Numbered from the stretch's first letter, positions 1 through 64,000 are shown. The stretch: 64,000 nucleotides of DNA from Candidatus Desulfarcum epimagneticum (GCA_900659855.1 CAACVI010000001.1:113179-177178); one strand, 5' to 3'. Numbers and translations: made by a program. The notes: a model not told the origin generated them from the sequence alone.

Positions 1-35
1 ATCCGGCCTTCTGGTCCCCCCCGAAGCCGAAAGAG

Positions 36-983
36 ATGACGGGCCCGCTTTCTCCCAACACGCTTTTGAGAAACGCCGCGCTTCTGGCCCGGGGCAAAGT
101 CGATGGGCCGGAGGAAACGGCGGTGGACCGCCTGGGCCGCGTTTACGGCGGGACCCAGGACGGCAAAATCGTTCGGATTCTGACAGACGGGACCGTGGAG
201 ACCTTTGTCGAGACCGGCGGGCGTCCTTTGGGGATGCGATTCGACCGTCATGGAAGCCTGATTGTCTGCGACGCCTACAAGGGGCTTTTGTCCATCGACC
301 CCAAAGGCGCCGTCCGGGTCCTTTCCACGTCGGCCGAAGGGGTTCCCTTTTTGTTCACGGACGCCCTGGACATCGCCCGGGACGGGACCATCTATTTCAC
401 GGACGCCAGCTTTAAACACAACCAGAGTCAGTACATGCTCGACCTCCTGGAGGCGAGGCCCCGGGGTCGTTTTTTGGCCTGGGACCCGGCCTCGGGCCAA
501 ACCCGGGTTCTTTTGCGGGACCTGTATTTCGCCAACGGGGTGGCGCTTTCCCCCGGGGAGGATTTTGTTCTGGTCAACGAGACCTACCGCTACCGCATTG
601 TCCGTTACTGGCTCAAAGGGCCCCGGGCGGGAAAAAGCGATATCTTCATCGACAATCTTCCCGGCTTTCCGGACAACATTTCAGCCGGCGAGACCCAGGC
701 GTTCTGGGTGGCCGTTTTCACAGTTCGAAACAAACTGGCGGACCGGCTCCACCGGTTTCCTTTTTTAAAGGCCCAGATGAGCAAACTGCCCCGGGCGCTG
801 TGGCCCAGGCCAGAGCCCTATGGCCTGGTCCTGGCCCTGGATGAGAAAGGAAACATCGTCCGAAGCCTGCACGACCCCGGGGGAGACCGGCTCAAGGCCA
901 TCACCTCCGCCGTGGAGCATAACGGTTTTCTCTACCTGGGCAGCCTGCATAACGACCGTGTGGGGAAGTATCGGCTGCCTTAA
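36..983 (+). CDS. strictosidine synthase-like / SMP-30-gluconolactonase-LRE family beta-propeller protein; possibly 5'-truncated by the window edge
   Basis: 315-aa ORF with family-typical stretches (GRPLGMRFD, LIVCDAYKGLL, IYFTDAS, ANGVALS). The frame stays open upstream to the window edge, so the start is uncertain. Confidence 0.65.
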   Translation: MTGPLSPNTLLRNAALLARGKVDGPEETAVDRLGRVYGGTQDGKIVRILTDGTVETFVETGGRPLGMRFDRHGSLIVCDAYKGLLSIDPKGAVRVLSTSAEGVPFLFTDALDIARDGTIYFTDASFKHNQSQYMLDLLEARPRGRFLAWDPASGQTRVLLRDLYFANGVALSPGEDFVLVNETYRYRIVRYWLKGPRAGKSDIFIDNLPGFPDNISAGETQAFWVAVFTVRNKLADRLHRFPFLKAQMSKLPRALWPRPEPYGLVLALDEKGNIVRSLHDPGGDRLKAITSAVEHNGFLYLGSLHNDRVGKYRLP

Positions 984-1034
984 AGTGATACCCAAAACAC
1001 AGACAGGAATTTAAAATAAGAAAGGAATCATAAC

Positions 1035-2615
1035 ATGCATGTGACGTTTTACGGGGCGGCCCGGGAAGTCACAGGATCCATGCACCTGTTCTCCGCGGGC
1101 GGGGACCGGATTCTGTTTGACTGCGGCATTTTCCAGGGCCGCCGGAAAGAATGCGAGCATAAAAACAGGACGCTGCCCTTTGACCCGTCCATTCTCTCGG
1201 CCGTGGTCCTTTCCCACGCCCACATCGATCATTCGGGGCGGATCCCCATGCTGACCAAGGGGGGAAAATTCAGCGGGCGGGTGGTCTGCACCCGTCCCAC
1301 TGTGGCGGCCTGCGAGTATCTTCTCCCGGACTCCGCCCACATTCAGGAATCGGACGCCGCCTACCTGAATTACAAAACCCTGCGAAAATCCCTTTCCGGT
1401 ATGAAACAGGCTTCCGGAAACGGAAAATCCAAAAAAAGCGAGGAAAAAAAGATTCGGGAAATGCTCAAAAAAGGCTCCCGCAGGCCCGACATGGCGCTGG
1501 TGTCCCGGCTGATGAAAGAGCGCCGCATCGAGGTGGTCCGCCCCATCTACACCACCGACGAGGCCCTGGGCGCCCTTGAGCATTTTGACGGCTATCCCTA
1601 CCAGGTCCCCGTGAAAATAGGGGACCACATGACCTGCCGGTTTTATGACGCCGGGCATATACTCGGCTCCGCCTTCAGCGTGGTCCGGGCCTCGGAAAAC
1701 GGCAAAGCGCGGACCCTTTTATACACCGGGGACATCGGCCGTTTCGACAAGCCCATCATCAACGACCCCACCCTGGTTTTTGAAGACGAGGACCGGGACA
1801 TTGATCTGATGATCATGGAAAGCACCTACGGCGACCGCCTTCACGGCCCGGTGGCGGACTTAAAGCCCCGGCTCGGTGAAATCATCAGCCGTGTCGCGGA
1901 AAGGGGGGGGACCATTCTCATCCCCTCCTTCGCCTACGGGCGGACCCAGGAACTGCTTTATGTCCTGCATGAGCTTTACAATGAGGGCGGCGCCCCCCGA
2001 CTCCCGGTGTATGTGGACAGCCCCCTGGCCACCCACATCACCCGGGTCTTCGGCGAGCATCCCGAAAGCTATGACCGGGAAACCCATGAGACTTTTCTGG
2101 AAAAGGGCCTGAACCCGTTTTTTTTCAGCCAGGTCAAGTTTGTCGAATCCGTGGAGGAATCCATGGCGCTGATGCGTGACGAAACGCCTCACATTGTGCT
2201 GTCCGCTTCGGGAATGTGCGAGGCCGGGCGCATTCTTCACCATCTGCGTTACAAAATTCACAACCCGAAAAACGCCATCCTGATCGTGGGCTACATGGCC
2301 CAAAACACCTTTGGCCGAAAAATTCAGGAGCTGGGGGCCCAGCGCATGGAATCCGGGAAAAAGGGCCCGGCGCCCCTGGTGAAATTTTTCAACAAAACGT
2401 ATCCGCTCAAGGCCGATGTGTTTTCCATCGGGGGGTTCAGCGCCCACGCCGACAAAAACGAGATGCTGCGGTTTTTAAAAGAATCCAATCTCAACGTCAA
2501 AAAAATCGCCGTGGTGCACGGCGAAAACGATCAGTCCCTGTCCTTCGCCGAGACCCTCAGGAACGAGGGGTTCGAGGCCCAGGCCCCCATGCCGGGGGAA
2601 ACCATTGAGTTTTGA
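1035..2615 (+). CDS. MBL-fold metallo-hydrolase, beta-CASP (RNA-metabolising) family
   Basis: 526-aa ORF with the HxHxDH motif (SHAHIDHSG), an N-terminal FYGAAREVTGS and a C-terminal beta-CASP-like region (GGFSAHAD). Confidence 0.8.
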   Translation: MHVTFYGAAREVTGSMHLFSAGGDRILFDCGIFQGRRKECEHKNRTLPFDPSILSAVVLSHAHIDHSGRIPMLTKGGKFSGRVVCTRPTVAACEYLLPDSAHIQESDAAYLNYKTLRKSLSGMKQASGNGKSKKSEEKKIREMLKKGSRRPDMALVSRLMKERRIEVVRPIYTTDEALGALEHFDGYPYQVPVKIGDHMTCRFYDAGHILGSAFSVVRASENGKARTLLYTGDIGRFDKPIINDPTLVFEDEDRDIDLMIMESTYGDRLHGPVADLKPRLGEIISRVAERGGTILIPSFAYGRTQELLYVLHELYNEGGAPRLPVYVDSPLATHITRVFGEHPESYDRETHETFLEKGLNPFFFSQVKFVESVEESMALMRDETPHIVLSASGMCEAGRILHHLRYKIHNPKNAILIVGYMAQNTFGRKIQELGAQRMESGKKGPAPLVKFFNKTYPLKADVFSIGGFSAHADKNEMLRFLKESNLNVKKIAVVHGENDQSLSFAETLRNEGFEAQAPMPGETIEF

Positions 2616-2769
2616 TGGCGTCGTAAAAAAAATGCGTCGCAGCGCTTATTTTTAATCGAGGCATACTACATGTATTGCCTCAATTAAAAATAAGCGCCAC
2701 GCCTTGTGGCTTAAATTTTAGCACATGGAATTTTTAACTTAGCCATCCCAAGCTTTTTTACGAGTTTAT
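2616..2769 (+). mobile_element. MITE-like repeat copy C1 (hairpin type A plus TTAAATTTTAGCA module)
   Basis: Starts TGGCGTCGTAAAAAAAA directly after the TGA stop at 2613-2615 and ends TTTTTTACGAGTTTAT. Internal hairpin TTATTTTTAATCGAGGCATAC/GTATTGCCTCAATTAAAAATAA. Flanks GAGTTTTGA and CAATTTTGA match at 7 of 9 positions. Confidence 0.8.
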
Positions 2770-2791
2770 CAATTTTGAGGATTTTTAAAAA

Positions 2792-3235
2792 ATGAAACGA
2801 TACGAGGGCGTGTATAACTGGGACGGCTGGGGCGGCAAGCTTCGTCTGGCAAGCGGAAGCTGCATGCTCTGGATATTTGATTTCGCCGGTGAGAAAAAGA
2901 AAGACAATCTGATGTTTTTAAAACCCATTCTGGCCATCGTCCGGGACGTCCCCAAAACGTCGCCCTCTTTTGGGGAAGTGTCCATACGAAGCTGCGTCGG
3001 CCATATCGCCACATCCGTGGTCCGGGATTTCGGTCTGGACCCCCAGCGCATGCTGTGGGTGGAGCATTACCCCCGGACCCGTTACGGCTCGGGAGACGAG
3101 CGTCTCATCGAGGAGGCGTTTTTCCTCACGGACTTCGAGTGGTCCGAAGGCCGGGCGCTGAGCCCCAAAAGACGGGAGGCGAGCCCCGGCATGGCGGATC
3201 AGATCCGGGGGCTTTTAAAAAAGGGGGCTTTATGA
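2792..3235 (+). CDS. hypothetical protein
   Basis: 147-aa ORF with no recognisable motif. Its stop overlaps the next start in ATGA (3232-3235). Confidence 0.5.
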   Translation: MKRYEGVYNWDGWGGKLRLASGSCMLWIFDFAGEKKKDNLMFLKPILAIVRDVPKTSPSFGEVSIRSCVGHIATSVVRDFGLDPQRMLWVEHYPRTRYGSGDERLIEEAFFLTDFEWSEGRALSPKRREASPGMADQIRGLLKKGAL

Positions 3236-3567
3236 CTCAGAAAAATGACCTGGTCCTGATTTATTTCAAAGATGTTCCCACGGTTTTCGCCCGCGTCGAC
3301 CAGATTGACCCGGACCCAAAGCCCGGCTGGTACCATGTGACGCTGCTGTTTCTCCAGGTTCCCCTTCAGACGATGGTCTGGCTTCTTCGGGACGCGCAGA
3401 TCAACGGGGAGGAATTCACCATGGACGGGAACCGGATCCGCATGGAAAAAATACCCCCCTCCATTGAAAAGCCCCGCCGGGATGAGGAAAAGGAAGAGGC
3501 GAAAACGCCCCCGGCGTCGGGAAAGATGATCTCTTTGTCCGAAAGAAGGCCGAAAAAAAACCCATGA
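3232..3567 (+). CDS. hypothetical protein with a charged C-terminal tail
   Basis: Internal ATG of track ORF 3055..3567, chosen because it overlaps the upstream stop (ATGA). 111 aa; its stop overlaps the next ATG in ATGA (3564-3567). Confidence 0.5.
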   Translation: MTQKNDLVLIYFKDVPTVFARVDQIDPDPKPGWYHVTLLFLQVPLQTMVWLLRDAQINGEEFTMDGNRIRMEKIPPSIEKPRRDEEKEEAKTPPASGKMISLSERRPKKNP

Positions 3568-4490
3568 CGCGAGCCGGGAAAATCACGATTTCGGCGTCCC
3601 GCAGGACCGACATTCCGGCCTTTTACATGGAATGGCTCATGGACCGGATTGTCAACAGGGGTTTTTTTGAGACCGTCAATCCCTACAGCCGGAAAACCTC
3701 CGTTGTCCCGGCCGGCCCCGATCAAGTGGGGGCCATCGTGTTCTGGTCCAAAAATTTCGGCCCCTTTTTAAAGGAAAAGCGCGGGGAGACTCTGCTTAAA
3801 AAAGGCTTTCACCTTTATTTCCACTTTACCCTCAACTCAAAGGACCGTCTCCTGGAGCCCCGCGTTCCGCCCCTTGAGGACCGTCTGGAGCAGATGAAGG
3901 CCCTGTCGGAGCGGTTCGGCGCCCAAAACGTCAACTGGCGCTTTGATCCGGTGTGCTTTTACCGAACGAGCGGGAAATCCCGGCACAATCTGGCCGACTT
4001 TCCCGTCATCGCCGAAACGGCGGCCCGGGGGGGCGTCGCCTCGTGCGTGACCAGCTTCATGGACCATTATCCCAAAATCAGCCGAAGAATCCCCGCCCAA
4101 AGCGGCTTTGGTTTTTTCGACCCGCCTCTTTCCCGAAAGATCGAAACCGCCCTTCGCATGGAGAATCTTTTGGCGCCCATGGGAATCGCGCTTTCCCTGT
4201 GCTGCGAAAAGGCGGTCCTGGAGGGTCTGCCCGCCGAGTCGAATATTCAAAAAAGCGCCTGTGTGCCCAACGATTTTTTCATCCGGGAATTCGGCGGCCC
4301 CCTTTCCACTTCCCGGGACCGGGGCCAGCGGCCCGGATGCGGGTGCATGGTCTCGGTGGATGTGGGCGTTTACCATCTCCACCCCTGCCCCCATGACTGC
4401 CTGTTCTGCTACGCCAATCCCCAATCGGCCCGTCTCCCCGAAACCCCCGGGAAAAATCCGGGGAGGAAAAATGGAGGCCGTTTTCAATGA
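3564..4490 (+). CDS. DUF1848-like protein with a C-terminal CX3CX2C cysteine motif
   Basis: 308-aa ORF. The N-terminal ISASRRTDIPAFY resembles DUF1848 as I remember it. C-terminal CPHDCLFCYAN fits the CX3CX2C spacing. The stop overlaps the dus start (ATGA, 4487-4490). Confidence 0.65.
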   Translation: MTRAGKITISASRRTDIPAFYMEWLMDRIVNRGFFETVNPYSRKTSVVPAGPDQVGAIVFWSKNFGPFLKEKRGETLLKKGFHLYFHFTLNSKDRLLEPRVPPLEDRLEQMKALSERFGAQNVNWRFDPVCFYRTSGKSRHNLADFPVIAETAARGGVASCVTSFMDHYPKISRRIPAQSGFGFFDPPLSRKIETALRMENLLAPMGIALSLCCEKAVLEGLPAESNIQKSACVPNDFFIREFGGPLSTSRDRGQRPGCGCMVSVDVGVYHLHPCPHDCLFCYANPQSARLPETPGKNPGRKNGGRFQ

Positions 4491-5488
4491 AAATCGGTTC
4501 CGTGACGCTTGAAAATCCCCTGGTTCTGGCCCCCCTGGCCGGCATCACCCATCTTGCCTTTCGCTTCCTGGCAAAGGAAGAGGGCTGCGCCCTGGTGTGC
4601 TCGGAAATGATCAGCGCCAACGGCCTGGTCCGGGGCTCGGCCAAAACCCGTAAGATGCTGGAAAGCGATCCTAAGGAAAGGCCCCTTTCCGTCCAGATTT
4701 TCGGCTCCGAGCCGCCGGTCATGGCCGAGGCGGCCCGGATGGTGGAGGAGGCGGGCGCCGATATTCTGGACATCAACTTCGGGTGCTCGGTGAGAAAAAT
4801 CCTGAAAAGCGGCTCAGGCTCGGCCCTGATGAAATCCCCCCGAAACGCCGAGACGCTGATCAAAGCCGTTCGAAAGGCCATTCAAATCCCTTTGACCATC
4901 AAAATTCGGAGCGGGTGGGACCCCTCGGGGGAGGACGCCCTGAAAATCGCCGAGATCGCCGAAGACCAGGGCGTGGACGCCATCGCGGTTCATCCCAGGA
5001 CCGCCCGGCAGGGCTTTTCCGGAACCGCCGACTGGTCCGTGATCGCCGCCGTCAAGAGGGCCGTGTCCATTCCGGTGACGGGAAACGGCGACGTGACCCG
5101 CCCCGGGGATGTCTTGAGGATGATGGCCGAAACCGGGTGCGACGCCGTGATGATCGGAAGGGCGGCCATCGGAAATCCCTGGATTTTTTCCCAGGCCGCC
5201 GCCCTTTTAAAGGGGGACGAAACAAAGGAGCCGTCTTTGTCCGAGCGGTTCCGCGTCATGAAACGGTTCCTGGAGGGCTGCGTGGCGCTTTTCGGGGAAA
5301 AAAACGCCTGCCGCATGATGCGAAGCCGTCTTCCCTGGTTTGTCAAGGGGCTTCCCCACAGCTCCCGGTTCAGAGAATCGGTCAAACAGGTGTCCAGCCA
5401 AAAAGAGGCCGGGGAGCGGATAGAGTCCTACCGGGGTTTTTTAGAAGAGCGCCGCCCCGGCCCTCAGCCGCCTTCCGACGCCGGATAG
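4487..5488 (+). CDS. dus: tRNA-dihydrouridine synthase (Dus family)
   Basis: 333-aa ORF with a typical Dus N-terminus (LENPLVLAPLAGIT), DINFGC and AVHPRTARQ motifs. Confidence 0.85.
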   Translation: MKIGSVTLENPLVLAPLAGITHLAFRFLAKEEGCALVCSEMISANGLVRGSAKTRKMLESDPKERPLSVQIFGSEPPVMAEAARMVEEAGADILDINFGCSVRKILKSGSGSALMKSPRNAETLIKAVRKAIQIPLTIKIRSGWDPSGEDALKIAEIAEDQGVDAIAVHPRTARQGFSGTADWSVIAAVKRAVSIPVTGNGDVTRPGDVLRMMAETGCDAVMIGRAAIGNPWIFSQAAALLKGDETKEPSLSERFRVMKRFLEGCVALFGEKNACRMMRSRLPWFVKGLPHSSRFRESVKQVSSQKEAGERIESYRGFLEERRPGPQPPSDAG

Positions 5489-5906
5489 GCCGCCGACACC
5501 CGGGCGTCGATCCCCCCCCGGGCGGTGAATTCCCCCGTCACTTCCATTCTTTTGGGTTTGATCCTTTCACACAAATCGTCCAGTATCCGGTTGACCACAT
5601 GCTCATAAAAAATCCCCACGTTCCGGTACTGAAGCAGGTAATACTTCAGGGATTTCAACTCGATGATTTTTTGATCCGGCGTGTACCGCACGGAAATGGT
5701 CGCGTAATCCGGAAGACCCGTCATGGGGCAGACCGATGTGAACTCGGGCTGGCGAATCACGATATCGATGTCTCTTTTCCCGCTGTAGGCGTAGTCGATG
5801 GGATCGAGAATCCCGGCCTTCACAGAGCCGGGATCTTCAATGGCATAGGGCGGTTTGGGGGCGGCTTTTTTTGCGGTCATGGCGAAACGCTCCTCACATG
5901 TCTTCA
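5450..5906. repeat. left copy of a 457-bp direct repeat (whole queF, its 5' leader and the last 13 codons of dus)
   Basis: By-eye alignment to 16436-16892 shows the same length, no indels and about a dozen substitutions. Confidence 0.9.
5464..5880 (-). CDS. queF: NADPH-dependent 7-cyano-7-deazaguanine (preQ0) reductase, unimodular type, copy 1
   Basis: 138-aa ORF with catalytic-Cys context VCPMTGLPD and the QueF motif ELKSLKYYL. Converges on dus and overlaps its 3' end by 25 nt. Confidence 0.9.
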   Translation of the reverse strand: MTAKKAAPKPPYAIEDPGSVKAGILDPIDYAYSGKRDIDIVIRQPEFTSVCPMTGLPDYATISVRYTPDQKIIELKSLKYYLLQYRNVGIFYEHVVNRILDDLCERIKPKRMEVTGEFTARGGIDARVSAAYPASEGG

Positions 5907-5921
5907 GTATACGCGCAATCG

Positions 5922-6338
5922 CTATTTCTTCGCGCCGGCCACCTGAAACTGATCCTCAAACATCACCTGGGCCGCAAACCATTGGTTTTTTGATTTGTAA
6001 AAATAAAACTCCCACAAAACAGGATGACGCTCATGCCGGGCGAGTTCGACAATTCTTACCAAAGACGGGGAAAGCGCCTCTGTGTGTATATTTTCAGTTC
6101 CGAGAAATGAACCGTAAAGCGCCTGGACTGAGCCTGCGCGCTGTTTCATAAGGGTGAGCTGCTCGGCCCTTTGGCCCGACAGCGGATTTTTGGAATAAAG
6201 TTTGTCAATCGCCACCGCTTGTTTTCCGGCCGAATAGTCTTTGAAAAACGCGGCCACCTGTTCCTTGGGTTCGCCATCATACGCATGGGCCCAGGAGGCC
6301 ATTAACAATATGATCAGTATCGTCGCCAACCTTGCCAT
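5922..6338 (-). CDS. secreted hypothetical protein
   Basis: 138-aa ORF with an N-terminal signal-like segment (LATILIILLMASWAHA). Same strand as the RHS gene and downstream of it. Confidence 0.5.
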   Translation of the reverse strand: MARLATILIILLMASWAHAYDGEPKEQVAAFFKDYSAGKQAVAIDKLYSKNPLSGQRAEQLTLMKQRAGSVQALYGSFLGTENIHTEALSPSLVRIVELARHERHPVLWEFYFYKSKNQWFAAQVMFEDQFQVAGAKK

Positions 6339-6452
6339 AAATGCTTCTTTCCGTGTTTGAATTCTGGTTGAAACCTTGATGCGGCCCCGCCTACCGGGGT
6401 GGAAAGATGTTGCGGGCGCGTGAAAAATCGATTTTTTTAAAGCCGGCCGGCG

Positions 6453-6947
6453 TCAGTCCATGGCCTCAAGGTCTTTTTTGATGATTCCGGCTAAAAATTT
6501 CCAGGTGATGGGTTTCATGTCGTTGAGGGCCTTTAAAAACTCCAGGTTTCCCTGGTCCGGGAAGACGATCTTTTTCCCGTCCAGATTAAAGGTCAAATAA
6601 AGATTCCTAATCATGGAATTGATATTTTGAGTTTTTGCAATCATATCTTCTTTTCTGCACATATAAAAAACAATCTCTTTTTTTTCAGGATCGATTTCCG
6701 CCTTATACGCAAAGTTTCGGAAGCCTATCACTATCATCAAATAAATAGACAAAAAAATCGGAAAAAGAGCCATTAATGATACTCGAAATGCCGGGCCAAA
6801 ACCGTCATCGTGAGCATACCAAAGCCCGATGCCAATGAAAGACAGCCCTAAAATTTGGCCCACATATCTGATTACATAAAAACCGAATTTCCCGTTGTTC
6901 ACCACAATGCGTTTCTCTTCGTTCTCAACGTATGATTGATCCATCAA
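6453..6947 (-). CDS. small membrane protein; candidate immunity protein for the RHS C-terminal domain
   Basis: 164-aa ORF with two clear hydrophobic spans (GQILGLSFIGIGLWY; LMALFPIFLSIYLMIVIGF). A/T-rich. It is the first gene downstream of the RHS stop, after a gap of about 97 bp. Confidence 0.5.
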   Translation of the reverse strand: MMDQSYVENEEKRIVVNNGKFGFYVIRYVGQILGLSFIGIGLWYAHDDGFGPAFRVSLMALFPIFLSIYLMIVIGFRNFAYKAEIDPEKKEIVFYMCRKEDMIAKTQNINSMIRNLYLTFNLDGKKIVFPDQGNLEFLKALNDMKPITWKFLAGIIKKDLEAMD

Positions 6948-7044
6948 TCTTATCCCTCCTTTCCGCTTTCAGAGCTACATTTCCCGCCCTTCCCGCACAC
7001 GTCCGGGCACGGGCGGGAAAGGCCTCGCAATCATGCCGCTACCC

Positions 7045-10000
7045 TCAAGGGCCTATATCGCCCATATCGCTATCATCACTCTTCTGGTTGCCGGGAGAAG
7101 TCTTGCCATCCCCTCCTCCTTTGCCCCCGGCCTGGCTTTGCGGGGAGGCGCTTTGGGCCCCGGCCGGGCCGCTTTTTTCCTCGCGCCCCATGCCATGACG
7201 GGCTTTGGATTTTTTCGACCTGCCAAATAACTCCCCTAATTTCCCAAGGACGCTGGCCTTAAAACTTGTGGTCGCGCCCAAAGCTTTTTCAGCGGTTCCG
7301 GCGAACTTGGTTGCTGGACCCGCCATTTTTGTCACCATGGCTCCAGGAACGGCGGCTATCGGTCCAGTCACCGCGCCACTCTTCGCTCCCTCCCAGGCCC
7401 CTTTTACCGCGCCTTTCGTCACGCTTTCGCCTTTTTCCTGAGCTTCAAGTATGCCAGCGGCGGCGCCTCCGGCCGCCCCGGAAGCAGCCCCTGTAGCCGC
7501 TGAATCAATCGTCGCTGCCAGCGTAGCCCGGGCGGCTGTGGCCGCGCCTAAACTGCTTGTGCCAGGACTGACAAACCCAAGCGCAACTCCTACAACCCCG
7601 CCGACAATGCCGCCCACAACAGCGGCCTTCATATTGCCATCGGTGGTCATCATCCCGGTAGTGAAACCCGTGACCGCGCCGACAAATCCGCCGAAGATCG
7701 CCCCGGCGACACCCACATGCCCATCCGGATCCGTGTATATCAAAGGATTGTTCAGGCAGTAGGAATACCGGTTCAATGACTGGGGATTATACACGTCCGG
7801 CACGATGGTGTCCGGGGTGACAAATCGCCCGATGACCGGATCATACAACCTTGCGTCATAATTGTAAAGCCCGGTGGAGGTGTCCAGCTCCTGATCGGTG
7901 AATTTGTAGTCCGACACAACCGAGCCGGTATGGGCCCTCATTGAGCCAAAAGGCATATACTCCGATGTCTCGACCGCTTGAGCCCTGTTAGCAGGGGGCA
8001 TGCCAAGAAACCTCCCGTCTGTGGTAACCGACGAACTGCCAAGATGGTCTTTATGAAAATAATGGACGGTTCCTCCGGTTGTTGTGCTTGGTACGATTTT
8101 GGCGATGCGCAGGTTGCCCGCGAAAATATATTTCACCGGGCTTCCATCGTTAATCTCGTAATTTTCATTGATGTACAAGACCGTGCTTCCCCCGGTGACG
8201 GCTTTTTTCACACGCTTTCCCTCGCCGTCGTATTCAAAGGTGGTGTCTGTCGTCGCGTCATTGACACACCTGGCGATTCCGGCGGGCATGTTTTCCTCAT
8301 TATAAGATATTGTTCTTCGGGCTACTTGAGCGGGATTGGTAAAATCCCATCCGAAATTCATATTTCCATTTTGATCATATTGAAAAGTATATGTCGTTCC
8401 GCCGTTCAAAGTGATCGATCCCACAGCATGGCTGTGGGCGGCGTCATATGAATAAGCAAACTGATTCGTCCCGACCGTTTTTCTCAATATATTTCCTATG
8501 TCATTGTAAGTCAGGCTGACGCCAGAGTCATCACCGCCGTTATTGGTTTTGGTTTCTTGAACAAGCCTGTGGAGATCATCATAAGAATACGTGTATGTGA
8601 CGCCGGCCAAATGATCTTGTATAGAAGATATGTCTCCAGCAGGAGTGTAGGTGTACGACTTGTCCTGCCTGAGTTCATAGTGAGGGTCTTCTAGGCGGAC
8701 ACTCGTGGCTCCCCTGCCTCTTGATGTGGTGATGCGTGTCAGTCTCGTGGACAATGGATTGTACTCATATTTGGTGAATATGCCGTTGTTATAAGAAATG
8801 AGGCCCGGTTTTCCGTCCGGCGTATATTGGTAAAAACGTGCATGCGTGACGCTGTCTGAAGACCCAGTCCCCCATCGCCCAACCACAGCGCTGATAAGAC
8901 CGGAACCATAAACATGGCAGTACACAACCGTATAACCACCAGGATACGTCATTGACGTGAGTTTCCCGGAGAAATCGTAGACATATGAGGTGACGTAGGG
9001 GTTGCTCCGGATGTTTTTTGTCACTTTCGTCTTTCTTCCCATTTGATCGTATTCATACGTGTGTTTAACATCTATTAGTATTTTTCCATTCGCCCTCAGA
9101 TTTGCCTTCAATATACCTGCTAATCTTCCTTTTCCATTTGGAGACTGATCATATAGATAAACATAAAAACCGCTGTTTCCAACGGATTTCCCATCAACCC
9201 TGTTTAAGGAGTCGTATGTGAATTTTATGATCTGTCCTTTGGCATCCGTCTGCTTTTTAAGGTTTCCGTTCAAATCATATTCGTAGCTCCAGGTTCCCAA
9301 ATCCGGATCAATCATTTGAGTTTTTCTGCCAAGCGTGTCATAATGATTTTCAGTCTCGTTTCCATCATGATCGTAGATATTCAGCAAATCCCCTGCGGCA
9401 TTATACGAATATCCTGTGTTCGTCCGGTCAGCGCCCATATGCTCTATCACAAGTATAATTCTGCCCAGATAATCCGTCTGTTCGGATCTTTTTCTGTCAT
9501 CGGGATCGGTCACAGTCGTTTTTAATCCACTGTATGCGTAGGAAGAAGCGATGACGGCGCCCGGGGCGGCGTCAGGAGCCGGATCCGGCTCCTCCACCCT
9601 GGAAAGCCTTCCACGGTGATCGTAGACGTTTCGAACATATGGATACTCTGAAGGAAGCGACGCCTCGGCGCCGGTGGCCGCTGTAAAATTCGTGCTGAAT
9701 GCCGGACCTTCAGTCAGATGATTTCTTCCCATATTATCATAGTGGATCTTTGTTAAAATGGTTTTAGCCACAGCCGGTCGAATAATCGGGTCGTTTTCCC
9801 CGAAGGTCACAATCCGTATCACCCTCCCCAGACCGTCAAAATATTCGTATTGATCCACTGTTTCGACGGTCGCTGTTGGGCTCCCGGTTTCCTTTATCTG
9901 CGTAAGCAAATAGGCGGGCGAAAAAACCCCTACTATTTCCTGATATTCAGTGTATGCGATTGTCATTTGTCCGTCGTCGGGATAATCGATCCGCACAGGA

Positions 10001-13000
10001 CGCCCGAAAACATCATAAGTATAACTTGTCACGTTTTCGTTTTCATCAGTGAAGGTGGAAATTTTGCCAAACTTGTAGTCGTAAGTGTATTCTTTTGCCA
10101 GTCCGGTCACCGGGTATGCTATTTTGACGGGGTATATATGGGTTTGGGTGTCATAGCTGATTGTTGTCACATGCCCTTTGGCGTCGGTCACGCTTGTGCG
10201 GTTTCCGTAAATGTCATATCCAAAACGGATTGTCGGATTGACTCCCGAATCATTCACATACTCAATAGATTCCAGATTGCCGGTCCCAGGGGAATAGCCA
10301 TAATTCTTTTCTCTTGCCTTTCCGCTAAACTCCCCCTCAATGGCTTCTCCGGTTTTCCGCCAGGTCCACCCGTCTGCCCTGAAGCCATAGTTCTGGTATG
10401 CAAATGTCGTGGTGACGTCTTCTCCGTTTGTTCCCGATGTGATCAGCTGTGTGACCTGGCCGTGATCGCCGTCATACGCATAATCCTCCTGATCAAAAAC
10501 CGTCAGATCATCATACTGTTCAACGCGTTTCCGATTAAGCCTTGCAAACCTCCATGGATCGCCCGTTGAACTTTCGTGCGCCTCCCAGGTGTAATCTGAT
10601 CTTTCCATCAAAGTCCCCCTGGGGTCTTTCATCTTAAGCGTTTCTGTTTTCCCGTGCAGAAATTCACCCTGATGAAAATCAGCCTCTTCGGTTGTGCCGT
10701 CCGGGTGGGTCTTTGTCACTGTCCGGAAACCCCGGAATCCCCTGTTCCTGAAATTGAACAGTCCCCCGGAGTAGCTGAAGCCTGTCGTGGATGAATTCGG
10801 CAAATCATCAGGATCCGACATTCTGTCTCTTACCACCAGTTGAGACGCCACCGGGAATGAGAATGGAAGAAACGTGTTGGGGTATGCGGTGGAATGTCTG
10901 TAAGTGATGTCCGTTGTCCCGCCGTAGGCGCTGGTGATTTGCGTGATCAGATCAGTGGGAGTTCCTCCGGCGTAATAAAACTGGAAATTGGAAGCAGGTA
11001 TTTTACGGGTGGCCCATAAGTCCCATCCTTCAGTCCCATACCCGAAAAGAGCGTCGGCTCTGCCGTCGCCATTGATGTCCCCCCATGATGTGACATCTCT
11101 GTATACGTTTCTGCCACTGCTATTAGGAATGGTTGTGTTACGGACTGCCGCAAAAGTCCCGTCACCATTTGACAACTGATATTGGTAATTACCGTTCCCT
11201 CCACTTGGCGAGGGCCGCCGTATTAAATCAGCCATGCCGTCGCCGTTTATATCCGCCAGGTGGATGCCGGTGTCGGAGTCTTTAAATCTTATTCGAGAAC
11301 TGTGGGCGCTGTGCCATCTCCTGTCCCCACTATTAAGATATGGATACAATATCGCGTCACCGTGCATAGGATAATCAGGGGCATAATCCACACGCATGGC
11401 ATCCACCAGGCCATCGCCGTTGATGTCCCCCCATACAGTGGAAGTAATCGTCGGCCAGTGGGATTTATAAGATATCAGGCCCGTATTATACCCGGCGCCA
11501 AAGGTTCCATTACCGTTGGATGGATAACATTGATAATACCTGTTTTGGTTTGTTGGCCCATTGGGGTCTCCCACCACCAAATCAGCGAGACCATCCCCGG
11601 TCAAATCCAGCAATCCCGCTACCTTCGACTTAGGCGTTCTGCCTTGAACTCTTTCTAATATTCTTCCTCCAGCATGTTCCAAACTCACCCTTCCGCCAAC
11701 CGGCGTTGTGTTTAGATATACTTCTGCGTGGAGAAATACCTCGAAGCCACTTACATTTATAGATGTCACAACAGCGTCCTGTTTTCCGTCGCCATTGATG
11801 TCCCCCCACCATGACTTGGCCACGATTTCGATATCTCGCCTAAATCCCCCGAAATCATATGCTGTGAAAGATCGAGGCAAAGGAATGTCCAAGCTGACCG
11901 GGCTATTAAAAGTTCCTCTTCGATTGGACAAGCTATACTTTAAGACAGCCCCGCTTCCCGGATGAGCTTCCGCTGTCACCAGATCGGAAACGCCGTCTCC
12001 GTTTATATCCACCAAGGCGCTGTCAAGTAGCACCTGATTGCCATGGGTAATAGTCTGACCCCTGGAATGACTCGCCCCGCCCCCGTTCTGCCACACAAAA
12101 CTTTCAAGCGGCCGGCTTGTCGTGCCATCCGACCCATACATCGTCACGTCGGTTAAACGGGAACGCCCGGTATGAGCCCCCTGGTTATAAGTCAGCTGGT
12201 ATCTCCGAACCAGCTGCCCCCCGGACAGCCTGCTGTTTGCCGCTGATGTCGCATTTGAATAGACCTCAATGCGCGCCAGTCTTTTGGCCGTTTTCACAGA
12301 AAATTTTGTTTTGTAGCTGAGCGGGGCGTCGCTCCTGGTCTCATAAACAAAGTTGATATAATTACTCTCAAATGCTCCGACGGGGCCGCCGGTATAAACA
12401 ATCTGGTCAGGATACAACTGCCCCTGATCCTTGGTATAGTAAATTCTCATGTAATTCCTGTTGGTGTCCTCTATCTTCTCCAGACCCCATTTGAACACAT
12501 TGTCTCCGCTCTCCTGCCTTCCTACGGATCTCGCTCCGTAATAAAACTTTGTCCCGTCTCTTGCCGTCACTTCCCATCCGCCCGTCGCGGAGTCGAAATA
12601 ATACTTTGAGAATTCCTCCTCAATTTTGGCGCCGTAATAATCGGAACCCCAGTCAGACCTTGACGCCAGATCATGCAATCCCCCGTTTTTCATCACCACA
12701 TAATCGTCGGCGCTGTAGTCCACGCCTTTTTTTGAGCAGCGCTGGATGAACCCGATGTTCAAAAACCACCCCATTCCGACGATTCCATTTTTAACCGCGC
12801 TACTGTATTTAAGGGAGAGACCGGGCTCAATGCCCGCCCTGCCGGGCGGCGCGATGATGGGAACGCTGTATTTGACCGCGCCGGTGGCATTGCTGATCTC
12901 AACGTTGCTGATATCGATCTCCGGCTTAACATCAATATCCACAGGGGGCACGGGTGGAGTAGGCTTCGCACCCTCGGGAACCGATTCCCCGACGGCGCCG

Positions 13001-13254
13001 TTAAAGTCATCGGCCTGATCATCAAAACCTTTGTCATAATCGTCTTCCCCGAAATCCTGAAGCGGTTCGTCCCCCATATCTTCGCTTATGAAGTCCGGGT
13101 TAAAGCCGTCTTCTTCCCCCCGCCATTCAACGGCGGTTTCGAAATCCGGCGAATCCGCATATTCTTCGGCGTTTCCCACGGCGGGAATCAGAACTGTGTG
13201 AAGAGTGAAAACCAGGGCCAGCAGACAATGGGCGATTTTTTTTTGAACCCACAT
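7045..13254 (-). CDS. fused TcB/TcC-type RHS (YD-repeat) polymorphic toxin with signal peptide
   Basis: 2069-aa ORF preceded by a strong RBS (AAGGAGGGGA). It has a signal-like N-terminus and an SpvB-type block (KYSVPIIAPPGRAGIEPGLSLKYSS..GMGW). Six FG-GAP/VCBS-like DINGDG motifs and many YD repeats follow. The RHS core ends in LYDPVIGRFVTPD...NRYSYCLNNPLIYTDPDGH. Confidence 0.9.
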   Translation of the reverse strand: MWVQKKIAHCLLALVFTLHTVLIPAVGNAEEYADSPDFETAVEWRGEEDGFNPDFISEDMGDEPLQDFGEDDYDKGFDDQADDFNGAVGESVPEGAKPTPPVPPVDIDVKPEIDISNVEISNATGAVKYSVPIIAPPGRAGIEPGLSLKYSSAVKNGIVGMGWFLNIGFIQRCSKKGVDYSADDYVVMKNGGLHDLASRSDWGSDYYGAKIEEEFSKYYFDSATGGWEVTARDGTKFYYGARSVGRQESGDNVFKWGLEKIEDTNRNYMRIYYTKDQGQLYPDQIVYTGGPVGAFESNYINFVYETRSDAPLSYKTKFSVKTAKRLARIEVYSNATSAANSRLSGGQLVRRYQLTYNQGAHTGRSRLTDVTMYGSDGTTSRPLESFVWQNGGGASHSRGQTITHGNQVLLDSALVDINGDGVSDLVTAEAHPGSGAVLKYSLSNRRGTFNSPVSLDIPLPRSFTAYDFGGFRRDIEIVAKSWWGDINGDGKQDAVVTSINVSGFEVFLHAEVYLNTTPVGGRVSLEHAGGRILERVQGRTPKSKVAGLLDLTGDGLADLVVGDPNGPTNQNRYYQCYPSNGNGTFGAGYNTGLISYKSHWPTITSTVWGDINGDGLVDAMRVDYAPDYPMHGDAILYPYLNSGDRRWHSAHSSRIRFKDSDTGIHLADINGDGMADLIRRPSPSGGNGNYQYQLSNGDGTFAAVRNTTIPNSSGRNVYRDVTSWGDINGDGRADALFGYGTEGWDLWATRKIPASNFQFYYAGGTPTDLITQITSAYGGTTDITYRHSTAYPNTFLPFSFPVASQLVVRDRMSDPDDLPNSSTTGFSYSGGLFNFRNRGFRGFRTVTKTHPDGTTEEADFHQGEFLHGKTETLKMKDPRGTLMERSDYTWEAHESSTGDPWRFARLNRKRVEQYDDLTVFDQEDYAYDGDHGQVTQLITSGTNGEDVTTTFAYQNYGFRADGWTWRKTGEAIEGEFSGKAREKNYGYSPGTGNLESIEYVNDSGVNPTIRFGYDIYGNRTSVTDAKGHVTTISYDTQTHIYPVKIAYPVTGLAKEYTYDYKFGKISTFTDENENVTSYTYDVFGRPVRIDYPDDGQMTIAYTEYQEIVGVFSPAYLLTQIKETGSPTATVETVDQYEYFDGLGRVIRIVTFGENDPIIRPAVAKTILTKIHYDNMGRNHLTEGPAFSTNFTAATGAEASLPSEYPYVRNVYDHRGRLSRVEEPDPAPDAAPGAVIASSYAYSGLKTTVTDPDDRKRSEQTDYLGRIILVIEHMGADRTNTGYSYNAAGDLLNIYDHDGNETENHYDTLGRKTQMIDPDLGTWSYEYDLNGNLKKQTDAKGQIIKFTYDSLNRVDGKSVGNSGFYVYLYDQSPNGKGRLAGILKANLRANGKILIDVKHTYEYDQMGRKTKVTKNIRSNPYVTSYVYDFSGKLTSMTYPGGYTVVYCHVYGSGLISAVVGRWGTGSSDSVTHARFYQYTPDGKPGLISYNNGIFTKYEYNPLSTRLTRITTSRGRGATSVRLEDPHYELRQDKSYTYTPAGDISSIQDHLAGVTYTYSYDDLHRLVQETKTNNGGDDSGVSLTYNDIGNILRKTVGTNQFAYSYDAAHSHAVGSITLNGGTTYTFQYDQNGNMNFGWDFTNPAQVARRTISYNEENMPAGIARCVNDATTDTTFEYDGEGKRVKKAVTGGSTVLYINENYEINDGSPVKYIFAGNLRIAKIVPSTTTGGTVHYFHKDHLGSSSVTTDGRFLGMPPANRAQAVETSEYMPFGSMRAHTGSVVSDYKFTDQELDTSTGLYNYDARLYDPVIGRFVTPDTIVPDVYNPQSLNRYSYCLNNPLIYTDPDGHVGVAGAIFGGFVGAVTGFTTGMMTTDGNMKAAVVGGIVGGVVGVALGFVSPGTSSLGAATAARATLAATIDSAATGAASGAAGGAAAGILEAQEKGESVTKGAVKGAWEGAKSGAVTGPIAAVPGAMVTKMAGPATKFAGTAEKALGATTSFKASVLGKLGELFGRSKKSKARHGMGREEKSGPAGAQSASPQSQAGGKGGGDGKTSPGNQKSDDSDMGDIGP
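7048..7716 (-). other. RHS C-terminal variable (payload) domain, 223 aa, Gly/Ala-rich and glycine-zipper-like
   Basis: This is the sequence after the DPDGH boundary. It begins VGVAGAIFGGFVGAVTGFTTG...VVGGIVGGVVGVALGF (GxxxG-type hydrophobic repeats). Ala/Gly/Lys-rich low complexity follows, ending in an acidic tail. Confidence 0.6.
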
Positions 13255-13676
13255 AATCTCCCCTCCTTATATGCTTTGGGTTAATAATTTTCTAAAATTT
13301 TTAATCCATTAGTATATATTTACATAGACCATTTCAACCTTATTTATAGAAAAAATAGGAAGAATTTTGTAATAATAGAAAAAATTAGGAAAATTTGGAA
13401 AACTATTTTTCTAAATCTTGAAATATTCCGACTTACGTTTTGCGCGCGCAAAATAAGGCAAGGCACGTATCTTCGATCAACAAAACGCGTCCCAAAAATC
13501 GCCAAGGCCCGTCCGGACCGGGCGGCGATACGAGAAACCGGCAAATACGACATCAAATGGGTTCTGTTTCCGGAAGGCAATAACGAATCCATCATTTTTT
13601 TCTTGAATAAAATCCGTTCCAAGGCTATACAAACAAAAAAGGGCGTGGGGCATCCCCATGTTTTTTTTGTTCTCCG

Positions 13677-13726
13677 GGCCGTCAGCCTGTCACTCGCCAA
13701 AGTCTTCAGGCTGATGGCCTTTTTTT
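13677..13726 (+). terminator. intrinsic-terminator-like hairpin inside the A/T-rich region upstream of the RHS gene
   Basis: GGCCGTCAGCCTG, a 17-nt loop, CAGGCTGATGGCC, then TTTTTTT. The stem is 13 bp with one G-U pair. No convincing ORF ends here. Confidence 0.5.
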
Positions 13727-14580
13727 GCGCTGGAAAACTTGCCTGTTATTCGTCTTTAAAAAAAAATCCACCAAAAAAAACAAACGGCTCAACATTTTCC
13801 ACACAAAAAAAATTCATATTTTTCGGGTTGTGTCAAGGATTTCGAGGAAATATTTAAAATTTTGCTTATATTTTTATTCAATTATGAATCATTAAATTAT
13901 AACTTTTATGCGCAAAATCACGTTCAAAAAAGGGATTTGACGGCGCCAGAGAAGGGGCTTAAATAAAAAGCGAGAAGTTTTAATAGTATTTCTTGATATA
14001 TCAATGGATTAGAAGGAAAAACAGGGGCCTTTCCCGGGTTATATTTTTAATAAAAAATGACCGAAAAATTATCATTTTTGGCTTCAAAATTCGGCCCGAA
14101 CAGGAGAGGCTCGACCCGATTTTAAGATTTTTTGGGCTTCCATGCAGCGAATCCGGCGTTGCGACCGGCTTATGACCGGCGCCGAGTCCTCGGACCTTGT
14201 CGGCCCTGATGCCCTCGAACATACACATACTGTGACGACAAAAGCGCTCAAGCTTCTTGATGGGAAGAAGGTTGAAGGATATTTGCGTATTGAGAGAGTT
14301 TATGGTCAAACAGGGGGTTGTAAACAGCAAAGAATTTAAAAAGTGAACGGAACTCTCGGTAGAAGGCCCATTTTTCGGGGCTGGTCCATCGCCTATCCGC
14401 TCGGATTGATCTGGTGGCGCTCTTGGAGCTTGCCGCGCTTTTTTTTCGACGCAATGTTTTTCTCTCAAGGTTTTTTCAAAAACAGTCCGCTTTTTCCCTT
14501 GCGCGTCTATCCTGGAATGGGTATATTAAAAAAGAATGCGCAAAAGACTTTCAGGAATTTATAGATGCGAGGAACGGCCC

Positions 14581-15036
14581 ATGAGCGATGAAAACAGCCA
14601 GGCGCAAGCGCCTCAAATGGACATGCAGATGCTGATCGCCGGGATTATTCCCAACGTCAAGCATTTCGACAGCCGTTTTGATCTGCTCCAGGTTCAGATA
14701 GACGGCCTGAAAAATGGTCAGAACGAATTGAAGGACAGGATCGGACGCCTGGAGACAGGGGTGGACCGGCGTTTTGAGCAGGTGGACAAACGCTTTGCGC
14801 AGGTGGACAAACGTTTTGAACAGGTGGACAAACGCTTCGAGCAGGTGGATCGGCGTTTCGAGCAGGTGGACAAACGTCTGGAGCAAATCGCGGTTTCAAT
14901 TGATCGCCTGGGGGACAAGCTGGATCGAAGAGATGAGGGCCAGCGGAATTTTACGATCAAAATGTTTTCCATCGCCGTCACCATATCCGTTCTGGGAGTG
15001 TCCGGGGCGTTCTTAAAGGTTTTGGGCATCATTTGA
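14581..15036 (+). CDS. tail-anchored coiled-coil protein with tandem (R/K)RFEQVD heptads
   Basis: ATG at 14581 has GAGGA 7 nt upstream (the track ORF starts at 14536). Contains six 21-bp/7-aa repeats and one C-terminal hydrophobic helix (MFSIAVTISVLGVSGAFLKVLGII). Confidence 0.6.
   Translation: MSDENSQAQAPQMDMQMLIAGIIPNVKHFDSRFDLLQVQIDGLKNGQNELKDRIGRLETGVDRRFEQVDKRFAQVDKRFEQVDKRFEQVDRRFEQVDKRLEQIAVSIDRLGDKLDRRDEGQRNFTIKMFSIAVTISVLGVSGAFLKVLGII
14761..14886 (+). repeat. 6 x 21-bp tandem repeat (GTGGACAAACGYTTYGAGCAG-like) encoding the heptads
   Basis: Units read directly at 14761, 14782, 14803, 14824, 14845 and 14866. Confidence 0.9.
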
Positions 15037-15097
15037 TGGCGTCGTAAAAAAAATGCGTCGCAGCGCTTATTTTTAATCAAGGCATACTACTGTCATG

Positions 15098-15721
15098 TCA
15101 AGCGTTAAAAGTCGGATAAAGCCGACGCAGTTTTATTCGCGCGTCTTCAGATGTGAATTGCCAATTTACTTTGGCGTTTTTATTGTTTCTGGCTTTCTGC
15201 CATGCATGCGCTTCCTTTTTCACGTTTTGAATATCGTCAATTCTTCTTTTTAAACACTGCCCAATGAGAACATTTAATTCTATTTCAGCCATATTTAGCC
15301 AACTGCCGTGTTTTGGAGTATACACAAAATCGAATCTGTCCCATAATTTTTTTGCCTTGTCCGGTCGAAAAGTTTCATACAAAGCGCCAGGCGTATGTGT
15401 GTTCAGATTGTCCATGACCAGCGTTATCTTTTGAGCTTTTTCATAAGCCGAGGCAATTTCTTTTATAAAAAATGCCCAGTCTTTTTTTGTCTTTCTCTCA
15501 GTGATTTTTACCATTCGGTTTCCCGCAAGAGGCTCACATGCCATGAAAATATTACACACCCCGAAACGCTTGTATTCATAATCATACCTCTCCGGTTTGC
15601 CGGGCGACGCTGAAATAGGAATCTTTGTTTCTCCAATCAATTGTTTTGGCGATTCATCCATGCATATCACTGGAAACTTTGGATCAAATGGACGTTTGTA
15701 AACATCCAAAACTTTTTCCAT
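15098..15721 (-). CDS. IS630-family transposase, DDE catalytic part (orfB)
   Basis: 207-aa ORF with IS630/Tc1-like stretches (ICMDESPKQL, ITLVMDNLNTH, HGSWLNMAEIE). Confidence 0.75.
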   Translation of the reverse strand: MEKVLDVYKRPFDPKFPVICMDESPKQLIGETKIPISASPGKPERYDYEYKRFGVCNIFMACEPLAGNRMVKITERKTKKDWAFFIKEIASAYEKAQKITLVMDNLNTHTPGALYETFRPDKAKKLWDRFDFVYTPKHGSWLNMAEIELNVLIGQCLKRRIDDIQNVKKEAHAWQKARNNKNAKVNWQFTSEDARIKLRRLYPTFNA

Positions 15722-15756
15722 ATGCGCGACAAAGCTGCAATTTTGTTTCGGCGGAA

Positions 15757-16230
15757 TTACCCATCCTTTACGCAGCCATGGTTTGATTTCGTTTTTTTTA
15801 AAATGCCACGAATAGTTTCATGTGATACACTTTCAATGTAATCAAGCTCGACAACCTTTTCTGCCAGCAAACGCAAACTCCATCTGGAAAAACCCTCTGG
15901 GGCCTCGCTGCAACTCAGCGCAACCAAGCGTGCCTCGAAATCCCCGTCGGTTTTCTTTTTATATATACGACTTCCTTTTTTCCCGTTCAGTGTAATATCA
16001 ATACCATCTTCAACAAAACGTTTTTTCACGCGGTCAATTTTTTTCATACTGACGTTCAGAACTTTTGAAATCTCTTTGTTTTTAGAGCGATTTTTCTGAA
16101 ATTCACCATCATCACATCCAAGCAAAATTAATGCGTTAAGAATTTTTTGAGACTTATGTTTTCCCTTTGATGTGAGCGCCATAAGATTGTTTCGTTCAGC
16201 TTCTGTCAACGTTACTATATATTTTTTCAT
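15757..16230 (-). CDS. IS630-family transposase, N-terminal HTH part (orfA)
   Basis: 157-aa ORF ending just after an A8 run. A -1 shift in that run reads on as KKNEIKPWLRKGWVIPPKQNCSFVAHMEKV.. into orfB. This is either programmed frameshifting or a homopolymer error. Confidence 0.75.
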   Translation of the reverse strand: MKKYIVTLTEAERNNLMALTSKGKHKSQKILNALILLGCDDGEFQKNRSKNKEISKVLNVSMKKIDRVKKRFVEDGIDITLNGKKGSRIYKKKTDGDFEARLVALSCSEAPEGFSRWSLRLLAEKVVELDYIESVSHETIRGILKKTKSNHGCVKDG

Positions 16231-16435
16231 AATACGCCCCCCTTCGGCAATTATGAAAAATATAGCATACTTTATGCGACTTTACAAGCTTGACGTGACA
16301 CTACATGTATTGCCTCAATTAAAAATAACCACTACGCCTTGTATATCGAATTTTTAACTTAGCCATCCCAAACTTTTTTACGAGTTTATCATCATTTGAC
16401 TGATCCCTGGCCCCGCCCGTTTGATCTCTGAAAGA

Positions 16436-16892
16436 CGCCGCCCCGGCCCTCAGCCGCCGTCCGACGCCGGGTAGGCCGCCGACACCCGGGCGCCGATCCC
16501 CCCCCGGGCGGTGAATTCCCCCGTCACTTCCATTCTTTTGGGTTTGATCCTTTCACACAGATCGTCCAGTATCCGGTTGACCACATGCTCATAAAAAATC
16601 CCCACGTTCCGGTACTGAAGCAGGTAATACTTCAGGGATTTCAACTCGATGATCTTCTGATCCGGCGTGTACCGAACGGAAATGGTCGCGTAATCCGGAA
16701 GACCCGTCATGGGGCACACCGATGTGAACTCGGGCTGGCGAATCACGATGTCGATGTCTCTTTTCCCGCTGTAGGCGTAGTCGATGGGATCGAGAATCCC
16801 GGCCTTCACAGAGCCGGGATCTTCAATGGCATAGGGCGGTTTGGGGGCGGCTTTTTTTTCAGTCATGGCGAAACGCTCCTCACATGTCTTCA
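16436..16892. repeat. right copy of the 457-bp direct repeat
   Basis: Aligns to 5450-5906 (see the left copy). Confidence 0.9.
16450..16866 (-). CDS. queF: preQ0 reductase, copy 2
   Basis: Start taken at MTEKKAAPK (cat at 16864-16866), matching copy 1. The two proteins differ at 3 of 138 residues (A3E, D->G, E->D). The track ORF extends further upstream to 17040. Confidence 0.85.
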   Translation of the reverse strand: MTEKKAAPKPPYAIEDPGSVKAGILDPIDYAYSGKRDIDIVIRQPEFTSVCPMTGLPDYATISVRYTPDQKIIELKSLKYYLLQYRNVGIFYEHVVNRILDDLCERIKPKRMEVTGEFTARGGIGARVSAAYPASDGG

Positions 16893-17094
16893 ATGACGCG
16901 TTCAAATTCGGACTTCCTGGATTCGGCATATCAAATTTTCCCCGGCCCGGCCAGGGGTTTTTCGAAAAGTGTGGGGAATGTTCGCATGGCGGGGCGCTTT
17001 TTTGTTTTTGAAAAAAACTTGATTTAATATTTATTTTCACATAAACATTTCTTAAAATTAATTTTTAATCATCCTTTTTAAGGATTTCTATCAA

Positions 17095-19245
17095 ATGATA
17101 AATTTTTTTTTGTTTTTTTTAAACCGATTTCGTTTTTTTCTGTTTGCGGCCCTGTGCATGATTCATTTCATGGCCGGAGGGGCCGCCGGGGCCACAAAGA
17201 CCACCCGGGATTATGTCAGATTTTCATGGTCTCCCATCTCCAACGTGACCTCCTATCATTTCCAGGTCAGCGATCGGGCCGATTTTTCAAATCTGCTGGT
17301 TGATGAGCGTCTGGACAGACGGCTTCCCACCTATCTGTGCCGCCCTCCTCTGCCGGAAGGAACGATTCATGCAAGGGTCAGGGGAAGAAAGAAAACCACC
17401 GGACTTTACGGCCCTTTTGTCCGATTGGAGCCCGTTGTGATTGAAGAGGCGGATCCCGATCCACGCTGGATCTCCGACACCCCTGATTCATTATCGGGAG
17501 TGACGGTCGACCCCCGCCCCACATTTTCGTGGTCTCCCATCCCCAACGTGACCTCTTATCAGTTTCAGGCCGGCGATCAGGCGGATTTTTCAGGCCTGCT
17601 GATTGATGAGCGTCTGGACAGACTTGTCACATCCCATACGCCCGACTTTGATCTGCCGGACGGAACGATTTACGCAAGGGTGAGGGGAAGGAAAAAGACC
17701 ACCGGACTTTACGGACCCTTTGTCCAAATGCCCTCCGTCGTGATTGACACGACTCCGCCCGGCGCTGATGACAAGCCTGTTCCGGAGATTTTTCCCGGCG
17801 ACGCCACCTCTGATCAAACCCCGGCGTTCATATGGTCCCCGCCCCGGGAGTCGGACGATGTGGTCGCCTATCGTCTCGCGGTCAGAGGCGATCATTTGCG
17901 CAATCATTTCACAGTCGGCGATATCCTGAATTTCAGCGCTCTGATCCAAAAGATCAATGACCCTGACAAAGCTGTTTCACAGTACGTCAAGGGAAAATTT
18001 TCATCTTCCGGGAAAACGCTTTTAAATGCCTATCAGGGTTCCCGTACCCTTTCCGGACCTGAAAAAAGGGTTATTGCGGGAAATCTCAACAATTTGCTTG
18101 ACGACCCTGACCTGTATTCGGAAGAGCGTTTCCCCATGGATTCTCTTACCCCGGAAATTCGGTGGGCGATGGTGGGAAATCCCGGGGCCAAAGATTTACA
18201 ACTTTCCGTTTTGAATCGCCGTCTGCTGGAATATGCCTTTCAGGAGGAAATTATTGCTTCAAGCGCTGTCTTTTCGGACTTAATGGATGGCGATAGATAT
18301 TTTTTCATCAACGCAGTGATCAAGGCATCCGACGCGTCTGTATTGACTTCGTCAGGGACAACAGGGGTTTCCTGTTCTGTTTCCACGGACTCTTCCAAAA
18401 AGTTCACATGCGAGCCGACGCCCCGCCTGACAGATGGGGCCTTCTACGCGAGGGTCAGCGCCATCGATCCTTTCTGGAATGAAGGCCCCCTTGTGGACAT
18501 GGGGTGGCTGTTGGTGGACACTGTCCCCCCGGGTCCTCCTCAGAACACTGGGCTTTCAGTCGGCTCCGATCCCCAAAGGCCAAAATTTTCGTGGGACCCG
18601 CCGGCGGATTCTTCCGATGTGAAGGATTATGAGGTTTTGATGGCCGATTCTCCCTCCTTTGACGCGGACAGCGCCAAAGGCCATGCCAAAATTATGGTGG
18701 GCGATGGAAGCGTCACCAACCACAAAACCGCTATCCGACTTTCCTGCGAGGCGACCTCCAACTCATACCAATGCGTTCCCACATCTGATTTGAGCTCCGG
18801 AACCATATACGCCAAAGTCAGGGCTGTGGACGGCGCGGAGAATCCAAGCTCTTTTACCACTGCGTCTTCGCATACGATAAGCGCTGCCTCTTCCAGGCGG
18901 CGTTCTTCCTCGTCATCCGGGTCTCCGAATGCCCAGGAAACGGGCTTGGCTACTACTGTGGGGTCCATTGATGTCGGGATGGGCATTGAGGATCAGGCGC
19001 TTTTCAAAGACCCCCATCTGGCCGCCGCCATCCGGGAGGCTCTGGGTGTGGAAGAGGGGAGCCCCATCGCCCGGGGGGATTTGGCGACGCTGGAGAGCCT
19101 GGATATAAGCGAGCGGGAGGTGACGGATTTCAGCGGCCTGGAAAACGCCGTTCGCCTTTTCAGTCTGACGATCAACCTCTCCCAGGCTTCAGAGCTGTGG
19201 AAGTTGTCCGATCTTGAGTCGTTAAGAGAGGTGATTATTGAATAA
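17095..19245 (+). CDS. large secreted protein with repeated FN3-like modules and a C-terminal LRR-like segment
   Basis: 716-aa ORF with a hydrophobic N-terminus. It has two near-duplicate modules of about 90 aa (FSWSPI(S/P)NVTSY(H/Q)FQ...ARVRGRKKTTGLYGPFV) and further (F/I)(S/I)W(S/D)PP..D.V..Y modules. The C-terminus is LRR-like (LATLESLDIS..FSGLENAVRLFSL). Confidence 0.6.
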   Translation: MINFFLFFLNRFRFFLFAALCMIHFMAGGAAGATKTTRDYVRFSWSPISNVTSYHFQVSDRADFSNLLVDERLDRRLPTYLCRPPLPEGTIHARVRGRKKTTGLYGPFVRLEPVVIEEADPDPRWISDTPDSLSGVTVDPRPTFSWSPIPNVTSYQFQAGDQADFSGLLIDERLDRLVTSHTPDFDLPDGTIYARVRGRKKTTGLYGPFVQMPSVVIDTTPPGADDKPVPEIFPGDATSDQTPAFIWSPPRESDDVVAYRLAVRGDHLRNHFTVGDILNFSALIQKINDPDKAVSQYVKGKFSSSGKTLLNAYQGSRTLSGPEKRVIAGNLNNLLDDPDLYSEERFPMDSLTPEIRWAMVGNPGAKDLQLSVLNRRLLEYAFQEEIIASSAVFSDLMDGDRYFFINAVIKASDASVLTSSGTTGVSCSVSTDSSKKFTCEPTPRLTDGAFYARVSAIDPFWNEGPLVDMGWLLVDTVPPGPPQNTGLSVGSDPQRPKFSWDPPADSSDVKDYEVLMADSPSFDADSAKGHAKIMVGDGSVTNHKTAIRLSCEATSNSYQCVPTSDLSSGTIYAKVRAVDGAENPSSFTTASSHTISAASSRRRSSSSSGSPNAQETGLATTVGSIDVGMGIEDQALFKDPHLAAAIREALGVEEGSPIARGDLATLESLDISEREVTDFSGLENAVRLFSLTINLSQASELWKLSDLESLREVIIE

Positions 19246-19800
19246 CAGTCCGTTTTTCCCCGCCCGCCTGATTTTTGAAAGGTATCGTTCTTTTTCGCTG
19301 TGCAGGCATCCGCAGTATTGCTGACGATAGAGGCCCATTTCCCGGGATTTTTCGATTCCCTCCTTCCAGCCGGGTCGAAAATCGCGGTAATAAAACGGAA
19401 CCCCGGTTTCTTTGGCCACCACCTCGCCAATGGATTTGATCTGATCATGGTCCTGGAATTTGCTGTACAGGAGGGTGGAGGAAAACGCGTCGAATTTTCC
19501 CTTTTTGGCGATACGGGCGGTTTGATACAGTCGGTCCCGGTGGCAGTAAAGGCAGCGGACGGATTCCCGAAAGGCCGTGTTTCTGAAAAAATTTTCCATA
19601 TCATAGCCTTTTTGAAACACGACCTTTAAATCGACCTTTTCGGCGTAAGTCCGAAGGGCCTCCTCCCGCCTTTGGCATTCCGCCCAGGGATGGATGTTGC
19701 TTCGGTAGAAAAAACCCATCACATCAACCCCCTCGTCACGCAAAACCCTCACCGGGTAAATGGCGCAGGGGCCGCAGCAGGTGTGAAGGGTCAGCTTCAT
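19222..19800 (-). CDS. queH: epoxyqueuosine reductase QueH (DUF208 type)
   Basis: 192-aa ORF with LHTCCGPC at the N-terminus plus CxxCH and YCGC cysteine motifs. Confidence 0.8.
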   Translation of the reverse strand: MKLTLHTCCGPCAIYPVRVLRDEGVDVMGFFYRSNIHPWAECQRREEALRTYAEKVDLKVVFQKGYDMENFFRNTAFRESVRCLYCHRDRLYQTARIAKKGKFDAFSSTLLYSKFQDHDQIKSIGEVVAKETGVPFYYRDFRPGWKEGIEKSREMGLYRQQYCGCLHSEKERYLSKIRRAGKNGLLFNNHLS

Positions 19801-20480
19801 GCCCTGGGTCCGAAAATCGCGGTTCCGATTCGAACCAGGGTGGCGCCTTCCTGAATGGCGGCCTCAAAATCCCCGGTCATGCCCATGGAAAGCTCCTCCA
19901 TGGAAACCCCCGGGATATCCTGCGCCGCGATTTCATCCCGCAGGCGGGAAAGCGCGGCGAAAAAGGGCCGGGCCCTTTCCCCGTCGTCAAAAAACGGGGG
20001 CATGGTCATCAGCCCCCTTGCGGACAGGTTTTCAAACCAGGCGATCTCCCGGATCAGGCCCGGCGCCTCTTGAGGCGAGACCCCGGATTTGGACGCCTCC
20101 CCGGCGATGTTGACCTGGATGAGTATGCGCTGCGTTTTGCCGATTTTACCGGCCTGTTTGTCTATCTCCCGGGCAAGCTTCACGGAATCCACCGAGTGGA
20201 TCAAATCAAAAATTCGCGCCGCGTATTTCGCCTTGTTGGTCTGGAGACGGCCGATGAAATGCCAGGACGCCTTCATGTGTGTGAGCGCGGCGCTTTTGTC
20301 ACGGGCTTCCTGGATATAGTTTTCCCCGATGATGTCCGCCCCGTTTTTAATGGCCTGCGCCACGGTTTGGGCCGGCATGGTTTTGGCGGCGGCCACCAGG
20401 CGGATTTCGGAGGGATCCCGGCCGGCGGCCATGGCGGCGGCCCGGACGCGGTCCCGGATATGGGTGATTCTTTCCTTCAA
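19797..20480 (-). CDS. yggS: YggS-family pyridoxal-phosphate homeostasis protein
   Basis: 227-aa ORF with typical YggS stretches (LVAAAKT, WHFIGRLQTNK, LSMGMTGDFEAAI). Its stop overlaps the queH start by 4 nt. Confidence 0.85.
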   Translation of the reverse strand: MKERITHIRDRVRAAAMAAGRDPSEIRLVAAAKTMPAQTVAQAIKNGADIIGENYIQEARDKSAALTHMKASWHFIGRLQTNKAKYAARIFDLIHSVDSVKLAREIDKQAGKIGKTQRILIQVNIAGEASKSGVSPQEAPGLIREIAWFENLSARGLMTMPPFFDDGERARPFFAALSRLRDEIAAQDIPGVSMEELSMGMTGDFEAAIQEGATLVRIGTAIFGPRA

Positions 20481-21103
20481 GACAAACTCCTTGGCGGCGG
20501 GGCGAAAGGCCCCGGCCGGATGACATCCTCACGGGTCAGGCGCTCCATGACCTCGCACACCGGCAGGCCCACCACGTTGGTGTACGACCCTTTTATTTCC
20601 CTCACCAGGCGGGTTCCAAGCCCCTGTATGGCGTAGCCCCCGGCCTTGTCAAAGGGCTCTTGGGTGTGGACATACCACTCCACCTCCCGGCGGGAAAGTG
20701 TTTTGAACCTGACCCGGGTCGCCGCTGTTTCAGAAAAAAGGCGCCGGGGCGCGTGGCGCCGCGCGCAAAAACCCGTGAAAACCGTGTGCCATTTGCCGCT
20801 GAGCCGATTCATCATGCCCCGGGCGTCTTCAACGGACACGGGTTTTTCCAGGAGTTTTCCATCGATCATCACAATGGTGTCGGCGCCGATGACCCAGCTT
20901 TCGGGATATTTTCGGGAAACCTCCCCGGCCTTTGCCTCGGCCAAGGTTTTCACATACGTCTCGGGGTTGGAAAACGCCACGTCGCTTTCATCAAAATCCG
21001 CCGGGATCACTGAAAAATTCAGCCCCGCCTGCTCAAGAAGATCGCGGCGGCGGGGAGATTTTGAGGCCAGAATGACGCGGCCGTTTTGGGATGCGCGGGA
21101 CAT
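20477..21103 (-). CDS. maf: Maf-family nucleoside-triphosphate pyrophosphatase
   Basis: 208-aa ORF with ILASKSPRRRDLL, IGADTIV and GGYAIQG motifs. Confidence 0.85.
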   Translation of the reverse strand: MSRASQNGRVILASKSPRRRDLLEQAGLNFSVIPADFDESDVAFSNPETYVKTLAEAKAGEVSRKYPESWVIGADTIVMIDGKLLEKPVSVEDARGMMNRLSGKWHTVFTGFCARRHAPRRLFSETAATRVRFKTLSRREVEWYVHTQEPFDKAGGYAIQGLGTRLVREIKGSYTNVVGLPVCEVMERLTREDVIRPGPFAPPPRSLS

Positions 21104-21109
21104 GGGGAG

Positions 21110-21815
21110 TTAAAAATGATACCGCAGGCCGAAGAGAACCTGGTGGCCCCGGATATTTATATCCGCCAGATACTCGAAGTCGGGGGTCACCGGGTAAAAA
21201 AATCGGTAGCCGACTTCCGCAAAAAAATTCTCGGACACCCGGCCGACGAGGCCCAGACCGAGCTGGAAGGCGAACGGCAAATCAGACTGTTTTTCTTCAT
21301 AAAAAAATTGGGCCTCAAGGTTTCCCGGCCGGGTTCGGGCATAGCGGACTTTTGAAAACTCAATCTTCGCAAACCCGGCGCCTGCCATCACATAGGGCGT
21401 TAGCTGGGAAGTCAAATTAAAATCCCGATACACATTCGCCAGAAGACGGTCGATGGACACATCGCCGATGACCGGGTGAAGCTCACTGAACGGTCTTGGG
21501 GGATCGGACTGATCATCAAATCCCGACAGGGAGATTTGGGTTAAGTCGCTCTCCTGACGCCCGAATTCAATTTCCACACGCCATGCGCCCTTTTTTTCTC
21601 CCAGCGCCAGGGACAAAGCCCATCCGTCTTCGGTTTCGATGACAGTGTCGGTTCCCGCCCGGTTTTCTCCGTCCATGTTATTCAGTTTTGCCACCCCCCC
21701 CCCGGGCCGACACATACAGGTCCATCTCCCCCCAGGGGGTCTCAAAGGAAAAGGCGCGGCCCGGCAAAAGGGCCGCGCAAAGGGCAAGGACGGTCATGAT
21801 GGTTTTCAGTTTCAT
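21110..21815 (-). pseudogene. outer-membrane beta-barrel protein gene, frameshifted in a G10 tract (phase-variable OFF state or homopolymer error)
   Basis: The ATG at 21815 encodes a signal peptide MKLKTIMTVLALCAALLPGRAFS|FE... This frame stops 4 codons after the G10 run. Removing one G joins it in frame to track ORF 21110..21787, which ends GLRYHF, an OMP-type terminal Phe. Confidence 0.65.
21694..21703. repeat. C10/G10 homopolymer inside the OMP gene
   Basis: Counted directly: 7 C at 21694-21700 plus 3 C at 21701-21703. Confidence 0.9.
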
Positions 21816-21828
21816 TTTATAGCCTTTT

Positions 21829-23892
21829 TTACGCGATGTCCTTGTCATAACAGGTCAGGCAGCAGGACATGCACCGGTGGGACTCCTTCTGGGCGTCGGT
21901 TTCGCTTAAGACCATATCCACCTCGTCAAAATTCGTGATCCGTTCTTTGACCGGAATCTCGGGCATTTGGGACCGGGGAATGGGAATGATTCCCTCCACC
22001 TTGTCAAACAGCGTGCCCGGAATGTATTTTTTGAAAAGCAGGTTGTCCGGGGCCGAAACCTCCTCGCCCGCAAGGTATTGATGGATGGAGGCGGCGGCCC
22101 GTCTTCCCCCGCCGATGGCCTCCACCACCAGGGAGGCCCCGGTGGCGGAATCCCCGGCCGTGAATATGTAGGGAACATTGGTCTGAAGGGTTTCGGGATC
22201 GGCGTTGATGGTGTTCCACCGGGTGATGTCCAGCTTCCCGGCGATTTTCCCGTCCTTGGTGAAATCCACGTCCGGGCCCTGGCCGATGGCCGTGATAAGC
22301 ATGTCCGCCTCAATGAGGGTTTCGGAGCCTTCCACGGGAACCGGCCTTCTCCTTCCGCTTTCATCGGGCTCGCCCAGCTCCATCTTCAAGTATTCCAGAT
22401 GGGTGATGGCGCCGTTCTCATCCCCGACGACCCGGGTGGGCGCCGCCAGAAAGGCGAATTCGATCCCCTCGTGCTCGGCGGCCACGATCTCCACCTCATT
22501 GGCGGGCATCTCTTTCCGGGTGCGGCGATAGACAATGGTCACTTTTTCGGCGCCCAGGCGGACCAGGGTTCTCACGCAGTCGATGGCGGTGTTCCCGCCG
22601 CCGATGACCACCGCTTTTTTGCCGATGGGAACCTCTTCGTTGTTTCCGATCCGGGACAGAAAATCAATGCCCGTGAAACAGCCCTCCAGGTCCTCCCCCT
22701 CGATTTTCAGGGCATAATCGCTCCAGGCCCCGATTCCTAAGAATATGGCGTCGTATCCCGACGCCACCAGGGAGCCTATGTCAAAATCCTCGCCGAGCCT
22801 CACGTTTGTGCGATGTTCAATGCCCAGGTCGAGGATCCCCTGGATTTCCCAGTCCAGGACCTTTTTGGGAAGCCGGTATTCGGGGATTCCGTACCGGATC
22901 ATTCCCCCCAGCTTGGGCATGGACTCGAAGATGGTGACGTCATGGCCAAGCCGGCGAAGGAAAAAGGCGGCGCTGAGCCCGGCCGGCCCTCCGCCGATGA
23001 CGGCCACATGTTTGCCGGTGTCGGGCGCTTTGGAGATGGGAATGCGGGAGCCGGAATTCATCTCCCAGTCGGCCACGAAACGTTTGAGCTGGTTGATGGA
23101 GACCGGATCGTCCTCCGCGCCTCTTCGGCAGTTCGACTCGCAGGGGTACGGGCACACCCGGCCGCAGGACAGAAGAAGGGGGTTTCGCTCCCGAAGGGTC
23201 CTCATGGCGCTTTCATATTCGCCGTTTCGGATATGGGAGATGTATTTGGGAATATCGATCTGGGCCGGGCAAGTCTGGCGGCACGGGGCCAGACGGCCGT
23301 CCTCCTGATTGAAGGTCAAAAGCCGCTGGGACAGGGTTTTGATCTCCATGATATCTTTGGGGCACGCGGTTTCACACGCGCCGCAGCCCACGCATTTTTC
23401 CTCGTTGACCACCGGGTATCCGGCCTCGCCCATCTCAAGCGCGTCAAAGGCGCACGCCTTCACGCAGTCCCCGTATCCCAGGCATCCCGCGCCGCAGTCC
23501 CGTTTTCCCCCGTAAAGCATGGAAAGGGCCTGGCAGCTCATGGCGCCCGTGTAGTGATACTTGTCGGCGGCCCGAAGCCCGCCCTGGCAGGTGTTGTAGG
23601 AAAGGCGGGTTTCGGCGGTTCCCGGGTCCACGCCCATTACGGCGGCCACGGCGGCCGCGGAGTCGGACCCGGCGATCACGCACACCCCCGGGGGGGCGGC
23701 GCCCTCCACCACGGCGGCGGCGGCCGCCGAGCACCCGGTGTAGCCGCAGGCCCCGCAGTTGGCGCCCGCCATGTTTCCCTCCACCTCGGCGATCCTGGGG
23801 TCTTCGTACACATAAAAAATTTTTGACGCCAGGCTCAAAACCGAACCGCAAACCGCTCCGATTGACAGCATGAAAAAGAATGCTTCAGTCAT
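21829..23892 (-). CDS. RnfB-like Fe-S domain fused to a GltD-like FAD/NAD(P)H oxidoreductase
   Basis: 687-aa ORF. The N-terminus has a TM helix and Cys cluster (ANCGACGYTGC), followed by 2x[4Fe-4S] CxxCxxCxxxCP motifs. The remainder is glutamate-synthase small-subunit-like, with VAVIGGGPAGLSAA and VIGGGNTAIDC. Confidence 0.75.
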   Translation of the reverse strand: MTEAFFFMLSIGAVCGSVLSLASKIFYVYEDPRIAEVEGNMAGANCGACGYTGCSAAAAAVVEGAAPPGVCVIAGSDSAAAVAAVMGVDPGTAETRLSYNTCQGGLRAADKYHYTGAMSCQALSMLYGGKRDCGAGCLGYGDCVKACAFDALEMGEAGYPVVNEEKCVGCGACETACPKDIMEIKTLSQRLLTFNQEDGRLAPCRQTCPAQIDIPKYISHIRNGEYESAMRTLRERNPLLLSCGRVCPYPCESNCRRGAEDDPVSINQLKRFVADWEMNSGSRIPISKAPDTGKHVAVIGGGPAGLSAAFFLRRLGHDVTIFESMPKLGGMIRYGIPEYRLPKKVLDWEIQGILDLGIEHRTNVRLGEDFDIGSLVASGYDAIFLGIGAWSDYALKIEGEDLEGCFTGIDFLSRIGNNEEVPIGKKAVVIGGGNTAIDCVRTLVRLGAEKVTIVYRRTRKEMPANEVEIVAAEHEGIEFAFLAAPTRVVGDENGAITHLEYLKMELGEPDESGRRRPVPVEGSETLIEADMLITAIGQGPDVDFTKDGKIAGKLDITRWNTINADPETLQTNVPYIFTAGDSATGASLVVEAIGGGRRAAASIHQYLAGEEVSAPDNLLFKKYIPGTLFDKVEGIIPIPRSQMPEIPVKERITNFDEVDMVLSETDAQKESHRCMSCCLTCYDKDIA

Positions 23893-23954
23893 GATGATTC
23901 CTTCTTGATTGATTTGTTTAAAATTTTAAATTGATAAAATTCGACTGGTGAGCC

Positions 23955-25067
23955 CTAAGCCCGCTTGTCCGGAAACAGCCGCCGGATATCCGCCGCGTCC
24001 GCCTGGCATATGCCCCTTTCGGTGATCAATCCGGTCACCAGGCGCGCCGGGGTCACATCAAAGGCGAAATTGGCGCACGGGCTGTCTTCGGGGGCGATGA
24101 GGACCTCCCGGATTTCGGACCCGTCAAAGCCGGCCACGCGACGGATCTCCTCGGCGCTTCTTTCCTCAATGGGAATTCGGGCGCCGTCGTCCAGTTCCCA
24201 GTCGAATGTGCTGGAAGGCAGGGCCACGTAAAACGGAACCCCGTTGTCCTTTGCCGCCAGCGCCTTTAAATAGGTCCCCACCTTGTTGGCCACATCGCCG
24301 GCGCGGGTGGTCCGGTCGGTCCCCACGATGACCGCGTCCACCATGCCCCGGGCCATCAAAATCCCCCCGGCGTTGTCCGTGATCACCGTGTGTTTGACGC
24401 CATGCCGGCCCAGCTCCCAGGCCGTGAGCCGGGCGCCCTGGTTCAGGGGCCGGGTCTCGTCCACCCAGACGTGAACATCAATCCCTTTGTCAAACGCCGC
24501 GTATATGGGCGCGGTGGCGGTCCCGTATTCCACACAGGCCAGCCAGCCGGCGTTGCAGTGGGTCAGGATGTGAACGGTCTCCCCGTTTTTTTTCCGGCTG
24601 ATCTCCTCAATAATCGGCAGGCCATGCTCCCCGATTTTCCGGCAGTTTTCCGATTCCTCGTCCGCGATCCGCCGGGCCTCATCCAGCGCGGCCCGGGTTT
24701 TCGCGTCCAGGGTTTTTTCCGGGGCCATGACCGCCAGGGTCCGGTCCACGGCCCAGGCCAGGTTCACGGCGGTGGGACGGACGGATTTGAGGCGGCGGGA
24801 CTCCTCTGTGATAAACGCGCCGGGGTCCCCGGCGTCCCGGGGGCATGACAGGGCCGCGATATAGATTCCGAAGGCCCCGGCGGCCCCGATGAGAGGGGCG
24901 CCGCGCACATACATGTCCCGGATGGCCGTGATCACGTCGTCCACGGTTTTTAAATCCACAAGAACAAGCTGGTGGGGGAGCAGACGCTGATCGATGATCC
25001 GGACATATCCGGAGTCCTCGTCCAGCCAGATGGGCCGGGTTATGGGGGTCTTTTTTTCCATTTTCAT
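23955..25067 (-). CDS. mtnA: S-methyl-5-thioribose-1-phosphate isomerase (eIF-2B alpha/beta/delta-like family)
   Basis: Typical MtnA N-terminus (YVRIIDQRLLPHQL..VRGAPLIGAAGAFG). The start is uncertain: ATG at 25067 or 25061, or TTG at 25100. Confidence 0.8.
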   Translation of the reverse strand: MKMEKKTPITRPIWLDEDSGYVRIIDQRLLPHQLVLVDLKTVDDVITAIRDMYVRGAPLIGAAGAFGIYIAALSCPRDAGDPGAFITEESRRLKSVRPTAVNLAWAVDRTLAVMAPEKTLDAKTRAALDEARRIADEESENCRKIGEHGLPIIEEISRKKNGETVHILTHCNAGWLACVEYGTATAPIYAAFDKGIDVHVWVDETRPLNQGARLTAWELGRHGVKHTVITDNAGGILMARGMVDAVIVGTDRTTRAGDVANKVGTYLKALAAKDNGVPFYVALPSSTFDWELDDGARIPIEERSAEEIRRVAGFDGSEIREVLIAPEDSPCANFAFDVTPARLVTGLITERGICQADAADIRRLFPDKRA

Positions 25068-25167
25068 ATTATGTTGTCTGTATTTTTGGGTTTGGATCAA
25101 AAAGAGGCAAAAAACCTCATTTTGTTATGGTCTTATAGGACGACTTTCGCCATAAGTCAAGCCCTGA

Positions 25168-25474
25168 CGACATCGTAAAAAATGCGTCGCGGTGGTTTTG
25201 TTCCTTCGGCATACTATATGTATGGCCTCAGGGTCAAAAAACCACCACGCCTTGTGACTTAAATTTTGATGGCGTCGTAAAAAATCCGATCTACTGCGTT
25301 ATAGCGGTTATTTTTAATTGAGGCATACTACATGTATTGCCTCAATTAAAAATAACCACTACGCCTTGTATATCGAATTTTTAACTTAGCCATCCCAATC
25401 TTTTTTACGAGTTTATTAAATTTTAGCATATGGAATTTTTACGATGTCGTCCGATCCATTTTTTATGGGTTTAT
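25168..25474 (+). mobile_element. MITE-like repeat copy C3 (hairpin type B), carrying nested copy C4
   Basis: Begins CGACATCGTAAAAAATGCGTCGCGGTGG after TGA at 25165-25167 (not a gene stop here). It resumes after C4 as TAAATTTTAGCATATGGAATTTTTACGATGTCGTCCGATCCATTTTTTATGGGTTTAT. Confidence 0.75.
25270..25416 (+). mobile_element. MITE-like repeat copy C4 (type A), nested within C3
   Basis: Full-length copy TGGCGTCGTAAAAAATCCGATCTACTGCGTT...TTTTTTACGAGTTTAT. The host-element sequence TTAAATTTT is present on both sides (25258-25266 and 25416-25424, the right copy sharing its first T with the terminal T of the element's TTTAT end). Confidence 0.8.
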
Positions 25475-25604
25475 CAAGGAGTTTTGATGGATATCGTTGA
25501 CATTTTTTTTTAAGTGTGAAAGCGTTTTAAAAAATAAAAAATCAGAATCCGAACCGTTTGGGAGTTTTTTTGAAAGGTTTTGAAAAGTGAGCTGTGAAAA
25601 AGGA

Positions 25605-26021
25605 ATGGTGGTGAGAACGTCCGGGACAATCGCCTGGGCAAAGGTAGACCGGGCCGGCGGCTGCGAGGGATGCTCACAAAAGGGCGCGTGCGGGATCGGG
25701 GCCGGAGGCAAAAGCGTGGAGGTGGAGGCGGTGAACGAGGCCGGGGCCCGGGTCGGCGACCTCGTTCTGATCGATGTCAAAAGCGCCTCTGTGCTCAAGG
25801 CGGCGTTTCTGCTTTATGTGTTTCCCATACTGGCCATGCTGGCGGGGGCGGTCATCGGACATCGCTCGCCCCCTTTTTTCCAGTTGGGCCCCAGCGCCCT
25901 GTCGGCGATCTTCGGCTTTTCCTTTTTCGGGGCGGCGGTTTTATTCACACGTTCCAAAGCAAACCGCCTGGCCCGAAAGGAAGACTATCGACTGCGGATC
26001 ACCAGGGTGATCAGGCCTTAG
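25605..26021 (+). CDS. RseC/MucC-family (SoxR-reducing system) membrane protein
   Basis: Cys-rich N-terminus (GGCEGCSQKGACG) followed by two TM helices. The ATG at 25605 is preferred over the GTG at 25587. Confidence 0.6.
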   Translation: MVVRTSGTIAWAKVDRAGGCEGCSQKGACGIGAGGKSVEVEAVNEAGARVGDLVLIDVKSASVLKAAFLLYVFPILAMLAGAVIGHRSPPFFQLGPSALSAIFGFSFFGAAVLFTRSKANRLARKEDYRLRITRVIRP

Positions 26022-26038
26022 GGCCCGCTCAAAAATAA

Positions 26039-26158
26039 TTTTACATTTTGGAAGCCAATTCATCCTGTCTGACTGCGTTATGAAAACTCGGCATATCCCG
26101 ATATGCCTCAAGTTTTCATGCCTTGTCAGACAGGCGACTTAACTCCCAAAATTGTAAA
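26039..26158. repeat. 120-bp imperfect palindromic element related to the MITE core, between convergent genes
   Basis: Arms TTACATTTTGGAAGCCAATTCATCCTGTCTGAC..ATGAAAACTCGGCATAT and ATATGCCTCAAGTTTTCAT..GTCAGACAGGCGACTTAACTCCCAAAATTGTAA. It shares the CTGCGTT-hairpin(GGCATA..TATGCC)-GCCTTGT layout of the main family and abuts the ppdK TAG stop. Confidence 0.7.
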
Positions 26159-28906
26159 CTAATTTTTGAACGAACCCTTAGCCTTTTTTTCCAGTATGGC
26201 GGCGTGGGCCGCGGACAAACGCGCCACCGGCAGCCGGAAGGGCGAGCAGGACACATAGGTGAGCCCCATCTCATGGCACAGGAAGATGGAGCGGGGATCG
26301 CCGCCGTGCTCGCCGCATATGCCGCATTTCAGATCGGGTTTGACGCTCCGGGCTTTTTCCACCGCTGTTTTCATCAAGAGCCCCACGCCGTCGGGGTCGA
26401 TGGTGGCGAAGGGATTTTCCGTGAAAATTCCCTTTTCGATGTATTCGATGAGAAATCCGGACTCGGCGTCGTCCCGGGATATCCCGAAGGTGGTCTGGGT
26501 CAGATCGTTTGTGCCGAAGGACAGGAAGGAAGAGTATTCCGCGATCTGGTCCGCCGTGAGCGCGGCCCGGGGGATTTCGATCATGGTGCCGAATTTGTAA
26601 TCAATCTCCACCCCTTCCTTTTTCATGACCCGGTCGGCCTCTTTTTCCAGGGCCTCGCGCTGAACCTTGAGTTCGTTCACATGGCTAGTCAAAGGGATCA
26701 TGATCTCGGGATAGACCGTGACGCCTTCCCTGGACACGAGGCAGGCCGCCTCAAAGATCGCCCGGACCTGCATGGTGGTCAGCTCGGGAATATGAATGCC
26801 CAGGCGCACGCCCCGAAGCCCCAGCATGGGGTTGGACTCGCGCAGGCTTTCGGCGCGCTCCAGCATCCCCTCTTTTTTCTTCACCTGCTCGATGACCCCG
26901 TCGATCTCATGCAGGCTCCTGGCGTGCTGAAGACGGATTTTTAAATCCGTGAGTTCGCGCAGAAGCTCGGCGTGGTCCGGGAGAAATTCATGAAGAGGCG
27001 GATCCAGAAGCCGGATGACCACCGGGCATCCGTCCATGACCCTGAAAAGCCCGGCGAAATCCTCCCGCTGGAAGGGCAGAACCGCGTCCAGGGCCTCCCG
27101 GCGCTCCACCGGTATGTCGGTCATGATCATTTTCAGCACATGGGGCAGCCTTTCGGGCTCAAAAAACATGTGCTCGGAACGGCAAAGCCCGATGCCCTCG
27201 GCCCCGTAATCCCGCGCGCGTCTGGCGTCCACCGGGTAGTCGGCGTTGGCCCACACGCCCAGTTTCCGGAACTCGTCGGCCCAGGACAGAATCTCCAGGA
27301 GGCGTTTGTCGTTGATGTCCGGCGGCGTGGTTTTCATTTTTCCTAAAAAAATATGGCCGACTGAGCCGTCGATGGAGAGCCAGTCCCCTTCCTTGATCGT
27401 GGTGTCCCCCACCTCCATCTGGCGTTTTCTCATGTCGATCTCCAGCTCGGAGACCCCCACCACGGCGGGTTTGCCGAACTGGCGGGCCACCAGGGCGGCG
27501 TGGCTGGTCCGGCCGCCCCGGGTGGTGATGATGCCCTGGGAGGCCAGCATGCCGTGCACGTCGTCGGGTTTGGTCTCCGGGCGGATCATGATGACCTCTT
27601 TGCCCTCTTTGGACCATTCCTCGGCCAGGTCGGCCTCAAAGACCGCCACGCCCACGGCCGCGCCCGGCGACACGTTGAGCCCCCTGGCGATGAGAAGACC
27701 CTTTTCCCTGGCCTCGTCCGTGGCCTGAACGCTGAACTGGGGATGGAGGAAAAAATCCACCTGCTCGGGAGAGACCCTGAGAACAGCCTCCTCCTTTGAG
27801 ATCAGCCCCTCCGAGGCCATGTCCACCGCGATGCGGACGGCGGCCTGGGCCGTGCGTTTTCCGTCCCGGGTCTGGAGCATCCACAGTTTGCCCTTTTCAA
27901 TGGTGAACTCCATGTCCTGCATTTCCCGGTAATGTTTCTCAAGGTTTTGGGCGATGTCCTCAAACTCCTGGTACGCCTTGGGAAACTCCTGTTTCATCTC
28001 GACGATGTCCTTGGTCATACGGATGCCGGCCACCACGTCCTCGCCCTGGGCGTTGGTCAGGTAGTCCCCCTCGATCTGGGGCTCGCCGGTGGAGCCGTTC
28101 CGGGTCATGGCCACGCCGGTGGCGCTGTCGGCGCCCATGTTTCCGAACACCATGGTGACAATGCTCACGGCGGTTCCCAGGTCATGGTCGATTCCGGCGG
28201 CGTTCCGGTAGTCCACGGCGCGTTTGCCGTTCCAGCTTTTAAAAACCGCCTCTGTGGCCAGCCGCAGCTGCTCATAGGGCTCTTCGGGGAAAGAGGAGCC
28301 GGCGCGGCGTTTGAATATTTTTTTAAAACTTTCCGTGACCTCCTGCCAGTCCTCGGCCAGAAGGTCGGAGTCGCTCTCCACGCCTCTTCGCTTCCGGGCC
28401 TCGGTGATCACCTCTTCAAAATCGTCGTCGTCCATTCCCATGACCACGCTTCCGAACATCTGGATGAGCCGGCGGTAGGAATCGTACACAAAACGGGGAT
28501 CGCCGGTAAGATCAATCATGCCCTGGACCGTTTCTTCGTTGAGGCCGATGTTGAGCACTGTGTCCATCATGCCGGGCATGGAAAATTTGGCCCCGGACCG
28601 GCATGAGACCAGGAGGGGTTTTTTTTTGTCCCCGAAAGCCTTTCCCACGGCCTTTTCAATCTTTTTAAGGGCCTCTTGCTCCTGCTCCCACATGCCTTCG
28701 GGGAAAACCTCATCGTTGTCCAGATAGGCGTTGCACGCCTCGGTGGTGATGGTGAATCCCGGCGGGACGGGAACGCCGATCCTGGTCATCTCGCCCAGGT
28801 TGGCGCCCTTGCCCCCGAGAATGCCGCGCGCGGCGTCCCAGTCTCCGTTGACATATTTTTCCGCCTGATCAATCTGATCAAAGCCATACACCCATTGTTT
28901 GTCCAT
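26159..28906 (-). CDS. ppdK: pyruvate, phosphate dikinase
   Basis: 915-aa ORF with the canonical PpdK N-terminus (LGGKGANLGEMTRIGVPVPPGFTI), the phospho-His region (GGRTSHAALVARQFGKP) and the PEP-utilising C-terminus (FLSFGTNDLTQ). Confidence 0.95.
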   Translation of the reverse strand: MDKQWVYGFDQIDQAEKYVNGDWDAARGILGGKGANLGEMTRIGVPVPPGFTITTEACNAYLDNDEVFPEGMWEQEQEALKKIEKAVGKAFGDKKKPLLVSCRSGAKFSMPGMMDTVLNIGLNEETVQGMIDLTGDPRFVYDSYRRLIQMFGSVVMGMDDDDFEEVITEARKRRGVESDSDLLAEDWQEVTESFKKIFKRRAGSSFPEEPYEQLRLATEAVFKSWNGKRAVDYRNAAGIDHDLGTAVSIVTMVFGNMGADSATGVAMTRNGSTGEPQIEGDYLTNAQGEDVVAGIRMTKDIVEMKQEFPKAYQEFEDIAQNLEKHYREMQDMEFTIEKGKLWMLQTRDGKRTAQAAVRIAVDMASEGLISKEEAVLRVSPEQVDFFLHPQFSVQATDEAREKGLLIARGLNVSPGAAVGVAVFEADLAEEWSKEGKEVIMIRPETKPDDVHGMLASQGIITTRGGRTSHAALVARQFGKPAVVGVSELEIDMRKRQMEVGDTTIKEGDWLSIDGSVGHIFLGKMKTTPPDINDKRLLEILSWADEFRKLGVWANADYPVDARRARDYGAEGIGLCRSEHMFFEPERLPHVLKMIMTDIPVERREALDAVLPFQREDFAGLFRVMDGCPVVIRLLDPPLHEFLPDHAELLRELTDLKIRLQHARSLHEIDGVIEQVKKKEGMLERAESLRESNPMLGLRGVRLGIHIPELTTMQVRAIFEAACLVSREGVTVYPEIMIPLTSHVNELKVQREALEKEADRVMKKEGVEIDYKFGTMIEIPRAALTADQIAEYSSFLSFGTNDLTQTTFGISRDDAESGFLIEYIEKGIFTENPFATIDPDGVGLLMKTAVEKARSVKPDLKCGICGEHGGDPRSIFLCHEMGLTYVSCSPFRLPVARLSAAHAAILEKKAKGSFKN

Positions 28907-29097
28907 TTTTTATATACTCCTTGTCCGCCGGTCGTCATTCAAAAAAAATCGAATTTTTGTCATGAGCCGGCCGGGTCTGTTTCATGATTTTTTTAAGACC
29001 CGGCGTTTAAAATTATATTGACCATTCCCAAAAAACTCTTTATCATAACACAATATCAAAGCTTAATCAAGCGGTTTGCGCATTTTTTGGAGAGAAC

Positions 29098-30018
29098 ATG
29101 GAAGAAAATGTTTTTTTACGGCTGAAAACATGGTTTGACGGCCATATTTCCCCCTTTTATCGAAATGATCCAAAGTATGACGCCCCCTTGCGTTTAAAGG
29201 CGGCGCACACCCAAAGGGTCCGCGGGCTGACCCGGGTCATCGGCCGGGAGATGGGGCTGGATGAGCCTTCCCTGCGTCTGGCGGTTTCCATCGCGATGTT
29301 TCACGACATCGGACGGTTCGCCCAGTATGAGCGATACCGCACGTTCAACGATATAATTTCAAAAAACCACGCGGTCATGGGGCTGGGCCGCATGGCCCGG
29401 GGCCGGGCGCTGGCGGGGGTGGAGCGGAGGGAGAAAAAAATTATCTGCCGGTCGATTTTTTACCACAACGCCGCGCGTCTTCCGCGCATGGATGAGGTCT
29501 CTTTTTTTTTCGCCCGGCTCATCCGGGACGCGGACAAGCTGGACATCCTGGGCATTTTCGCGGATTATTATCCCAAAAGAGACCAAAATCCCGACTCCGT
29601 CATTGAGCTGGGGCTCCCGGACGGGCCGGGGATCAGCCGGGAGGCGGTTTCGGCGCTTCTGGAGGGCCGGTCGGCGCTCAAATCGCATGTCAAAACCCTC
29701 ACCGATTTCAAGCTTTTGCAGATCAGCTGGGTGTTTGACTTGAATTTTCCCCACTCCTTCGCGCTTCTGGAGCGTTTCGGTCACATCGAAAAAATCGCGG
29801 CCGGGCTCCCGGAAACCCGGGAGATCAAGGCTGCCATGACACATGTCCGGCGCCGCGTGAGGCGGCGGGCGGCGGAGCGGGCGCTTTTTTCAAACCCGGT
29901 CTCAAACCCGGGCGCCCACGCCCCCGGGCCGGGTCTTTTTTTTGAAAAGGGCCAGGAAAATAAAGCCGAACAGGCCGGCCAGCATGGTTCCGGCGGCCAG
30001 GGAAAAGGCGCCGCTTAA
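29098..30018 (+). CDS. HD-domain phosphohydrolase-like protein
   Basis: 306-aa ORF with an HD motif (MFHDIGRF) and a downstream RDADKLDI. Its 3' end overlaps the convergent MFS gene by about 116 nt, so the C-terminal extent is uncertain. Confidence 0.65.
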   Translation: MEENVFLRLKTWFDGHISPFYRNDPKYDAPLRLKAAHTQRVRGLTRVIGREMGLDEPSLRLAVSIAMFHDIGRFAQYERYRTFNDIISKNHAVMGLGRMARGRALAGVERREKKIICRSIFYHNAARLPRMDEVSFFFARLIRDADKLDILGIFADYYPKRDQNPDSVIELGLPDGPGISREAVSALLEGRSALKSHVKTLTDFKLLQISWVFDLNFPHSFALLERFGHIEKIAAGLPETREIKAAMTHVRRRVRRRAAERALFSNPVSNPGAHAPGPGLFFEKGQENKAEQAGQHGSGGQGKGAA

Positions 30019-31101
30019 GGCGAAGAGGTCCATCACGGCCCCGGCGGCGAAGGCCCCGGACATCATGCCCAGGCTGTGGGCCATGGTCATCAGCGCCATG
30101 ACGGACCCCGAGGCCCGGGTTTTTTTTCCGGCGATGGCGGCCATGGCCATCAGGGCGGGCATGGAGATGCCCCCGCCGGCGCCGAAAAGGATGTTGGCGA
30201 TCAGCATGTCCTGGAAATCGACGGAGTTTCCCAGGAGATAGAGGCCCAGGGAGGTCAAAAGACCCCCGGCCGCGATCATGGTCCTTTTGCTGAGCCGGTC
30301 CGCGAGGTACCCCATGGGGGTATGCAGCGCCCCGTTGACCAGAACCCCCAGCATGATCAGGGTCCCGATGGCGGAGCTGGACAAAGACAGCCGGGCGTCG
30401 GCGAACACCGGCAGAAATCCCCAGATCACCCCGATGCACACGGTGTAGGAGAAGCGAAACACAAAAGCGCCCGCGATGGTCCCGTCGGAAAGCAGCTCCC
30501 TCCACGCCACGGCCTCGCTGTTTTTGGGGGAATACGTTTCCAGCCGGGCCGGGGGCAGAAGGAAAAAGCTCAGCAGAAAACCCGCGAAAGACAAACCCGA
30601 CATGCATAAAAAGGCCGCGTCCATTCCCAGGCGGTCGTGGATGAGCCCCCCGGCCAGGGGCCCGGCGGTGAGCCCGAAGAACATGGACATATGAAAGACG
30701 CCCATGATTTTTCCCTCCTGGCCCCGGGGGCTGATATCGGCGACATAGGCCTGGATGGCCGGGATCATGACGGCCGAGGCCAGGCCCTGGATAAACCGCA
30801 TGGCGGAAAGCGCGTTTAACCCTTCAACAAAAACAAACGACAGGGAAACCAGGCCATAGGCCAGAAGGCCGGCCGTGATAAAGGGCTTTCGCCCTTTTTG
30901 ATCGGAAAGGCGTCCGAAATAGGGAAGGGCCAGGGTCCGGGAGACGGAAAAGGCCCCGAAGACCATGGCGATGTAAAATCCGCCGGCGCCCAGATCCCTG
31001 GCGTAAACGGGCAGCAGGGGAACCACGATTCCGGCCCCGGTCACCGCCGTGAATATGGAGAAAAAAAGGCAAAGAAAGATCGCTTTTTTAGAATAAACCA
31101 T
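29902..31101 (-). CDS. MFS transporter
   Basis: 399-aa ORF with about 12 hydrophobic spans and an MFS-type loop motif (GRLSDQKGRKP). Confidence 0.8.
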   Translation of the reverse strand: MVYSKKAIFLCLFFSIFTAVTGAGIVVPLLPVYARDLGAGGFYIAMVFGAFSVSRTLALPYFGRLSDQKGRKPFITAGLLAYGLVSLSFVFVEGLNALSAMRFIQGLASAVMIPAIQAYVADISPRGQEGKIMGVFHMSMFFGLTAGPLAGGLIHDRLGMDAAFLCMSGLSFAGFLLSFFLLPPARLETYSPKNSEAVAWRELLSDGTIAGAFVFRFSYTVCIGVIWGFLPVFADARLSLSSSAIGTLIMLGVLVNGALHTPMGYLADRLSKRTMIAAGGLLTSLGLYLLGNSVDFQDMLIANILFGAGGGISMPALMAMAAIAGKKTRASGSVMALMTMAHSLGMMSGAFAAGAVMDLFALSGAFSLAAGTMLAGLFGFIFLALFKKKTRPGGVGARV

Positions 31102-31104
31102 GAT

Positions 31105-32313
31105 TTAGTTTAAAACCGACGCCATCCTGAAAACCGGCAGATACAAAGAGACGATAAGCCCGCCCACCGTGATTCCCAGAAATACCATCATAACAGGTTC
31201 GATAAAAGAGGCGACGCGCTCCGCGGCCATGTCCGCCTCGTCGTGATAAAATTCCGCGATTTTTTCAAAAACGGCGTCCAGCTCTCCTGTGGACTCCCCG
31301 ACCCGGATCATCCGGCTGACCATGTCCGGAAAGAGGGGACTGTCGCCCAGGGCCCCGGCCAGGGACCGGCCTTCGGCCACTTCGGCCCGGGCCGTCTCAC
31401 AGGCGGCCTGGATCGCCCGGTTCCCGATGGTTCCGGCCACAGCGCCCATGGCCTCCAGGATGGCCACCCCGCTTTTGAGCATGGCGCCCATGGCGCCGGA
31501 AAAGTGGGCCATGGCCGTTTTTTCCGACAAAGGGCCGAAAACCGGGATTTTGAGCTTCATTTCGTCCGCGAAGAGCCGTCCCTTCGGAGTCCGGAAAAAC
31601 CGGCGCAGCCCCAGCCCCAGGACAAGACCGCCCCCCAGGATATGCCACAGGCCGCTTTTTACATAATCGCTCAGGGCCAGGACCACTTGAGTGGCCAGGG
31701 GGATCTGCCCGCCCATGTCCTCGAACATCTTTCTGAACATCGGGATGACAAAAACAAGGATGATCCCGGACGCCGCCAGGGAAACCAGGAGGGTGGCCAG
31801 GGGGTAAATCATGGCGGCCCCGACCTTCTTGCGCAGCTTTTCCCTCTTTTCCAGATGCCGCGCCAGTTTCATGAGCATCTCCCCGAGGACCCCTCCCCGC
31901 TCTCCGGCCGCCGCCATGTTGGAAAACATGGAGTCAAAACAGGCGGGATGCCCGGCCAGGGCGCCGGCCAGGGTTTCTCCCCTTTCCACCTGGTCCCGGA
32001 CGCTTTCCAGAACATATCTGAATTCCCGGTTTTTTTCCTTTTGGCAAAGAAGATCAAAACATTTGACGATGGGCATTCCGGCGTCCGCCATGGCGGAGAG
32101 CTGCCGGGCGAAGACAATGATGGAGGACTTGGGAGGCGCCGGGGCCGAAAAGGACATTTTTTTCCAAAAGCCCGACGGCTTCTTTTTGATCCGGGCGGGC
32201 GAGATCCCCATCCGGGCCAGCCTCATGCGGACGGCCTGGGCGCCGGGGGCCTCCATTTCCCCTTTTTTAAACTCCCGGCCCGCGTTTTCGCCTTCCCATT
32301 GAAAGGTTGCCAT
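31105..32313 (-). CDS. pilC: type II secretion system F-family / type IV pilus platform protein (PilC-like)
   Basis: Start taken at MATFQWEG (track ORF starts at 32382). It has duplicated GspF domains and the characteristic C-terminus (GLIVSLYLPVF). Confidence 0.75.
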   Translation of the reverse strand: MATFQWEGENAGREFKKGEMEAPGAQAVRMRLARMGISPARIKKKPSGFWKKMSFSAPAPPKSSIIVFARQLSAMADAGMPIVKCFDLLCQKEKNREFRYVLESVRDQVERGETLAGALAGHPACFDSMFSNMAAAGERGGVLGEMLMKLARHLEKREKLRKKVGAAMIYPLATLLVSLAASGIILVFVIPMFRKMFEDMGGQIPLATQVVLALSDYVKSGLWHILGGGLVLGLGLRRFFRTPKGRLFADEMKLKIPVFGPLSEKTAMAHFSGAMGAMLKSGVAILEAMGAVAGTIGNRAIQAACETARAEVAEGRSLAGALGDSPLFPDMVSRMIRVGESTGELDAVFEKIAEFYHDEADMAAERVASFIEPVMMVFLGITVGGLIVSLYLPVFRMASVLN

Positions 32314-32384
32314 GACATCCGTTTGTGTTTCAATTAAAAAAATTAATAATTTTACCAGTCTTTGAGACAAATCGCAAGCCAAAA

Positions 32385-32494
32385 TGAACCCAAAACTTCA
32401 GTTTGAGAAAATTAAGCGCTAAGTTGTTATTTATGGTCTCTTATGGTTTCTTTGGGTTTCTTAAATATTAAACATTGACAAATAAGAACCCAAA
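32385..32494. promoter_or_regulatory. divergent intergenic region with three copies of an AACCCAAA motif and a TTGACA box
   Basis: GAACCCAAAA occurs at 32385-32394 and 32485-32494, exactly 100 bp apart. An inverted copy CTTTGGGTTTC lies at 32449-32459, a tandem TATGGTYTCT x2 at 32431-32450, and TTGACA at 32474-32479. Confidence 0.35.
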
Positions 32495-32505
32495 AGATAA
32501 AGGAC

Positions 32506-33558
32506 ATGGGAACGTTTGAAGGCCTGGATCAACAGAAACCCGGGGCAGGCCCGGGACATTTTCGGGAATGGGGCCACAGCGGGGAGTCGATTTTGAAAAA
32601 ACTGCTTTCCACCAAAGAAGTCGCCAGGTTTTTGCATGTCAATGAAAAAATGGTCTATGCCCTGGTGGCGGAAAAGGGCCTGCCGGCCACCAAGGTCACC
32701 GGCAAATGGCTGTTCCCCGGGGATATGGTGGAGCGCTGGATTGAGCTGCGCACCCAAAACTATCCCGAGCCCTCCAGGCGGCTCCCCCCCTACGAGGGTA
32801 TTTTGATCATCGCCGGGAGCAATGATCCCCTCCTGGACCAGACCCTGTCCCTTTACAATTCCATCCATCCGGATCATGTGGCGGTCTTCGGCAACATGGG
32901 AAGCATGGGAGGCATCCAGGCGCTGCGGCGAAACCTGTGCCACATGGCCTCCAGCCACCTGCTCCAGGAAAATGAGGCGGAATACAATTTCGGCTTCGCC
33001 TCAAGCGAGCTGGAGCGTATGCCCGCCGTCATGAATTTTTGCCGGCGGCGCCAGGGGCTCATCGTGGCCGCCGGAAACCCGAAAAACATCATGGGGATAA
33101 AGGACCTGACCCGGCCGGGCGTGGCCCTGGTGAACCGGCTTCCCGGGACCGGGACCCGGCTCCTTCTGGATCACGAACTGAAAAAGCGCGGCCTTGACGG
33201 CCGGCGGATCAAAGGATACGACCACGCCGTGAGCGCCCATCTGGAAGCCGGCATCGCGGTTTTGTCCGGGGACGCCGACGCCTGCATGGGAATCGAGGCC
33301 ATCGCCGGAATGATGGGCCTTGACTTTATTCCCGTCCGGTGGGAGCGCTATGACCTGATGATTTCGAGGGACCGTTTTTTCGACGAGGGGGTTCAGCGCT
33401 TTGTCGGTCTTCTCCATGAGCCGGAGTTCAAAGACATGGCCGCCTCGCTTAAGGGATACGACATCTCCCTGGGCGGAAAAATGGTCTTCGATCAGTCGGG
33501 GAGCGATCCGGTGTCCGCCGCCGCGCCCCATCCTAACATCGCAAAGGAGAAAATATGA
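32506..33558 (+). CDS. HTH (excisionase/MerR-like) plus periplasmic-binding-protein-like domain regulator; TunR-like candidate tungstate-responsive regulator
   Basis: HTH segment LSTKEVARFLHVNEKMVYALVAEKGLPATKVTGKWLF followed by a PBP-like domain. It lies directly upstream of tupABC and overlaps tupA by 4 nt. An alternative TTG start at 32593 has a GGGGAG RBS. Confidence 0.6.
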   Translation: MGTFEGLDQQKPGAGPGHFREWGHSGESILKKLLSTKEVARFLHVNEKMVYALVAEKGLPATKVTGKWLFPGDMVERWIELRTQNYPEPSRRLPPYEGILIIAGSNDPLLDQTLSLYNSIHPDHVAVFGNMGSMGGIQALRRNLCHMASSHLLQENEAEYNFGFASSELERMPAVMNFCRRRQGLIVAAGNPKNIMGIKDLTRPGVALVNRLPGTGTRLLLDHELKKRGLDGRRIKGYDHAVSAHLEAGIAVLSGDADACMGIEAIAGMMGLDFIPVRWERYDLMISRDRFFDEGVQRFVGLLHEPEFKDMAASLKGYDISLGGKMVFDQSGSDPVSAAAPHPNIAKEKI

Positions 33559-34445
33559 GACGAATCGCTTTTGGGACGCTTTGGATCTTCATGGCGGCCG
33601 CGCTTCCGGGCGCCGCCTTCGCGAACGACACACTGAAGATGTCCACCACCACCAGCGCCCAGGCCTCCGGGCTTTTGGACCAGCTTCTGCCGGTCTTTGA
33701 GAAAGAGACCGGGATCAAAGTCAAGGTCATCGCAAAGGGCACCGGCGCCGCCATTCGGGACGGCATGGACGGAAATGTGGACGTGATTTTTGTCCATGAC
33801 CGCGCGAGGGAAGACCGTTTCGTCCGGGAGGGCCACGGCGTGAAACGATACGCCGTCATGCATAACGATTTTGTCATCCTGGGGCCCGGGAAAGACCCCG
33901 CCGGTGTGTCGGGCATGAAAGACGCGGCCGCGGCGCTGAAAAAAATCGCGGCGGCCCAAAGCCGGTTTGTCTCCAGGGGAGACGACAGCGGCACCCACGG
34001 CAAGGAGCGGCGCCTGTGGAAAAAAACCGGGCTGGCCCTTGAAAAGATCGAGAGCGTGATTGTCAAGAAAGGCAAAAAAAAGAAAATTTCCTTTGTCCGG
34101 CCCGCCGCGTCTGAAAAGTGGTATGTGTCCATCGGTCAGGGCATGGGCGCCGCGCTCACATTCGCCGATGAAAAAAGGGCGTATGTTCTTTCAGACCGGG
34201 GCGCTTACATCAAATACAGGCACGGGCGAAAAATTCCCATCGACCTTGAGGTTCTGTGCGAGGGGGACGCGGCGCTGGACAATCCCTACGGCGTCATACC
34301 GGTGAGCCCCAAACGGCATCCCCACGTCAACGCCCGGGCCGCCCGGATTTTCGCGGAATGGCTGGTGTCCAGAAAGGGGCAGGCCATCATCCGGGACTAC
34401 ACCCTTCTGGGCAAAACCCTGTTTTACCCGGACGCCATCCGGTAA
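33555..34445 (+). CDS. tupA: tungstate ABC transporter substrate-binding protein
   Basis: 296-aa ORF with a signal peptide and the TupA-type TTTS motif (LKMSTTTSAQASGLL). Confidence 0.75.
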   Translation: MRRIAFGTLWIFMAAALPGAAFANDTLKMSTTTSAQASGLLDQLLPVFEKETGIKVKVIAKGTGAAIRDGMDGNVDVIFVHDRAREDRFVREGHGVKRYAVMHNDFVILGPGKDPAGVSGMKDAAAALKKIAAAQSRFVSRGDDSGTHGKERRLWKKTGLALEKIESVIVKKGKKKKISFVRPAASEKWYVSIGQGMGAALTFADEKRAYVLSDRGAYIKYRHGRKIPIDLEVLCEGDAALDNPYGVIPVSPKRHPHVNARAARIFAEWLVSRKGQAIIRDYTLLGKTLFYPDAIR

Positions 34446-34475
34446 ACGCCCCGGGGGGGCGGGGAGCAGACCCCG

Positions 34476-35171
34476 ATGAACATTCTGACAGACAGCCTGG
34501 CATCCGCCGTGTTAATGGTCTTTTCTTTTGAAAAGGAGCTGGCGGACATCGTCCTGGTTTCCGTGACGGTCAGCGGCGCGTCCACGCTCATCGCCTCCCT
34601 GGCGGGAATTCCGGCGGGTTTTTTCATCGCCTTTGAGTCATTTAAGGGAAAGCGGATCATCATCACGATTTTAAACACCCTGCTGGCCCTGCCCACGGTG
34701 GTCATCGGCCTGGTGGTGTACGCCATGATATCCCGGCGGGGCCCGATGGGGTCCCTGGGGCTTTTGTACACCAAAAAGGCCATGGTCATGGGCCAGGTGA
34801 TTTTGATTTTCCCCCTTGTGACCACCTTTGTCATGGCGGCGGTGAGCCGCATCGACAAGCGGTACCGGAAAACCGCCATGACCCTGGGGGCCGGCCGGGC
34901 CCGGACCGCGCTGGCGGTTTTAAAAGAGGCGCGTTTCGGAATTGTGGCGGCCGTGGTGGCGGCCTACGGCCGGGTGATCTCCGAGGTGGGGGTCAGCATG
35001 ATGCTGGGGGGAAACGCCCGGGGATTCACCCGCACCATGACCACGGCCATGGCCCTTGAGTACAACAAGGGCTCTTTTTCCCTGGCGGTGGCCCTGGGGA
35101 TCGTTCTTTTGTCCATCAGCTTCGGAATCAACCTGCTGTTTCATTTTTTCCAGGGAAGGGCCGAGTCATGA
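34476..35171 (+). CDS. tupB: tungstate ABC transporter permease
   Basis: 231-aa polytopic ORF between tupA and the ATPase gene, with a binding-protein-dependent permease signature region. Confidence 0.7.
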   Translation: MNILTDSLASAVLMVFSFEKELADIVLVSVTVSGASTLIASLAGIPAGFFIAFESFKGKRIIITILNTLLALPTVVIGLVVYAMISRRGPMGSLGLLYTKKAMVMGQVILIFPLVTTFVMAAVSRIDKRYRKTAMTLGAGRARTALAVLKEARFGIVAAVVAAYGRVISEVGVSMMLGGNARGFTRTMTTAMALEYNKGSFSLAVALGIVLLSISFGINLLFHFFQGRAES

Positions 35172-35830
35172 GCGCCTACGTTGTCTCAAATCTCGCGCGG
35201 GTCCGGGGGGGACGAAACATTCTGGACATCGCCTCCCTTGAGATCGACCGGGGAAAAATGTACGCGGTCAAGGGCCCCAACGGCGCCGGAAAGACCTCGC
35301 TTCTGGAAATTCTGGCCTTTCTGGACGCCCCGGACTCGGGCCGGATGGTCTATGAGGGCGTCCGGGTGAATTTTTCCTCCCGGCCTCTGCTGGGGCGTTT
35401 GAGAAAAGAGGCGTCTTTGGTGGAGCAAAGCCCCATCATGTTCACCTGTTCGGTTTTCAAAAACGTGGAGTTCGGGCTCAAAGCCCGGAAAGTGGAGAAA
35501 AGCGCCCGGCGGCGGGCCGCCGCGCGCGCGCTTGAAATGGTGGGAATGGAAAGGCTCGCCCACGCCCCGGCCCATCGTCTTTCCGGCGGCGAAACCCAGC
35601 GGGTGGCGCTGGCCCGGGCCATGGCCGTCATGCCCCGGGTCCTGATATGCGACGAGCCCACCTCCAGTGTGGACGCGAAAAACAAGGCGGCCATCATGGA
35701 CATCCTCCGGCGGGCCAACGAAAAAGACGGCGTCACCGTCATTTTCGCCACCCACGACCATGACCGGTCCCTGGCGGCGGCCCATCACACCCTGACCCTG
35801 GAGTACGGAAAAATCACGAATCTCCGCTGA
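35168..35830 (+). CDS. tupC: tungstate ABC transporter ATP-binding protein
   Basis: Walker A (GPNGAGKTS), ABC signature (LSGGETQR) and Walker B (LICDEP). Overlaps tupB by 4 nt. Confidence 0.8.
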   Translation: MSAYVVSNLARVRGGRNILDIASLEIDRGKMYAVKGPNGAGKTSLLEILAFLDAPDSGRMVYEGVRVNFSSRPLLGRLRKEASLVEQSPIMFTCSVFKNVEFGLKARKVEKSARRRAAARALEMVGMERLAHAPAHRLSGGETQRVALARAMAVMPRVLICDEPTSSVDAKNKAAIMDILRRANEKDGVTVIFATHDHDRSLAAAHHTLTLEYGKITNLR

Positions 35831-36239
35831 TCCCGTCCACGGCCTGTTTGATCTCGTTTAATTTTTTCTCATGGCGGCCCTTTTTCAGCGCATGCTCCCA
35901 CACGCGGATCACCCGCCAGTTTTTTTCCGCCAGCTTCCGGCTCACCAGGCGGTCCCGCTCCACATTGCGCTGAATTTTGGACATCCAGTAGTCCTGGTTG
36001 TTTGAGGGAAGGCGGCAGTGGTCCCGGCATCCGTGCCAGAAGCATCCGTCCACAAACACCGCCAGCCGGGCCTTTGGAAAGACGAAATCCGGCTTTCCCA
36101 AAAGAGGATAGCCCCTTCTCCAGCCCTTGATTCCCAATTCCTTAAACAGGGATATGAGTCTTTGCTCGGTGGATTTGTTCCCCGATCCTTTGACTTTCGC
36201 CATGATTCGGGACCGCTCTTTGGGGGTCACGGTGTCCAT
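35814..36239 (-). CDS. vsr: very-short-patch repair endonuclease
   Basis: Start taken at MDTVTPKERS. Vsr signatures present (SRIMAKVKGSGNKSTE, FVDGCFWHGC). Confidence 0.8.
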   Translation of the reverse strand: MDTVTPKERSRIMAKVKGSGNKSTEQRLISLFKELGIKGWRRGYPLLGKPDFVFPKARLAVFVDGCFWHGCRDHCRLPSNNQDYWMSKIQRNVERDRLVSRKLAEKNWRVIRVWEHALKKGRHEKKLNEIKQAVDGISGDS

Positions 36240-36404
36240 ATGCCTCGGCCTTTCGGGATTTTCGTCCGGGTTATCCCTCCCCCTACCACATCGCGGCCAT
36301 CGGTTCAAACCCAATCGGCGCGGCTTGGGATTTTTAGGTTGATATTTTTTGCCCGCAACACTTATAATGGCCCCAAAAAAACATCAAAAAAGAAAGCGCC
36401 CAAA

Positions 36405-37649
36405 ATGAAAAAAATGATCCGGCCCGGCCCGGTCAGGGGAACGGTCCCGGCCCCGGCCTCCAAGAGCCTGGCCCAAAGGGCCGCGGCCATCGCCGCTTTG
36501 ACCCGGGGGGAGACCCGTATTTTGAATTTTTCCACGTGCCGGGACTCGGCGGCGGCCCTGGCCGTTTCAAAGGACCTGGGCGCCGGGGTCCGGGTTTTGG
36601 GAGACCGCGTGACGGTCCGGGGCGGTTTGAATCCCCGGACCCGTCTGATTCACTGCGGGGAATCCGGGCTTTGCATGAGACTGTTTTCGGCCGTGGCCGC
36701 GCTGTGGGATGGAGACATCACCCTGGACGGGCTCGCGCCCCTCAGAAAACGGCCCATCTCCATGGCCGAGGCCCCTCTCAGGCGTCTGGGCGCCCGGGTT
36801 GAAAGCGCCGGGGGATTTCCCCCGCTCAAAGTCCGGGGACCGCTTCAGGGGGGCGAGGCCCATGTGGACGGTTCCGTCACCTCCCAGTTCCTCACGGGTC
36901 TTCTCATCGGCGCGCCCCTGGCCCCCGGGGACTCCACGCTCACGGTGTCCGGCCTTAAAAGCGCGCCCTATGTGGACATGACCCTTGAGATCATCCACGC
37001 CTTCGGCGTGAAAATCCACCGGGAAGGGGACCGCTTTCTGATCCCGGGAAACCAGGCCTACCGGCCCCGGGAATATCGCCTGGAGGGCGACTGGAGCGCC
37101 GCGTCTTTTTTTCTCGTGGCCGGGGCCCTGGCCGGGGACGTTTCCGTGACCGGCCTGTCGGCGGATTCGGCGCAGGCGGACCGGGCGATTTTAAGTCTTC
37201 TCAAGGCCGCGGGCGCGAATGTTCAAAGGATCCCGGACGGATTCAGGGCCATGAAAAAAGAATTGAGGCCCTTTGAGTTCGACGCCTCCCACTGCCCGGA
37301 CCTGTTTCCCCCGGCGGCGGCTCTGGCCGCTCACTGCCCGGGCGAGTCCCGGATCAAAGGGGCCGGGCGGCTGGTTTTCAAAGAAAGCCACCGGGGGCGG
37401 GCGCTGGAGGCGGAGCTGGGAAAACTCGGCGCCCGGATTCGGACGGATTTGGACGTCATGGTCATTGAGGGGGGCGGCCTTGAGGGCGGGGAAGCCTTTT
37501 CCCGGGGGGACCATCGAATCGCCATGTCCCTTTCCGTGGCCGCGCTGGCGGCCCGGGGGCCCTCGACGATTGAGGGCGCCGGGTGCGTGGCCAAGTCTTA
37601 CCCGAATTTTTACGCCGACTTGAATGGAATAATGGAGGACGAAAAATGA
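36405..37649 (+). CDS. aroA: 3-phosphoshikimate 1-carboxyvinyltransferase
   Basis: Start taken at MKKMIRPG (track ORF starts upstream at 36018). EPSP-synthase motifs present (APASKSLAQRA, DHRIAMSL). Confidence 0.9.
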   Translation: MKKMIRPGPVRGTVPAPASKSLAQRAAAIAALTRGETRILNFSTCRDSAAALAVSKDLGAGVRVLGDRVTVRGGLNPRTRLIHCGESGLCMRLFSAVAALWDGDITLDGLAPLRKRPISMAEAPLRRLGARVESAGGFPPLKVRGPLQGGEAHVDGSVTSQFLTGLLIGAPLAPGDSTLTVSGLKSAPYVDMTLEIIHAFGVKIHREGDRFLIPGNQAYRPREYRLEGDWSAASFFLVAGALAGDVSVTGLSADSAQADRAILSLLKAAGANVQRIPDGFRAMKKELRPFEFDASHCPDLFPPAAALAAHCPGESRIKGAGRLVFKESHRGRALEAELGKLGARIRTDLDVMVIEGGGLEGGEAFSRGDHRIAMSLSVAALAARGPSTIEGAGCVAKSYPNFYADLNGIMEDEK

Positions 37650-38638
37650 ACAGTTTCGGCCGGGTATTTAAAGTGTCCCTGTTCGGCGCCTCCCACGGCC
37701 CCTGCGTGGGGGCGCTCATTGACGGCTGTCCGCCGGGGATTTCCCTGGCGCCGACGGATTTCGAGAAAGATTTAAGCCGGAGAAAAAGCGCCGCGCCGGG
37801 AACCACGCCTCGCCGGGAGCCCGACGCGCCCATTTTTTTAAGCGGTTTGTTTGAGGGGCGCTCCACCGGCGCCCCCATCGCCGTGATGTTTGAAAACCGG
37901 GATGTCTCGTCAAAGGATTACGACCGGTTCAAACAGGTTCCCCGGCCCGGGCACGCCGATTTCGCGGCGATGAAAAAATACCGGGGATTCAACGACCATC
38001 GCGGCGGAGGGATGTTTTCCGGAAGAATGACCGTCGCGCTGACGGCGGCCGGGGTGGTGGCCAAAAAGACGCTGCCGGGAATCGGGTTTTCGGCCGCGCT
38101 GATCCGGGCCGGGGGCCGTTCGGACATCGGGGCCGCCGTGGGGGAGGCCATGGCGGAGGGAGACTCCGTCGGCGGACTCATCGAGTGCCGGATTTCCAAC
38201 GTTCCCGTGGGCCTGGGGGAGCCATTTTTCGATTCGGCGGAATCGGTGATCAGCCATATGGTGTTCGCCATTCCGGCCGTGAAAGGCATTGAGTTCGGCG
38301 CCGGATTCGCGGCCGCCGCCATGAAGGGAAGCCGGCACAACGACCCCCTGGCCGACCCCGGGGGCCGAACCCTCGCCAATCATGCCGGGGGAATCTCCGG
38401 GGGCATTTCAAACGGCAACGACATGGTCTTTCGCGTGGCCGTCAAACCCACCCCCAGCATCGCCAGGCCCCAGAAAACCCTGGACCTCTCCTCCGGGAAG
38501 ATGACCCGGCTGGAAATCAAAGGGCGTCACGACGCGTGCGCGGCCCTTCGGGCGCCTGTGGTGGTGGAGGCCGCCGCCGCCATCGCGCTTGCGGATTTGT
38601 CTCTTCTTTTTTATTCGGTGTCGGAATCCCGGGAATGA
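37646..38638 (+). CDS. aroC: chorismate synthase
   Basis: ATG overlaps the aroA stop (ATGA). N-terminus NSFGRVFKVSLFGASHGPCVG and GRHDAC motif. Confidence 0.9.
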   Translation: MNSFGRVFKVSLFGASHGPCVGALIDGCPPGISLAPTDFEKDLSRRKSAAPGTTPRREPDAPIFLSGLFEGRSTGAPIAVMFENRDVSSKDYDRFKQVPRPGHADFAAMKKYRGFNDHRGGGMFSGRMTVALTAAGVVAKKTLPGIGFSAALIRAGGRSDIGAAVGEAMAEGDSVGGLIECRISNVPVGLGEPFFDSAESVISHMVFAIPAVKGIEFGAGFAAAAMKGSRHNDPLADPGGRTLANHAGGISGGISNGNDMVFRVAVKPTPSIARPQKTLDLSSGKMTRLEIKGRHDACAALRAPVVVEAAAAIALADLSLLFYSVSESRE

Positions 38639-39030
38639 AAAACAGGCGTCTTTAAGAAAGGAACGCCCTCCTTTTTTAAATTTTCCTCTTCCTCCGCCGT
38701 GCTGGTGCCCCGGATGCTCCGGGGCTCGGCGGCCCCGTAATGCATTTTCAAGGCCTCGCCGGCGAAATCACATCCCACATCGTCAAAATTTTCTTTCACG
38801 AAATCGCTTAAATGGCGGGCGATCCTCTCCATGCCGATCCTGGCGTCTTTTTTGGCCCGGGCGCTTCCGGACTTGATGGAAAAGGCCGACAGGGTTTTTT
38901 CAATGGATATGTCGCTGCAAACGGGACAGGAGATCATGCCTTCCTCCAGCTGCTTCTCAAAGGCGGCGCCGTCTTCAAACCAGCCCTCAAACACATGGCC
39001 GTTCCCGCATTTTAAGTCAAAAGCTATCAT
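38611..39030 (-). CDS. DUF1178-like zinc-ribbon protein
   Basis: 139-aa ORF with N-terminus MIAFDLKCGNGHVFEGWF...ISCPVCSD. Confidence 0.6.
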   Translation of the reverse strand: MIAFDLKCGNGHVFEGWFEDGAAFEKQLEEGMISCPVCSDISIEKTLSAFSIKSGSARAKKDARIGMERIARHLSDFVKENFDDVGCDFAGEALKMHYGAAEPRSIRGTSTAEEEENLKKEGVPFLKTPVFHSRDSDTE

Positions 39031-39140
39031 ATGAATCCTTCATATCTTTAACTGTTTTTTTTTCTTTTACCTTATAATATACATCATTATCCGGCAAAAG
39101 CAAACCTTTCGTCGGCTGTTTTTTAAAATGCCCGGGCGCA

Positions 39141-39168
39141 TTGACAATCGCCGTTTATGCCTTAATAT
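39141..39168 (+). promoter_or_regulatory. sigma70-like promoter candidate upstream of dnaJ
   Basis: TTGACA (39141-39146), 16-nt spacer, TAATAT (39163-39168). Confidence 0.4.
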
Positions 39169-39220
39169 TTTAGGATAACCATTGTCCAGAAAAAACCCTT
39201 TGACATCCGCCGGAAACCAA

Positions 39221-40321
39221 ATGACTGAAAAACGTGACTATTATGAAGTTTTGAATGTGGGTCGGGACGCCTCGGAAGCCGATCTGAAAAAAAGCTACCG
39301 AAAACTGGCCATCAAATACCACCCGGACAAAAACCCGGGAGACCCGGAGTCCGAAGAAAAATTCAAAGAGGCCGCGGAGGCCTACGATGTGCTGTCCGAT
39401 TCCCGAAAACGCCGCATATACGACCAGTACGGCCATGAAGGGCTGGAAGGAAGAGGGTTTTCCGGTTTCCGGGGCTTTGAGGATATTTTTTCGAATTTCG
39501 GGGACATCTTTGAGGATTTTTTCGGATTCAGCGGCTCCCGGCGCTCCTCCGACGGCTCCCGGCCCGGTCGCGATCTCCAATACAACATGGGCCTTGACTT
39601 CATGGAGGCGGTCTTTGGCGCGGACAAGGAGATCGACATCGAAAAAATGGGCCGGTGCCCGGACTGCGGGGGAGACGGCCGCCGGGAGGGAACCGACGTC
39701 GAGAAGTGCCCCGAGTGCGGGGGCAGCGGCGCCACGTTGCGGTCCCAGGGGTTTTTCACCCTCCAGACCAAGTGCTCCCGGTGCCGGGGAAAGGGTTTTC
39801 ATATTCCCCACCCGTGCAAAAAATGCCGGGGCCGGGGTCAGGTGGCGGAGAAAAAAAAGGTGTCCGTGTCCATCCCCGCCGGCGTGGACACCGGCTCCAG
39901 GCTCCGTCTCACCGGGGAGGGAGAGGACGGACTGCGCGGCGGCCCTCCCGGGGATTTGTATGTGGTCATCCATGTCAGTCCCCATGATTTTTTTCACCGC
40001 GAAAACACGGATGTGATCTGTCAGGTGGAGATTTCTTTTCTGCAGGCCATCCTGGGGGATCAAATCGAGGTCCCCACGCTTGACGGCAAAAAGGCTCTGA
40101 AAATTCCCCGGGGAACCCAGCACGGGGACCTTTTTATGTTCCGGGGGGAGGGAATTCCGTCTTTGAGGACCCGGCAGAGGGGAGATCAGAAAATTTACGT
40201 GGGTGTGAAAATCCCCAAAAGCGTCACCAAAAAACAGGAACGCCTTCTCAAAGAGTTTAAAAAGCTGGAATCCAAAAAAATTTCCAAAAAAATCAAAAAA
40301 ATTCTAAAAAGCGGGACATAA
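39221..40321 (+). CDS. dnaJ: molecular chaperone DnaJ
   Basis: J-domain (DYYEVLNV...KYHPDKNP), a G/F region and four CxxCxGxG zinc-finger repeats. Confidence 0.9.
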
Positions 40322-40327
40322 AAAGAT

Positions 40328-40702
40328 ATGTTTGAATTAACGGTTAAAAACCGCTTCGCGGCGGCCCATCAGCTCAAAATGGTGTCTCAGAAATGCGAAA
40401 ACCTCCACGGCCACAACTGGGAGGTGGAGGTCTGCCTGGCCGGGGAATCCCTGGATTCGGCCGGGGTGCTCATGGATTTCGGAGAAATCAAACACATGGT
40501 CGCGGATATCATGGCTGATCTGGACCATAAATTTTTAAACGAGCTGGAGTGTTTCCCGGACCAAAACCCCTCATCGGAACACATCGCCGTTTACATTGCG
40601 GAGCGGATGACGGGAAAAGTGAAAAATCCCGGCGTGTCGGTGAGACGCGTCACGGTCTGGGAATCCCCGGGTTCCGGGGCCGCGTATATCCCGCCCGAGT
40701 GA
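40328..40702 (+). CDS. queD: 6-carboxy-5,6,7,8-tetrahydropterin synthase
   Basis: 124-aa ORF with RFAAAHQL and CENLHGHNWEVEV motifs. Confidence 0.85.
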   Translation: MFELTVKNRFAAAHQLKMVSQKCENLHGHNWEVEVCLAGESLDSAGVLMDFGEIKHMVADIMADLDHKFLNELECFPDQNPSSEHIAVYIAERMTGKVKNPGVSVRRVTVWESPGSGAAYIPPE

Positions 40703-40905
40703 TTTTTTTTCAAAAAATTCCCGCCCATGCGGAATCATCTTGACAATTCCATCCCAACGATAGTAATAAATTCTATTTTGTCATTATTGAACACAGCCAT
40801 TTTAAATGGCTGAATCCTTGCTCCGGGGCTTTCCCCGGGGCTTTTTGAAGACACGGGCCCCGTCAGGCGCTCACGGTCTTCATGACACCCGTAAGGAGGA
40901 CATGT

Positions 40906-41400
40906 ATGCGAAGGTACGAAACCATCATCATCATAGACCCCGACATCGACGCTCAGGAACAGTCGGCGGCCACTGAACGGCTGGAGGGTCTGATTCCCGA
41001 CCATGGGGGATTTCTCGTCAAGACCGACCGATGGGGCTCCCGGAAGCTGGCCTATGAAATCCGGAAAAAAACCACCGGCCTCTACACGCTCATTGATTAC
41101 TGCGGAACCAGCGAGCTGGTCAATGAAATGGAGCGGTTCTGCAAAATTGATGAGCGGATCATGAAGTACATCACGGTTCTGACCGACAAAGAGCCGGACG
41201 TGGACGCCATCAAAGAGGACATGGAACGGGAAAAGGAAGAAAAAGAAAAAAAAGAAGCCGAAGCCGCGGAAGCGAAGGCAAAGGCGTCGGAGCCCAAGCC
41301 GGCCCCGGTTGAGGATGAAGTCGAAAAGAAAGACGCGCCGCCCCCTGGGGATGAGGCGGACAAACCCGAGGAAACAGCAGCCGAAGAAAAGGGGGAATAA
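40906..41400 (+). CDS. rpsF: 30S ribosomal protein S6 with acidic C-terminal extension
   Basis: ATG at 40906 follows TAAGGAGGA. Begins MRRYETIIIIDP..WGSRKLAYEI. Confidence 0.9.
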   Translation: MRRYETIIIIDPDIDAQEQSAATERLEGLIPDHGGFLVKTDRWGSRKLAYEIRKKTTGLYTLIDYCGTSELVNEMERFCKIDERIMKYITVLTDKEPDVDAIKEDMEREKEEKEKKEAEAAEAKAKASEPKPAPVEDEVEKKDAPPPGDEADKPEETAAEEKGE

Positions 41401-41403
41401 ACA

Positions 41404-41676
41404 ATGGCGTTTAACAGATCCGGCCGTCCGGGGCCCAAGAAAAGAAAAAGAAGAATCTATCACCGCCGCAAGGTGTGCCGCTTCTGCGCGGACTCCAGCC
41501 TGGTGATTGATTATAAGAACCCCAAAATGTTCCGTTACTTTATCACGGAGCGGGGGAAAATTATGCCCAGGCGAATTTCGGGAACCTGCGCCAAGCATCA
41601 GCGCTCTTTGAGCCATGCCATTAAGCGCGCCCGCGCCATCGCGCTGCTTCCGTATGTGGGAAACACCAATTTCTGA
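41404..41676 (+). CDS. rpsR: 30S ribosomal protein S18
   Basis: 90-aa ORF with CRFC.., [23 protein letters not shown]. Confidence 0.9.
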
Positions 41677-41814
41677 CAGCATCGCAAAAAAATGCGTCAC
41701 AGCGCTTTTTTGTTCGTTCGGCATGCCACACGTATGGCCTCTCTCTCAAAAAAGCGCGATGCCTTGTATATCGAATTTTTACGATGTCGTTTAATCGATT
41801 TTTTACGAGTTTAT
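41677..41814 (+). mobile_element. MITE-like repeat copy C5 (type B variant)
   Basis: CAGCATCGCAAAAAAATGCGTCAC... begins directly after the rpsR TGA. It ends TTTTTTACGAGTTTAT. Flanks CAATTTCTGA (41667-41676) and CAATTTTTGA (41815-41824) match at 9 of 10 positions. Confidence 0.8.
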
Positions 41815-41820
41815 CAATTT

Positions 41821-42816
41821 TTGATTGCGCGGGATGGCCAAGTGGCTCAAGATGTTGACGGCCCGGCGCCCAGGGATGTCCTGACCGGCGCCGCGCTGAT
41901 TTTTTTCTGTGTCCTGATATCCATGGGAATACCCCTGGCGGGAATATTCAGCTATGTCCTGATTCCCGCCCCGGTTTTGTTTTACCGGCTCAAACTGGGG
42001 CGCCGCCTGGGCGCCGCCATACCGGCGGCGGCGTTTTTGCTCCTCGCGGCCCTCAGTCGGGATTTTTCTTTCAGGATTTTTTTCACAGGCGAGCTTCTGC
42101 TGGCGGGCTTTGTCATGGGCGAGCTTTTGAGACTGAATCTTTCCATTGAAAAAACCGCCCTATACGCCTGCGTCGGCATCATGGGGACCGGACTGGCGGC
42201 GATTTTATTTTACAGCGGCGTTTCGAGCCATTCCATTTATTCCCTGGTGTCGGCCTACGTGTCCGAAAATTTGAATTTCGCCCTCGAGATGATGGGGGAA
42301 ATGGACATGCCCGAAGACAGCCGCCTGGAGATGATCCGCTCTTTTGAGGGCATGAAGGCTGTTTTGCTCCGGGTCCTGCCCGGACTGGCCGCTGTTTTTG
42401 TTCTGTTCATGGTCTGGGCCAATATTCTGACGGCCAGGGTTCTTTTGAAAGCAAGGGGGATTCCGCACACGGATTTCGGACCGCTCAACCTCTGGAAGGC
42501 GCCGGAGTTTATGGTCTGGGCCGTCATCGGATGCGGGATCATCGTCTTTATCCCCATGGACCCGGGCAATGCCGTCAAGACGCTTTGCGTGAACCTGCTT
42601 TTGATTTTAACGGCGGTCTATTTTTTCCAGGGGATCGCCGTGATTTCCCATTTTTTTGAACGAAAAAAATTTTCCAGGGGTTTGAAAATTTTCGCCTTTT
42701 CCATGATCGCGGTGTGGCAGGCCCTTTTTTTCGTGGTGGCCGGACTCGGATTTTTTGATCTGTGGGCGAATTTTCGCAAACTGGAGACCGGGGAGTCAAA
42801 AAAAGGCGGGGACTGA
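41821..42816 (+). CDS. polytopic membrane protein (DUF2232/YybS-like by position and topology)
   Basis: Multiple TM helices, located between rpsR and rplI. The track ORF start at 41692 lies inside the MITE, so a TTG at 41821 or GTG at 41842 is more plausible. The start remains uncertain. Confidence 0.55.
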   Translation: MIARDGQVAQDVDGPAPRDVLTGAALIFFCVLISMGIPLAGIFSYVLIPAPVLFYRLKLGRRLGAAIPAAAFLLLAALSRDFSFRIFFTGELLLAGFVMGELLRLNLSIEKTALYACVGIMGTGLAAILFYSGVSSHSIYSLVSAYVSENLNFALEMMGEMDMPEDSRLEMIRSFEGMKAVLLRVLPGLAAVFVLFMVWANILTARVLLKARGIPHTDFGPLNLWKAPEFMVWAVIGCGIIVFIPMDPGNAVKTLCVNLLLILTAVYFFQGIAVISHFFERKKFSRGLKIFAFSMIAVWQALFFVVAGLGFFDLWANFRKLETGESKKGGD

Positions 42817-42899
42817 TTTTAACCCAAAATCGGCCCATGGGGGCCGGAAAATCTTTGACAGCGCGATCCCCTTTCGGGGACGGAAAATAAGAGGTTCAT

Positions 42900-43346
42900 A
42901 TGAAAGTGATATTGAAAGAAACCATCAGCTCACTGGGCATCATCGGCAGCGAGGTTTCCGTGGCCGACGGATACGCCCGGAACTACCTGTTTCCCCAGGA
43001 TAAAGCGGTGTCGGCCACAAAGGCCAACCGGAAAATCATGGAGAGGGACAAGGCCAAATTCGAGCTTCAGTTCGCCAAAGAAAAAGAGATGGCCGCCCAG
43101 ATGGCGGAAAGAATCGAGGGGATCGAGTGCGAGATCAAGGCCAAAGTCAGCGACGAAGACCGTCTGTACGGGTCGGTTTCGGTTCGGGACATCCTCAGCG
43201 CCCTGGCGGACATGGACATTGAGATCGAAAAGAGAATGGTGATGCTTCCCGAGCCCATCAAGACCATCGGAACCTTTAAGGTGCCCATCCGGGTTTACCC
43301 GGATGTGGAGCCTGAAGTCAGCGTCAACGTGGTTCCGGCTGAGTAG
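42900..43346 (+). CDS. rplI: 50S ribosomal protein L9
   Basis: MKVILKETISSLG..GYARNYLFPQ. Confidence 0.9.
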   Translation: MKVILKETISSLGIIGSEVSVADGYARNYLFPQDKAVSATKANRKIMERDKAKFELQFAKEKEMAAQMAERIEGIECEIKAKVSDEDRLYGSVSVRDILSALADMDIEIEKRMVMLPEPIKTIGTFKVPIRVYPDVEPEVSVNVVPAE

Positions 43347-43358
43347 ACACTGACGCCC

Positions 43359-44744
43359 ATGGCCGTGAAAACAAAAAGCGCCGGGACCCGGGATCCCTCC
43401 CTCCACGCGCTCCCGCCCCGGAGCATTGAGGCCGAGGAGTCTATTTTAAGCGCCATTTTAATCAACAACGACACCCTGTTCGACGTGGTTGAAATACTGG
43501 CGCCCGAGGACTTTTACCGAAAGTCCCACCAGGAGATATACGCCGGGATATGCGAGCTTTTCAAACGAAACGAGCCCATTGATCTGGTCACCCTGACCAC
43601 GGCGCTCAAAGAGGACGGCCGTCTGGAGGAGGTCGGCGGCGCCGCCTACGTGGCCGGATTGATGGACACGGCGCCGGTGGCCGCCAACGCCCGTCACTAC
43701 GCCCGGATCATACACGACAAGGCCTGTTTGCGGCAGCTGATCAAAAAAACCCATGACATCTCCGTGGCCTGCTTTGAAGACCGGGGGGATGTGGACGAGG
43801 TGATCGACATGGCCGAGACGGCCATCTTTGAAATATCTGAAAGAAAAATCAAGCCGGCCTTTTATCCCATCCACCGGATCATCGATGACAACATAGACGC
43901 CCTGGAGGAACGCCAGGGGAACAAAACCCTGATCACAGGCATTCCCACGGGTTTTTCCAAGCTCGACGAGCTGACCTCCGGCCTTCAGAACTCCGATCTC
44001 ATCATCCTGGCCGGACGTCCGGCCATGGGCAAAACCGCCTTCGCGCTCAATATCGCCCGGAATGTGGCGGTGAACGAAAATATTCCGGTGGCGGTGTTTT
44101 CCCTGGAAATGGCCAAAGAGCAGCTTTCGCTTCGTCTTTTATGCTCCGAGGCCCGCATCGACTCCAACCGCTTGAGAAGCGGTTTTTTCAGCAAAGACGA
44201 CTGGTCCCGGGTCACGGAAGCGGCCGGAACCATGTCAGGCGCCCCCATCTACATCGACGATTCCCCGGACATTTCATCCATGGAAATACGGGCCAAGTCC
44301 CGCCGCCTGAAAATGGAGGTGGACCTGGGCCTTATCATCATCGATTACATCCAGCTCATGAAAGGCCGATCCCTGGCTGAAAGAAGGGACCTGGAGATTT
44401 CGGAAATGTCCCGGTCCCTTAAGATACTGGCCAAGGAGCTGAATGTGCCGGTGGTGGCGCTTTCCCAGCTCAACCGGAAGCTGGAGGAAAGGGTGGACAA
44501 AAGGCCCCAGCTCTCGGATTTAAGGGAGTCCGGCGCCCTGGAGCAGGACGCCGATGTGGTGGCGTTCATTTTCCGGGACGAGGTGTACAACCCCTCCGAG
44601 GACAATCCCAACAAGGGAACGGCGGAAATTCTTTTGAGAAAACAGCGAAACGGCCCCACCGGCGAGGCCCGGCTGAAATTCTTCGGCGCCTACACCCGGT
44701 TTGAAAACCTTTCCGAAGGCTATGAGGCGGGCGGGACGTCCTGA
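43359..44744 (+). CDS. dnaB: replicative DNA helicase
   Basis: 461-aa ORF with PPRSIEAEESILSAIL, Walker A (GRPAMGKTAFALN) and SQLNR motifs. Confidence 0.95.
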   Translation: MAVKTKSAGTRDPSLHALPPRSIEAEESILSAILINNDTLFDVVEILAPEDFYRKSHQEIYAGICELFKRNEPIDLVTLTTALKEDGRLEEVGGAAYVAGLMDTAPVAANARHYARIIHDKACLRQLIKKTHDISVACFEDRGDVDEVIDMAETAIFEISERKIKPAFYPIHRIIDDNIDALEERQGNKTLITGIPTGFSKLDELTSGLQNSDLIILAGRPAMGKTAFALNIARNVAVNENIPVAVFSLEMAKEQLSLRLLCSEARIDSNRLRSGFFSKDDWSRVTEAAGTMSGAPIYIDDSPDISSMEIRAKSRRLKMEVDLGLIIIDYIQLMKGRSLAERRDLEISEMSRSLKILAKELNVPVVALSQLNRKLEERVDKRPQLSDLRESGALEQDADVVAFIFRDEVYNPSEDNPNKGTAEILLRKQRNGPTGEARLKFFGAYTRFENLSEGYEAGGTS

Positions 44745-44773
44745 TATTTTTGATCTCCGTCGGCGGCGCGCCC

Positions 44774-44798
44774 AAAAGGGCGACCGCAAGGGTCGCCC
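44774..44798 (-). terminator. GC-rich hairpin with a U-tract on the minus strand (downstream of the brnA-like gene; also 3' of dnaB)
   Basis: GGGCGACC-GCAAG-GGTCGCCC. The minus-strand reading is followed by TTTT. There is no T-run on the plus strand. Confidence 0.45.
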
Positions 44799-44898
44799 CT
44801 GCGCTTGGATCAATCGTGGGGGGGGTGATCCGGATGGATGTGGGTGATCTCAAAAATCAAAAAAACGAAATACCCCCCGGGATCAACGCCCCTGCCGG

Positions 44899-45180
44899 TT
44901 ATACATGAATCCGGCCGTCCACCACTGGGGGCGCTGTCAATCTCAACTCTTCCCGGATCACGCGTCGCAACATTTCCTCATCTATGGGTTTTCCCCATTT
45001 ATCCAGATATTCCCGCAAAACCTGGTTGATGATGGTTTGATAACCGCGACCGGATTTATCCGCGCGTTCTCGAAATTCTCTTAACACATCATCATCAATA
45101 TACATGGTGATCCGGGTTTTGCCTTTCTGCTGAACAACAGCCCCTCTTTTGCCTTTTTTAAAATCATATTCCGGATTCAT
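44899..45180 (-). CDS. BrnA-like / CopG-family antitoxin, with no adjacent toxin gene
   Basis: 93-aa ORF with the N-terminal YDFKKGKRG motif and an RHH-like segment (ITMYIDDDVLREFRERA...GYQTIINQVLREYL). Confidence 0.55.
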   Translation of the reverse strand: MNPEYDFKKGKRGAVVQQKGKTRITMYIDDDVLREFRERADKSGRGYQTIINQVLREYLDKWGKPIDEEMLRRVIREELRLTAPPVVDGRIHV

Positions 45181-45204
45181 AGCGACGTCTCTCTTCCCCC
45201 CCCA

Positions 45205-46002
45205 TCAAGTCCCGGTCCAAGTGGGTTTTCGTTTTTCCATAAACGCCGAGATTCCCTCCTGGGCGTCGTGGGTCATCATGTTGCCCACGATGGTTTTGAC
45301 GCACATGTCGTAGGCGTCGTGAAGGGTCATGTCGATCTGCCGGTAAAAGGCCCCTTTTCCGATTTTCAACGTCAGCGGGGATTTGGAGGCGAGTTTTTCA
45401 GCCATTTCCAGGACCGCGGCGTCCAGCTCATCTTGTGGCGTCACCCGGTTGATCAGCCCCATTTCACAGGCCCGCTGGGCGGAGATCATGTCTCCCATTA
45501 AAAGCAGCTCCAGCGCGTGTTTCCGGGCCACGGTCCGGGACAGGGGAACCATGGGCGTCGAGCAGAACAGCCCGATGTTCACGCCGGGCGTGGCGAAACG
45601 GGCGCCCTCTTCGGCCACGGCCAGGTCGCACACGGCCACGAGCTGGCAGCCTCCGGCGGTGGCGATGCCGTGAATTTTGGCGATGACGGGCTGGGGAAGC
45701 GTATGGATCAGGGTCATCATTTTCGAGCAGGTGGCGAATGTTTTTTCGAAAAACGCCTCGGTTCCCTCTCCCATCATCTCTTTCAGATCGTGGCCCGCGC
45801 AAAAACCCTTTCCCGACCCCGAGATGATCACGACGCGGATGTCGGGGTCTTTGGAAAGGGCCTCAAACTGGGCGATGAGCGCCTCCATGCAGCCCATGGA
45901 CAGGGCGTTGTACGCCTTTGGGCGGTTTAAGGTCAAATGGCACACGCCGTTTTCATCTTTTCTGAGGACCGGCGAATCGGCTGGATTTTCGTTCTGGGTC
46001 AT
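45205..46002 (-). CDS. enoyl-CoA hydratase/isomerase (crotonase) family protein
   Basis: Start taken at MTQNEN. Crotonase stretches present (LTLNRPKAYNAL, FCAGHDLKE). Confidence 0.8.
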   Translation of the reverse strand: MTQNENPADSPVLRKDENGVCHLTLNRPKAYNALSMGCMEALIAQFEALSKDPDIRVVIISGSGKGFCAGHDLKEMMGEGTEAFFEKTFATCSKMMTLIHTLPQPVIAKIHGIATAGGCQLVAVCDLAVAEEGARFATPGVNIGLFCSTPMVPLSRTVARKHALELLLMGDMISAQRACEMGLINRVTPQDELDAAVLEMAEKLASKSPLTLKIGKGAFYRQIDMTLHDAYDMCVKTIVGNMMTHDAQEGISAFMEKRKPTWTGT

Positions 46003-46079
46003 GGGTTTAAAACTCCTTTTATGTGACAGGGTTTGATAAAGTCGTAAAAAAGCTTGGGATGGCGCCATCAGGTTTTGGA

Positions 46080-47453
46080 TCAGTCGCTGACTGGATAACC
46101 GTTTGACTCAAAGATTCTTTTAAGGACGCTCTGGGCCCGGGGCTCGCCGTGGATAAGCTTGATCAGGCGGGGTTTTCCGGGCATGGACATCGCCCAGTCC
46201 ACAAGGCCTTTTTGGTCCGCGTGGGCGGAATAGGCGCCCATCCTGTAAACCCCGGCCCGGACGGGGACCCGCGCGCCGTTGATGAACACGTGCCCGTTTC
46301 TTCTTTTCCGGTTTTTCAGGATTCGTCTGCCCGTGGTGTGGCGGGCCTGGTATCCCACGAAAAACACGTCGTTGGCGGGGTGGCCCAGCCCGTTTTCCAG
46401 GTGGTTCAGGATGCGCCCGCCCGAGCACATGCCGCTTCCGGCGATGATGACGGCCGGCCCCGGGATATCCAGGAGGCGTTTGTGATGCGAGTGGCTTTCC
46501 ACGGCGAACAGGTCTTTAAAATCCAGGGGATGGTCCCCGGAATAAAGGGCCGCTTTGGCCTCGGCGTCCCAGAATTCTTTCAGGGACGAATAAATTTTCG
46601 TGATCCCGATTCCCAAAGGAGAGTCCACAAAAACCGGGATTCTTTTGTTTCGAAGGCCGGGAAAGGCCCGTCCCAGATCGGGGTCTGAGAAAAGGCGGTC
46701 CATTTCAAAAATCAGCTCCTGGGTTCGGCCCAGGGAAAAGGCCGGGATGAATATTTTGCCTTTGTCCCGCAGGGCTTTTTCCATCAAAGCCCCCAGTCTT
46801 TGGATTCTGTCTTTTCGGCTTGTGTGGAGACGGTCGCCGTAGGTGGACTCCATGACCAGGAAATCGGAGGCGTCCGGGGGATCGGGATCGGGAAGAAGCG
46901 GCGTGTCTTTTAAGCCCAGATCTCCTGAAAACACTATGGAGACGGTTTTCCCCGCCTCGGCCGGGATCTCAAACCGGACAAAGCACGAGCCCAGTATGTG
47001 CCCGGCGTTTTTGAGTTTGAAGGACACGCCTTTTTTCAAGGAAAAGGTCTCATTGTATTCAAAGCCCCAGGAGAGTTCGTCGAGTTCGGCCTCGCGCGAC
47101 GCCATGCGCCTGTCATTCATTCCGGAAATGGACATGGCGTCTTTGAGCATGGGCATGATCAGGGCCCGGGTGGCGTGCGCGCAGATGATTTCGCCGGAAA
47201 AGCCCTTTTCGATCAGCCGGGGGACCCGGCCCGCGTGGTCCAGATGGGCGTGGGTCAAAAAAAGATAGTCGAGGTCTTTTGGAGCCACGGGCATTCGGGA
47301 CATCCGGACATGGGGGTCGTTTCCCTGGCTCAGACCGCAATCGATCATGATGGAGGGGCCTGAGCGGATTTTCAGCAGATGGCACGAGCCTGTGACCTGC
47401 CGCTCTCCCCCCAGATGAAACAGATCGAAAAACGGACTTTCAATTTTTTTCAT
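46080..47453 (-). CDS. MBL-fold beta-CASP hydrolase (second paralog)
   Basis: 457-aa ORF with THAHLDHAGR, ESTYGDR and GAYSAHADQ motifs. Confidence 0.8.
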   Translation of the reverse strand: MKKIESPFFDLFHLGGERQVTGSCHLLKIRSGPSIMIDCGLSQGNDPHVRMSRMPVAPKDLDYLFLTHAHLDHAGRVPRLIEKGFSGEIICAHATRALIMPMLKDAMSISGMNDRRMASREAELDELSWGFEYNETFSLKKGVSFKLKNAGHILGSCFVRFEIPAEAGKTVSIVFSGDLGLKDTPLLPDPDPPDASDFLVMESTYGDRLHTSRKDRIQRLGALMEKALRDKGKIFIPAFSLGRTQELIFEMDRLFSDPDLGRAFPGLRNKRIPVFVDSPLGIGITKIYSSLKEFWDAEAKAALYSGDHPLDFKDLFAVESHSHHKRLLDIPGPAVIIAGSGMCSGGRILNHLENGLGHPANDVFFVGYQARHTTGRRILKNRKRRNGHVFINGARVPVRAGVYRMGAYSAHADQKGLVDWAMSMPGKPRLIKLIHGEPRAQSVLKRIFESNGYPVSD

Positions 47454-47488
47454 GGCGTGTCTGGTCTCCTTTCGGTCAAAGGCGCCCG

Positions 47489-48835
47489 TCAGGGCGATGA
47501 CGCGCGCCGCTGGGGGAGCCGGATGATTTTCGGGGTGATAAATATCAGCAGCTCTTCCTTTTCCCTGATCCGGTTCCGGGACCGGAACAGGGCGCCGATC
47601 CCCGGCAGCCTGGACAGAAAAGGGACCCCGACTTCGCCGCCGCTTTTCCGGGTTTTGATGATGCCCCCGATGACGACGGTCTCACGGTCGTCCACCAGAA
47701 GACGGGTCATGGCCTCCTTGGTGGTGAAGGAAGGCTGGTTGTTGATAATGGTATTTACATCGATATCGTTTTTTTTGATGTCAATGTCAAGCAATATTCT
47801 GCTGTCCGGATTCACATGGGGGGTCACTTCCAGCACCAGATCGATATTTTTGAATTCCGTGGTGGTGTTTCCGGCGTCGTCGGTTTTGTGATAAGGGTAG
47901 GCGACCCCCTGTCGGATGATGGCTTTTTGGGCGCTGAGGGTGATGATTTTGGGCGCGGAGACGATTTTGCCTTTTCCAAAGGATTCCATGGCCGCCAGTT
48001 TGGCGTTGAGCAGAAAGGGCGTTCCTGAAATTTTCATGAAGTTGACCCCGGCGGAGGCGATCTCGGCGGCCCGGCCCGGCAGATTCACGGCGGCGTTAAA
48101 ACCGTACGTTCCCCCGAAATCGCTCCCCCCGATCCCGTTTCGGACCTCGGCGCTCATTCCCCAGTCGACCCCGATTTCCCGTGAAAAGCTGGCGGCGGCC
48201 TCCACAATCCGCGCCTCGATCATCACCTGGGGGGGCGGCTGGTCCATTCTGCGGACAATCTCGGCGACCCGCCGGAGGTGTGTGGGGGAATCGGAGACAA
48301 TGAGCGTGTTGGAGCGCTCGTCCACGCCGACCCGTCCGCCGGGACTGAGGACAGGCTCAATGTGGGGGACGATGTCTTTTTTCGCGTCCGCGTAATTCAC
48401 GGGAATGTATTCGGTTTCGGCCGGCTCCGTCTTTTCCTGTTCCGCCGCCGGCGCCGCGGCCGCGAGCTTTCGCTCCCGCTCCAGGGCGCCCAGGGTGGCG
48501 ATGCGGATGATATTGCCCCGCCGGGTTTGGCCCAGCCGGTTCATTTTTAAAACCACATCCAGGACCTGGTCCCAGGGCGCGGGTTTTGAAATGGACAGGG
48601 TCGCCTTTCCCTTGACATCCGGATCAATGACGATATTTTCACCGCTCACCTCCCGGATGGTGTGAAACACGTTTTTAATGTCGGCGTCATAAAAAAACAC
48701 GGAAATTTTTTTCCGAGGGACCTGATCGGGCGTTTTTTCAACGGCCAGGGCCGGCCGCGCCGAAAAAAACGCCGCCGCCAGGGCCAGGATCCAAAGAAAA
48801 CGCCATGTCTTGGGCTTGAATGTTTCGTATGTCAT
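47489..48835 (-). CDS. pilQ: type IV pilus secretin
   Basis: 448-aa ORF with a signal peptide and a secretin C-terminal domain (VPFLSRLPGIGALF...ELLIFITPKII). Last gene of the pilMNOPQ order. Confidence 0.85.
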   Translation of the reverse strand: MTYETFKPKTWRFLWILALAAAFFSARPALAVEKTPDQVPRKKISVFFYDADIKNVFHTIREVSGENIVIDPDVKGKATLSISKPAPWDQVLDVVLKMNRLGQTRRGNIIRIATLGALERERKLAAAAPAAEQEKTEPAETEYIPVNYADAKKDIVPHIEPVLSPGGRVGVDERSNTLIVSDSPTHLRRVAEIVRRMDQPPPQVMIEARIVEAAASFSREIGVDWGMSAEVRNGIGGSDFGGTYGFNAAVNLPGRAAEIASAGVNFMKISGTPFLLNAKLAAMESFGKGKIVSAPKIITLSAQKAIIRQGVAYPYHKTDDAGNTTTEFKNIDLVLEVTPHVNPDSRILLDIDIKKNDIDVNTIINNQPSFTTKEAMTRLLVDDRETVVIGGIIKTRKSGGEVGVPFLSRLPGIGALFRSRNRIREKEELLIFITPKIIRLPQRRASSP

Positions 48836-48859
48836 CGCCTTTCCTTTCGGACGCTTTTT

Positions 48860-49348
48860 TTAAAGCCCCCGCTTTGTTTTCAACACGCGCCTTTTTTGGG
48901 GATCGCGTGTCATTTCCATGACCACCCGGTCGTTGTGGATGGCCGCCACCCGCCAGCGCCCCATGGAGGAGCCGACCTTAAGCGCGCGGCCCCGGCCCGA
49001 GGCGTCCTCCACCATGGCCACCCTTTCCTGTCTTGAAGGCCCGGCCGGGATCAAAATTCCCGTGAGCCTGAAGGGATTCGGGCGCCTGCGGGCCGCCTGG
49101 TTTTTGTGGGAAACGGGTCGGGGCTTTCGGGTTTCGGTTTTCAAAGGCCCGTTTTTTTTAAGCGGAAGGCGCGCCGGGTTTTCGGACCCGCTCTTTTCCG
49201 GGCCAGGGGACAAAACCTCCAGGGGCGGGGCAAAGGGGTCCGGGGCGCGGCCGGGCGGAAACGGAGCCGGGTCGGGGGTCTGGCCCGCGGCCGCGCTGGA
49301 AACCAGAAGCGCCCAGACGGCGTATGGAATGAGTCCCCGGGCTTTCAT
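48860..49348 (-). CDS. pilP: pilus assembly protein PilP-like
   Basis: 162-aa signal-peptide protein, called from its position between pilO and pilQ. Its start overlaps the pilO stop (ATGA). Confidence 0.55.
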   Translation of the reverse strand: MKARGLIPYAVWALLVSSAAAGQTPDPAPFPPGRAPDPFAPPLEVLSPGPEKSGSENPARLPLKKNGPLKTETRKPRPVSHKNQAARRRPNPFRLTGILIPAGPSRQERVAMVEDASGRGRALKVGSSMGRWRVAAIHNDRVVMEMTRDPQKRRVLKTKRGL

Positions 49349-49959
49349 GGCCGCCCCTTCCCCGGCGGGGTTGAATTCAGACGGGCCGCCGTCGCCACAA
49401 AGGAGGCCATGAGCAGTCCCTGTTTTCCGGATTTTTCCCCGGGCCGCAGGCGAAGGCTTCGAATGAGCGCCATTCGGGGCGCCCGGCTCACGGATTCAAA
49501 AAACGCCGTCATCTGATGAAAATTTCCCGTCGCCCGGACGGCGGCCGGAGACTGTGTGTAAAATTCCCCCCGGCTTTCCGGACGGGGCTCAAAGGAAAGG
49601 AACTCCAGCCCGGCTTTTTCCCCGGTCCGGGACAGCTCGGCCATCCATGAGTCGGCCTCGCGGCGTCCGGGAAGGGATTTGAAAAGGCCCTCCATGCGTT
49701 TTTTCTTTTTTTCCAGCTCCTTCTCATGCCGGGCCGGGGTCCCCCATCCCATTCCGGCCGCGGCCAGGCGGATGTCGATTCGGCTCATTTCTTCGCGGAG
49801 ACGGCGAATCTCACCGTATTTGGGACCCAACAAAACAAAAGCAAAAAAACACGCCGTCAAGGTCAAAATCCCCCCGGCCCCGATGGTTTTTTGAGACCCG
49901 GGAAGCCCGGCCAGATTTTCCCAGAAGCGCTCCAAACCTTTTGTCTGATGCTCAGGCAT
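49345..49959 (-). CDS. pilO: type IV pilus assembly protein PilO
   Basis: Start taken at MPEHQTK (cat at 49957-49959). Single TM helix then a coiled coil. Called from operon position. Confidence 0.6.
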   Translation of the reverse strand: MPEHQTKGLERFWENLAGLPGSQKTIGAGGILTLTACFFAFVLLGPKYGEIRRLREEMSRIDIRLAAAGMGWGTPARHEKELEKKKKRMEGLFKSLPGRREADSWMAELSRTGEKAGLEFLSFEPRPESRGEFYTQSPAAVRATGNFHQMTAFFESVSRAPRMALIRSLRLRPGEKSGKQGLLMASFVATAARLNSTPPGKGRP

Positions 49960-49964
49960 ACGGC

Positions 49965-50501
49965 CTATTTCCTTTCGGTCCCGAGCGCGGGGCAGGCCAG
50001 CTCGAACAGCGTCTGGTCTTTCCCGTCCGGGCCCTTTTGTTTTTTTAATATTTTGAGGCGGACGTCTTTGAAAAAATCCGTTTTTTTGAGCCGCTGGATG
50101 AAAAGCGCCGCGTCGGCGCCGTCCATGGATTTTCCCCGGATGACGGCCGTTTTCCCATCGGACTCCAAATCGGTCAGCCACACGCGCCCCTGGGGAACGG
50201 CCCCGGCCAGATCGCCCAGGAGTCGGACGGGCCATGACCGGTCCCCGGCGATCTCTGAAAGCGCCCGCTCCTTTTTTTTAAAAGCGTCCATCTCGGCTTT
50301 GATGGCAAAAAGGCGTTGGGCCTTTTTTCCATGCCGGGCGGAAAGCCCCTTGATCTCCTCCACCCGGGCCTCCAGGGAGGCGTTGTGAAGGGCCAGGGCC
50401 ATGCACAGGACGGCGGTCAGAAGCGCGAAGACAAAGGCCTGGTTTCTGACTTTTCTTATTTTCATTTTCCGCCGCCGGCCCATGAGATTGATGGCGATCA
50501 T
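49965..50501 (-). CDS. pilN: type IV pilus assembly protein PilN
   Basis: Start taken at MIAINLMGRRR (typical PilN N-terminus), followed by a TM helix. Confidence 0.65.
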   Translation of the reverse strand: MIAINLMGRRRKMKIRKVRNQAFVFALLTAVLCMALALHNASLEARVEEIKGLSARHGKKAQRLFAIKAEMDAFKKKERALSEIAGDRSWPVRLLGDLAGAVPQGRVWLTDLESDGKTAVIRGKSMDGADAALFIQRLKKTDFFKDVRLKILKKQKGPDGKDQTLFELACPALGTERK

Positions 50502-50506
50502 GTTTT

Positions 50507-51469
50507 TCAGCTCCTTCGGGCCGCGAGCCCCAGGCACACGCAGGCCTGGGAGGCCGTTTGCCCGGGAGAAAAGCCCTCCATGATTTCATCGCTCACCGAC
50601 ATGCGGGAAAAAGGGTCGAACCTGCGGGCTTCCAGGGAATCTTTTTCAGAAAGAATCCGCCTGAAATCGTCGATATCGGCCCCGCCGCCGCTGACAAAAA
50701 CACGGTGAACGACCTGGCCGGGATGGGCGGACTCAAAAAAATCCAGCGCCCGTCTGATCTCCGAATGCCATTCATCCAGACCCGGGCCCGTCATTTCGCC
50801 CCCCGCTTCCAAAAGGGCCCCGCATCCTGAAAGAATGTGGGTCATGAAACAGGACCGCCCCTCTTTGATAATATTGATGGAGGTCTTGGAGGCCCCGATA
50901 TCCAGCATGGCCACGCATTCCGGCTGGGCGCCGCAAACGTCCTCAAAAAGATTCTGCAAAGCGAAGGCGTCCACATCCACCACCCGGGGCTCAAGACCGG
51001 CCTTGCGCGCCGCGTCGATGTATTTCTGGATAAAATCCTTTCGGGCCGCCACCAGAAGCGCGTGGGTCAGATCGGGGTTTTCCGGATCTTTCCCCAGCAC
51101 ATGGACATCCAGATGAACGTCATCCATGCGGCAGGGCAAATACTGGTCGGACTCAAAGGCCACGGCTTCGAAAATGTCCTCTTCGGACATGGCCGGCGCC
51201 TGGATATGCTTGACCATCACACCCAGTCCGCTCACGGATATGGCCGCCTCTTTGCGTTTGAACCCGTTTTGCTCAAAGAGCCGCTCCACGGCTTTGGCCG
51301 CCGCGTCCGGGTCTTTTAAGACGCCGTTTTCCACCACGTTTCCAGGGGTTTTTCGAATGGCGAAGTTCTCAACGCAAAGCCCTTTTTTGCCCCTGGAAAT
51401 TTCAGCGGCTTTGATGGTTTCCGATCCGATGTCCAGACCCAGAAGTTTTCTTTTAAATCCCAATGCCAT
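50507..51469 (-). CDS. pilM: type IV pilus assembly protein PilM (actin-like ATPase fold)
   Basis: 320-aa ORF with LGLDIGSETIKAAE and MLDIGASKTS motifs. Confidence 0.8.
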   Translation of the reverse strand: MALGFKRKLLGLDIGSETIKAAEISRGKKGLCVENFAIRKTPGNVVENGVLKDPDAAAKAVERLFEQNGFKRKEAAISVSGLGVMVKHIQAPAMSEEDIFEAVAFESDQYLPCRMDDVHLDVHVLGKDPENPDLTHALLVAARKDFIQKYIDAARKAGLEPRVVDVDAFALQNLFEDVCGAQPECVAMLDIGASKTSINIIKEGRSCFMTHILSGCGALLEAGGEMTGPGLDEWHSEIRRALDFFESAHPGQVVHRVFVSGGGADIDDFRRILSEKDSLEARRFDPFSRMSVSDEIMEGFSPGQTASQACVCLGLAARRS

Positions 51470-51516
51470 GGCGTCTCCTCCCGTTTTGTTGGATGATTCA
51501 CGGGCGAATGGGCGCT

Positions 51517-52407
51517 TCAGCCCATTTCCCGAATGTATCCGGCCAGGTTCTGGTCGCGGAAAAGCGATTCGACCAGATCCTCGAACACCACGCGAAATTT
51601 TCTCTTTGCCCCGGATGATTTGGCCTCAAAGCGTTTGATTTTCCCGGTTTGGGCGTGATAGACCAGCACGATCAGTCGATTCATATCCGAGATGCGCTCC
51701 CCCAGCTCCACCTTGCCCGCGATGATCACGTCCCGGGGAAACATTTCCTTTATTTTTTCCAGGGCCTCTTTTTTTTTAAAAGAGCTGATTTTAACGCCGG
51801 TTACCAGTTTGCCTTTTGAAATATGGGCGGGAACCGTGTCGGGAATGATTCGTTTGACCTCAAAAAATATGGGGTGGGCAAACATATTGGACAATTCCCC
51901 GGGATTGAAGAACGCTTTCTCCTGCTGAATTTCAAAGGGCAGGATCACGGCGTTTTTCACCTTTTCGTTGATCAGGCTTTCGTCTATGTATCGGCCTTTC
52001 CGGCTCAGGGACAGCTCGTTGTTCATATAAAAATTCACCGTGTAGGCGTCGCCATGTGTGAGCATGGCGCGAACCTCGTCGTTGATGGGGATGGTGTGCC
52101 AGTAAAAGTGATGGGATCTGACCGGGGCGTTTTTGATTTCTTTTGTGTAAAGGACTGTTCCCGCAGGGCCTGATATCTCAATTTTCAGATCATATTCTCC
52201 AGGCTTGCTGATCGCCCCCCAGTGCGGAACAATGACCATTTTATCGTCTGAGCGAAACAGGTTTTTCATGGGAAGATACGAGATGCCGGTTTTGGCCATG
52301 GGCTCGTCGGGAAGAACCCTCAGGGACAAGGGGGCGTAGGTGAGGCAGCCGCAGAAAAAAACAAGGGGAAAGAAAACAAAGAGTTTAATAAGGGAGTTGG
52401 TTTTCAT
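51517..52407 (-). CDS. hypothetical lipoprotein
   Basis: Start taken at MKTNSLIKLFVFFPLVFFCGC (lipobox-like FFCGC). No recognisable domain. Confidence 0.5.
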   Translation of the reverse strand: MKTNSLIKLFVFFPLVFFCGCLTYAPLSLRVLPDEPMAKTGISYLPMKNLFRSDDKMVIVPHWGAISKPGEYDLKIEISGPAGTVLYTKEIKNAPVRSHHFYWHTIPINDEVRAMLTHGDAYTVNFYMNNELSLSRKGRYIDESLINEKVKNAVILPFEIQQEKAFFNPGELSNMFAHPIFFEVKRIIPDTVPAHISKGKLVTGVKISSFKKKEALEKIKEMFPRDVIIAGKVELGERISDMNRLIVLVYHAQTGKIKRFEAKSSGAKRKFRVVFEDLVESLFRDQNLAGYIREMG

Positions 52408-52559
52408 TTTTGGTCTCCGTTTTGAGGTTTTAAATGCGTCGGAATCCGTTTTGATTTTTTTTTCGCCTGACATTCTTTATGGCGGTTTGAAGAAAATGAA
52501 TCAATGCCGATGATGGGAAAAAATGGAAAAAAAAGGAAAAAAAAGAAAGAAAGGATCAG

Positions 52560-52688
52560 GCGGCATCGTAAAAATTCCATATGCTAAAATTTAAGCCACA
52601 AGGCGTGGTGGTTTTTAAATAAGCGAGGCGATACCCAGTATGCCGAAGGAACAAAAAATCACCGCGACGCATTTTTTTTACGATGTCG
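52560..52688 (-). mobile_element. MITE-like repeat copy C6 (type B, inverted orientation, lacks the right tail)
   Basis: On the minus strand, CGACATCGTAAAAAAAATGCGTCGCGGTG...TTAAATTTTAGCATATGGAATTTTTACGATGCCG begins directly after the thpR TGA (tca at 52689-52691). Confidence 0.75.
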
Positions 52689-53339
52689 TCAAGAGTCGGC
52701 CAGCCGCCATATGTGAAGGGGGGTGTAAACCGGGCCGGTTTTTTTCAGATCGCTTTGAAACAGGACCACGTCGCTGCATGTGAAAGACGGGGTTTGAAAC
52801 GACCGGCCCTCTTCCAGAAGCGCCGCGGCGTCCCGGATGGGCATTTTGGCTTTGATCCGGCCCAAAGTGGCGTGGGGCTTGAACGGTTTTTGGCCCGCGC
52901 CTGAAAATGTGAGACCCTTTTCCTTAAGGCCTTTTTCCATGATCCCCTGGAAGCCGATGAGTTCACGGGCGTCGCCCTCAAAGGCGGTCCAGATGATCCG
53001 GGGGGTTCGGACGCCCGGGAAAAAACCCAGCCCCCGGGCCGACAGAGAAAACGAAGCGGCCTTTCGGACGGCCTGTGAAAGGGCCGTCCGGACGAGCGCC
53101 TGCTGATCGTCGGTGATATCCCCTAAAAATTTGAGGGTGATGTGAATGTTTCCCGGGCGGGTCCATTTGATATTCGGGTTAATATTTCGGCTGATTTTTG
53201 GGCGAGCATTCGGGCGGGCGTTTCGGCGTTTTTTTTTCAGGCGGTCCTGGAGCGCGGCCATGGCCGAAACAGCCGTCTTGGGAAGAGACAGGGCCAGGAA
53301 ACAGCGTGTCCGGCCGGGGCCTTTTTTTTCAGCGCTCAC
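52689..53339 (-). CDS. thpR: RNA 2',3'-cyclic phosphodiesterase (2H family, ThpR/LigT)
   Basis: Two HxTx motifs (HITLKF, HATLGR). A GTG start at 53339 overlapping the aor TGA (GTGA) is preferred, giving an N-terminus ...RCFLALSLP. The track ORF starts at 53381. Confidence 0.75.
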   Translation of the reverse strand: MSAEKKGPGRTRCFLALSLPKTAVSAMAALQDRLKKKRRNARPNARPKISRNINPNIKWTRPGNIHITLKFLGDITDDQQALVRTALSQAVRKAASFSLSARGLGFFPGVRTPRIIWTAFEGDARELIGFQGIMEKGLKEKGLTFSGAGQKPFKPHATLGRIKAKMPIRDAAALLEEGRSFQTPSFTCSDVVLFQSDLKKTGPVYTPLHIWRLADS

Positions 53340-55117
53340 GGCTCCCCGCCTTCCGGGGGAGGGGCGCCGTCTTTGTCCCATCCGCGCAGACGGTAATAAT
53401 CGGCCACCATAAACGCCAGCTCCCGGCGGGTGATTCCCCGCCCGTCTTTCAAACGCTCCCGGTGAAGCCGGTCGGGAAGGCGGTCGTCTTCGGGAACAAG
53501 GCCCTCCCGAATGTTGAAGCGCCGGATCAGATCGGCGAGGCGGGCGGCTTTTTTCCTCAAAGCGCTTTCATCCCATCTCACGCCGGCCGTCATCTCAAAC
53601 AGGGCGGACATTTCGCTCCATCCATAAATTTCTTTGTAAAAACGGCACAGGATCATGCAGTCCATCAGGGCCATCCGGTCTTCATAATCAATGAGAAGCG
53701 CGGCTTTTCCCTCAATCTCGTCCCGGGGAACCGCGCCGCTGATCTCCGGGGAGTGAAAAGTGGCGCGGAGGTGGCACGCCCCCCGGTGAGACACGGCAAA
53801 GGCCAGGGCGCTGCCTTTGAGAACCCTTGGGTCGTATCCCGGAAGCTCAAGGCCCTTGACATGGACGGCCATGTCCTCCATGCCCCAGCGCGAGGCGGCG
53901 AATCGAATCCCTTGCGCCAGGATATCCCCGACGCCCTGCCTTTTCGCGATCATCTCAAGCAGCCGGGCCGCCCCGTCGGGGTCCCCGTATGAAATTTTGA
54001 AATCCGTCCGGCCCTTCGCGGACGCCTCAATGGCCAGGGCGCAGAGACTTCCGGCGGAAATGGTGTCCATGCCCAGGCGGTCGCAGAGATCGTTTAAGTA
54101 AAGAATCTCCTCAATCTCTTTGATCAGGCACAGTCCGCCAAAGGCGAACAGGGTCTCATATTCGGGTCCTTCCAGCTCCAGCCCGGCGTGGCGCCCTTTC
54201 AGCGCCCGGGTCATGCGGCCGCACGCGATGAAGCACCGGGCGCAGGCCCTGGGTTTCACGTCGCAGCGCCGGTGAAGGGCCTGGGCCGTGAGGCCCTCCC
54301 ATCCTGAAAATTCCCCGCTTCCCCAGCCTTTGGACGGAACCCCGCCGATTTTCGCCAGGGGGGCCAGCATTTTGGCGGTTCCATGCCGTGAAAATTCCAC
54401 CACCACGGGGTTCTTTCTCGACTCCCGGGACACTTTCCGGGAAAAATCCTTGAGCGCCTGGAGATCATGGACCGGGCGTTTCATGCCGCCGGAAAACAAA
54501 ACGCCTTTCAGCTTTTTGGCGCCCATGACCGTTCCGGCGCCGGTTCTTCCCGCGCTTCGCCAGTAGTCGTTTCCAATGGCGGCGAATCTCACGAGATTTT
54601 CCCCGGCCGGGCCGATCACCACGGCGCCGGATTTTTGTTCCGGGCCGCCGGCGCCTGAAAAACGGGCTTTCATGGCGTCCTCGGCCTCGTAGGCGTCCAT
54701 GCCCCACATGCCCGCGGCGTCGTGGAACTTCGCCCCTTCCGGAGACACGGTCAAAGCGATGGGGGACGGGGACCGGCCGGATATGACGATGGCGTCGAAC
54801 CCCGCCGCGTCCAATGCCTCCGGGGTTTTCCCCCCGGCGTAGGATTCGGAGTAAAAACCGGTCTGGGGGGATTTGGTGAAGACCCCGTAGCGGCTTGAGC
54901 CCCACACGGGACCCCCGGACACGGGCCCGGAGGCGAAAATCAGCCGGTTGTCCGGGGAAAGGGGGTCCACCCCGGCCGGGTTTTGGGAAAAAAGAAGAAA
55001 AGAGGCCAGGGCCTTGCCCCCGGGGTATGACGCAAGGGTTTCGTCCTCTATCTTTTCAATGGAAAAATTTCTTTTCCCCAGATCAATTTTAAGAATCCGT
55101 CCGTAAAATCCGTCCAT
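53336..55117 (-). CDS. aor: aldehyde:ferredoxin oxidoreductase (tungstopterin family)
   Basis: 593-aa ORF with the AOR N-terminal domain (GRILKIDL...) and typical C-terminal domains. Confidence 0.9.
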   Translation of the reverse strand: MDGFYGRILKIDLGKRNFSIEKIEDETLASYPGGKALASFLLFSQNPAGVDPLSPDNRLIFASGPVSGGPVWGSSRYGVFTKSPQTGFYSESYAGGKTPEALDAAGFDAIVISGRSPSPIALTVSPEGAKFHDAAGMWGMDAYEAEDAMKARFSGAGGPEQKSGAVVIGPAGENLVRFAAIGNDYWRSAGRTGAGTVMGAKKLKGVLFSGGMKRPVHDLQALKDFSRKVSRESRKNPVVVEFSRHGTAKMLAPLAKIGGVPSKGWGSGEFSGWEGLTAQALHRRCDVKPRACARCFIACGRMTRALKGRHAGLELEGPEYETLFAFGGLCLIKEIEEILYLNDLCDRLGMDTISAGSLCALAIEASAKGRTDFKISYGDPDGAARLLEMIAKRQGVGDILAQGIRFAASRWGMEDMAVHVKGLELPGYDPRVLKGSALAFAVSHRGACHLRATFHSPEISGAVPRDEIEGKAALLIDYEDRMALMDCMILCRFYKEIYGWSEMSALFEMTAGVRWDESALRKKAARLADLIRRFNIREGLVPEDDRLPDRLHRERLKDGRGITRRELAFMVADYYRLRGWDKDGAPPPEGGEP

Positions 55118-55200
55118 TTTCAGTCCAGTGTTCTCCCAAAAGCGCCCTTGGCGGGGTTATTCGGTGAATCATAGCGCCGGGTCCGGCCCATGTAAAGGGA

Positions 55201-56706
55201 TTAACGGCCCCGGCGAATCGCCTCCGGAATCCATTCCATAATGGCGTCCACGTCCACATGCGCCTCAAAACGCCGGGCCAGCCGCTCGTATTGGCCGTCC
55301 CGCCATTCCAGCCCCCCCTTGTCCGGCGCCCCCACATCCCCCATGCCGGTTTTCCGGGCCCATTTTTCGATGATTTTCGGATTGTCGAACAGCCCGTGGA
55401 TGTAAACGCCCATGATTCGTCCCGAGGCGTCCGCGCATCCCTCCTCACGGCCGACGCCGTCTTCCCCGATTGTTTCAAACACGCCTTTGCCCTGAAGGCG
55501 GACGGTTCGACCCATATGAATTTCATAGCCGAAGCCCGGAACGCCCTCCCATGAAAACCGGACCCGGGTGGTGATCTTGGGACGTTTCATCTCGGTTTCC
55601 ACCGGCAAAAGCCCCAGCCCGGCGCTTTCGCCCGGGCTTCCGTCCGCCCCCCCGGGGTCCCGGAGCCGGCGGCCCAGCATCTGGTAACCGCCGCAGATGC
55701 CCAGGATATGGCCGCCCGCGGCCGCGTGTCTTTTGATTTCGGCTTCCCATCCCGTGGATTTCAGCCATTCCAGGTCCCGGCGGGCGTTTTTGGAGCCCGG
55801 CAGGATCACGGCGTGAAACGGGTCCAGTTTTTGGGGCTTTTCCAGGAAAAAAAGCGCCAGCCCGGGCAGATGGGAAAGGGGGGTGAAATCGGTGAAATTG
55901 GATATGCGCGGCAGGCGGATGACGGCCGCGGCCGGAGAGGAGAGATTTGCCATATCCGGCGCCGGAGGGTTTTCCACAGCCACGGAGTCCTCGGGATCGA
56001 TCACGACGTCGTCCAGCCAGGGCAAAACCCCCAGAACCGGTTTGCCGGTTTTCTCCTCAATCCATTTCAACCCGCCGTCAAACAGCCGGGCGTCGCCCCG
56101 GAAACGGTTCACGATAAATCCGGCGATCCGGTCCCGGTCATCGGGGCCCAGGCACTGAAGGGTCCCCACGATCTGGGCGAACACCCCGCCCCGGTGGATG
56201 TCGGCCGTGAGGATCACGGGCGCCCGGGCGTGGCGGGCCATGGAAAGGTTGACGATGTCGCTTTCCATCAGGTTCACTTCGGCGCAGGACCCCGCGCCTT
56301 CCATCACGATGATGTCGTGTTTGTCGCGCAGGCGGTCCAGGGACCGGGCCGCTGTGTCGAAAAACCGCTTTTTTTGCGAATAAAAATCAGCGGCGGACAT
56401 CTCCCGGACGGCTTTGCCCAAAACCACGGCCTGGGAGCGGGAGTCGGCCGAGGGTTTGAGCAGCACGGGGTTCATGTCCACATGGGCCGGTACCCCGGCG
56501 GCCTCGGCCTGGACGATCTGGGCCCGGCCCATCTCAAGCCCCTCCAGGGTCACCCCGGAGTTGTTGGACATGTTCTGCGCCTTGAAAGGGGCCGTTGAAA
56601 ACCCCCGGTTCCGAAAAATCCGGCAAAGGGCCGTGGCGATCACGCTTTTGCCCACGTCCGAGCCGGTTCCCAGGACCGACACACAAAAAGAGGATGGGCG
56701 CGTCAC
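55201..56706 (-). CDS. cobQ: cobyric acid synthase
   Basis: 501-aa ORF with GTGSDVGKS, APFKAQNMSNNS and the GATase-like C-terminus (GICGGYQMLG). Confidence 0.9.
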   Translation of the reverse strand: MTRPSSFCVSVLGTGSDVGKSVIATALCRIFRNRGFSTAPFKAQNMSNNSGVTLEGLEMGRAQIVQAEAAGVPAHVDMNPVLLKPSADSRSQAVVLGKAVREMSAADFYSQKKRFFDTAARSLDRLRDKHDIIVMEGAGSCAEVNLMESDIVNLSMARHARAPVILTADIHRGGVFAQIVGTLQCLGPDDRDRIAGFIVNRFRGDARLFDGGLKWIEEKTGKPVLGVLPWLDDVVIDPEDSVAVENPPAPDMANLSSPAAAVIRLPRISNFTDFTPLSHLPGLALFFLEKPQKLDPFHAVILPGSKNARRDLEWLKSTGWEAEIKRHAAAGGHILGICGGYQMLGRRLRDPGGADGSPGESAGLGLLPVETEMKRPKITTRVRFSWEGVPGFGYEIHMGRTVRLQGKGVFETIGEDGVGREEGCADASGRIMGVYIHGLFDNPKIIEKWARKTGMGDVGAPDKGGLEWRDGQYERLARRFEAHVDVDAIMEWIPEAIRRGR

Positions 56707-56885
56707 GGTCCCGGCGTCCTTTTTTCAGGCGGAAAGAAAGAAACACGCATTTTTTTCTTGATTAATTTTTGAACCTGAATCATAATACGTCGGTTTTGAT
56801 TTTGGAATTTATAAGAAAAGATTGTATCATATAATCAAAAAAAAACGAAAAAGCCAGCAAAAAAAGGTTTTAACGAGCGCGCCAT

Positions 56886-57041
56886 ATGACCCCTGAATCC
56901 ATGAGCATCAAAAACAGAATTTTCGTGTCGCTGATTGTGCTGTCGGCTTTTTCCATATTGATTTCATCTCACGGCTGCGGAGAAAAAGAGCGCCTGGCCC
57001 GTCTTTCAAGCCCGACCCCTGTTTTTGCCTCCACTCCCTGA
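56886..57041 (+). CDS. possible small lipoprotein (51 aa)
   Basis: ATG...TGA ORF below the track cutoff. It encodes a hydrophobic segment followed by SSHGC. Support is weak. Confidence 0.25.
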   Translation: MTPESMSIKNRIFVSLIVLSAFSILISSHGCGEKERLARLSSPTPVFASTP

Positions 57042-57079
57042 AACTCTTTTTTTTTCAGTCCCCCGATTCAAGCGCCCCC

Positions 57080-58219
57080 ATGAAAATTAAAAAAAACAAC
57101 AGGATGTATCGATTCCTGCTCTTTCTGACCGTGGCCGTGACCGTGGGGTTCCAGACCTGGCGAACCCTTTTCAACAATTTCGCCGTGGAGGCGGCCTCCC
57201 TGGACGGCGTCCACGTGGGAATCATTCAGTCCGCCCGGGAAATCCCGGGTTTTCTCACCCTGCTGGTCATTTTTGTCATCATCGTCATCAAGGAGCGCCG
57301 CCTTTCGGCCCTGTCCGTCATGGTCATGGGCGTCGGCGTGGCCCTGACCGGTTTTTTCCCGTCTTATGCCGGGCTTCTTTTCACCACCGTGGTCATGAGC
57401 TTCGGCTTCCACTATTACGAAACCACCAACCAGTCCCTGACCCTGCAATACTTTGACACGAAAACCTCGCCCCTGGTGTTCGGCAAACAGCGCAGCTTCG
57501 CCGCCGCGTCCAATATCGCGGCGGGCGTGGCCATTTACCTCATGGCGCCGCGCATGTCCTATCTGTCCATCTACCTCATCATCGGCGTCCTGGTGGTGGC
57601 GGCGGGCCTGTGGGGCTTTTTTCAGAACCCGGACAGCCGCGACATTCCCCTCCAGCATAAAAAGATGATCTTCAAGGGCCGGTACTGGCTGTATTATTTT
57701 CTCAATTTCATGTCCGGCGCCCGGCGCCAGATATTTGTGGCCTTCGCGGTGTTTCTCCTGGTGAAAAAATTTGACTTCACCGTTCAGGAGATCGCGATCC
57801 TGTTTCTGGTGAACAACGTCGTCAATTTTTTCTTAAGCCCGCTCATCGGAAAAGCCATCATCCGCTTCGGGGAAAGAAAGGTTCTGTCCCTGGAATATTT
57901 CAGCCTGATTTTCATCTTCATCGCCTACGCCTTCGCCCAGTCGAAAATGGTGGTGGCCGGCCTTTACATCCTCGACCACGTGTTTTTCAACTTCGCCATC
58001 GCCATCCGGACCTATTTCCAGAAAATCAGCGACCCCAAAGACATCGCGCCCAGCATGGCCGTGGGCTTCACCATCAACCACATCGCCGCCGTGTTCCTGC
58101 CCGCCGCCGGCGGGCTTTTGTGGATGATCGACTACCGGATTCCCTTTTTCCTGGGCGCGGTTTTGAGCCTTGTTTCCCTGGTTGCGGTTCAGAAGATCGA
58201 CATTCACATTCAAAAATGA
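57080..58219 (+). CDS. MFS-type membrane transporter
   Basis: 379-aa ORF with 10-12 hydrophobic spans. Confidence 0.6.
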   Translation: MKIKKNNRMYRFLLFLTVAVTVGFQTWRTLFNNFAVEAASLDGVHVGIIQSAREIPGFLTLLVIFVIIVIKERRLSALSVMVMGVGVALTGFFPSYAGLLFTTVVMSFGFHYYETTNQSLTLQYFDTKTSPLVFGKQRSFAAASNIAAGVAIYLMAPRMSYLSIYLIIGVLVVAAGLWGFFQNPDSRDIPLQHKKMIFKGRYWLYYFLNFMSGARRQIFVAFAVFLLVKKFDFTVQEIAILFLVNNVVNFFLSPLIGKAIIRFGERKVLSLEYFSLIFIFIAYAFAQSKMVVAGLYILDHVFFNFAIAIRTYFQKISDPKDIAPSMAVGFTINHIAAVFLPAAGGLLWMIDYRIPFFLGAVLSLVSLVAVQKIDIHIQK

Positions 58220-58367
58220 CAGCGTCGTAAAAAATCCGATCTGCTGCGTTCCGGCTCTTATTTTGAATTGAGGCATACTACATGTATTGCCTCAATTCAA
58301 AATAAGCCCCGCGCCTTGCATATCGAATCTTTTACGACGCTGTCCCGTAATTTTTTGCGGGGTTTAT
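58220..58367 (+). mobile_element. MITE-like repeat copy C7 (type A variant with perfect inner inverted repeats)
   Basis: CAGCGTCGTAAAA...TTTTACGACGCTG forms a 13-bp perfect inner inverted repeat. The tail is TCCCGTAATTTTTTGCGGGGTTTAT. It starts directly after the TGA at 58217-58219. Flanks CAAAAATGA and GAAAAATGA match at 8 of 9 positions. Confidence 0.8.
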
Positions 58368-58376
58368 GAAAAATGA

Positions 58377-58433
58377 TGATGTCGTAAAAATCTCATCAAC
58401 CGCCTTCCGGCTCTTTTTTCTTTTATTCAGCCT
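58377..58433 (+). mobile_element. decayed partial MITE copy (C7b)
   Basis: TGATGTCGTAAAAATCTCATCAACCGCCTTCCGGCTCTTTT... aligns with the left third of C7 (..GTCGTAAAAAATCCGATCTGCTGCGTTCCGGCTCTTATTT). Confidence 0.45.
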
Positions 58434-58507
58434 TAAAATACGATATAGTGACGCAGTATTTCGCGACGCAGGAAAATCCAAACGAATCGAAGAAAGGAGA
58501 CATTCCC

Positions 58508-59134
58508 ATGCCCGTCCACGTGGTTCGTCACCCGCTTATCAGTCATAAGGTGGGTCTGATGCGAAAAAAAGAAGTCCCCACCAAACTCTTCAGGGACCTG
58601 GTGTCCGAGCTGTCCACCCTCATCACCTATGAGGCCACAAAAGATCTGGAAGTGGAGGAAAAAATGGTGGAGGGATGGGCCGGGGCGGTCGCCACCCAGA
58701 CCATCAAAGGGAAAAAAATCACGGTGGTCCCCATTCTGCGCGCCGGGCTCGGCATGATGGAAGGGGCGCTCAGCCTGATTCCCCTGGCCAAGGTCAGCGT
58801 GGTGGGGCTGTATCGAAACGAAGAGACCCTGGAGCCGGTTCGGTATTATGTGAAACTCACCGGCGACATGCCGGAGCGGGTCGCCCTGATCCTGGATCCC
58901 ATGCTGGCCACCGGCGGCACCCTCACCGCCACCATCGACATTTTAAAAGAGGCCGGGTGCGAAAAAATAAAAGCCCTGACCCTGGTGTCCGCCCCCGAGG
59001 GGATCGCCAAGGTGGAAAAGGCGCATCCCGACGTGGACATTTACACGGCGGCCGTTGACGAAAAATTAAACGACATCGGCTACATCCTGCCGGGGCTGGG
59101 GGATGCCGGGGATAAAATTTTCGGCACGAAATAA
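58508..59134 (+). CDS. upp: uracil phosphoribosyltransferase
   Basis: ATG at 58508 follows GAAAGGAGA. Motifs [15 protein letters not shown] and DPMLATGGT present. Confidence 0.9.
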
Positions 59135-59215
59135 CGACAGCATCGTAAAAATAACCGCCACGCCTTGTATATCGAATTCTTTACGACGCTGTCCCATGAT
59201 TTTTTACGAGTTTAT
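59135..59215 (+). mobile_element. MITE-like repeat copy C8 (81-bp internal-deletion derivative lacking the hairpin)
   Basis: CGACAGCATCGTAAAAATAACCGCCACGCCTTGTATATCGAATTCTTTACGACGCTGTCCCATGATTTTTTACGAGTTTAT begins directly after the upp TAA. Flanks GAAATAA and TAAATAA. Confidence 0.75.
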
Positions 59216-59221
59216 TAAATA

Positions 59222-60079
59222 ATGACGCTCTCAAAAACCCTCATCCGCTCCCTGGCGGGGATCGTTTTGTCCGCGATCCTGTTTTTTTCGTCCGGCCTCA
59301 AGGTCCCCGGACTGGACCCCGGCGCCGACGACTATTTCCGGGACGCCATGGTCAAAGCCGGGGCCGCCTACGCCACCTGCCGGGCCATCAACGCCTCGGT
59401 GTCCATTATCAAAGAATCCAAACTCCAGCTGGAGCCGGCCGGGGTGGGGATATCCGTGGCCGCCGGCCAGGCGCTGGACCCCATTGACGACATGACCGAG
59501 CGGCTCTCGGACGTGCTGGTGGTCGCCATCGTCTCACTGGGGGTCCAGAAGCTGGCCCATGAAATCGGCGTGTCCCTGGCTCCCCCGATTCTGGCTGTCC
59601 TGGCCCTTCTGCTGTCCGCTTTGATATGGATCAAAAATGAAAAGGCGGCGTTTTTTCAAAAAGCCCTGGTCCGCTTTTTATTCCTCATCCTCATCGTCCG
59701 TTTTTTCCTGCCCCTGTCGTCTCTGGCCAATGGGTTTCTTCAAACGCGGTTTTTCGACCCCCAGGCGTCCCAGGCCCGCCAGGAGCTGGCCCTGGTCTCC
59801 TCCGAGGCCGACCTCCTCAAAGACCTCTCCCTTTCCCCGTCCCCCGGGATTTTGGGCGCCATCAAAAACAGCGCCGCGCTCTTCAAACAACAAACCGCGC
59901 GTTTCAAACGCTCCCTTTCAGCCATTTCCAAAAACATGGGCCTCGTCATCGAAAATCTTTTGAAGCTGACCTTCCTGTACGTGGGATTTTTTCTGATCCA
60001 GGTCATCATCCTGCCCCTTCTGGCCTTCTGGCTCCTTTCCCGGGGGGCCCGGGTTCTGTTTGATGGGGGAATCCGGTAA
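59222..60079 (+). CDS. hypothetical membrane protein
   Basis: 285-aa ORF with several TM helices and no recognised motif. Confidence 0.5.
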   Translation: MTLSKTLIRSLAGIVLSAILFFSSGLKVPGLDPGADDYFRDAMVKAGAAYATCRAINASVSIIKESKLQLEPAGVGISVAAGQALDPIDDMTERLSDVLVVAIVSLGVQKLAHEIGVSLAPPILAVLALLLSALIWIKNEKAAFFQKALVRFLFLILIVRFFLPLSSLANGFLQTRFFDPQASQARQELALVSSEADLLKDLSLSPSPGILGAIKNSAALFKQQTARFKRSLSAISKNMGLVIENLLKLTFLYVGFFLIQVIILPLLAFWLLSRGARVLFDGGIR

Positions 60080-60130
60080 AGACAAGGCTTGTTTTGTCCC
60101 CGGGGCGGGATAAACATCGGCGGGAAAAAA

Positions 60131-60159
60131 TTGACAATCTTTATACCATCGGTTATACT
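60131..60159 (+). promoter_or_regulatory. sigma70-like promoter of the toxin-antitoxin pair
   Basis: TTGACA (60131-60136), 17-nt spacer, TATACT (60154-60159). GGAGG RBS lies before the ATG at 60187. Confidence 0.5.
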
Positions 60160-60186
60160 TTTTGTATTAAACCGGAGGTAAACAAG

Positions 60187-60435
60187 ATGCCGAATGTAAA
60201 GACCGCCATATCGGTTGAAAAATCTATTTTTGAGCGGATGGACGTCCTGGCAAAAAATTTAAACACATCAAGAAGCCGCCTGTTTGCCATGGCGGCCCGG
60301 GAATTTCTCCAGCGCCATCATCATAAAGAGCTTCTCAAATCGATCAACCATGCTTATGATGATCTGTCTGAATCCGATCCCCTTATCCAAAAGATGCGCC
60401 CGGGGCATCATGAGATGGTCAAGGACCAATGGTAA
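60187..60435 (+). CDS. ribbon-helix-helix (CopG/MazE-like) antitoxin
   Basis: 82-aa product with an RHH-type N-terminus (VKTAISVEKSIFERMDVLAKNLNTSRSRLFAMAAREFL). It lies upstream of a PemK/MazF-like gene. Confidence 0.65.
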   Translation: MPNVKTAISVEKSIFERMDVLAKNLNTSRSRLFAMAAREFLQRHHHKELLKSINHAYDDLSESDPLIQKMRPGHHEMVKDQW

Positions 60436-60582
60436 TGGCGTCGTAAAAAATCCGATCTACTGTGTTGCAGCGCTTATTTTTAATTGAGGCATACTACATG
60501 TATTGCCTCAATTAAAAATAACCACTACGCCTTGTATGTCGAATTTTTAACTTAGCCATCCCAATCTTTTTTACGAGTTTAT
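60436..60582 (+). mobile_element. MITE-like repeat copy C9 (type A), inserted between antitoxin and toxin genes
   Basis: Full-length copy flanked by a perfect 9-bp direct repeat CAATGGTAA (60427-60435 and 60583-60591). Confidence 0.85.
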
Positions 60583-60584
60583 CA

Positions 60585-60941
60585 ATGGTAATCAACCAGG
60601 GCGATATATTCTGGATAGATTTCGGCGCCCCTGACGGATCAGAGCCCGGTTATCGTCATCCCCACGTGGTCGTCCAAAACAACATTTTCAACCGCAGCCG
60701 AATCAATACGGTTGTGGTCTGCGCTTTGACCTCCAATCTCAAAAGAGCCGAGGCCCCGGGAAATGTGGCCCTGAAAAAAGGCGAGGCCAATCTGGAAAAA
60801 AGAAGCGTGGTCAATGTTTCCCAAATTTTCACTGTGAACAAAAGCGATCTGTTCCATAAAATCGGAACCCTGTCAAAGGATCGCGTGGCCCGGATTCTGC
60901 TGGGCATTCAAATTCTCATGGCGCCCGGCGATGTGGATTAA
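60585..60941 (+). CDS. PemK/MazF-family endoribonuclease toxin
   Basis: 118-aa ORF with the typical N-terminus (QGDIFWIDFG...G.E..YRHPHVVVQ) and VVCALTS. Confidence 0.8.
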   Translation: MVINQGDIFWIDFGAPDGSEPGYRHPHVVVQNNIFNRSRINTVVVCALTSNLKRAEAPGNVALKKGEANLEKRSVVNVSQIFTVNKSDLFHKIGTLSKDRVARILLGIQILMAPGDVD

Positions 60942-60980
60942 AAGGAAATCCAGGTCTGGGAAATGCGCGACACATGGGGT

Positions 60981-61029
60981 GGCGCGCGGCATGGTAGAGA
61001 CGCACGGCGTGCGTCTCCCACGACGCGCC
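60981..61029. other. GC-rich nested stem-loop downstream of the toxin gene (no U-tract)
   Basis: GAGACGCAC-GGC-GTGCGTCTC (60997-61017) nested within GGCGCG...CGCGCC. Confidence 0.4.
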
Positions 61030-61049
61030 GAAAACAAACCGACCCTTGA

Positions 61050-61235
61050 CTTTTTGGGGCTGTGGGCGTAGCGTTATGCCATTTTGGTTTCATGGGCGAG
61101 CTGGATCAGGAGAAGCTGTCGGCTCTTCTGGAATTGAAATACCATTCAGTCAGAGACGCGGTGGCGGAATTGGGCGGCGTTCCCGAAATACGGGACATGT
61201 TTGTGGGATTTCAAGAGAATTTGTACGCGCCCTGA
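61050..61235 (+). pseudogene. possible 3' remnant of a type I restriction enzyme R subunit (EcoEI_R_C-like tail)
   Basis: A frame different from the track ORF reads ...MGELDQEKLSALLELKYHSVRDAVAELGGVPEIRDMFVGFQENLYAP*. This resembles the conserved HsdR C-terminal tail as I remember it. No upstream body of the gene is present. Confidence 0.35.
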
Positions 61236-61294
61236 ATGCATGATGATTCTTATCTGAAACCGTCCGCGTCCGCGAATAATAAGAGGAAAACCAA

Positions 61295-62038
61295 ATGACC
61301 CATTACGCCAGGCTGGATCAGCTCAAGCAAAAACTGGATTCATTTCGCCCGCTTCCCCCGGAAACAGTCGCCGGCCTCCATGAGGACATTGCGTTGCGCT
61401 GGACCTATCATTCCAACGCCATTGAAGGCAACACCCTGACTTTAAAGGAAACCAAGGTCGTTTTGGAAGGCGTGACCATCGGCGGCAAAACCATGCGGGA
61501 GCATTTCGAGGTCATCAATCATCGCCAGGCCATTGGTTTTGTGGAGGAGATAGCGAAAAAAGAGGAGCCCCTGTCCGAATGGCGGATCAAATCCATTCAC
61601 CAGCTTGTTTTGAAAAATATTGACGACCCCAACGCCGGGGTCTGGCGGCGTTGCAATGTCGTGATTTCAGGGGCGGATCATACGCCGCCGGATTTCACGC
61701 AGGTTCCGTCTGAAATGGAGCGGCTGATTGAATGGCATGGCCGCGAGGGGCAAAAACGCCATCCGGTGGAAAGGGCCGCCAGGCTTCACGCCGATTTCGT
61801 CAAGATACATCCCTTTGTCGACGGAAACGGCAGGACCGCCCGGCTGCTGATGAATTTTGACCTGATGAAGGACGGCTTTCCCCCGGCGGTTCTTGGTGTT
61901 GAAAAACGCCTGGAATATTACGAATCTTTGGACACGGCGCATACAACCGGCGATTATGGGCCGTTTCTGTCATTGATGGCCGGGGTTGTGGAAGACGGGT
62001 TTAAACCTTACCGGCGCGTCCTGGGGATCGACATATGA
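61295..62038 (+). CDS. fic: Fic/DOC-family protein
   Basis: 247-aa ORF with the canonical Fic motif HPFVDGNGRTARLL. Confidence 0.85.
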   Translation: MTHYARLDQLKQKLDSFRPLPPETVAGLHEDIALRWTYHSNAIEGNTLTLKETKVVLEGVTIGGKTMREHFEVINHRQAIGFVEEIAKKEEPLSEWRIKSIHQLVLKNIDDPNAGVWRRCNVVISGADHTPPDFTQVPSEMERLIEWHGREGQKRHPVERAARLHADFVKIHPFVDGNGRTARLLMNFDLMKDGFPPAVLGVEKRLEYYESLDTAHTTGDYGPFLSLMAGVVEDGFKPYRRVLGIDI

Positions 62039-62063
62039 GATTTAGAGACAAGGCATGCCTTGA

Positions 62064-62210
62064 CGACATCGTAAAAAAATCGATCTACTGCGTTGCGGCG
62101 TTTTTTTGTTCGTTCGGCATACTATATGTATGGCCTCTCTCTCAAAAAACCACCACGCCTTGTATATCGAATTTTTACGATGCCGTCTGATCTATTTTTT
62201 ACGAGTTTAT
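62064..62210 (+). mobile_element. MITE-like repeat copy C10 (type B)
   Basis: CGACATCGTAAAAAAATCGATCTACTGCGTT...TTTTTACGATGCCGTCTGATCTATTTTTTACGAGTTTAT. Flanks CATGCCTTGA (62054-62063) and CATGCCTTGG (62211-62220) match at 9 of 10 positions. Confidence 0.8.
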
Positions 62211-62224
62211 CATGCCTTGGTGAA

Positions 62225-62290
62225 ATGGAAAAATTGAAACATAAATACCGCGTGTCATCCACCCGGCCGCAGAATTGGAATTGCGGCGCC
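62225..62290 (+). pseudogene. possible N-terminal stub of a Y1 (IS200/RayT-like) transposase
   Basis: MEKLKHKYRVSSTRPQNWNCG resembles the KYRIxSxRLQNWDY N-terminus of REP-associated/IS200-like tyrosine transposases as I remember it. The similarity ends where the convergent DUF2284 gene begins. Confidence 0.25.
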
Positions 62291-62827
62291 TCACTCCACC
62301 ATCAGAAAGGCGTACCGGTTCATTTCCTGTTCATAATCGGTCAACACCTCTATGGGGAAGCCGATTTTGCGAACGGTCGCGAAAACATCAACGCCCAGAC
62401 CTTCCGGGCAGGGTCTGGCCAGGCGCGGCTTTAAGCATTCGTCCCTCTGGCCCGGGCAATCCTCGCAAATCCCGCATTCATCCATAAACAGCAAAAACGC
62501 TTTGCGATGCCCGGACAGAAACACCGCTTTTTCCAGCTTGAGCAAATCGAGATTGGTTTCCCGGCCCCATTTTTTTCTGTCATCCGGACGCGCCACTTTT
62601 TTCGCGATATGAATGATTGCGATCCGCCTGTATTCCTTAAAAAATTCCTGACATTCCTGAACGGACGGAACAGACGGCGGGCACGCGCCGCTCTTTCCGT
62701 AAGTGGGGCATCCGAACATGCATTTGAATCTGGGCCACTGGCGGACCTCCACCTCTTCTCCGGATATCCATTTGAAGTCCGGATATCCATTTTCGGAAAT
62801 GATGGTCTCAATTTTTTCAGCGTTCAT
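62291..62827 (-). CDS. DUF2284-like predicted metal-binding protein
   Basis: 178-aa ORF with the Cys-rich motif CMFGCPTYGKSGACPP and later CxxCxxC-like Cys residues. Confidence 0.65.
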   Translation of the reverse strand: MNAEKIETIISENGYPDFKWISGEEVEVRQWPRFKCMFGCPTYGKSGACPPSVPSVQECQEFFKEYRRIAIIHIAKKVARPDDRKKWGRETNLDLLKLEKAVFLSGHRKAFLLFMDECGICEDCPGQRDECLKPRLARPCPEGLGVDVFATVRKIGFPIEVLTDYEQEMNRYAFLMVE

Positions 62828-62838
62828 AAGTTTTTTCC

Positions 62839-63045
62839 TTAACTGGTTGATTTTAGATTAAATTTTTTCCCGACGGCGGTCTGCGCCGCATCGCGCGAAA
62901 GCCATATAATGTGGATCTCATACTCGCTTTGGAGTTTTTTGATCGCCAAGCTTGTCAAAATAGCGCCAGGCGCCATTGAAATCGGAAAATATTTCCAGAT
63001 CGTGACCATCAGGCATATCAGGCTCCATTGCCGGGGGACGCCCAT
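62839..63045 (-). CDS. small hypothetical protein
   Basis: 68-aa ORF directly upstream of, and on the same strand as, the DUF2284 gene. No motif recognised. Confidence 0.3.
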   Translation of the reverse strand: MGVPRQWSLICLMVTIWKYFPISMAPGAILTSLAIKKLQSEYEIHIIWLSRDAAQTAVGKKFNLKSTS

Positions 63046-63107
63046 TTATTGACAATCCTTGCCGGCGTTGGTATTGTCTTTTTTATCATTTTAAACAGAT
63101 GGGGGCG

Positions 63108-63161
63108 CCGGCATCGCAAAAAGATGCCCACGCCCTGTATATCGGATTTTTACGATTTTAT
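63108..63161 (+). mobile_element. short decayed MITE copy C11
   Basis: CCGGCATCGCAAAAAGATGCCCACGCCCTGTATATCGGATTTTTACGATTTTAT retains the left end, the ACGCCYTGTATATCG core and the right end. Confidence 0.55.
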
Positions 63162-63283
63162 CAAACAGGATATTCTTCTATTTGATATCATTGTCGTGTA
63201 AATGTCATCATGATGTCGTGGCGGCATCCTCTTTTCTCTGGTATTGAAATGGTCAGCATTCAATCAAACACAAAGGAAAACCC

Positions 63284-63736
63284 ATGATCATTCGCAAACT
63301 TCGCCTGGATAAAGGCTGGTCACAGGAACAATTGGCCGAATTGTGCGACATCAGCGCGCGAACGGTTCAGCGTATTGAAAAAGGTCAGAAGCCGAGTTTA
63401 GAGACGCTCAAGGCCCTTGCCGCTGTGTTTGAGATTAACATTTCCGACTTAAAAACGGAGGCTGACATGTCAAACCAAACTGAGATTTCAACCGAAGAAG
63501 AAAAAACAATTTTATATGAGCGAAAGATGAAGGGTTTCCGCAGGCATTTCATTCAATATGCGGTTGTCATGATGGGTTTGTTCATCTTGAATGCCATCAA
63601 ATCGCCGAATCATTATTGGGTGATTTGGCCGGCTCTTGGCTGGGGCGTCGGTGTGTTATTCCACGGCTTGAATGCGTTTAACGTTTTTAATTTTTCCGGA
63701 TCCAATGAAAAAAACGCCAAATGGGCGGCAAAGTGA
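63284..63736 (+). CDS. XRE-family HTH regulator fused to a 2TM membrane domain
   Basis: N-terminus IRKLRLDKGWSQEQLAELCDISARTVQRIEKG. The C-terminus has two hydrophobic helices (YAVVMMGLFILN; WPALGWGVGVLFHGL). Confidence 0.7.
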   Translation: MIIRKLRLDKGWSQEQLAELCDISARTVQRIEKGQKPSLETLKALAAVFEINISDLKTEADMSNQTEISTEEEKTILYERKMKGFRRHFIQYAVVMMGLFILNAIKSPNHYWVIWPALGWGVGVLFHGLNAFNVFNFSGSNEKNAKWAAK

Positions 63737-63835
63737 GACAGGGACAGGCAAACCCTGCCGCCCAAGCCGAACGTTGGCGGGACAATGCGCCCATAATGAA
63801 AATTCGTCATAATAAAAACAGGATAGCATCCCATT

Positions 63836-64000
63836 TTGGAGCCTGACGCCTTCAGGCATATCATCCACTACGCGCTTCACCTTTTGCCGCCGTTTATTTT
63901 CGGCCGGCTGTTCTGGAAGGAGAACGGCCTCAAGGCGGGGCTGATCATGGCGGGCGCCATGGTGATTGATCTGGACCATTTGCTCGCGGACCCGATTTTT
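63836..64000 (+). CDS. partial membrane-associated hydrolase-like protein (DUF6122/YdjM-like), truncated by the window end
   Basis: Open frame from TTG at 63836: (M)EPDAFRHIIHYALHLLPPFIFGRLFWKENGLKAGLIMAGAMVIDLDHLLADPIF. Both the start and the family assignment are tentative. Confidence 0.35.
   Translation, partial: MEPDAFRHIIHYALHLLPPFIFGRLFWKENGLKAGLIMAGAMVIDLDHLLADPIF

Follow-up and report, generated by a model that had tools for sequence, protein, structure and literature searches.

Probable insertion of a 147-bp MITE at the stop/start overlap of a putative MazEF6-like toxin–antitoxin operon in Candidatus Desulfarcum epimagneticum

A 147-bp non-autonomous element (MITE) has, with a probability that we put at roughly 0.85, inserted into a MazEF6-like type II toxin–antitoxin (TA) operon of Candidatus Desulfarcum epimagneticum. 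It is a type-A member of a repeat family and occupies positions 60436-60582 (+) of the 64-kb stretch of DNA analysed here (the window), between two perfect copies of CAATGGTAA at 60427-60435 (+) and 60583-60591 (+). Counting the next T, which is present after both copies, the repeat at this site is 10 bp long, CAATGGTAAT. The gene ends and repeats are as a previous sequence-only reading had given them, with an antitoxin that ends GAC CAA TGG TAA, a toxin that starts ATG GTA ATC, and 147 bp between the perfect repeats; the distance from the antitoxin stop to the toxin ATG is 149 nt. The arrangement reflects a staggered cut of the target across CAATGGTAA and a repair that doubled the 9 (possibly 10) bases concerned; the last codons and stop of the antitoxin are preserved in the left repeat, and the ATG of the toxin in the right one. 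Removal of the element and one repeat in silico yields GACCAATGGTAATCAACC, and the reconstructed junction can also be read as GACCAATGGTAATCAACCAGGG.

The two genes at the site constitute a MazEF-like type II toxin–antitoxin module, putative by homology. The toxin gene (60585-60941, +; 118 aa), whose ATG lies inside the right repeat, belongs to the PemK/MazF family: its product matches Pfam PemK (PF02452, 5e-28) over 107 of the 109 profile positions, and its closest solved structure is M. tuberculosis MazF6 (3.3e-22). The toxin is full length and retains all residues that are invariant in the alignment of homologues, and is therefore no obvious pseudogene. A protein 100% identical to the toxin is on record for Candidatus Desulfarcum epimagneticum, on a 505,962-bp contig, which identifies the host. 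The antitoxin gene (60187-60435, +; 82 aa) was assigned no family in either Pfam or NCBIfam, and its N-terminus gives a weak match to MazE6 (E = 0.0053); the protein probably adopts a MazE6-like ribbon-helix-helix fold. Type II modules of the MazEF/PemIK kind combine a PemK/MazF-family toxin with a small antitoxin gene directly upstream, and both are found here. The description of the pair as mazEF-like, and of both ORFs as left intact by the insertion, is thus upheld. Upstream of the antitoxin gene, a sigma-70-like TTGACA-17-TATACT (60131-60159, +) agrees with the consensus at 11 of 12 positions and, on this consensus match, is presumed to be the operon promoter.

Comparison with homologous modules helps to define the state of the junction before insertion. 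DNA retrieved around six homologous toxins (77–82% identical) from other genomes and metagenomes gave 12 loci, which represent homologous modules of other organisms set among different neighbour genes rather than the corresponding chromosomal position of a sister strain. The upstream ORF, of 82–84 aa (65 aa as called in L021), ends 7 nt past the toxin ATG in all 11 loci that include the upstream region, and the antitoxins translated from four of them (L001, L004-L006) align with the antitoxin of the window. A 7-nt gene overlap is present in every homologous locus with both genes called. At the ten loci where the junction was read, covering six different toxin sequences, it is uninterrupted without exception (ATGGTAA, ATGGTGA or ATGGTAG), and in L001, L021 and L022 it is CAATGGTAATCAACCAGGG, identical to our reconstruction. 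The ancestral junction is shown to have been ...GAC CAA TGG TAA containing the toxin ATG (ATGGTAA, a 7-nt overlap). As the reconstruction matches the homologous junctions, the uninterrupted overlap is the normal state of the module. The sequence-only reading had interpreted GACCAATGGTAATCAACC as just such a stop/start overlap, in agreement with the ATGGTRR junction in 10/10 of the homologous loci read, none of which carries a spacer.

The element is one of approximately 13 sites of the same family that BLAST and an nhmmer profile locate in the window, together accounting for about 3% of its length. It matches the family profile with E = 1.3e-42 and is 96.6% identical to the type-A copy at 25270-25416 (+), which is bounded by perfect TTAAATTTT (25259/25416) and nested within a type-B copy (25168-25474, +). 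Uninterrupted type-B copies display the empty target of this nested insertion. The left junction of the nested copy has GA that is absent from the known empty target; a fixed-length staggered cut does not predict these extra bases. A second type-B copy lies downstream of a Fic gene (62064-62210, +) between perfect copies of CATGCCTTG (62054/62211), and a further copy, which an IS630-family element (15091-16300) has interrupted within the hairpin loop, leaving 15037-15090 and 16305-16389 (+), retains a perfect 10-bp duplication, CATCATTTGA (15027-15036 and 16390-16399; 10/10). Full copies are also found at 2616-2769 (+), where a beta-CASP gene (526 aa) ends in the TGA of the left junction; at 41677-41814 (+), with flanks CAATTTCTGA and CAATTTTTGA; at 52546-52688 (−), where the left-junction TGA is the stop of a LigT-like gene; and after the stop codon of an MFS gene at 58220-58367 (+; flanks CAAAAATGA and GAAAAATGA), with a partial copy next to it (58374-58425, +). 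The TAA stop of upp and the ATG of the gene that follows are separated by a copy without the central hairpin (59138-59215, +; flanks GAAATAACGA and TAAATAATGA). This copy probably represents another case of insertion at overlapping stop and start codons (TAATG), and its flanking repeats are degenerate. The remaining sites are an internally deleted remnant at 46036-46066 (−; flanks CAAAACCTGA and CAAACCCTGT) and a short degenerate remnant at 63105-63165 (+), recognised by the nhmmer profile.

A perfect 9-bp repeat alone is not rare in this DNA, as the window holds 97 pairs of perfect 9-mers spaced 120–200 bp apart, against about 26 in shuffled sequence. What stands above chance is the position of the repeat, directly adjoining the ends of a repeat-family element, and its recurrence as perfect repeats at three further copies; at one fixed register the repeat would match by chance with a probability of about 4e-6. 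Overall, perfect flanking repeats of 9–10 bp bound four window copies and a copy in locus L014, and near-perfect ones bound at least five others. The length of the family duplication is ambiguous and can be given as 8, 9 or 10 bp according to how the boundaries of the element are set. As such, the earlier claim of transposition with a 9-bp duplication holds with respect to the duplication-flanked copies and has to be relaxed to 8–10 bp with respect to length, and the toxin–antitoxin copy, which that reading took as the cleanest evidence in the window, is not the sole clean case, since a perfect 10-bp example exists.

The element stays well under the approximately 500 bp that delimit a MITE, is non-coding, has inverted ends and target-site duplications, and occurs in dispersed copies for which both empty and filled sites are seen. 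By every feature examined it is a MITE, and no autonomous partner was found in the loci scanned: an inverted-repeat scan of the window and of about 90 kb of related loci detected no autonomous IS with matching ends, the ends occurring only at short copies and no pair enclosing a gene. The IS630 element at 15091-16300 was considered as a parent and rejected, its ends being unrelated and its target of the TA type. A truncated copy at L012:2050, considered as the trace of a parent, merely adjoins a convergent gene.

The 5′ terminal inverted repeat is TGGCGTCGTAAAAAATCC (60436-60453, +), and the 3′ terminal inverted repeat TCTTTTTTACGAGTTTAT (60565-60582, +) is located in an unpaired A/U-rich tail (60564-60582). 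The ends are inverted repeats, (TGA)TGGCGTCGTAAAAAA at the 5′ side and TTTTTTACGAGTTTAT(CAA) at the 3′ side; in relatives the match is nearly perfect, as in L015 (GATGGCGTCGTAAAAAGTC and GATGGCTTCGTAAAAAGTC). No ORF of at least 30 aa lies wholly within 60436-60582. The transcript of the region is predicted to form a long imperfect hairpin of 134 nt and 51 pairs (60430-60563, +; −50.5 kcal/mol, z = −6.4) around a central near-perfect palindrome (60474-60521), in which a stem of approximately 21 bp with one bulge closes a 5-nt loop. In this predicted fold the partner of the 5′ inverted repeat is an inverted copy of itself located inside the element at 60537-60560, 3′ of the central hairpin. The 36-nt hairpin core has four matches in the window where none is expected. 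The sequence-only reading had placed in the 149-nt spacer a hairpin with a 25-bp stem flanked by A- and T-runs; the hairpin is indeed predicted there, while its central stem is the shorter, bulged one just described, and the runs, though present, form part of the stem, paired to one another.

A comparable long hairpin is predicted in 17 of the 17 family members folded, with central arms that differ completely in sequence, and the outer stems carry compensatory changes in the alignment of copies. RNAalifold on a MAFFT alignment recovered the outer stems only, the variable centre being misaligned, and the copies were then folded singly. Co-evolving transposase-binding ends would account for the outer stems, not for the centre. 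No terminator-like site was found inside 60436-60582. An intrinsic terminator was rejected, as it needs a G+C-rich stem with a U tract within about 2 nt, whereas the U6 run here begins 8 nt past the base of the hairpin and the stem is A/U rich; an internal sense-strand promoter was likewise rejected, none having been found in the element. Rfam gave no match in the whole window at the gathering threshold, and at an E-value threshold the element drew only generic long-hairpin (miRNA model) matches, far below the gathering score.

The flanking repeats fit a roughly palindromic target, CAA-N3-TTG followed by A, and the left junction consequently tends to read TGA. CAATGGTAA is a near match to this target. 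At the toxin–antitoxin site the left junction is the TAA of the target and not the usual TGA of the family, which argues that the junction bases come from the target. For five copies in the window (2616, 15037, 52546, 58220 and 60436), ORF or Pfam evidence identifies the junction TGA or TAA as the stop of a long ORF upstream; the junction stop of the copy at 41677 closes a doubtful 91-codon frame, a possible sixth case, and the copy at 59138 has the upstream stop 3 nt ahead of its junction. Outside the window, the junction TGA is the upstream stop in at least three copies (both L008 copies and L020). The exact position of the toxin–antitoxin insertion is explained by target preference, often at TGA/TAA stops, together with selection against insertions that disrupt the antitoxin. 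All eight window copies that adjoin the 3′ end of a gene point their 5′ end at it, on both strands. In L007 and L014 it is the 3′ end that faces the gene, the TCA there being the complement of a stop codon; with both orientations represented among relatives, orientation is not set by the mechanism. Replication-coupled orientation was rejected, as + and − copies alternate within 20 kb and track gene direction. Since the target preference puts copies at stop codons in operons, many stop–start spacers in such genomes are likely to be these elements, which is relevant to annotation.

Relatives occur well beyond this genome, which belongs to a symbiont of a magnetotactic protist. A conserved core of 21–22 nt finds members in a Thermodesulfovibrionia genome, two Deltaproteobacteria MAGs and six metagenome contigs, and the 5′-end pattern finds a member in one predicted viral contig. 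The family thereby spans bacterial phyla (Desulfobacterota and Nitrospirota), with the same architecture and the conserved blocks TGATGGCGTCGTAAAAAGTCCGATCTACTGCGTTGC and CGCCTTGTATATCGAATTTTTA. The copy in L014, in tandem with another, is flanked by a perfect 9-bp duplication, CATTGTTGA. A blastn search of PLSDB plasmids returned no match to the element.

Ribosomes terminating at the TAA of the uninterrupted module are able to reinitiate at the ATG, which is 4 nt upstream of it. With the element in place, this termination–reinitiation coupling would be lost. The antitoxin and toxin genes are nonetheless likely to be co-transcribed from the promoter at 60131-60159 through the element, because the element has neither a sense-strand promoter nor a canonical terminator. 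The toxin ATG would now be situated behind the 134-nt hairpin with a weaker Shine-Dalgarno sequence, the calculated pairing ahead of the ATG changing from −4.6 kcal/mol (AAGGA) without the element to −2.5 kcal/mol (GAG) with it; the mean unpaired probability predicted for the toxin start region is 0.60 with the element versus 0.46 without. As coupling would be lost and the Shine-Dalgarno sequence is weaker, toxin synthesis relative to that of the antitoxin should fall. Less toxin is the harmless direction of change, which would explain why the insertion has been tolerated. A further possible effect of the hairpin is on the mRNA upstream of it, which may be stabilised or processed in the manner known from REP and Correia elements. 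The site offers a natural before/after pair, a module with a 7-nt coupling overlap in ten related loci and the same two genes 149 nt apart here, and the separation of intact genes by a hairpin makes it a test case for the share of coupling in the toxin:antitoxin ratio.

Three other explanations of the arrangement have to be weighed against transposition. An ancestral spacer, or an assembly artefact of a collapsed repeat, we regard as extremely unlikely, although the genome is that of an uncultured symbiont assembled from short reads. In a separate assembly of run ERR2856278 (Logan), one contig spans window positions 59166-60455, comprising the antitoxin gene and 20 nt of the element, and another spans 60574-62106, with the final 9 nt of the element followed by the right repeat and the toxin gene, each with 0 mismatches. 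These contigs end inside the repeats, as is usual for short-read assemblies, which leaves some room for a collapsed repeat, but both junctions recur from a second assembler and the 9-bp repeat is not an artefact of one assembly. Together with the absence of the spacer from 10/10 homologous junctions and its close identity to a copy 35 kb away, this largely refutes both versions. A second, distinctly unlikely explanation is that integration was hairpin-dependent or site-specific, as for integron attC sites, CTX-phage/Xer or REPIN/RAYT, and not the work of a cut-and-paste DDE transposase, in which case the 9–10-bp repeats would represent a core or microhomology common to the joined ends of the element and a target resembling them, with no staggered-cut duplication. 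In its favour, conservation is higher in the bases next to the element (left TGA, right CAA) than in the distal halves of the two repeats, the nested copy carries the extra GA, and the central stem still pairs although subfamilies differ in its sequence throughout. Suggestive, too, is the more stable fold of the bottom strand, seen in 14 of 17 copies, although these share ancestry and are not independent, so that no weight is placed on the p-value; the scan of the window and about 90 kb of related loci turned up no transposase partner. Plain target duplication, however, predicts exactly what is seen at the toxin–antitoxin site, where the left junction is the target's own TAA, and several copies are surrounded by perfect 9–10-bp repeats of unrelated sequence. 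Transposase-bound ends are typically inverted repeats of about 20 bp, like those of the family (ATGGCGTCGTAAAAAGTC at either end in L015), and the integron core motifs RYYYAAC and GTTRRRY were absent on inspection.

A very improbable third explanation is that selection has kept the insertion as a regulatory intercistronic RNA hairpin that insulates or tunes both cistrons, the entire family then acting in this host in the way of REP/BIME or Correia elements. The uniform orientation of the eight copies at gene 3′ ends on both strands would fit such a role, given that relatives occur in both orientations, and so would the presence of copies in very short spacers within apparent operons and the unpaired A/U-rich 3′ tail, which is predicted to keep the downstream start accessible. 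The orientation bias rests, however, on n = 8, and the high copy number, the deleted remnants and the nested copies resemble a selfish burst in a host-associated genome. A more far-reaching reading takes the family for a structure-constrained mobile module, shared by Desulfobacterota, Nitrospirota and at least one virus, that homes to gene ends or stops (CAA-N3-TTG(A)), with an inward TGA at each end, and that is kept in the symbiont only where it is co-oriented with transcription, being either an RNA-level insulator or decoupler or an undescribed hairpin-dependent mover. This too is unlikely in our estimation; were it true, the insertion would represent a natural uncoupling of toxin from antitoxin synthesis. 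The repeat family also bears on the question of how genomes that are reduced or host-associated cope with mobile-element bursts.

The type of element and the type of event are both already known. No description of the element's sequence strings, or of a MITE at a toxin–antitoxin or stop-codon junction, was found in the searchable literature, and the family was not found described in Rfam or in that literature, the comparison with the Chunjie MITE being by description only. According to the passages cited, Chunjie of Geobacter uraniireducens Rf4 (Chen et al. 2008) is 178–235 bp long, has 9-bp repeats and ends of about 21 bp, and is reported within an operon without disrupting it (PMC3184786, PMC10969869). 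It is the closest precedent on these descriptions, as a MITE of a former deltaproteobacterium in which the length of the direct repeats agrees, and it differs in size from the 147-bp element here; the descriptions of Chunjie cited report no toxin–antitoxin junction. The one Chunjie target repeat compared, ACGACCGGT from the cited excerpt, does not fit CAA-N3-TTG (PMC6042816). MITEAba12, the partner of ISAba12 in Acinetobacter, is similarly non-coding with inverted ends (113 bp) and shares the 9-bp target duplication, but its ends, GGCTTTGTTGCACAAA, are unrelated to those of the present family; its autonomous partner is known, its target has no consensus beyond AT richness, and it has been found disrupting genes (PMC6382973).

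Correia and ERIC elements are the likely functional analogues of the present element. The ERIC elements of enterobacteria have a length of about 100–150 bp and inverted ends, and are co-transcribed as long RNA hairpins. The Correia elements of Neisseria share these properties (inverted ends, about 100–150 bp, co-transcription), and their long RNA hairpins can be cut by RNase III or alter mRNA stability (PMC2649163). Both duplicate TA (2 bp) in contrast to the 8–10 bp seen here, and neither has sequence similarity to the present family, whose membership in the Correia/ERIC type was rejected on the length of the duplication. REP and REPIN sequences are abundant intergenic hairpins with co-varying arms that lie after gene ends and are mobilised by RAYT (Y1/HUH). 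The present copies resemble them in forming intergenic hairpins past gene ends, with two arms that co-vary. REPINs are not known to duplicate their target or to carry terminal inverted repeats of the present kind, and the clear 8–10-bp flanking duplications argue against membership of our family among them. With regard to placement, the MIRUs of Mycobacterium (Supply et al. 1997) come close: in the cited passage they lie between operon genes, in polycistronic RNA, with ends that overlap stop and start codons, a placement like that of the present element, and they are 40–100 bp long with 4-bp direct repeats and small ORFs that preserve coupling (PMC3184786). Unlike the MIRUs, the element at the toxin–antitoxin junction has no bridging ORF, and coupling would for this reason be lost.

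Another copy of the repeat family (59135-59224) sits in the gap that separates the TAA stop codon of upp from the ATG of the following gene. It lacks the hairpin, and the degenerate repeats GAAATAACG and TAAATAATG associated with it suggest that the insertion is an older one, made where stop and start codons overlapped as TAATG. If so, this copy would provide, beside the MazEF-like toxin-antitoxin pair, a second case of insertion into the stop/start overlap of two adjoining genes. The surrounding region is rich in the family, with six copies or remnants within 5 kb (58-63 kb of the window), one of which comes right after the Fic/DOC-family gene (61295-62038) that is located directly 3′ of the toxin-antitoxin pair.

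In a predicted viral contig (L020, IMGVR_UViG_3300037247_002436), the family member at 2333-2478 begins where the ORF upstream of it ends in a TGA stop codon, as seen in other copies; viruses are a possible vehicle for the spread of the family between phyla. Two members from other genomes, L007 4883-5035 (minus strand) and L014 709-869 (plus strand), have their 3′ end facing the abutting gene, whose TGA stop codon is complementary to the terminal TCA of the element, so that TGA is read inward from both element ends. Within the window, a type-A copy (25270-25416) is nested in a type-B copy (25168-25474) at the site TTAAATTTT; GA is present at its left junction and absent from the empty target TTAAATTTTAGCA, as read from uninterrupted copies. 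The left-junction TGA of another copy serves as the stop codon of ORF 14536-15036, inside which approximately eight tandem 21-bp units (14739-14906) encode QVDKRFE-type heptads.

One repeat copy is interrupted, in the loop of its central hairpin, by an IS630-family insertion sequence (15091-16300) flanked by CTAC. The minus-strand ORFs of this insertion sequence (15757-16230 and 15098-15721) carry separate HTH and DDE_3 parts and match NCBIfam transpos_IS630 (2e-43). One of two queF-like genes adjoins this interrupted repeat. The two genes (5464-5880 and 16450-17040, both minus strand) share 97.4% identity over 462 bp, lie about 11 kb from each other and are the product of a recent segmental duplication. 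Repeats at 303-bp spacing with 83-87% identity occur at 17217-17747 within a 716-aa ORF that has weak Ig-like and fn3 matches.
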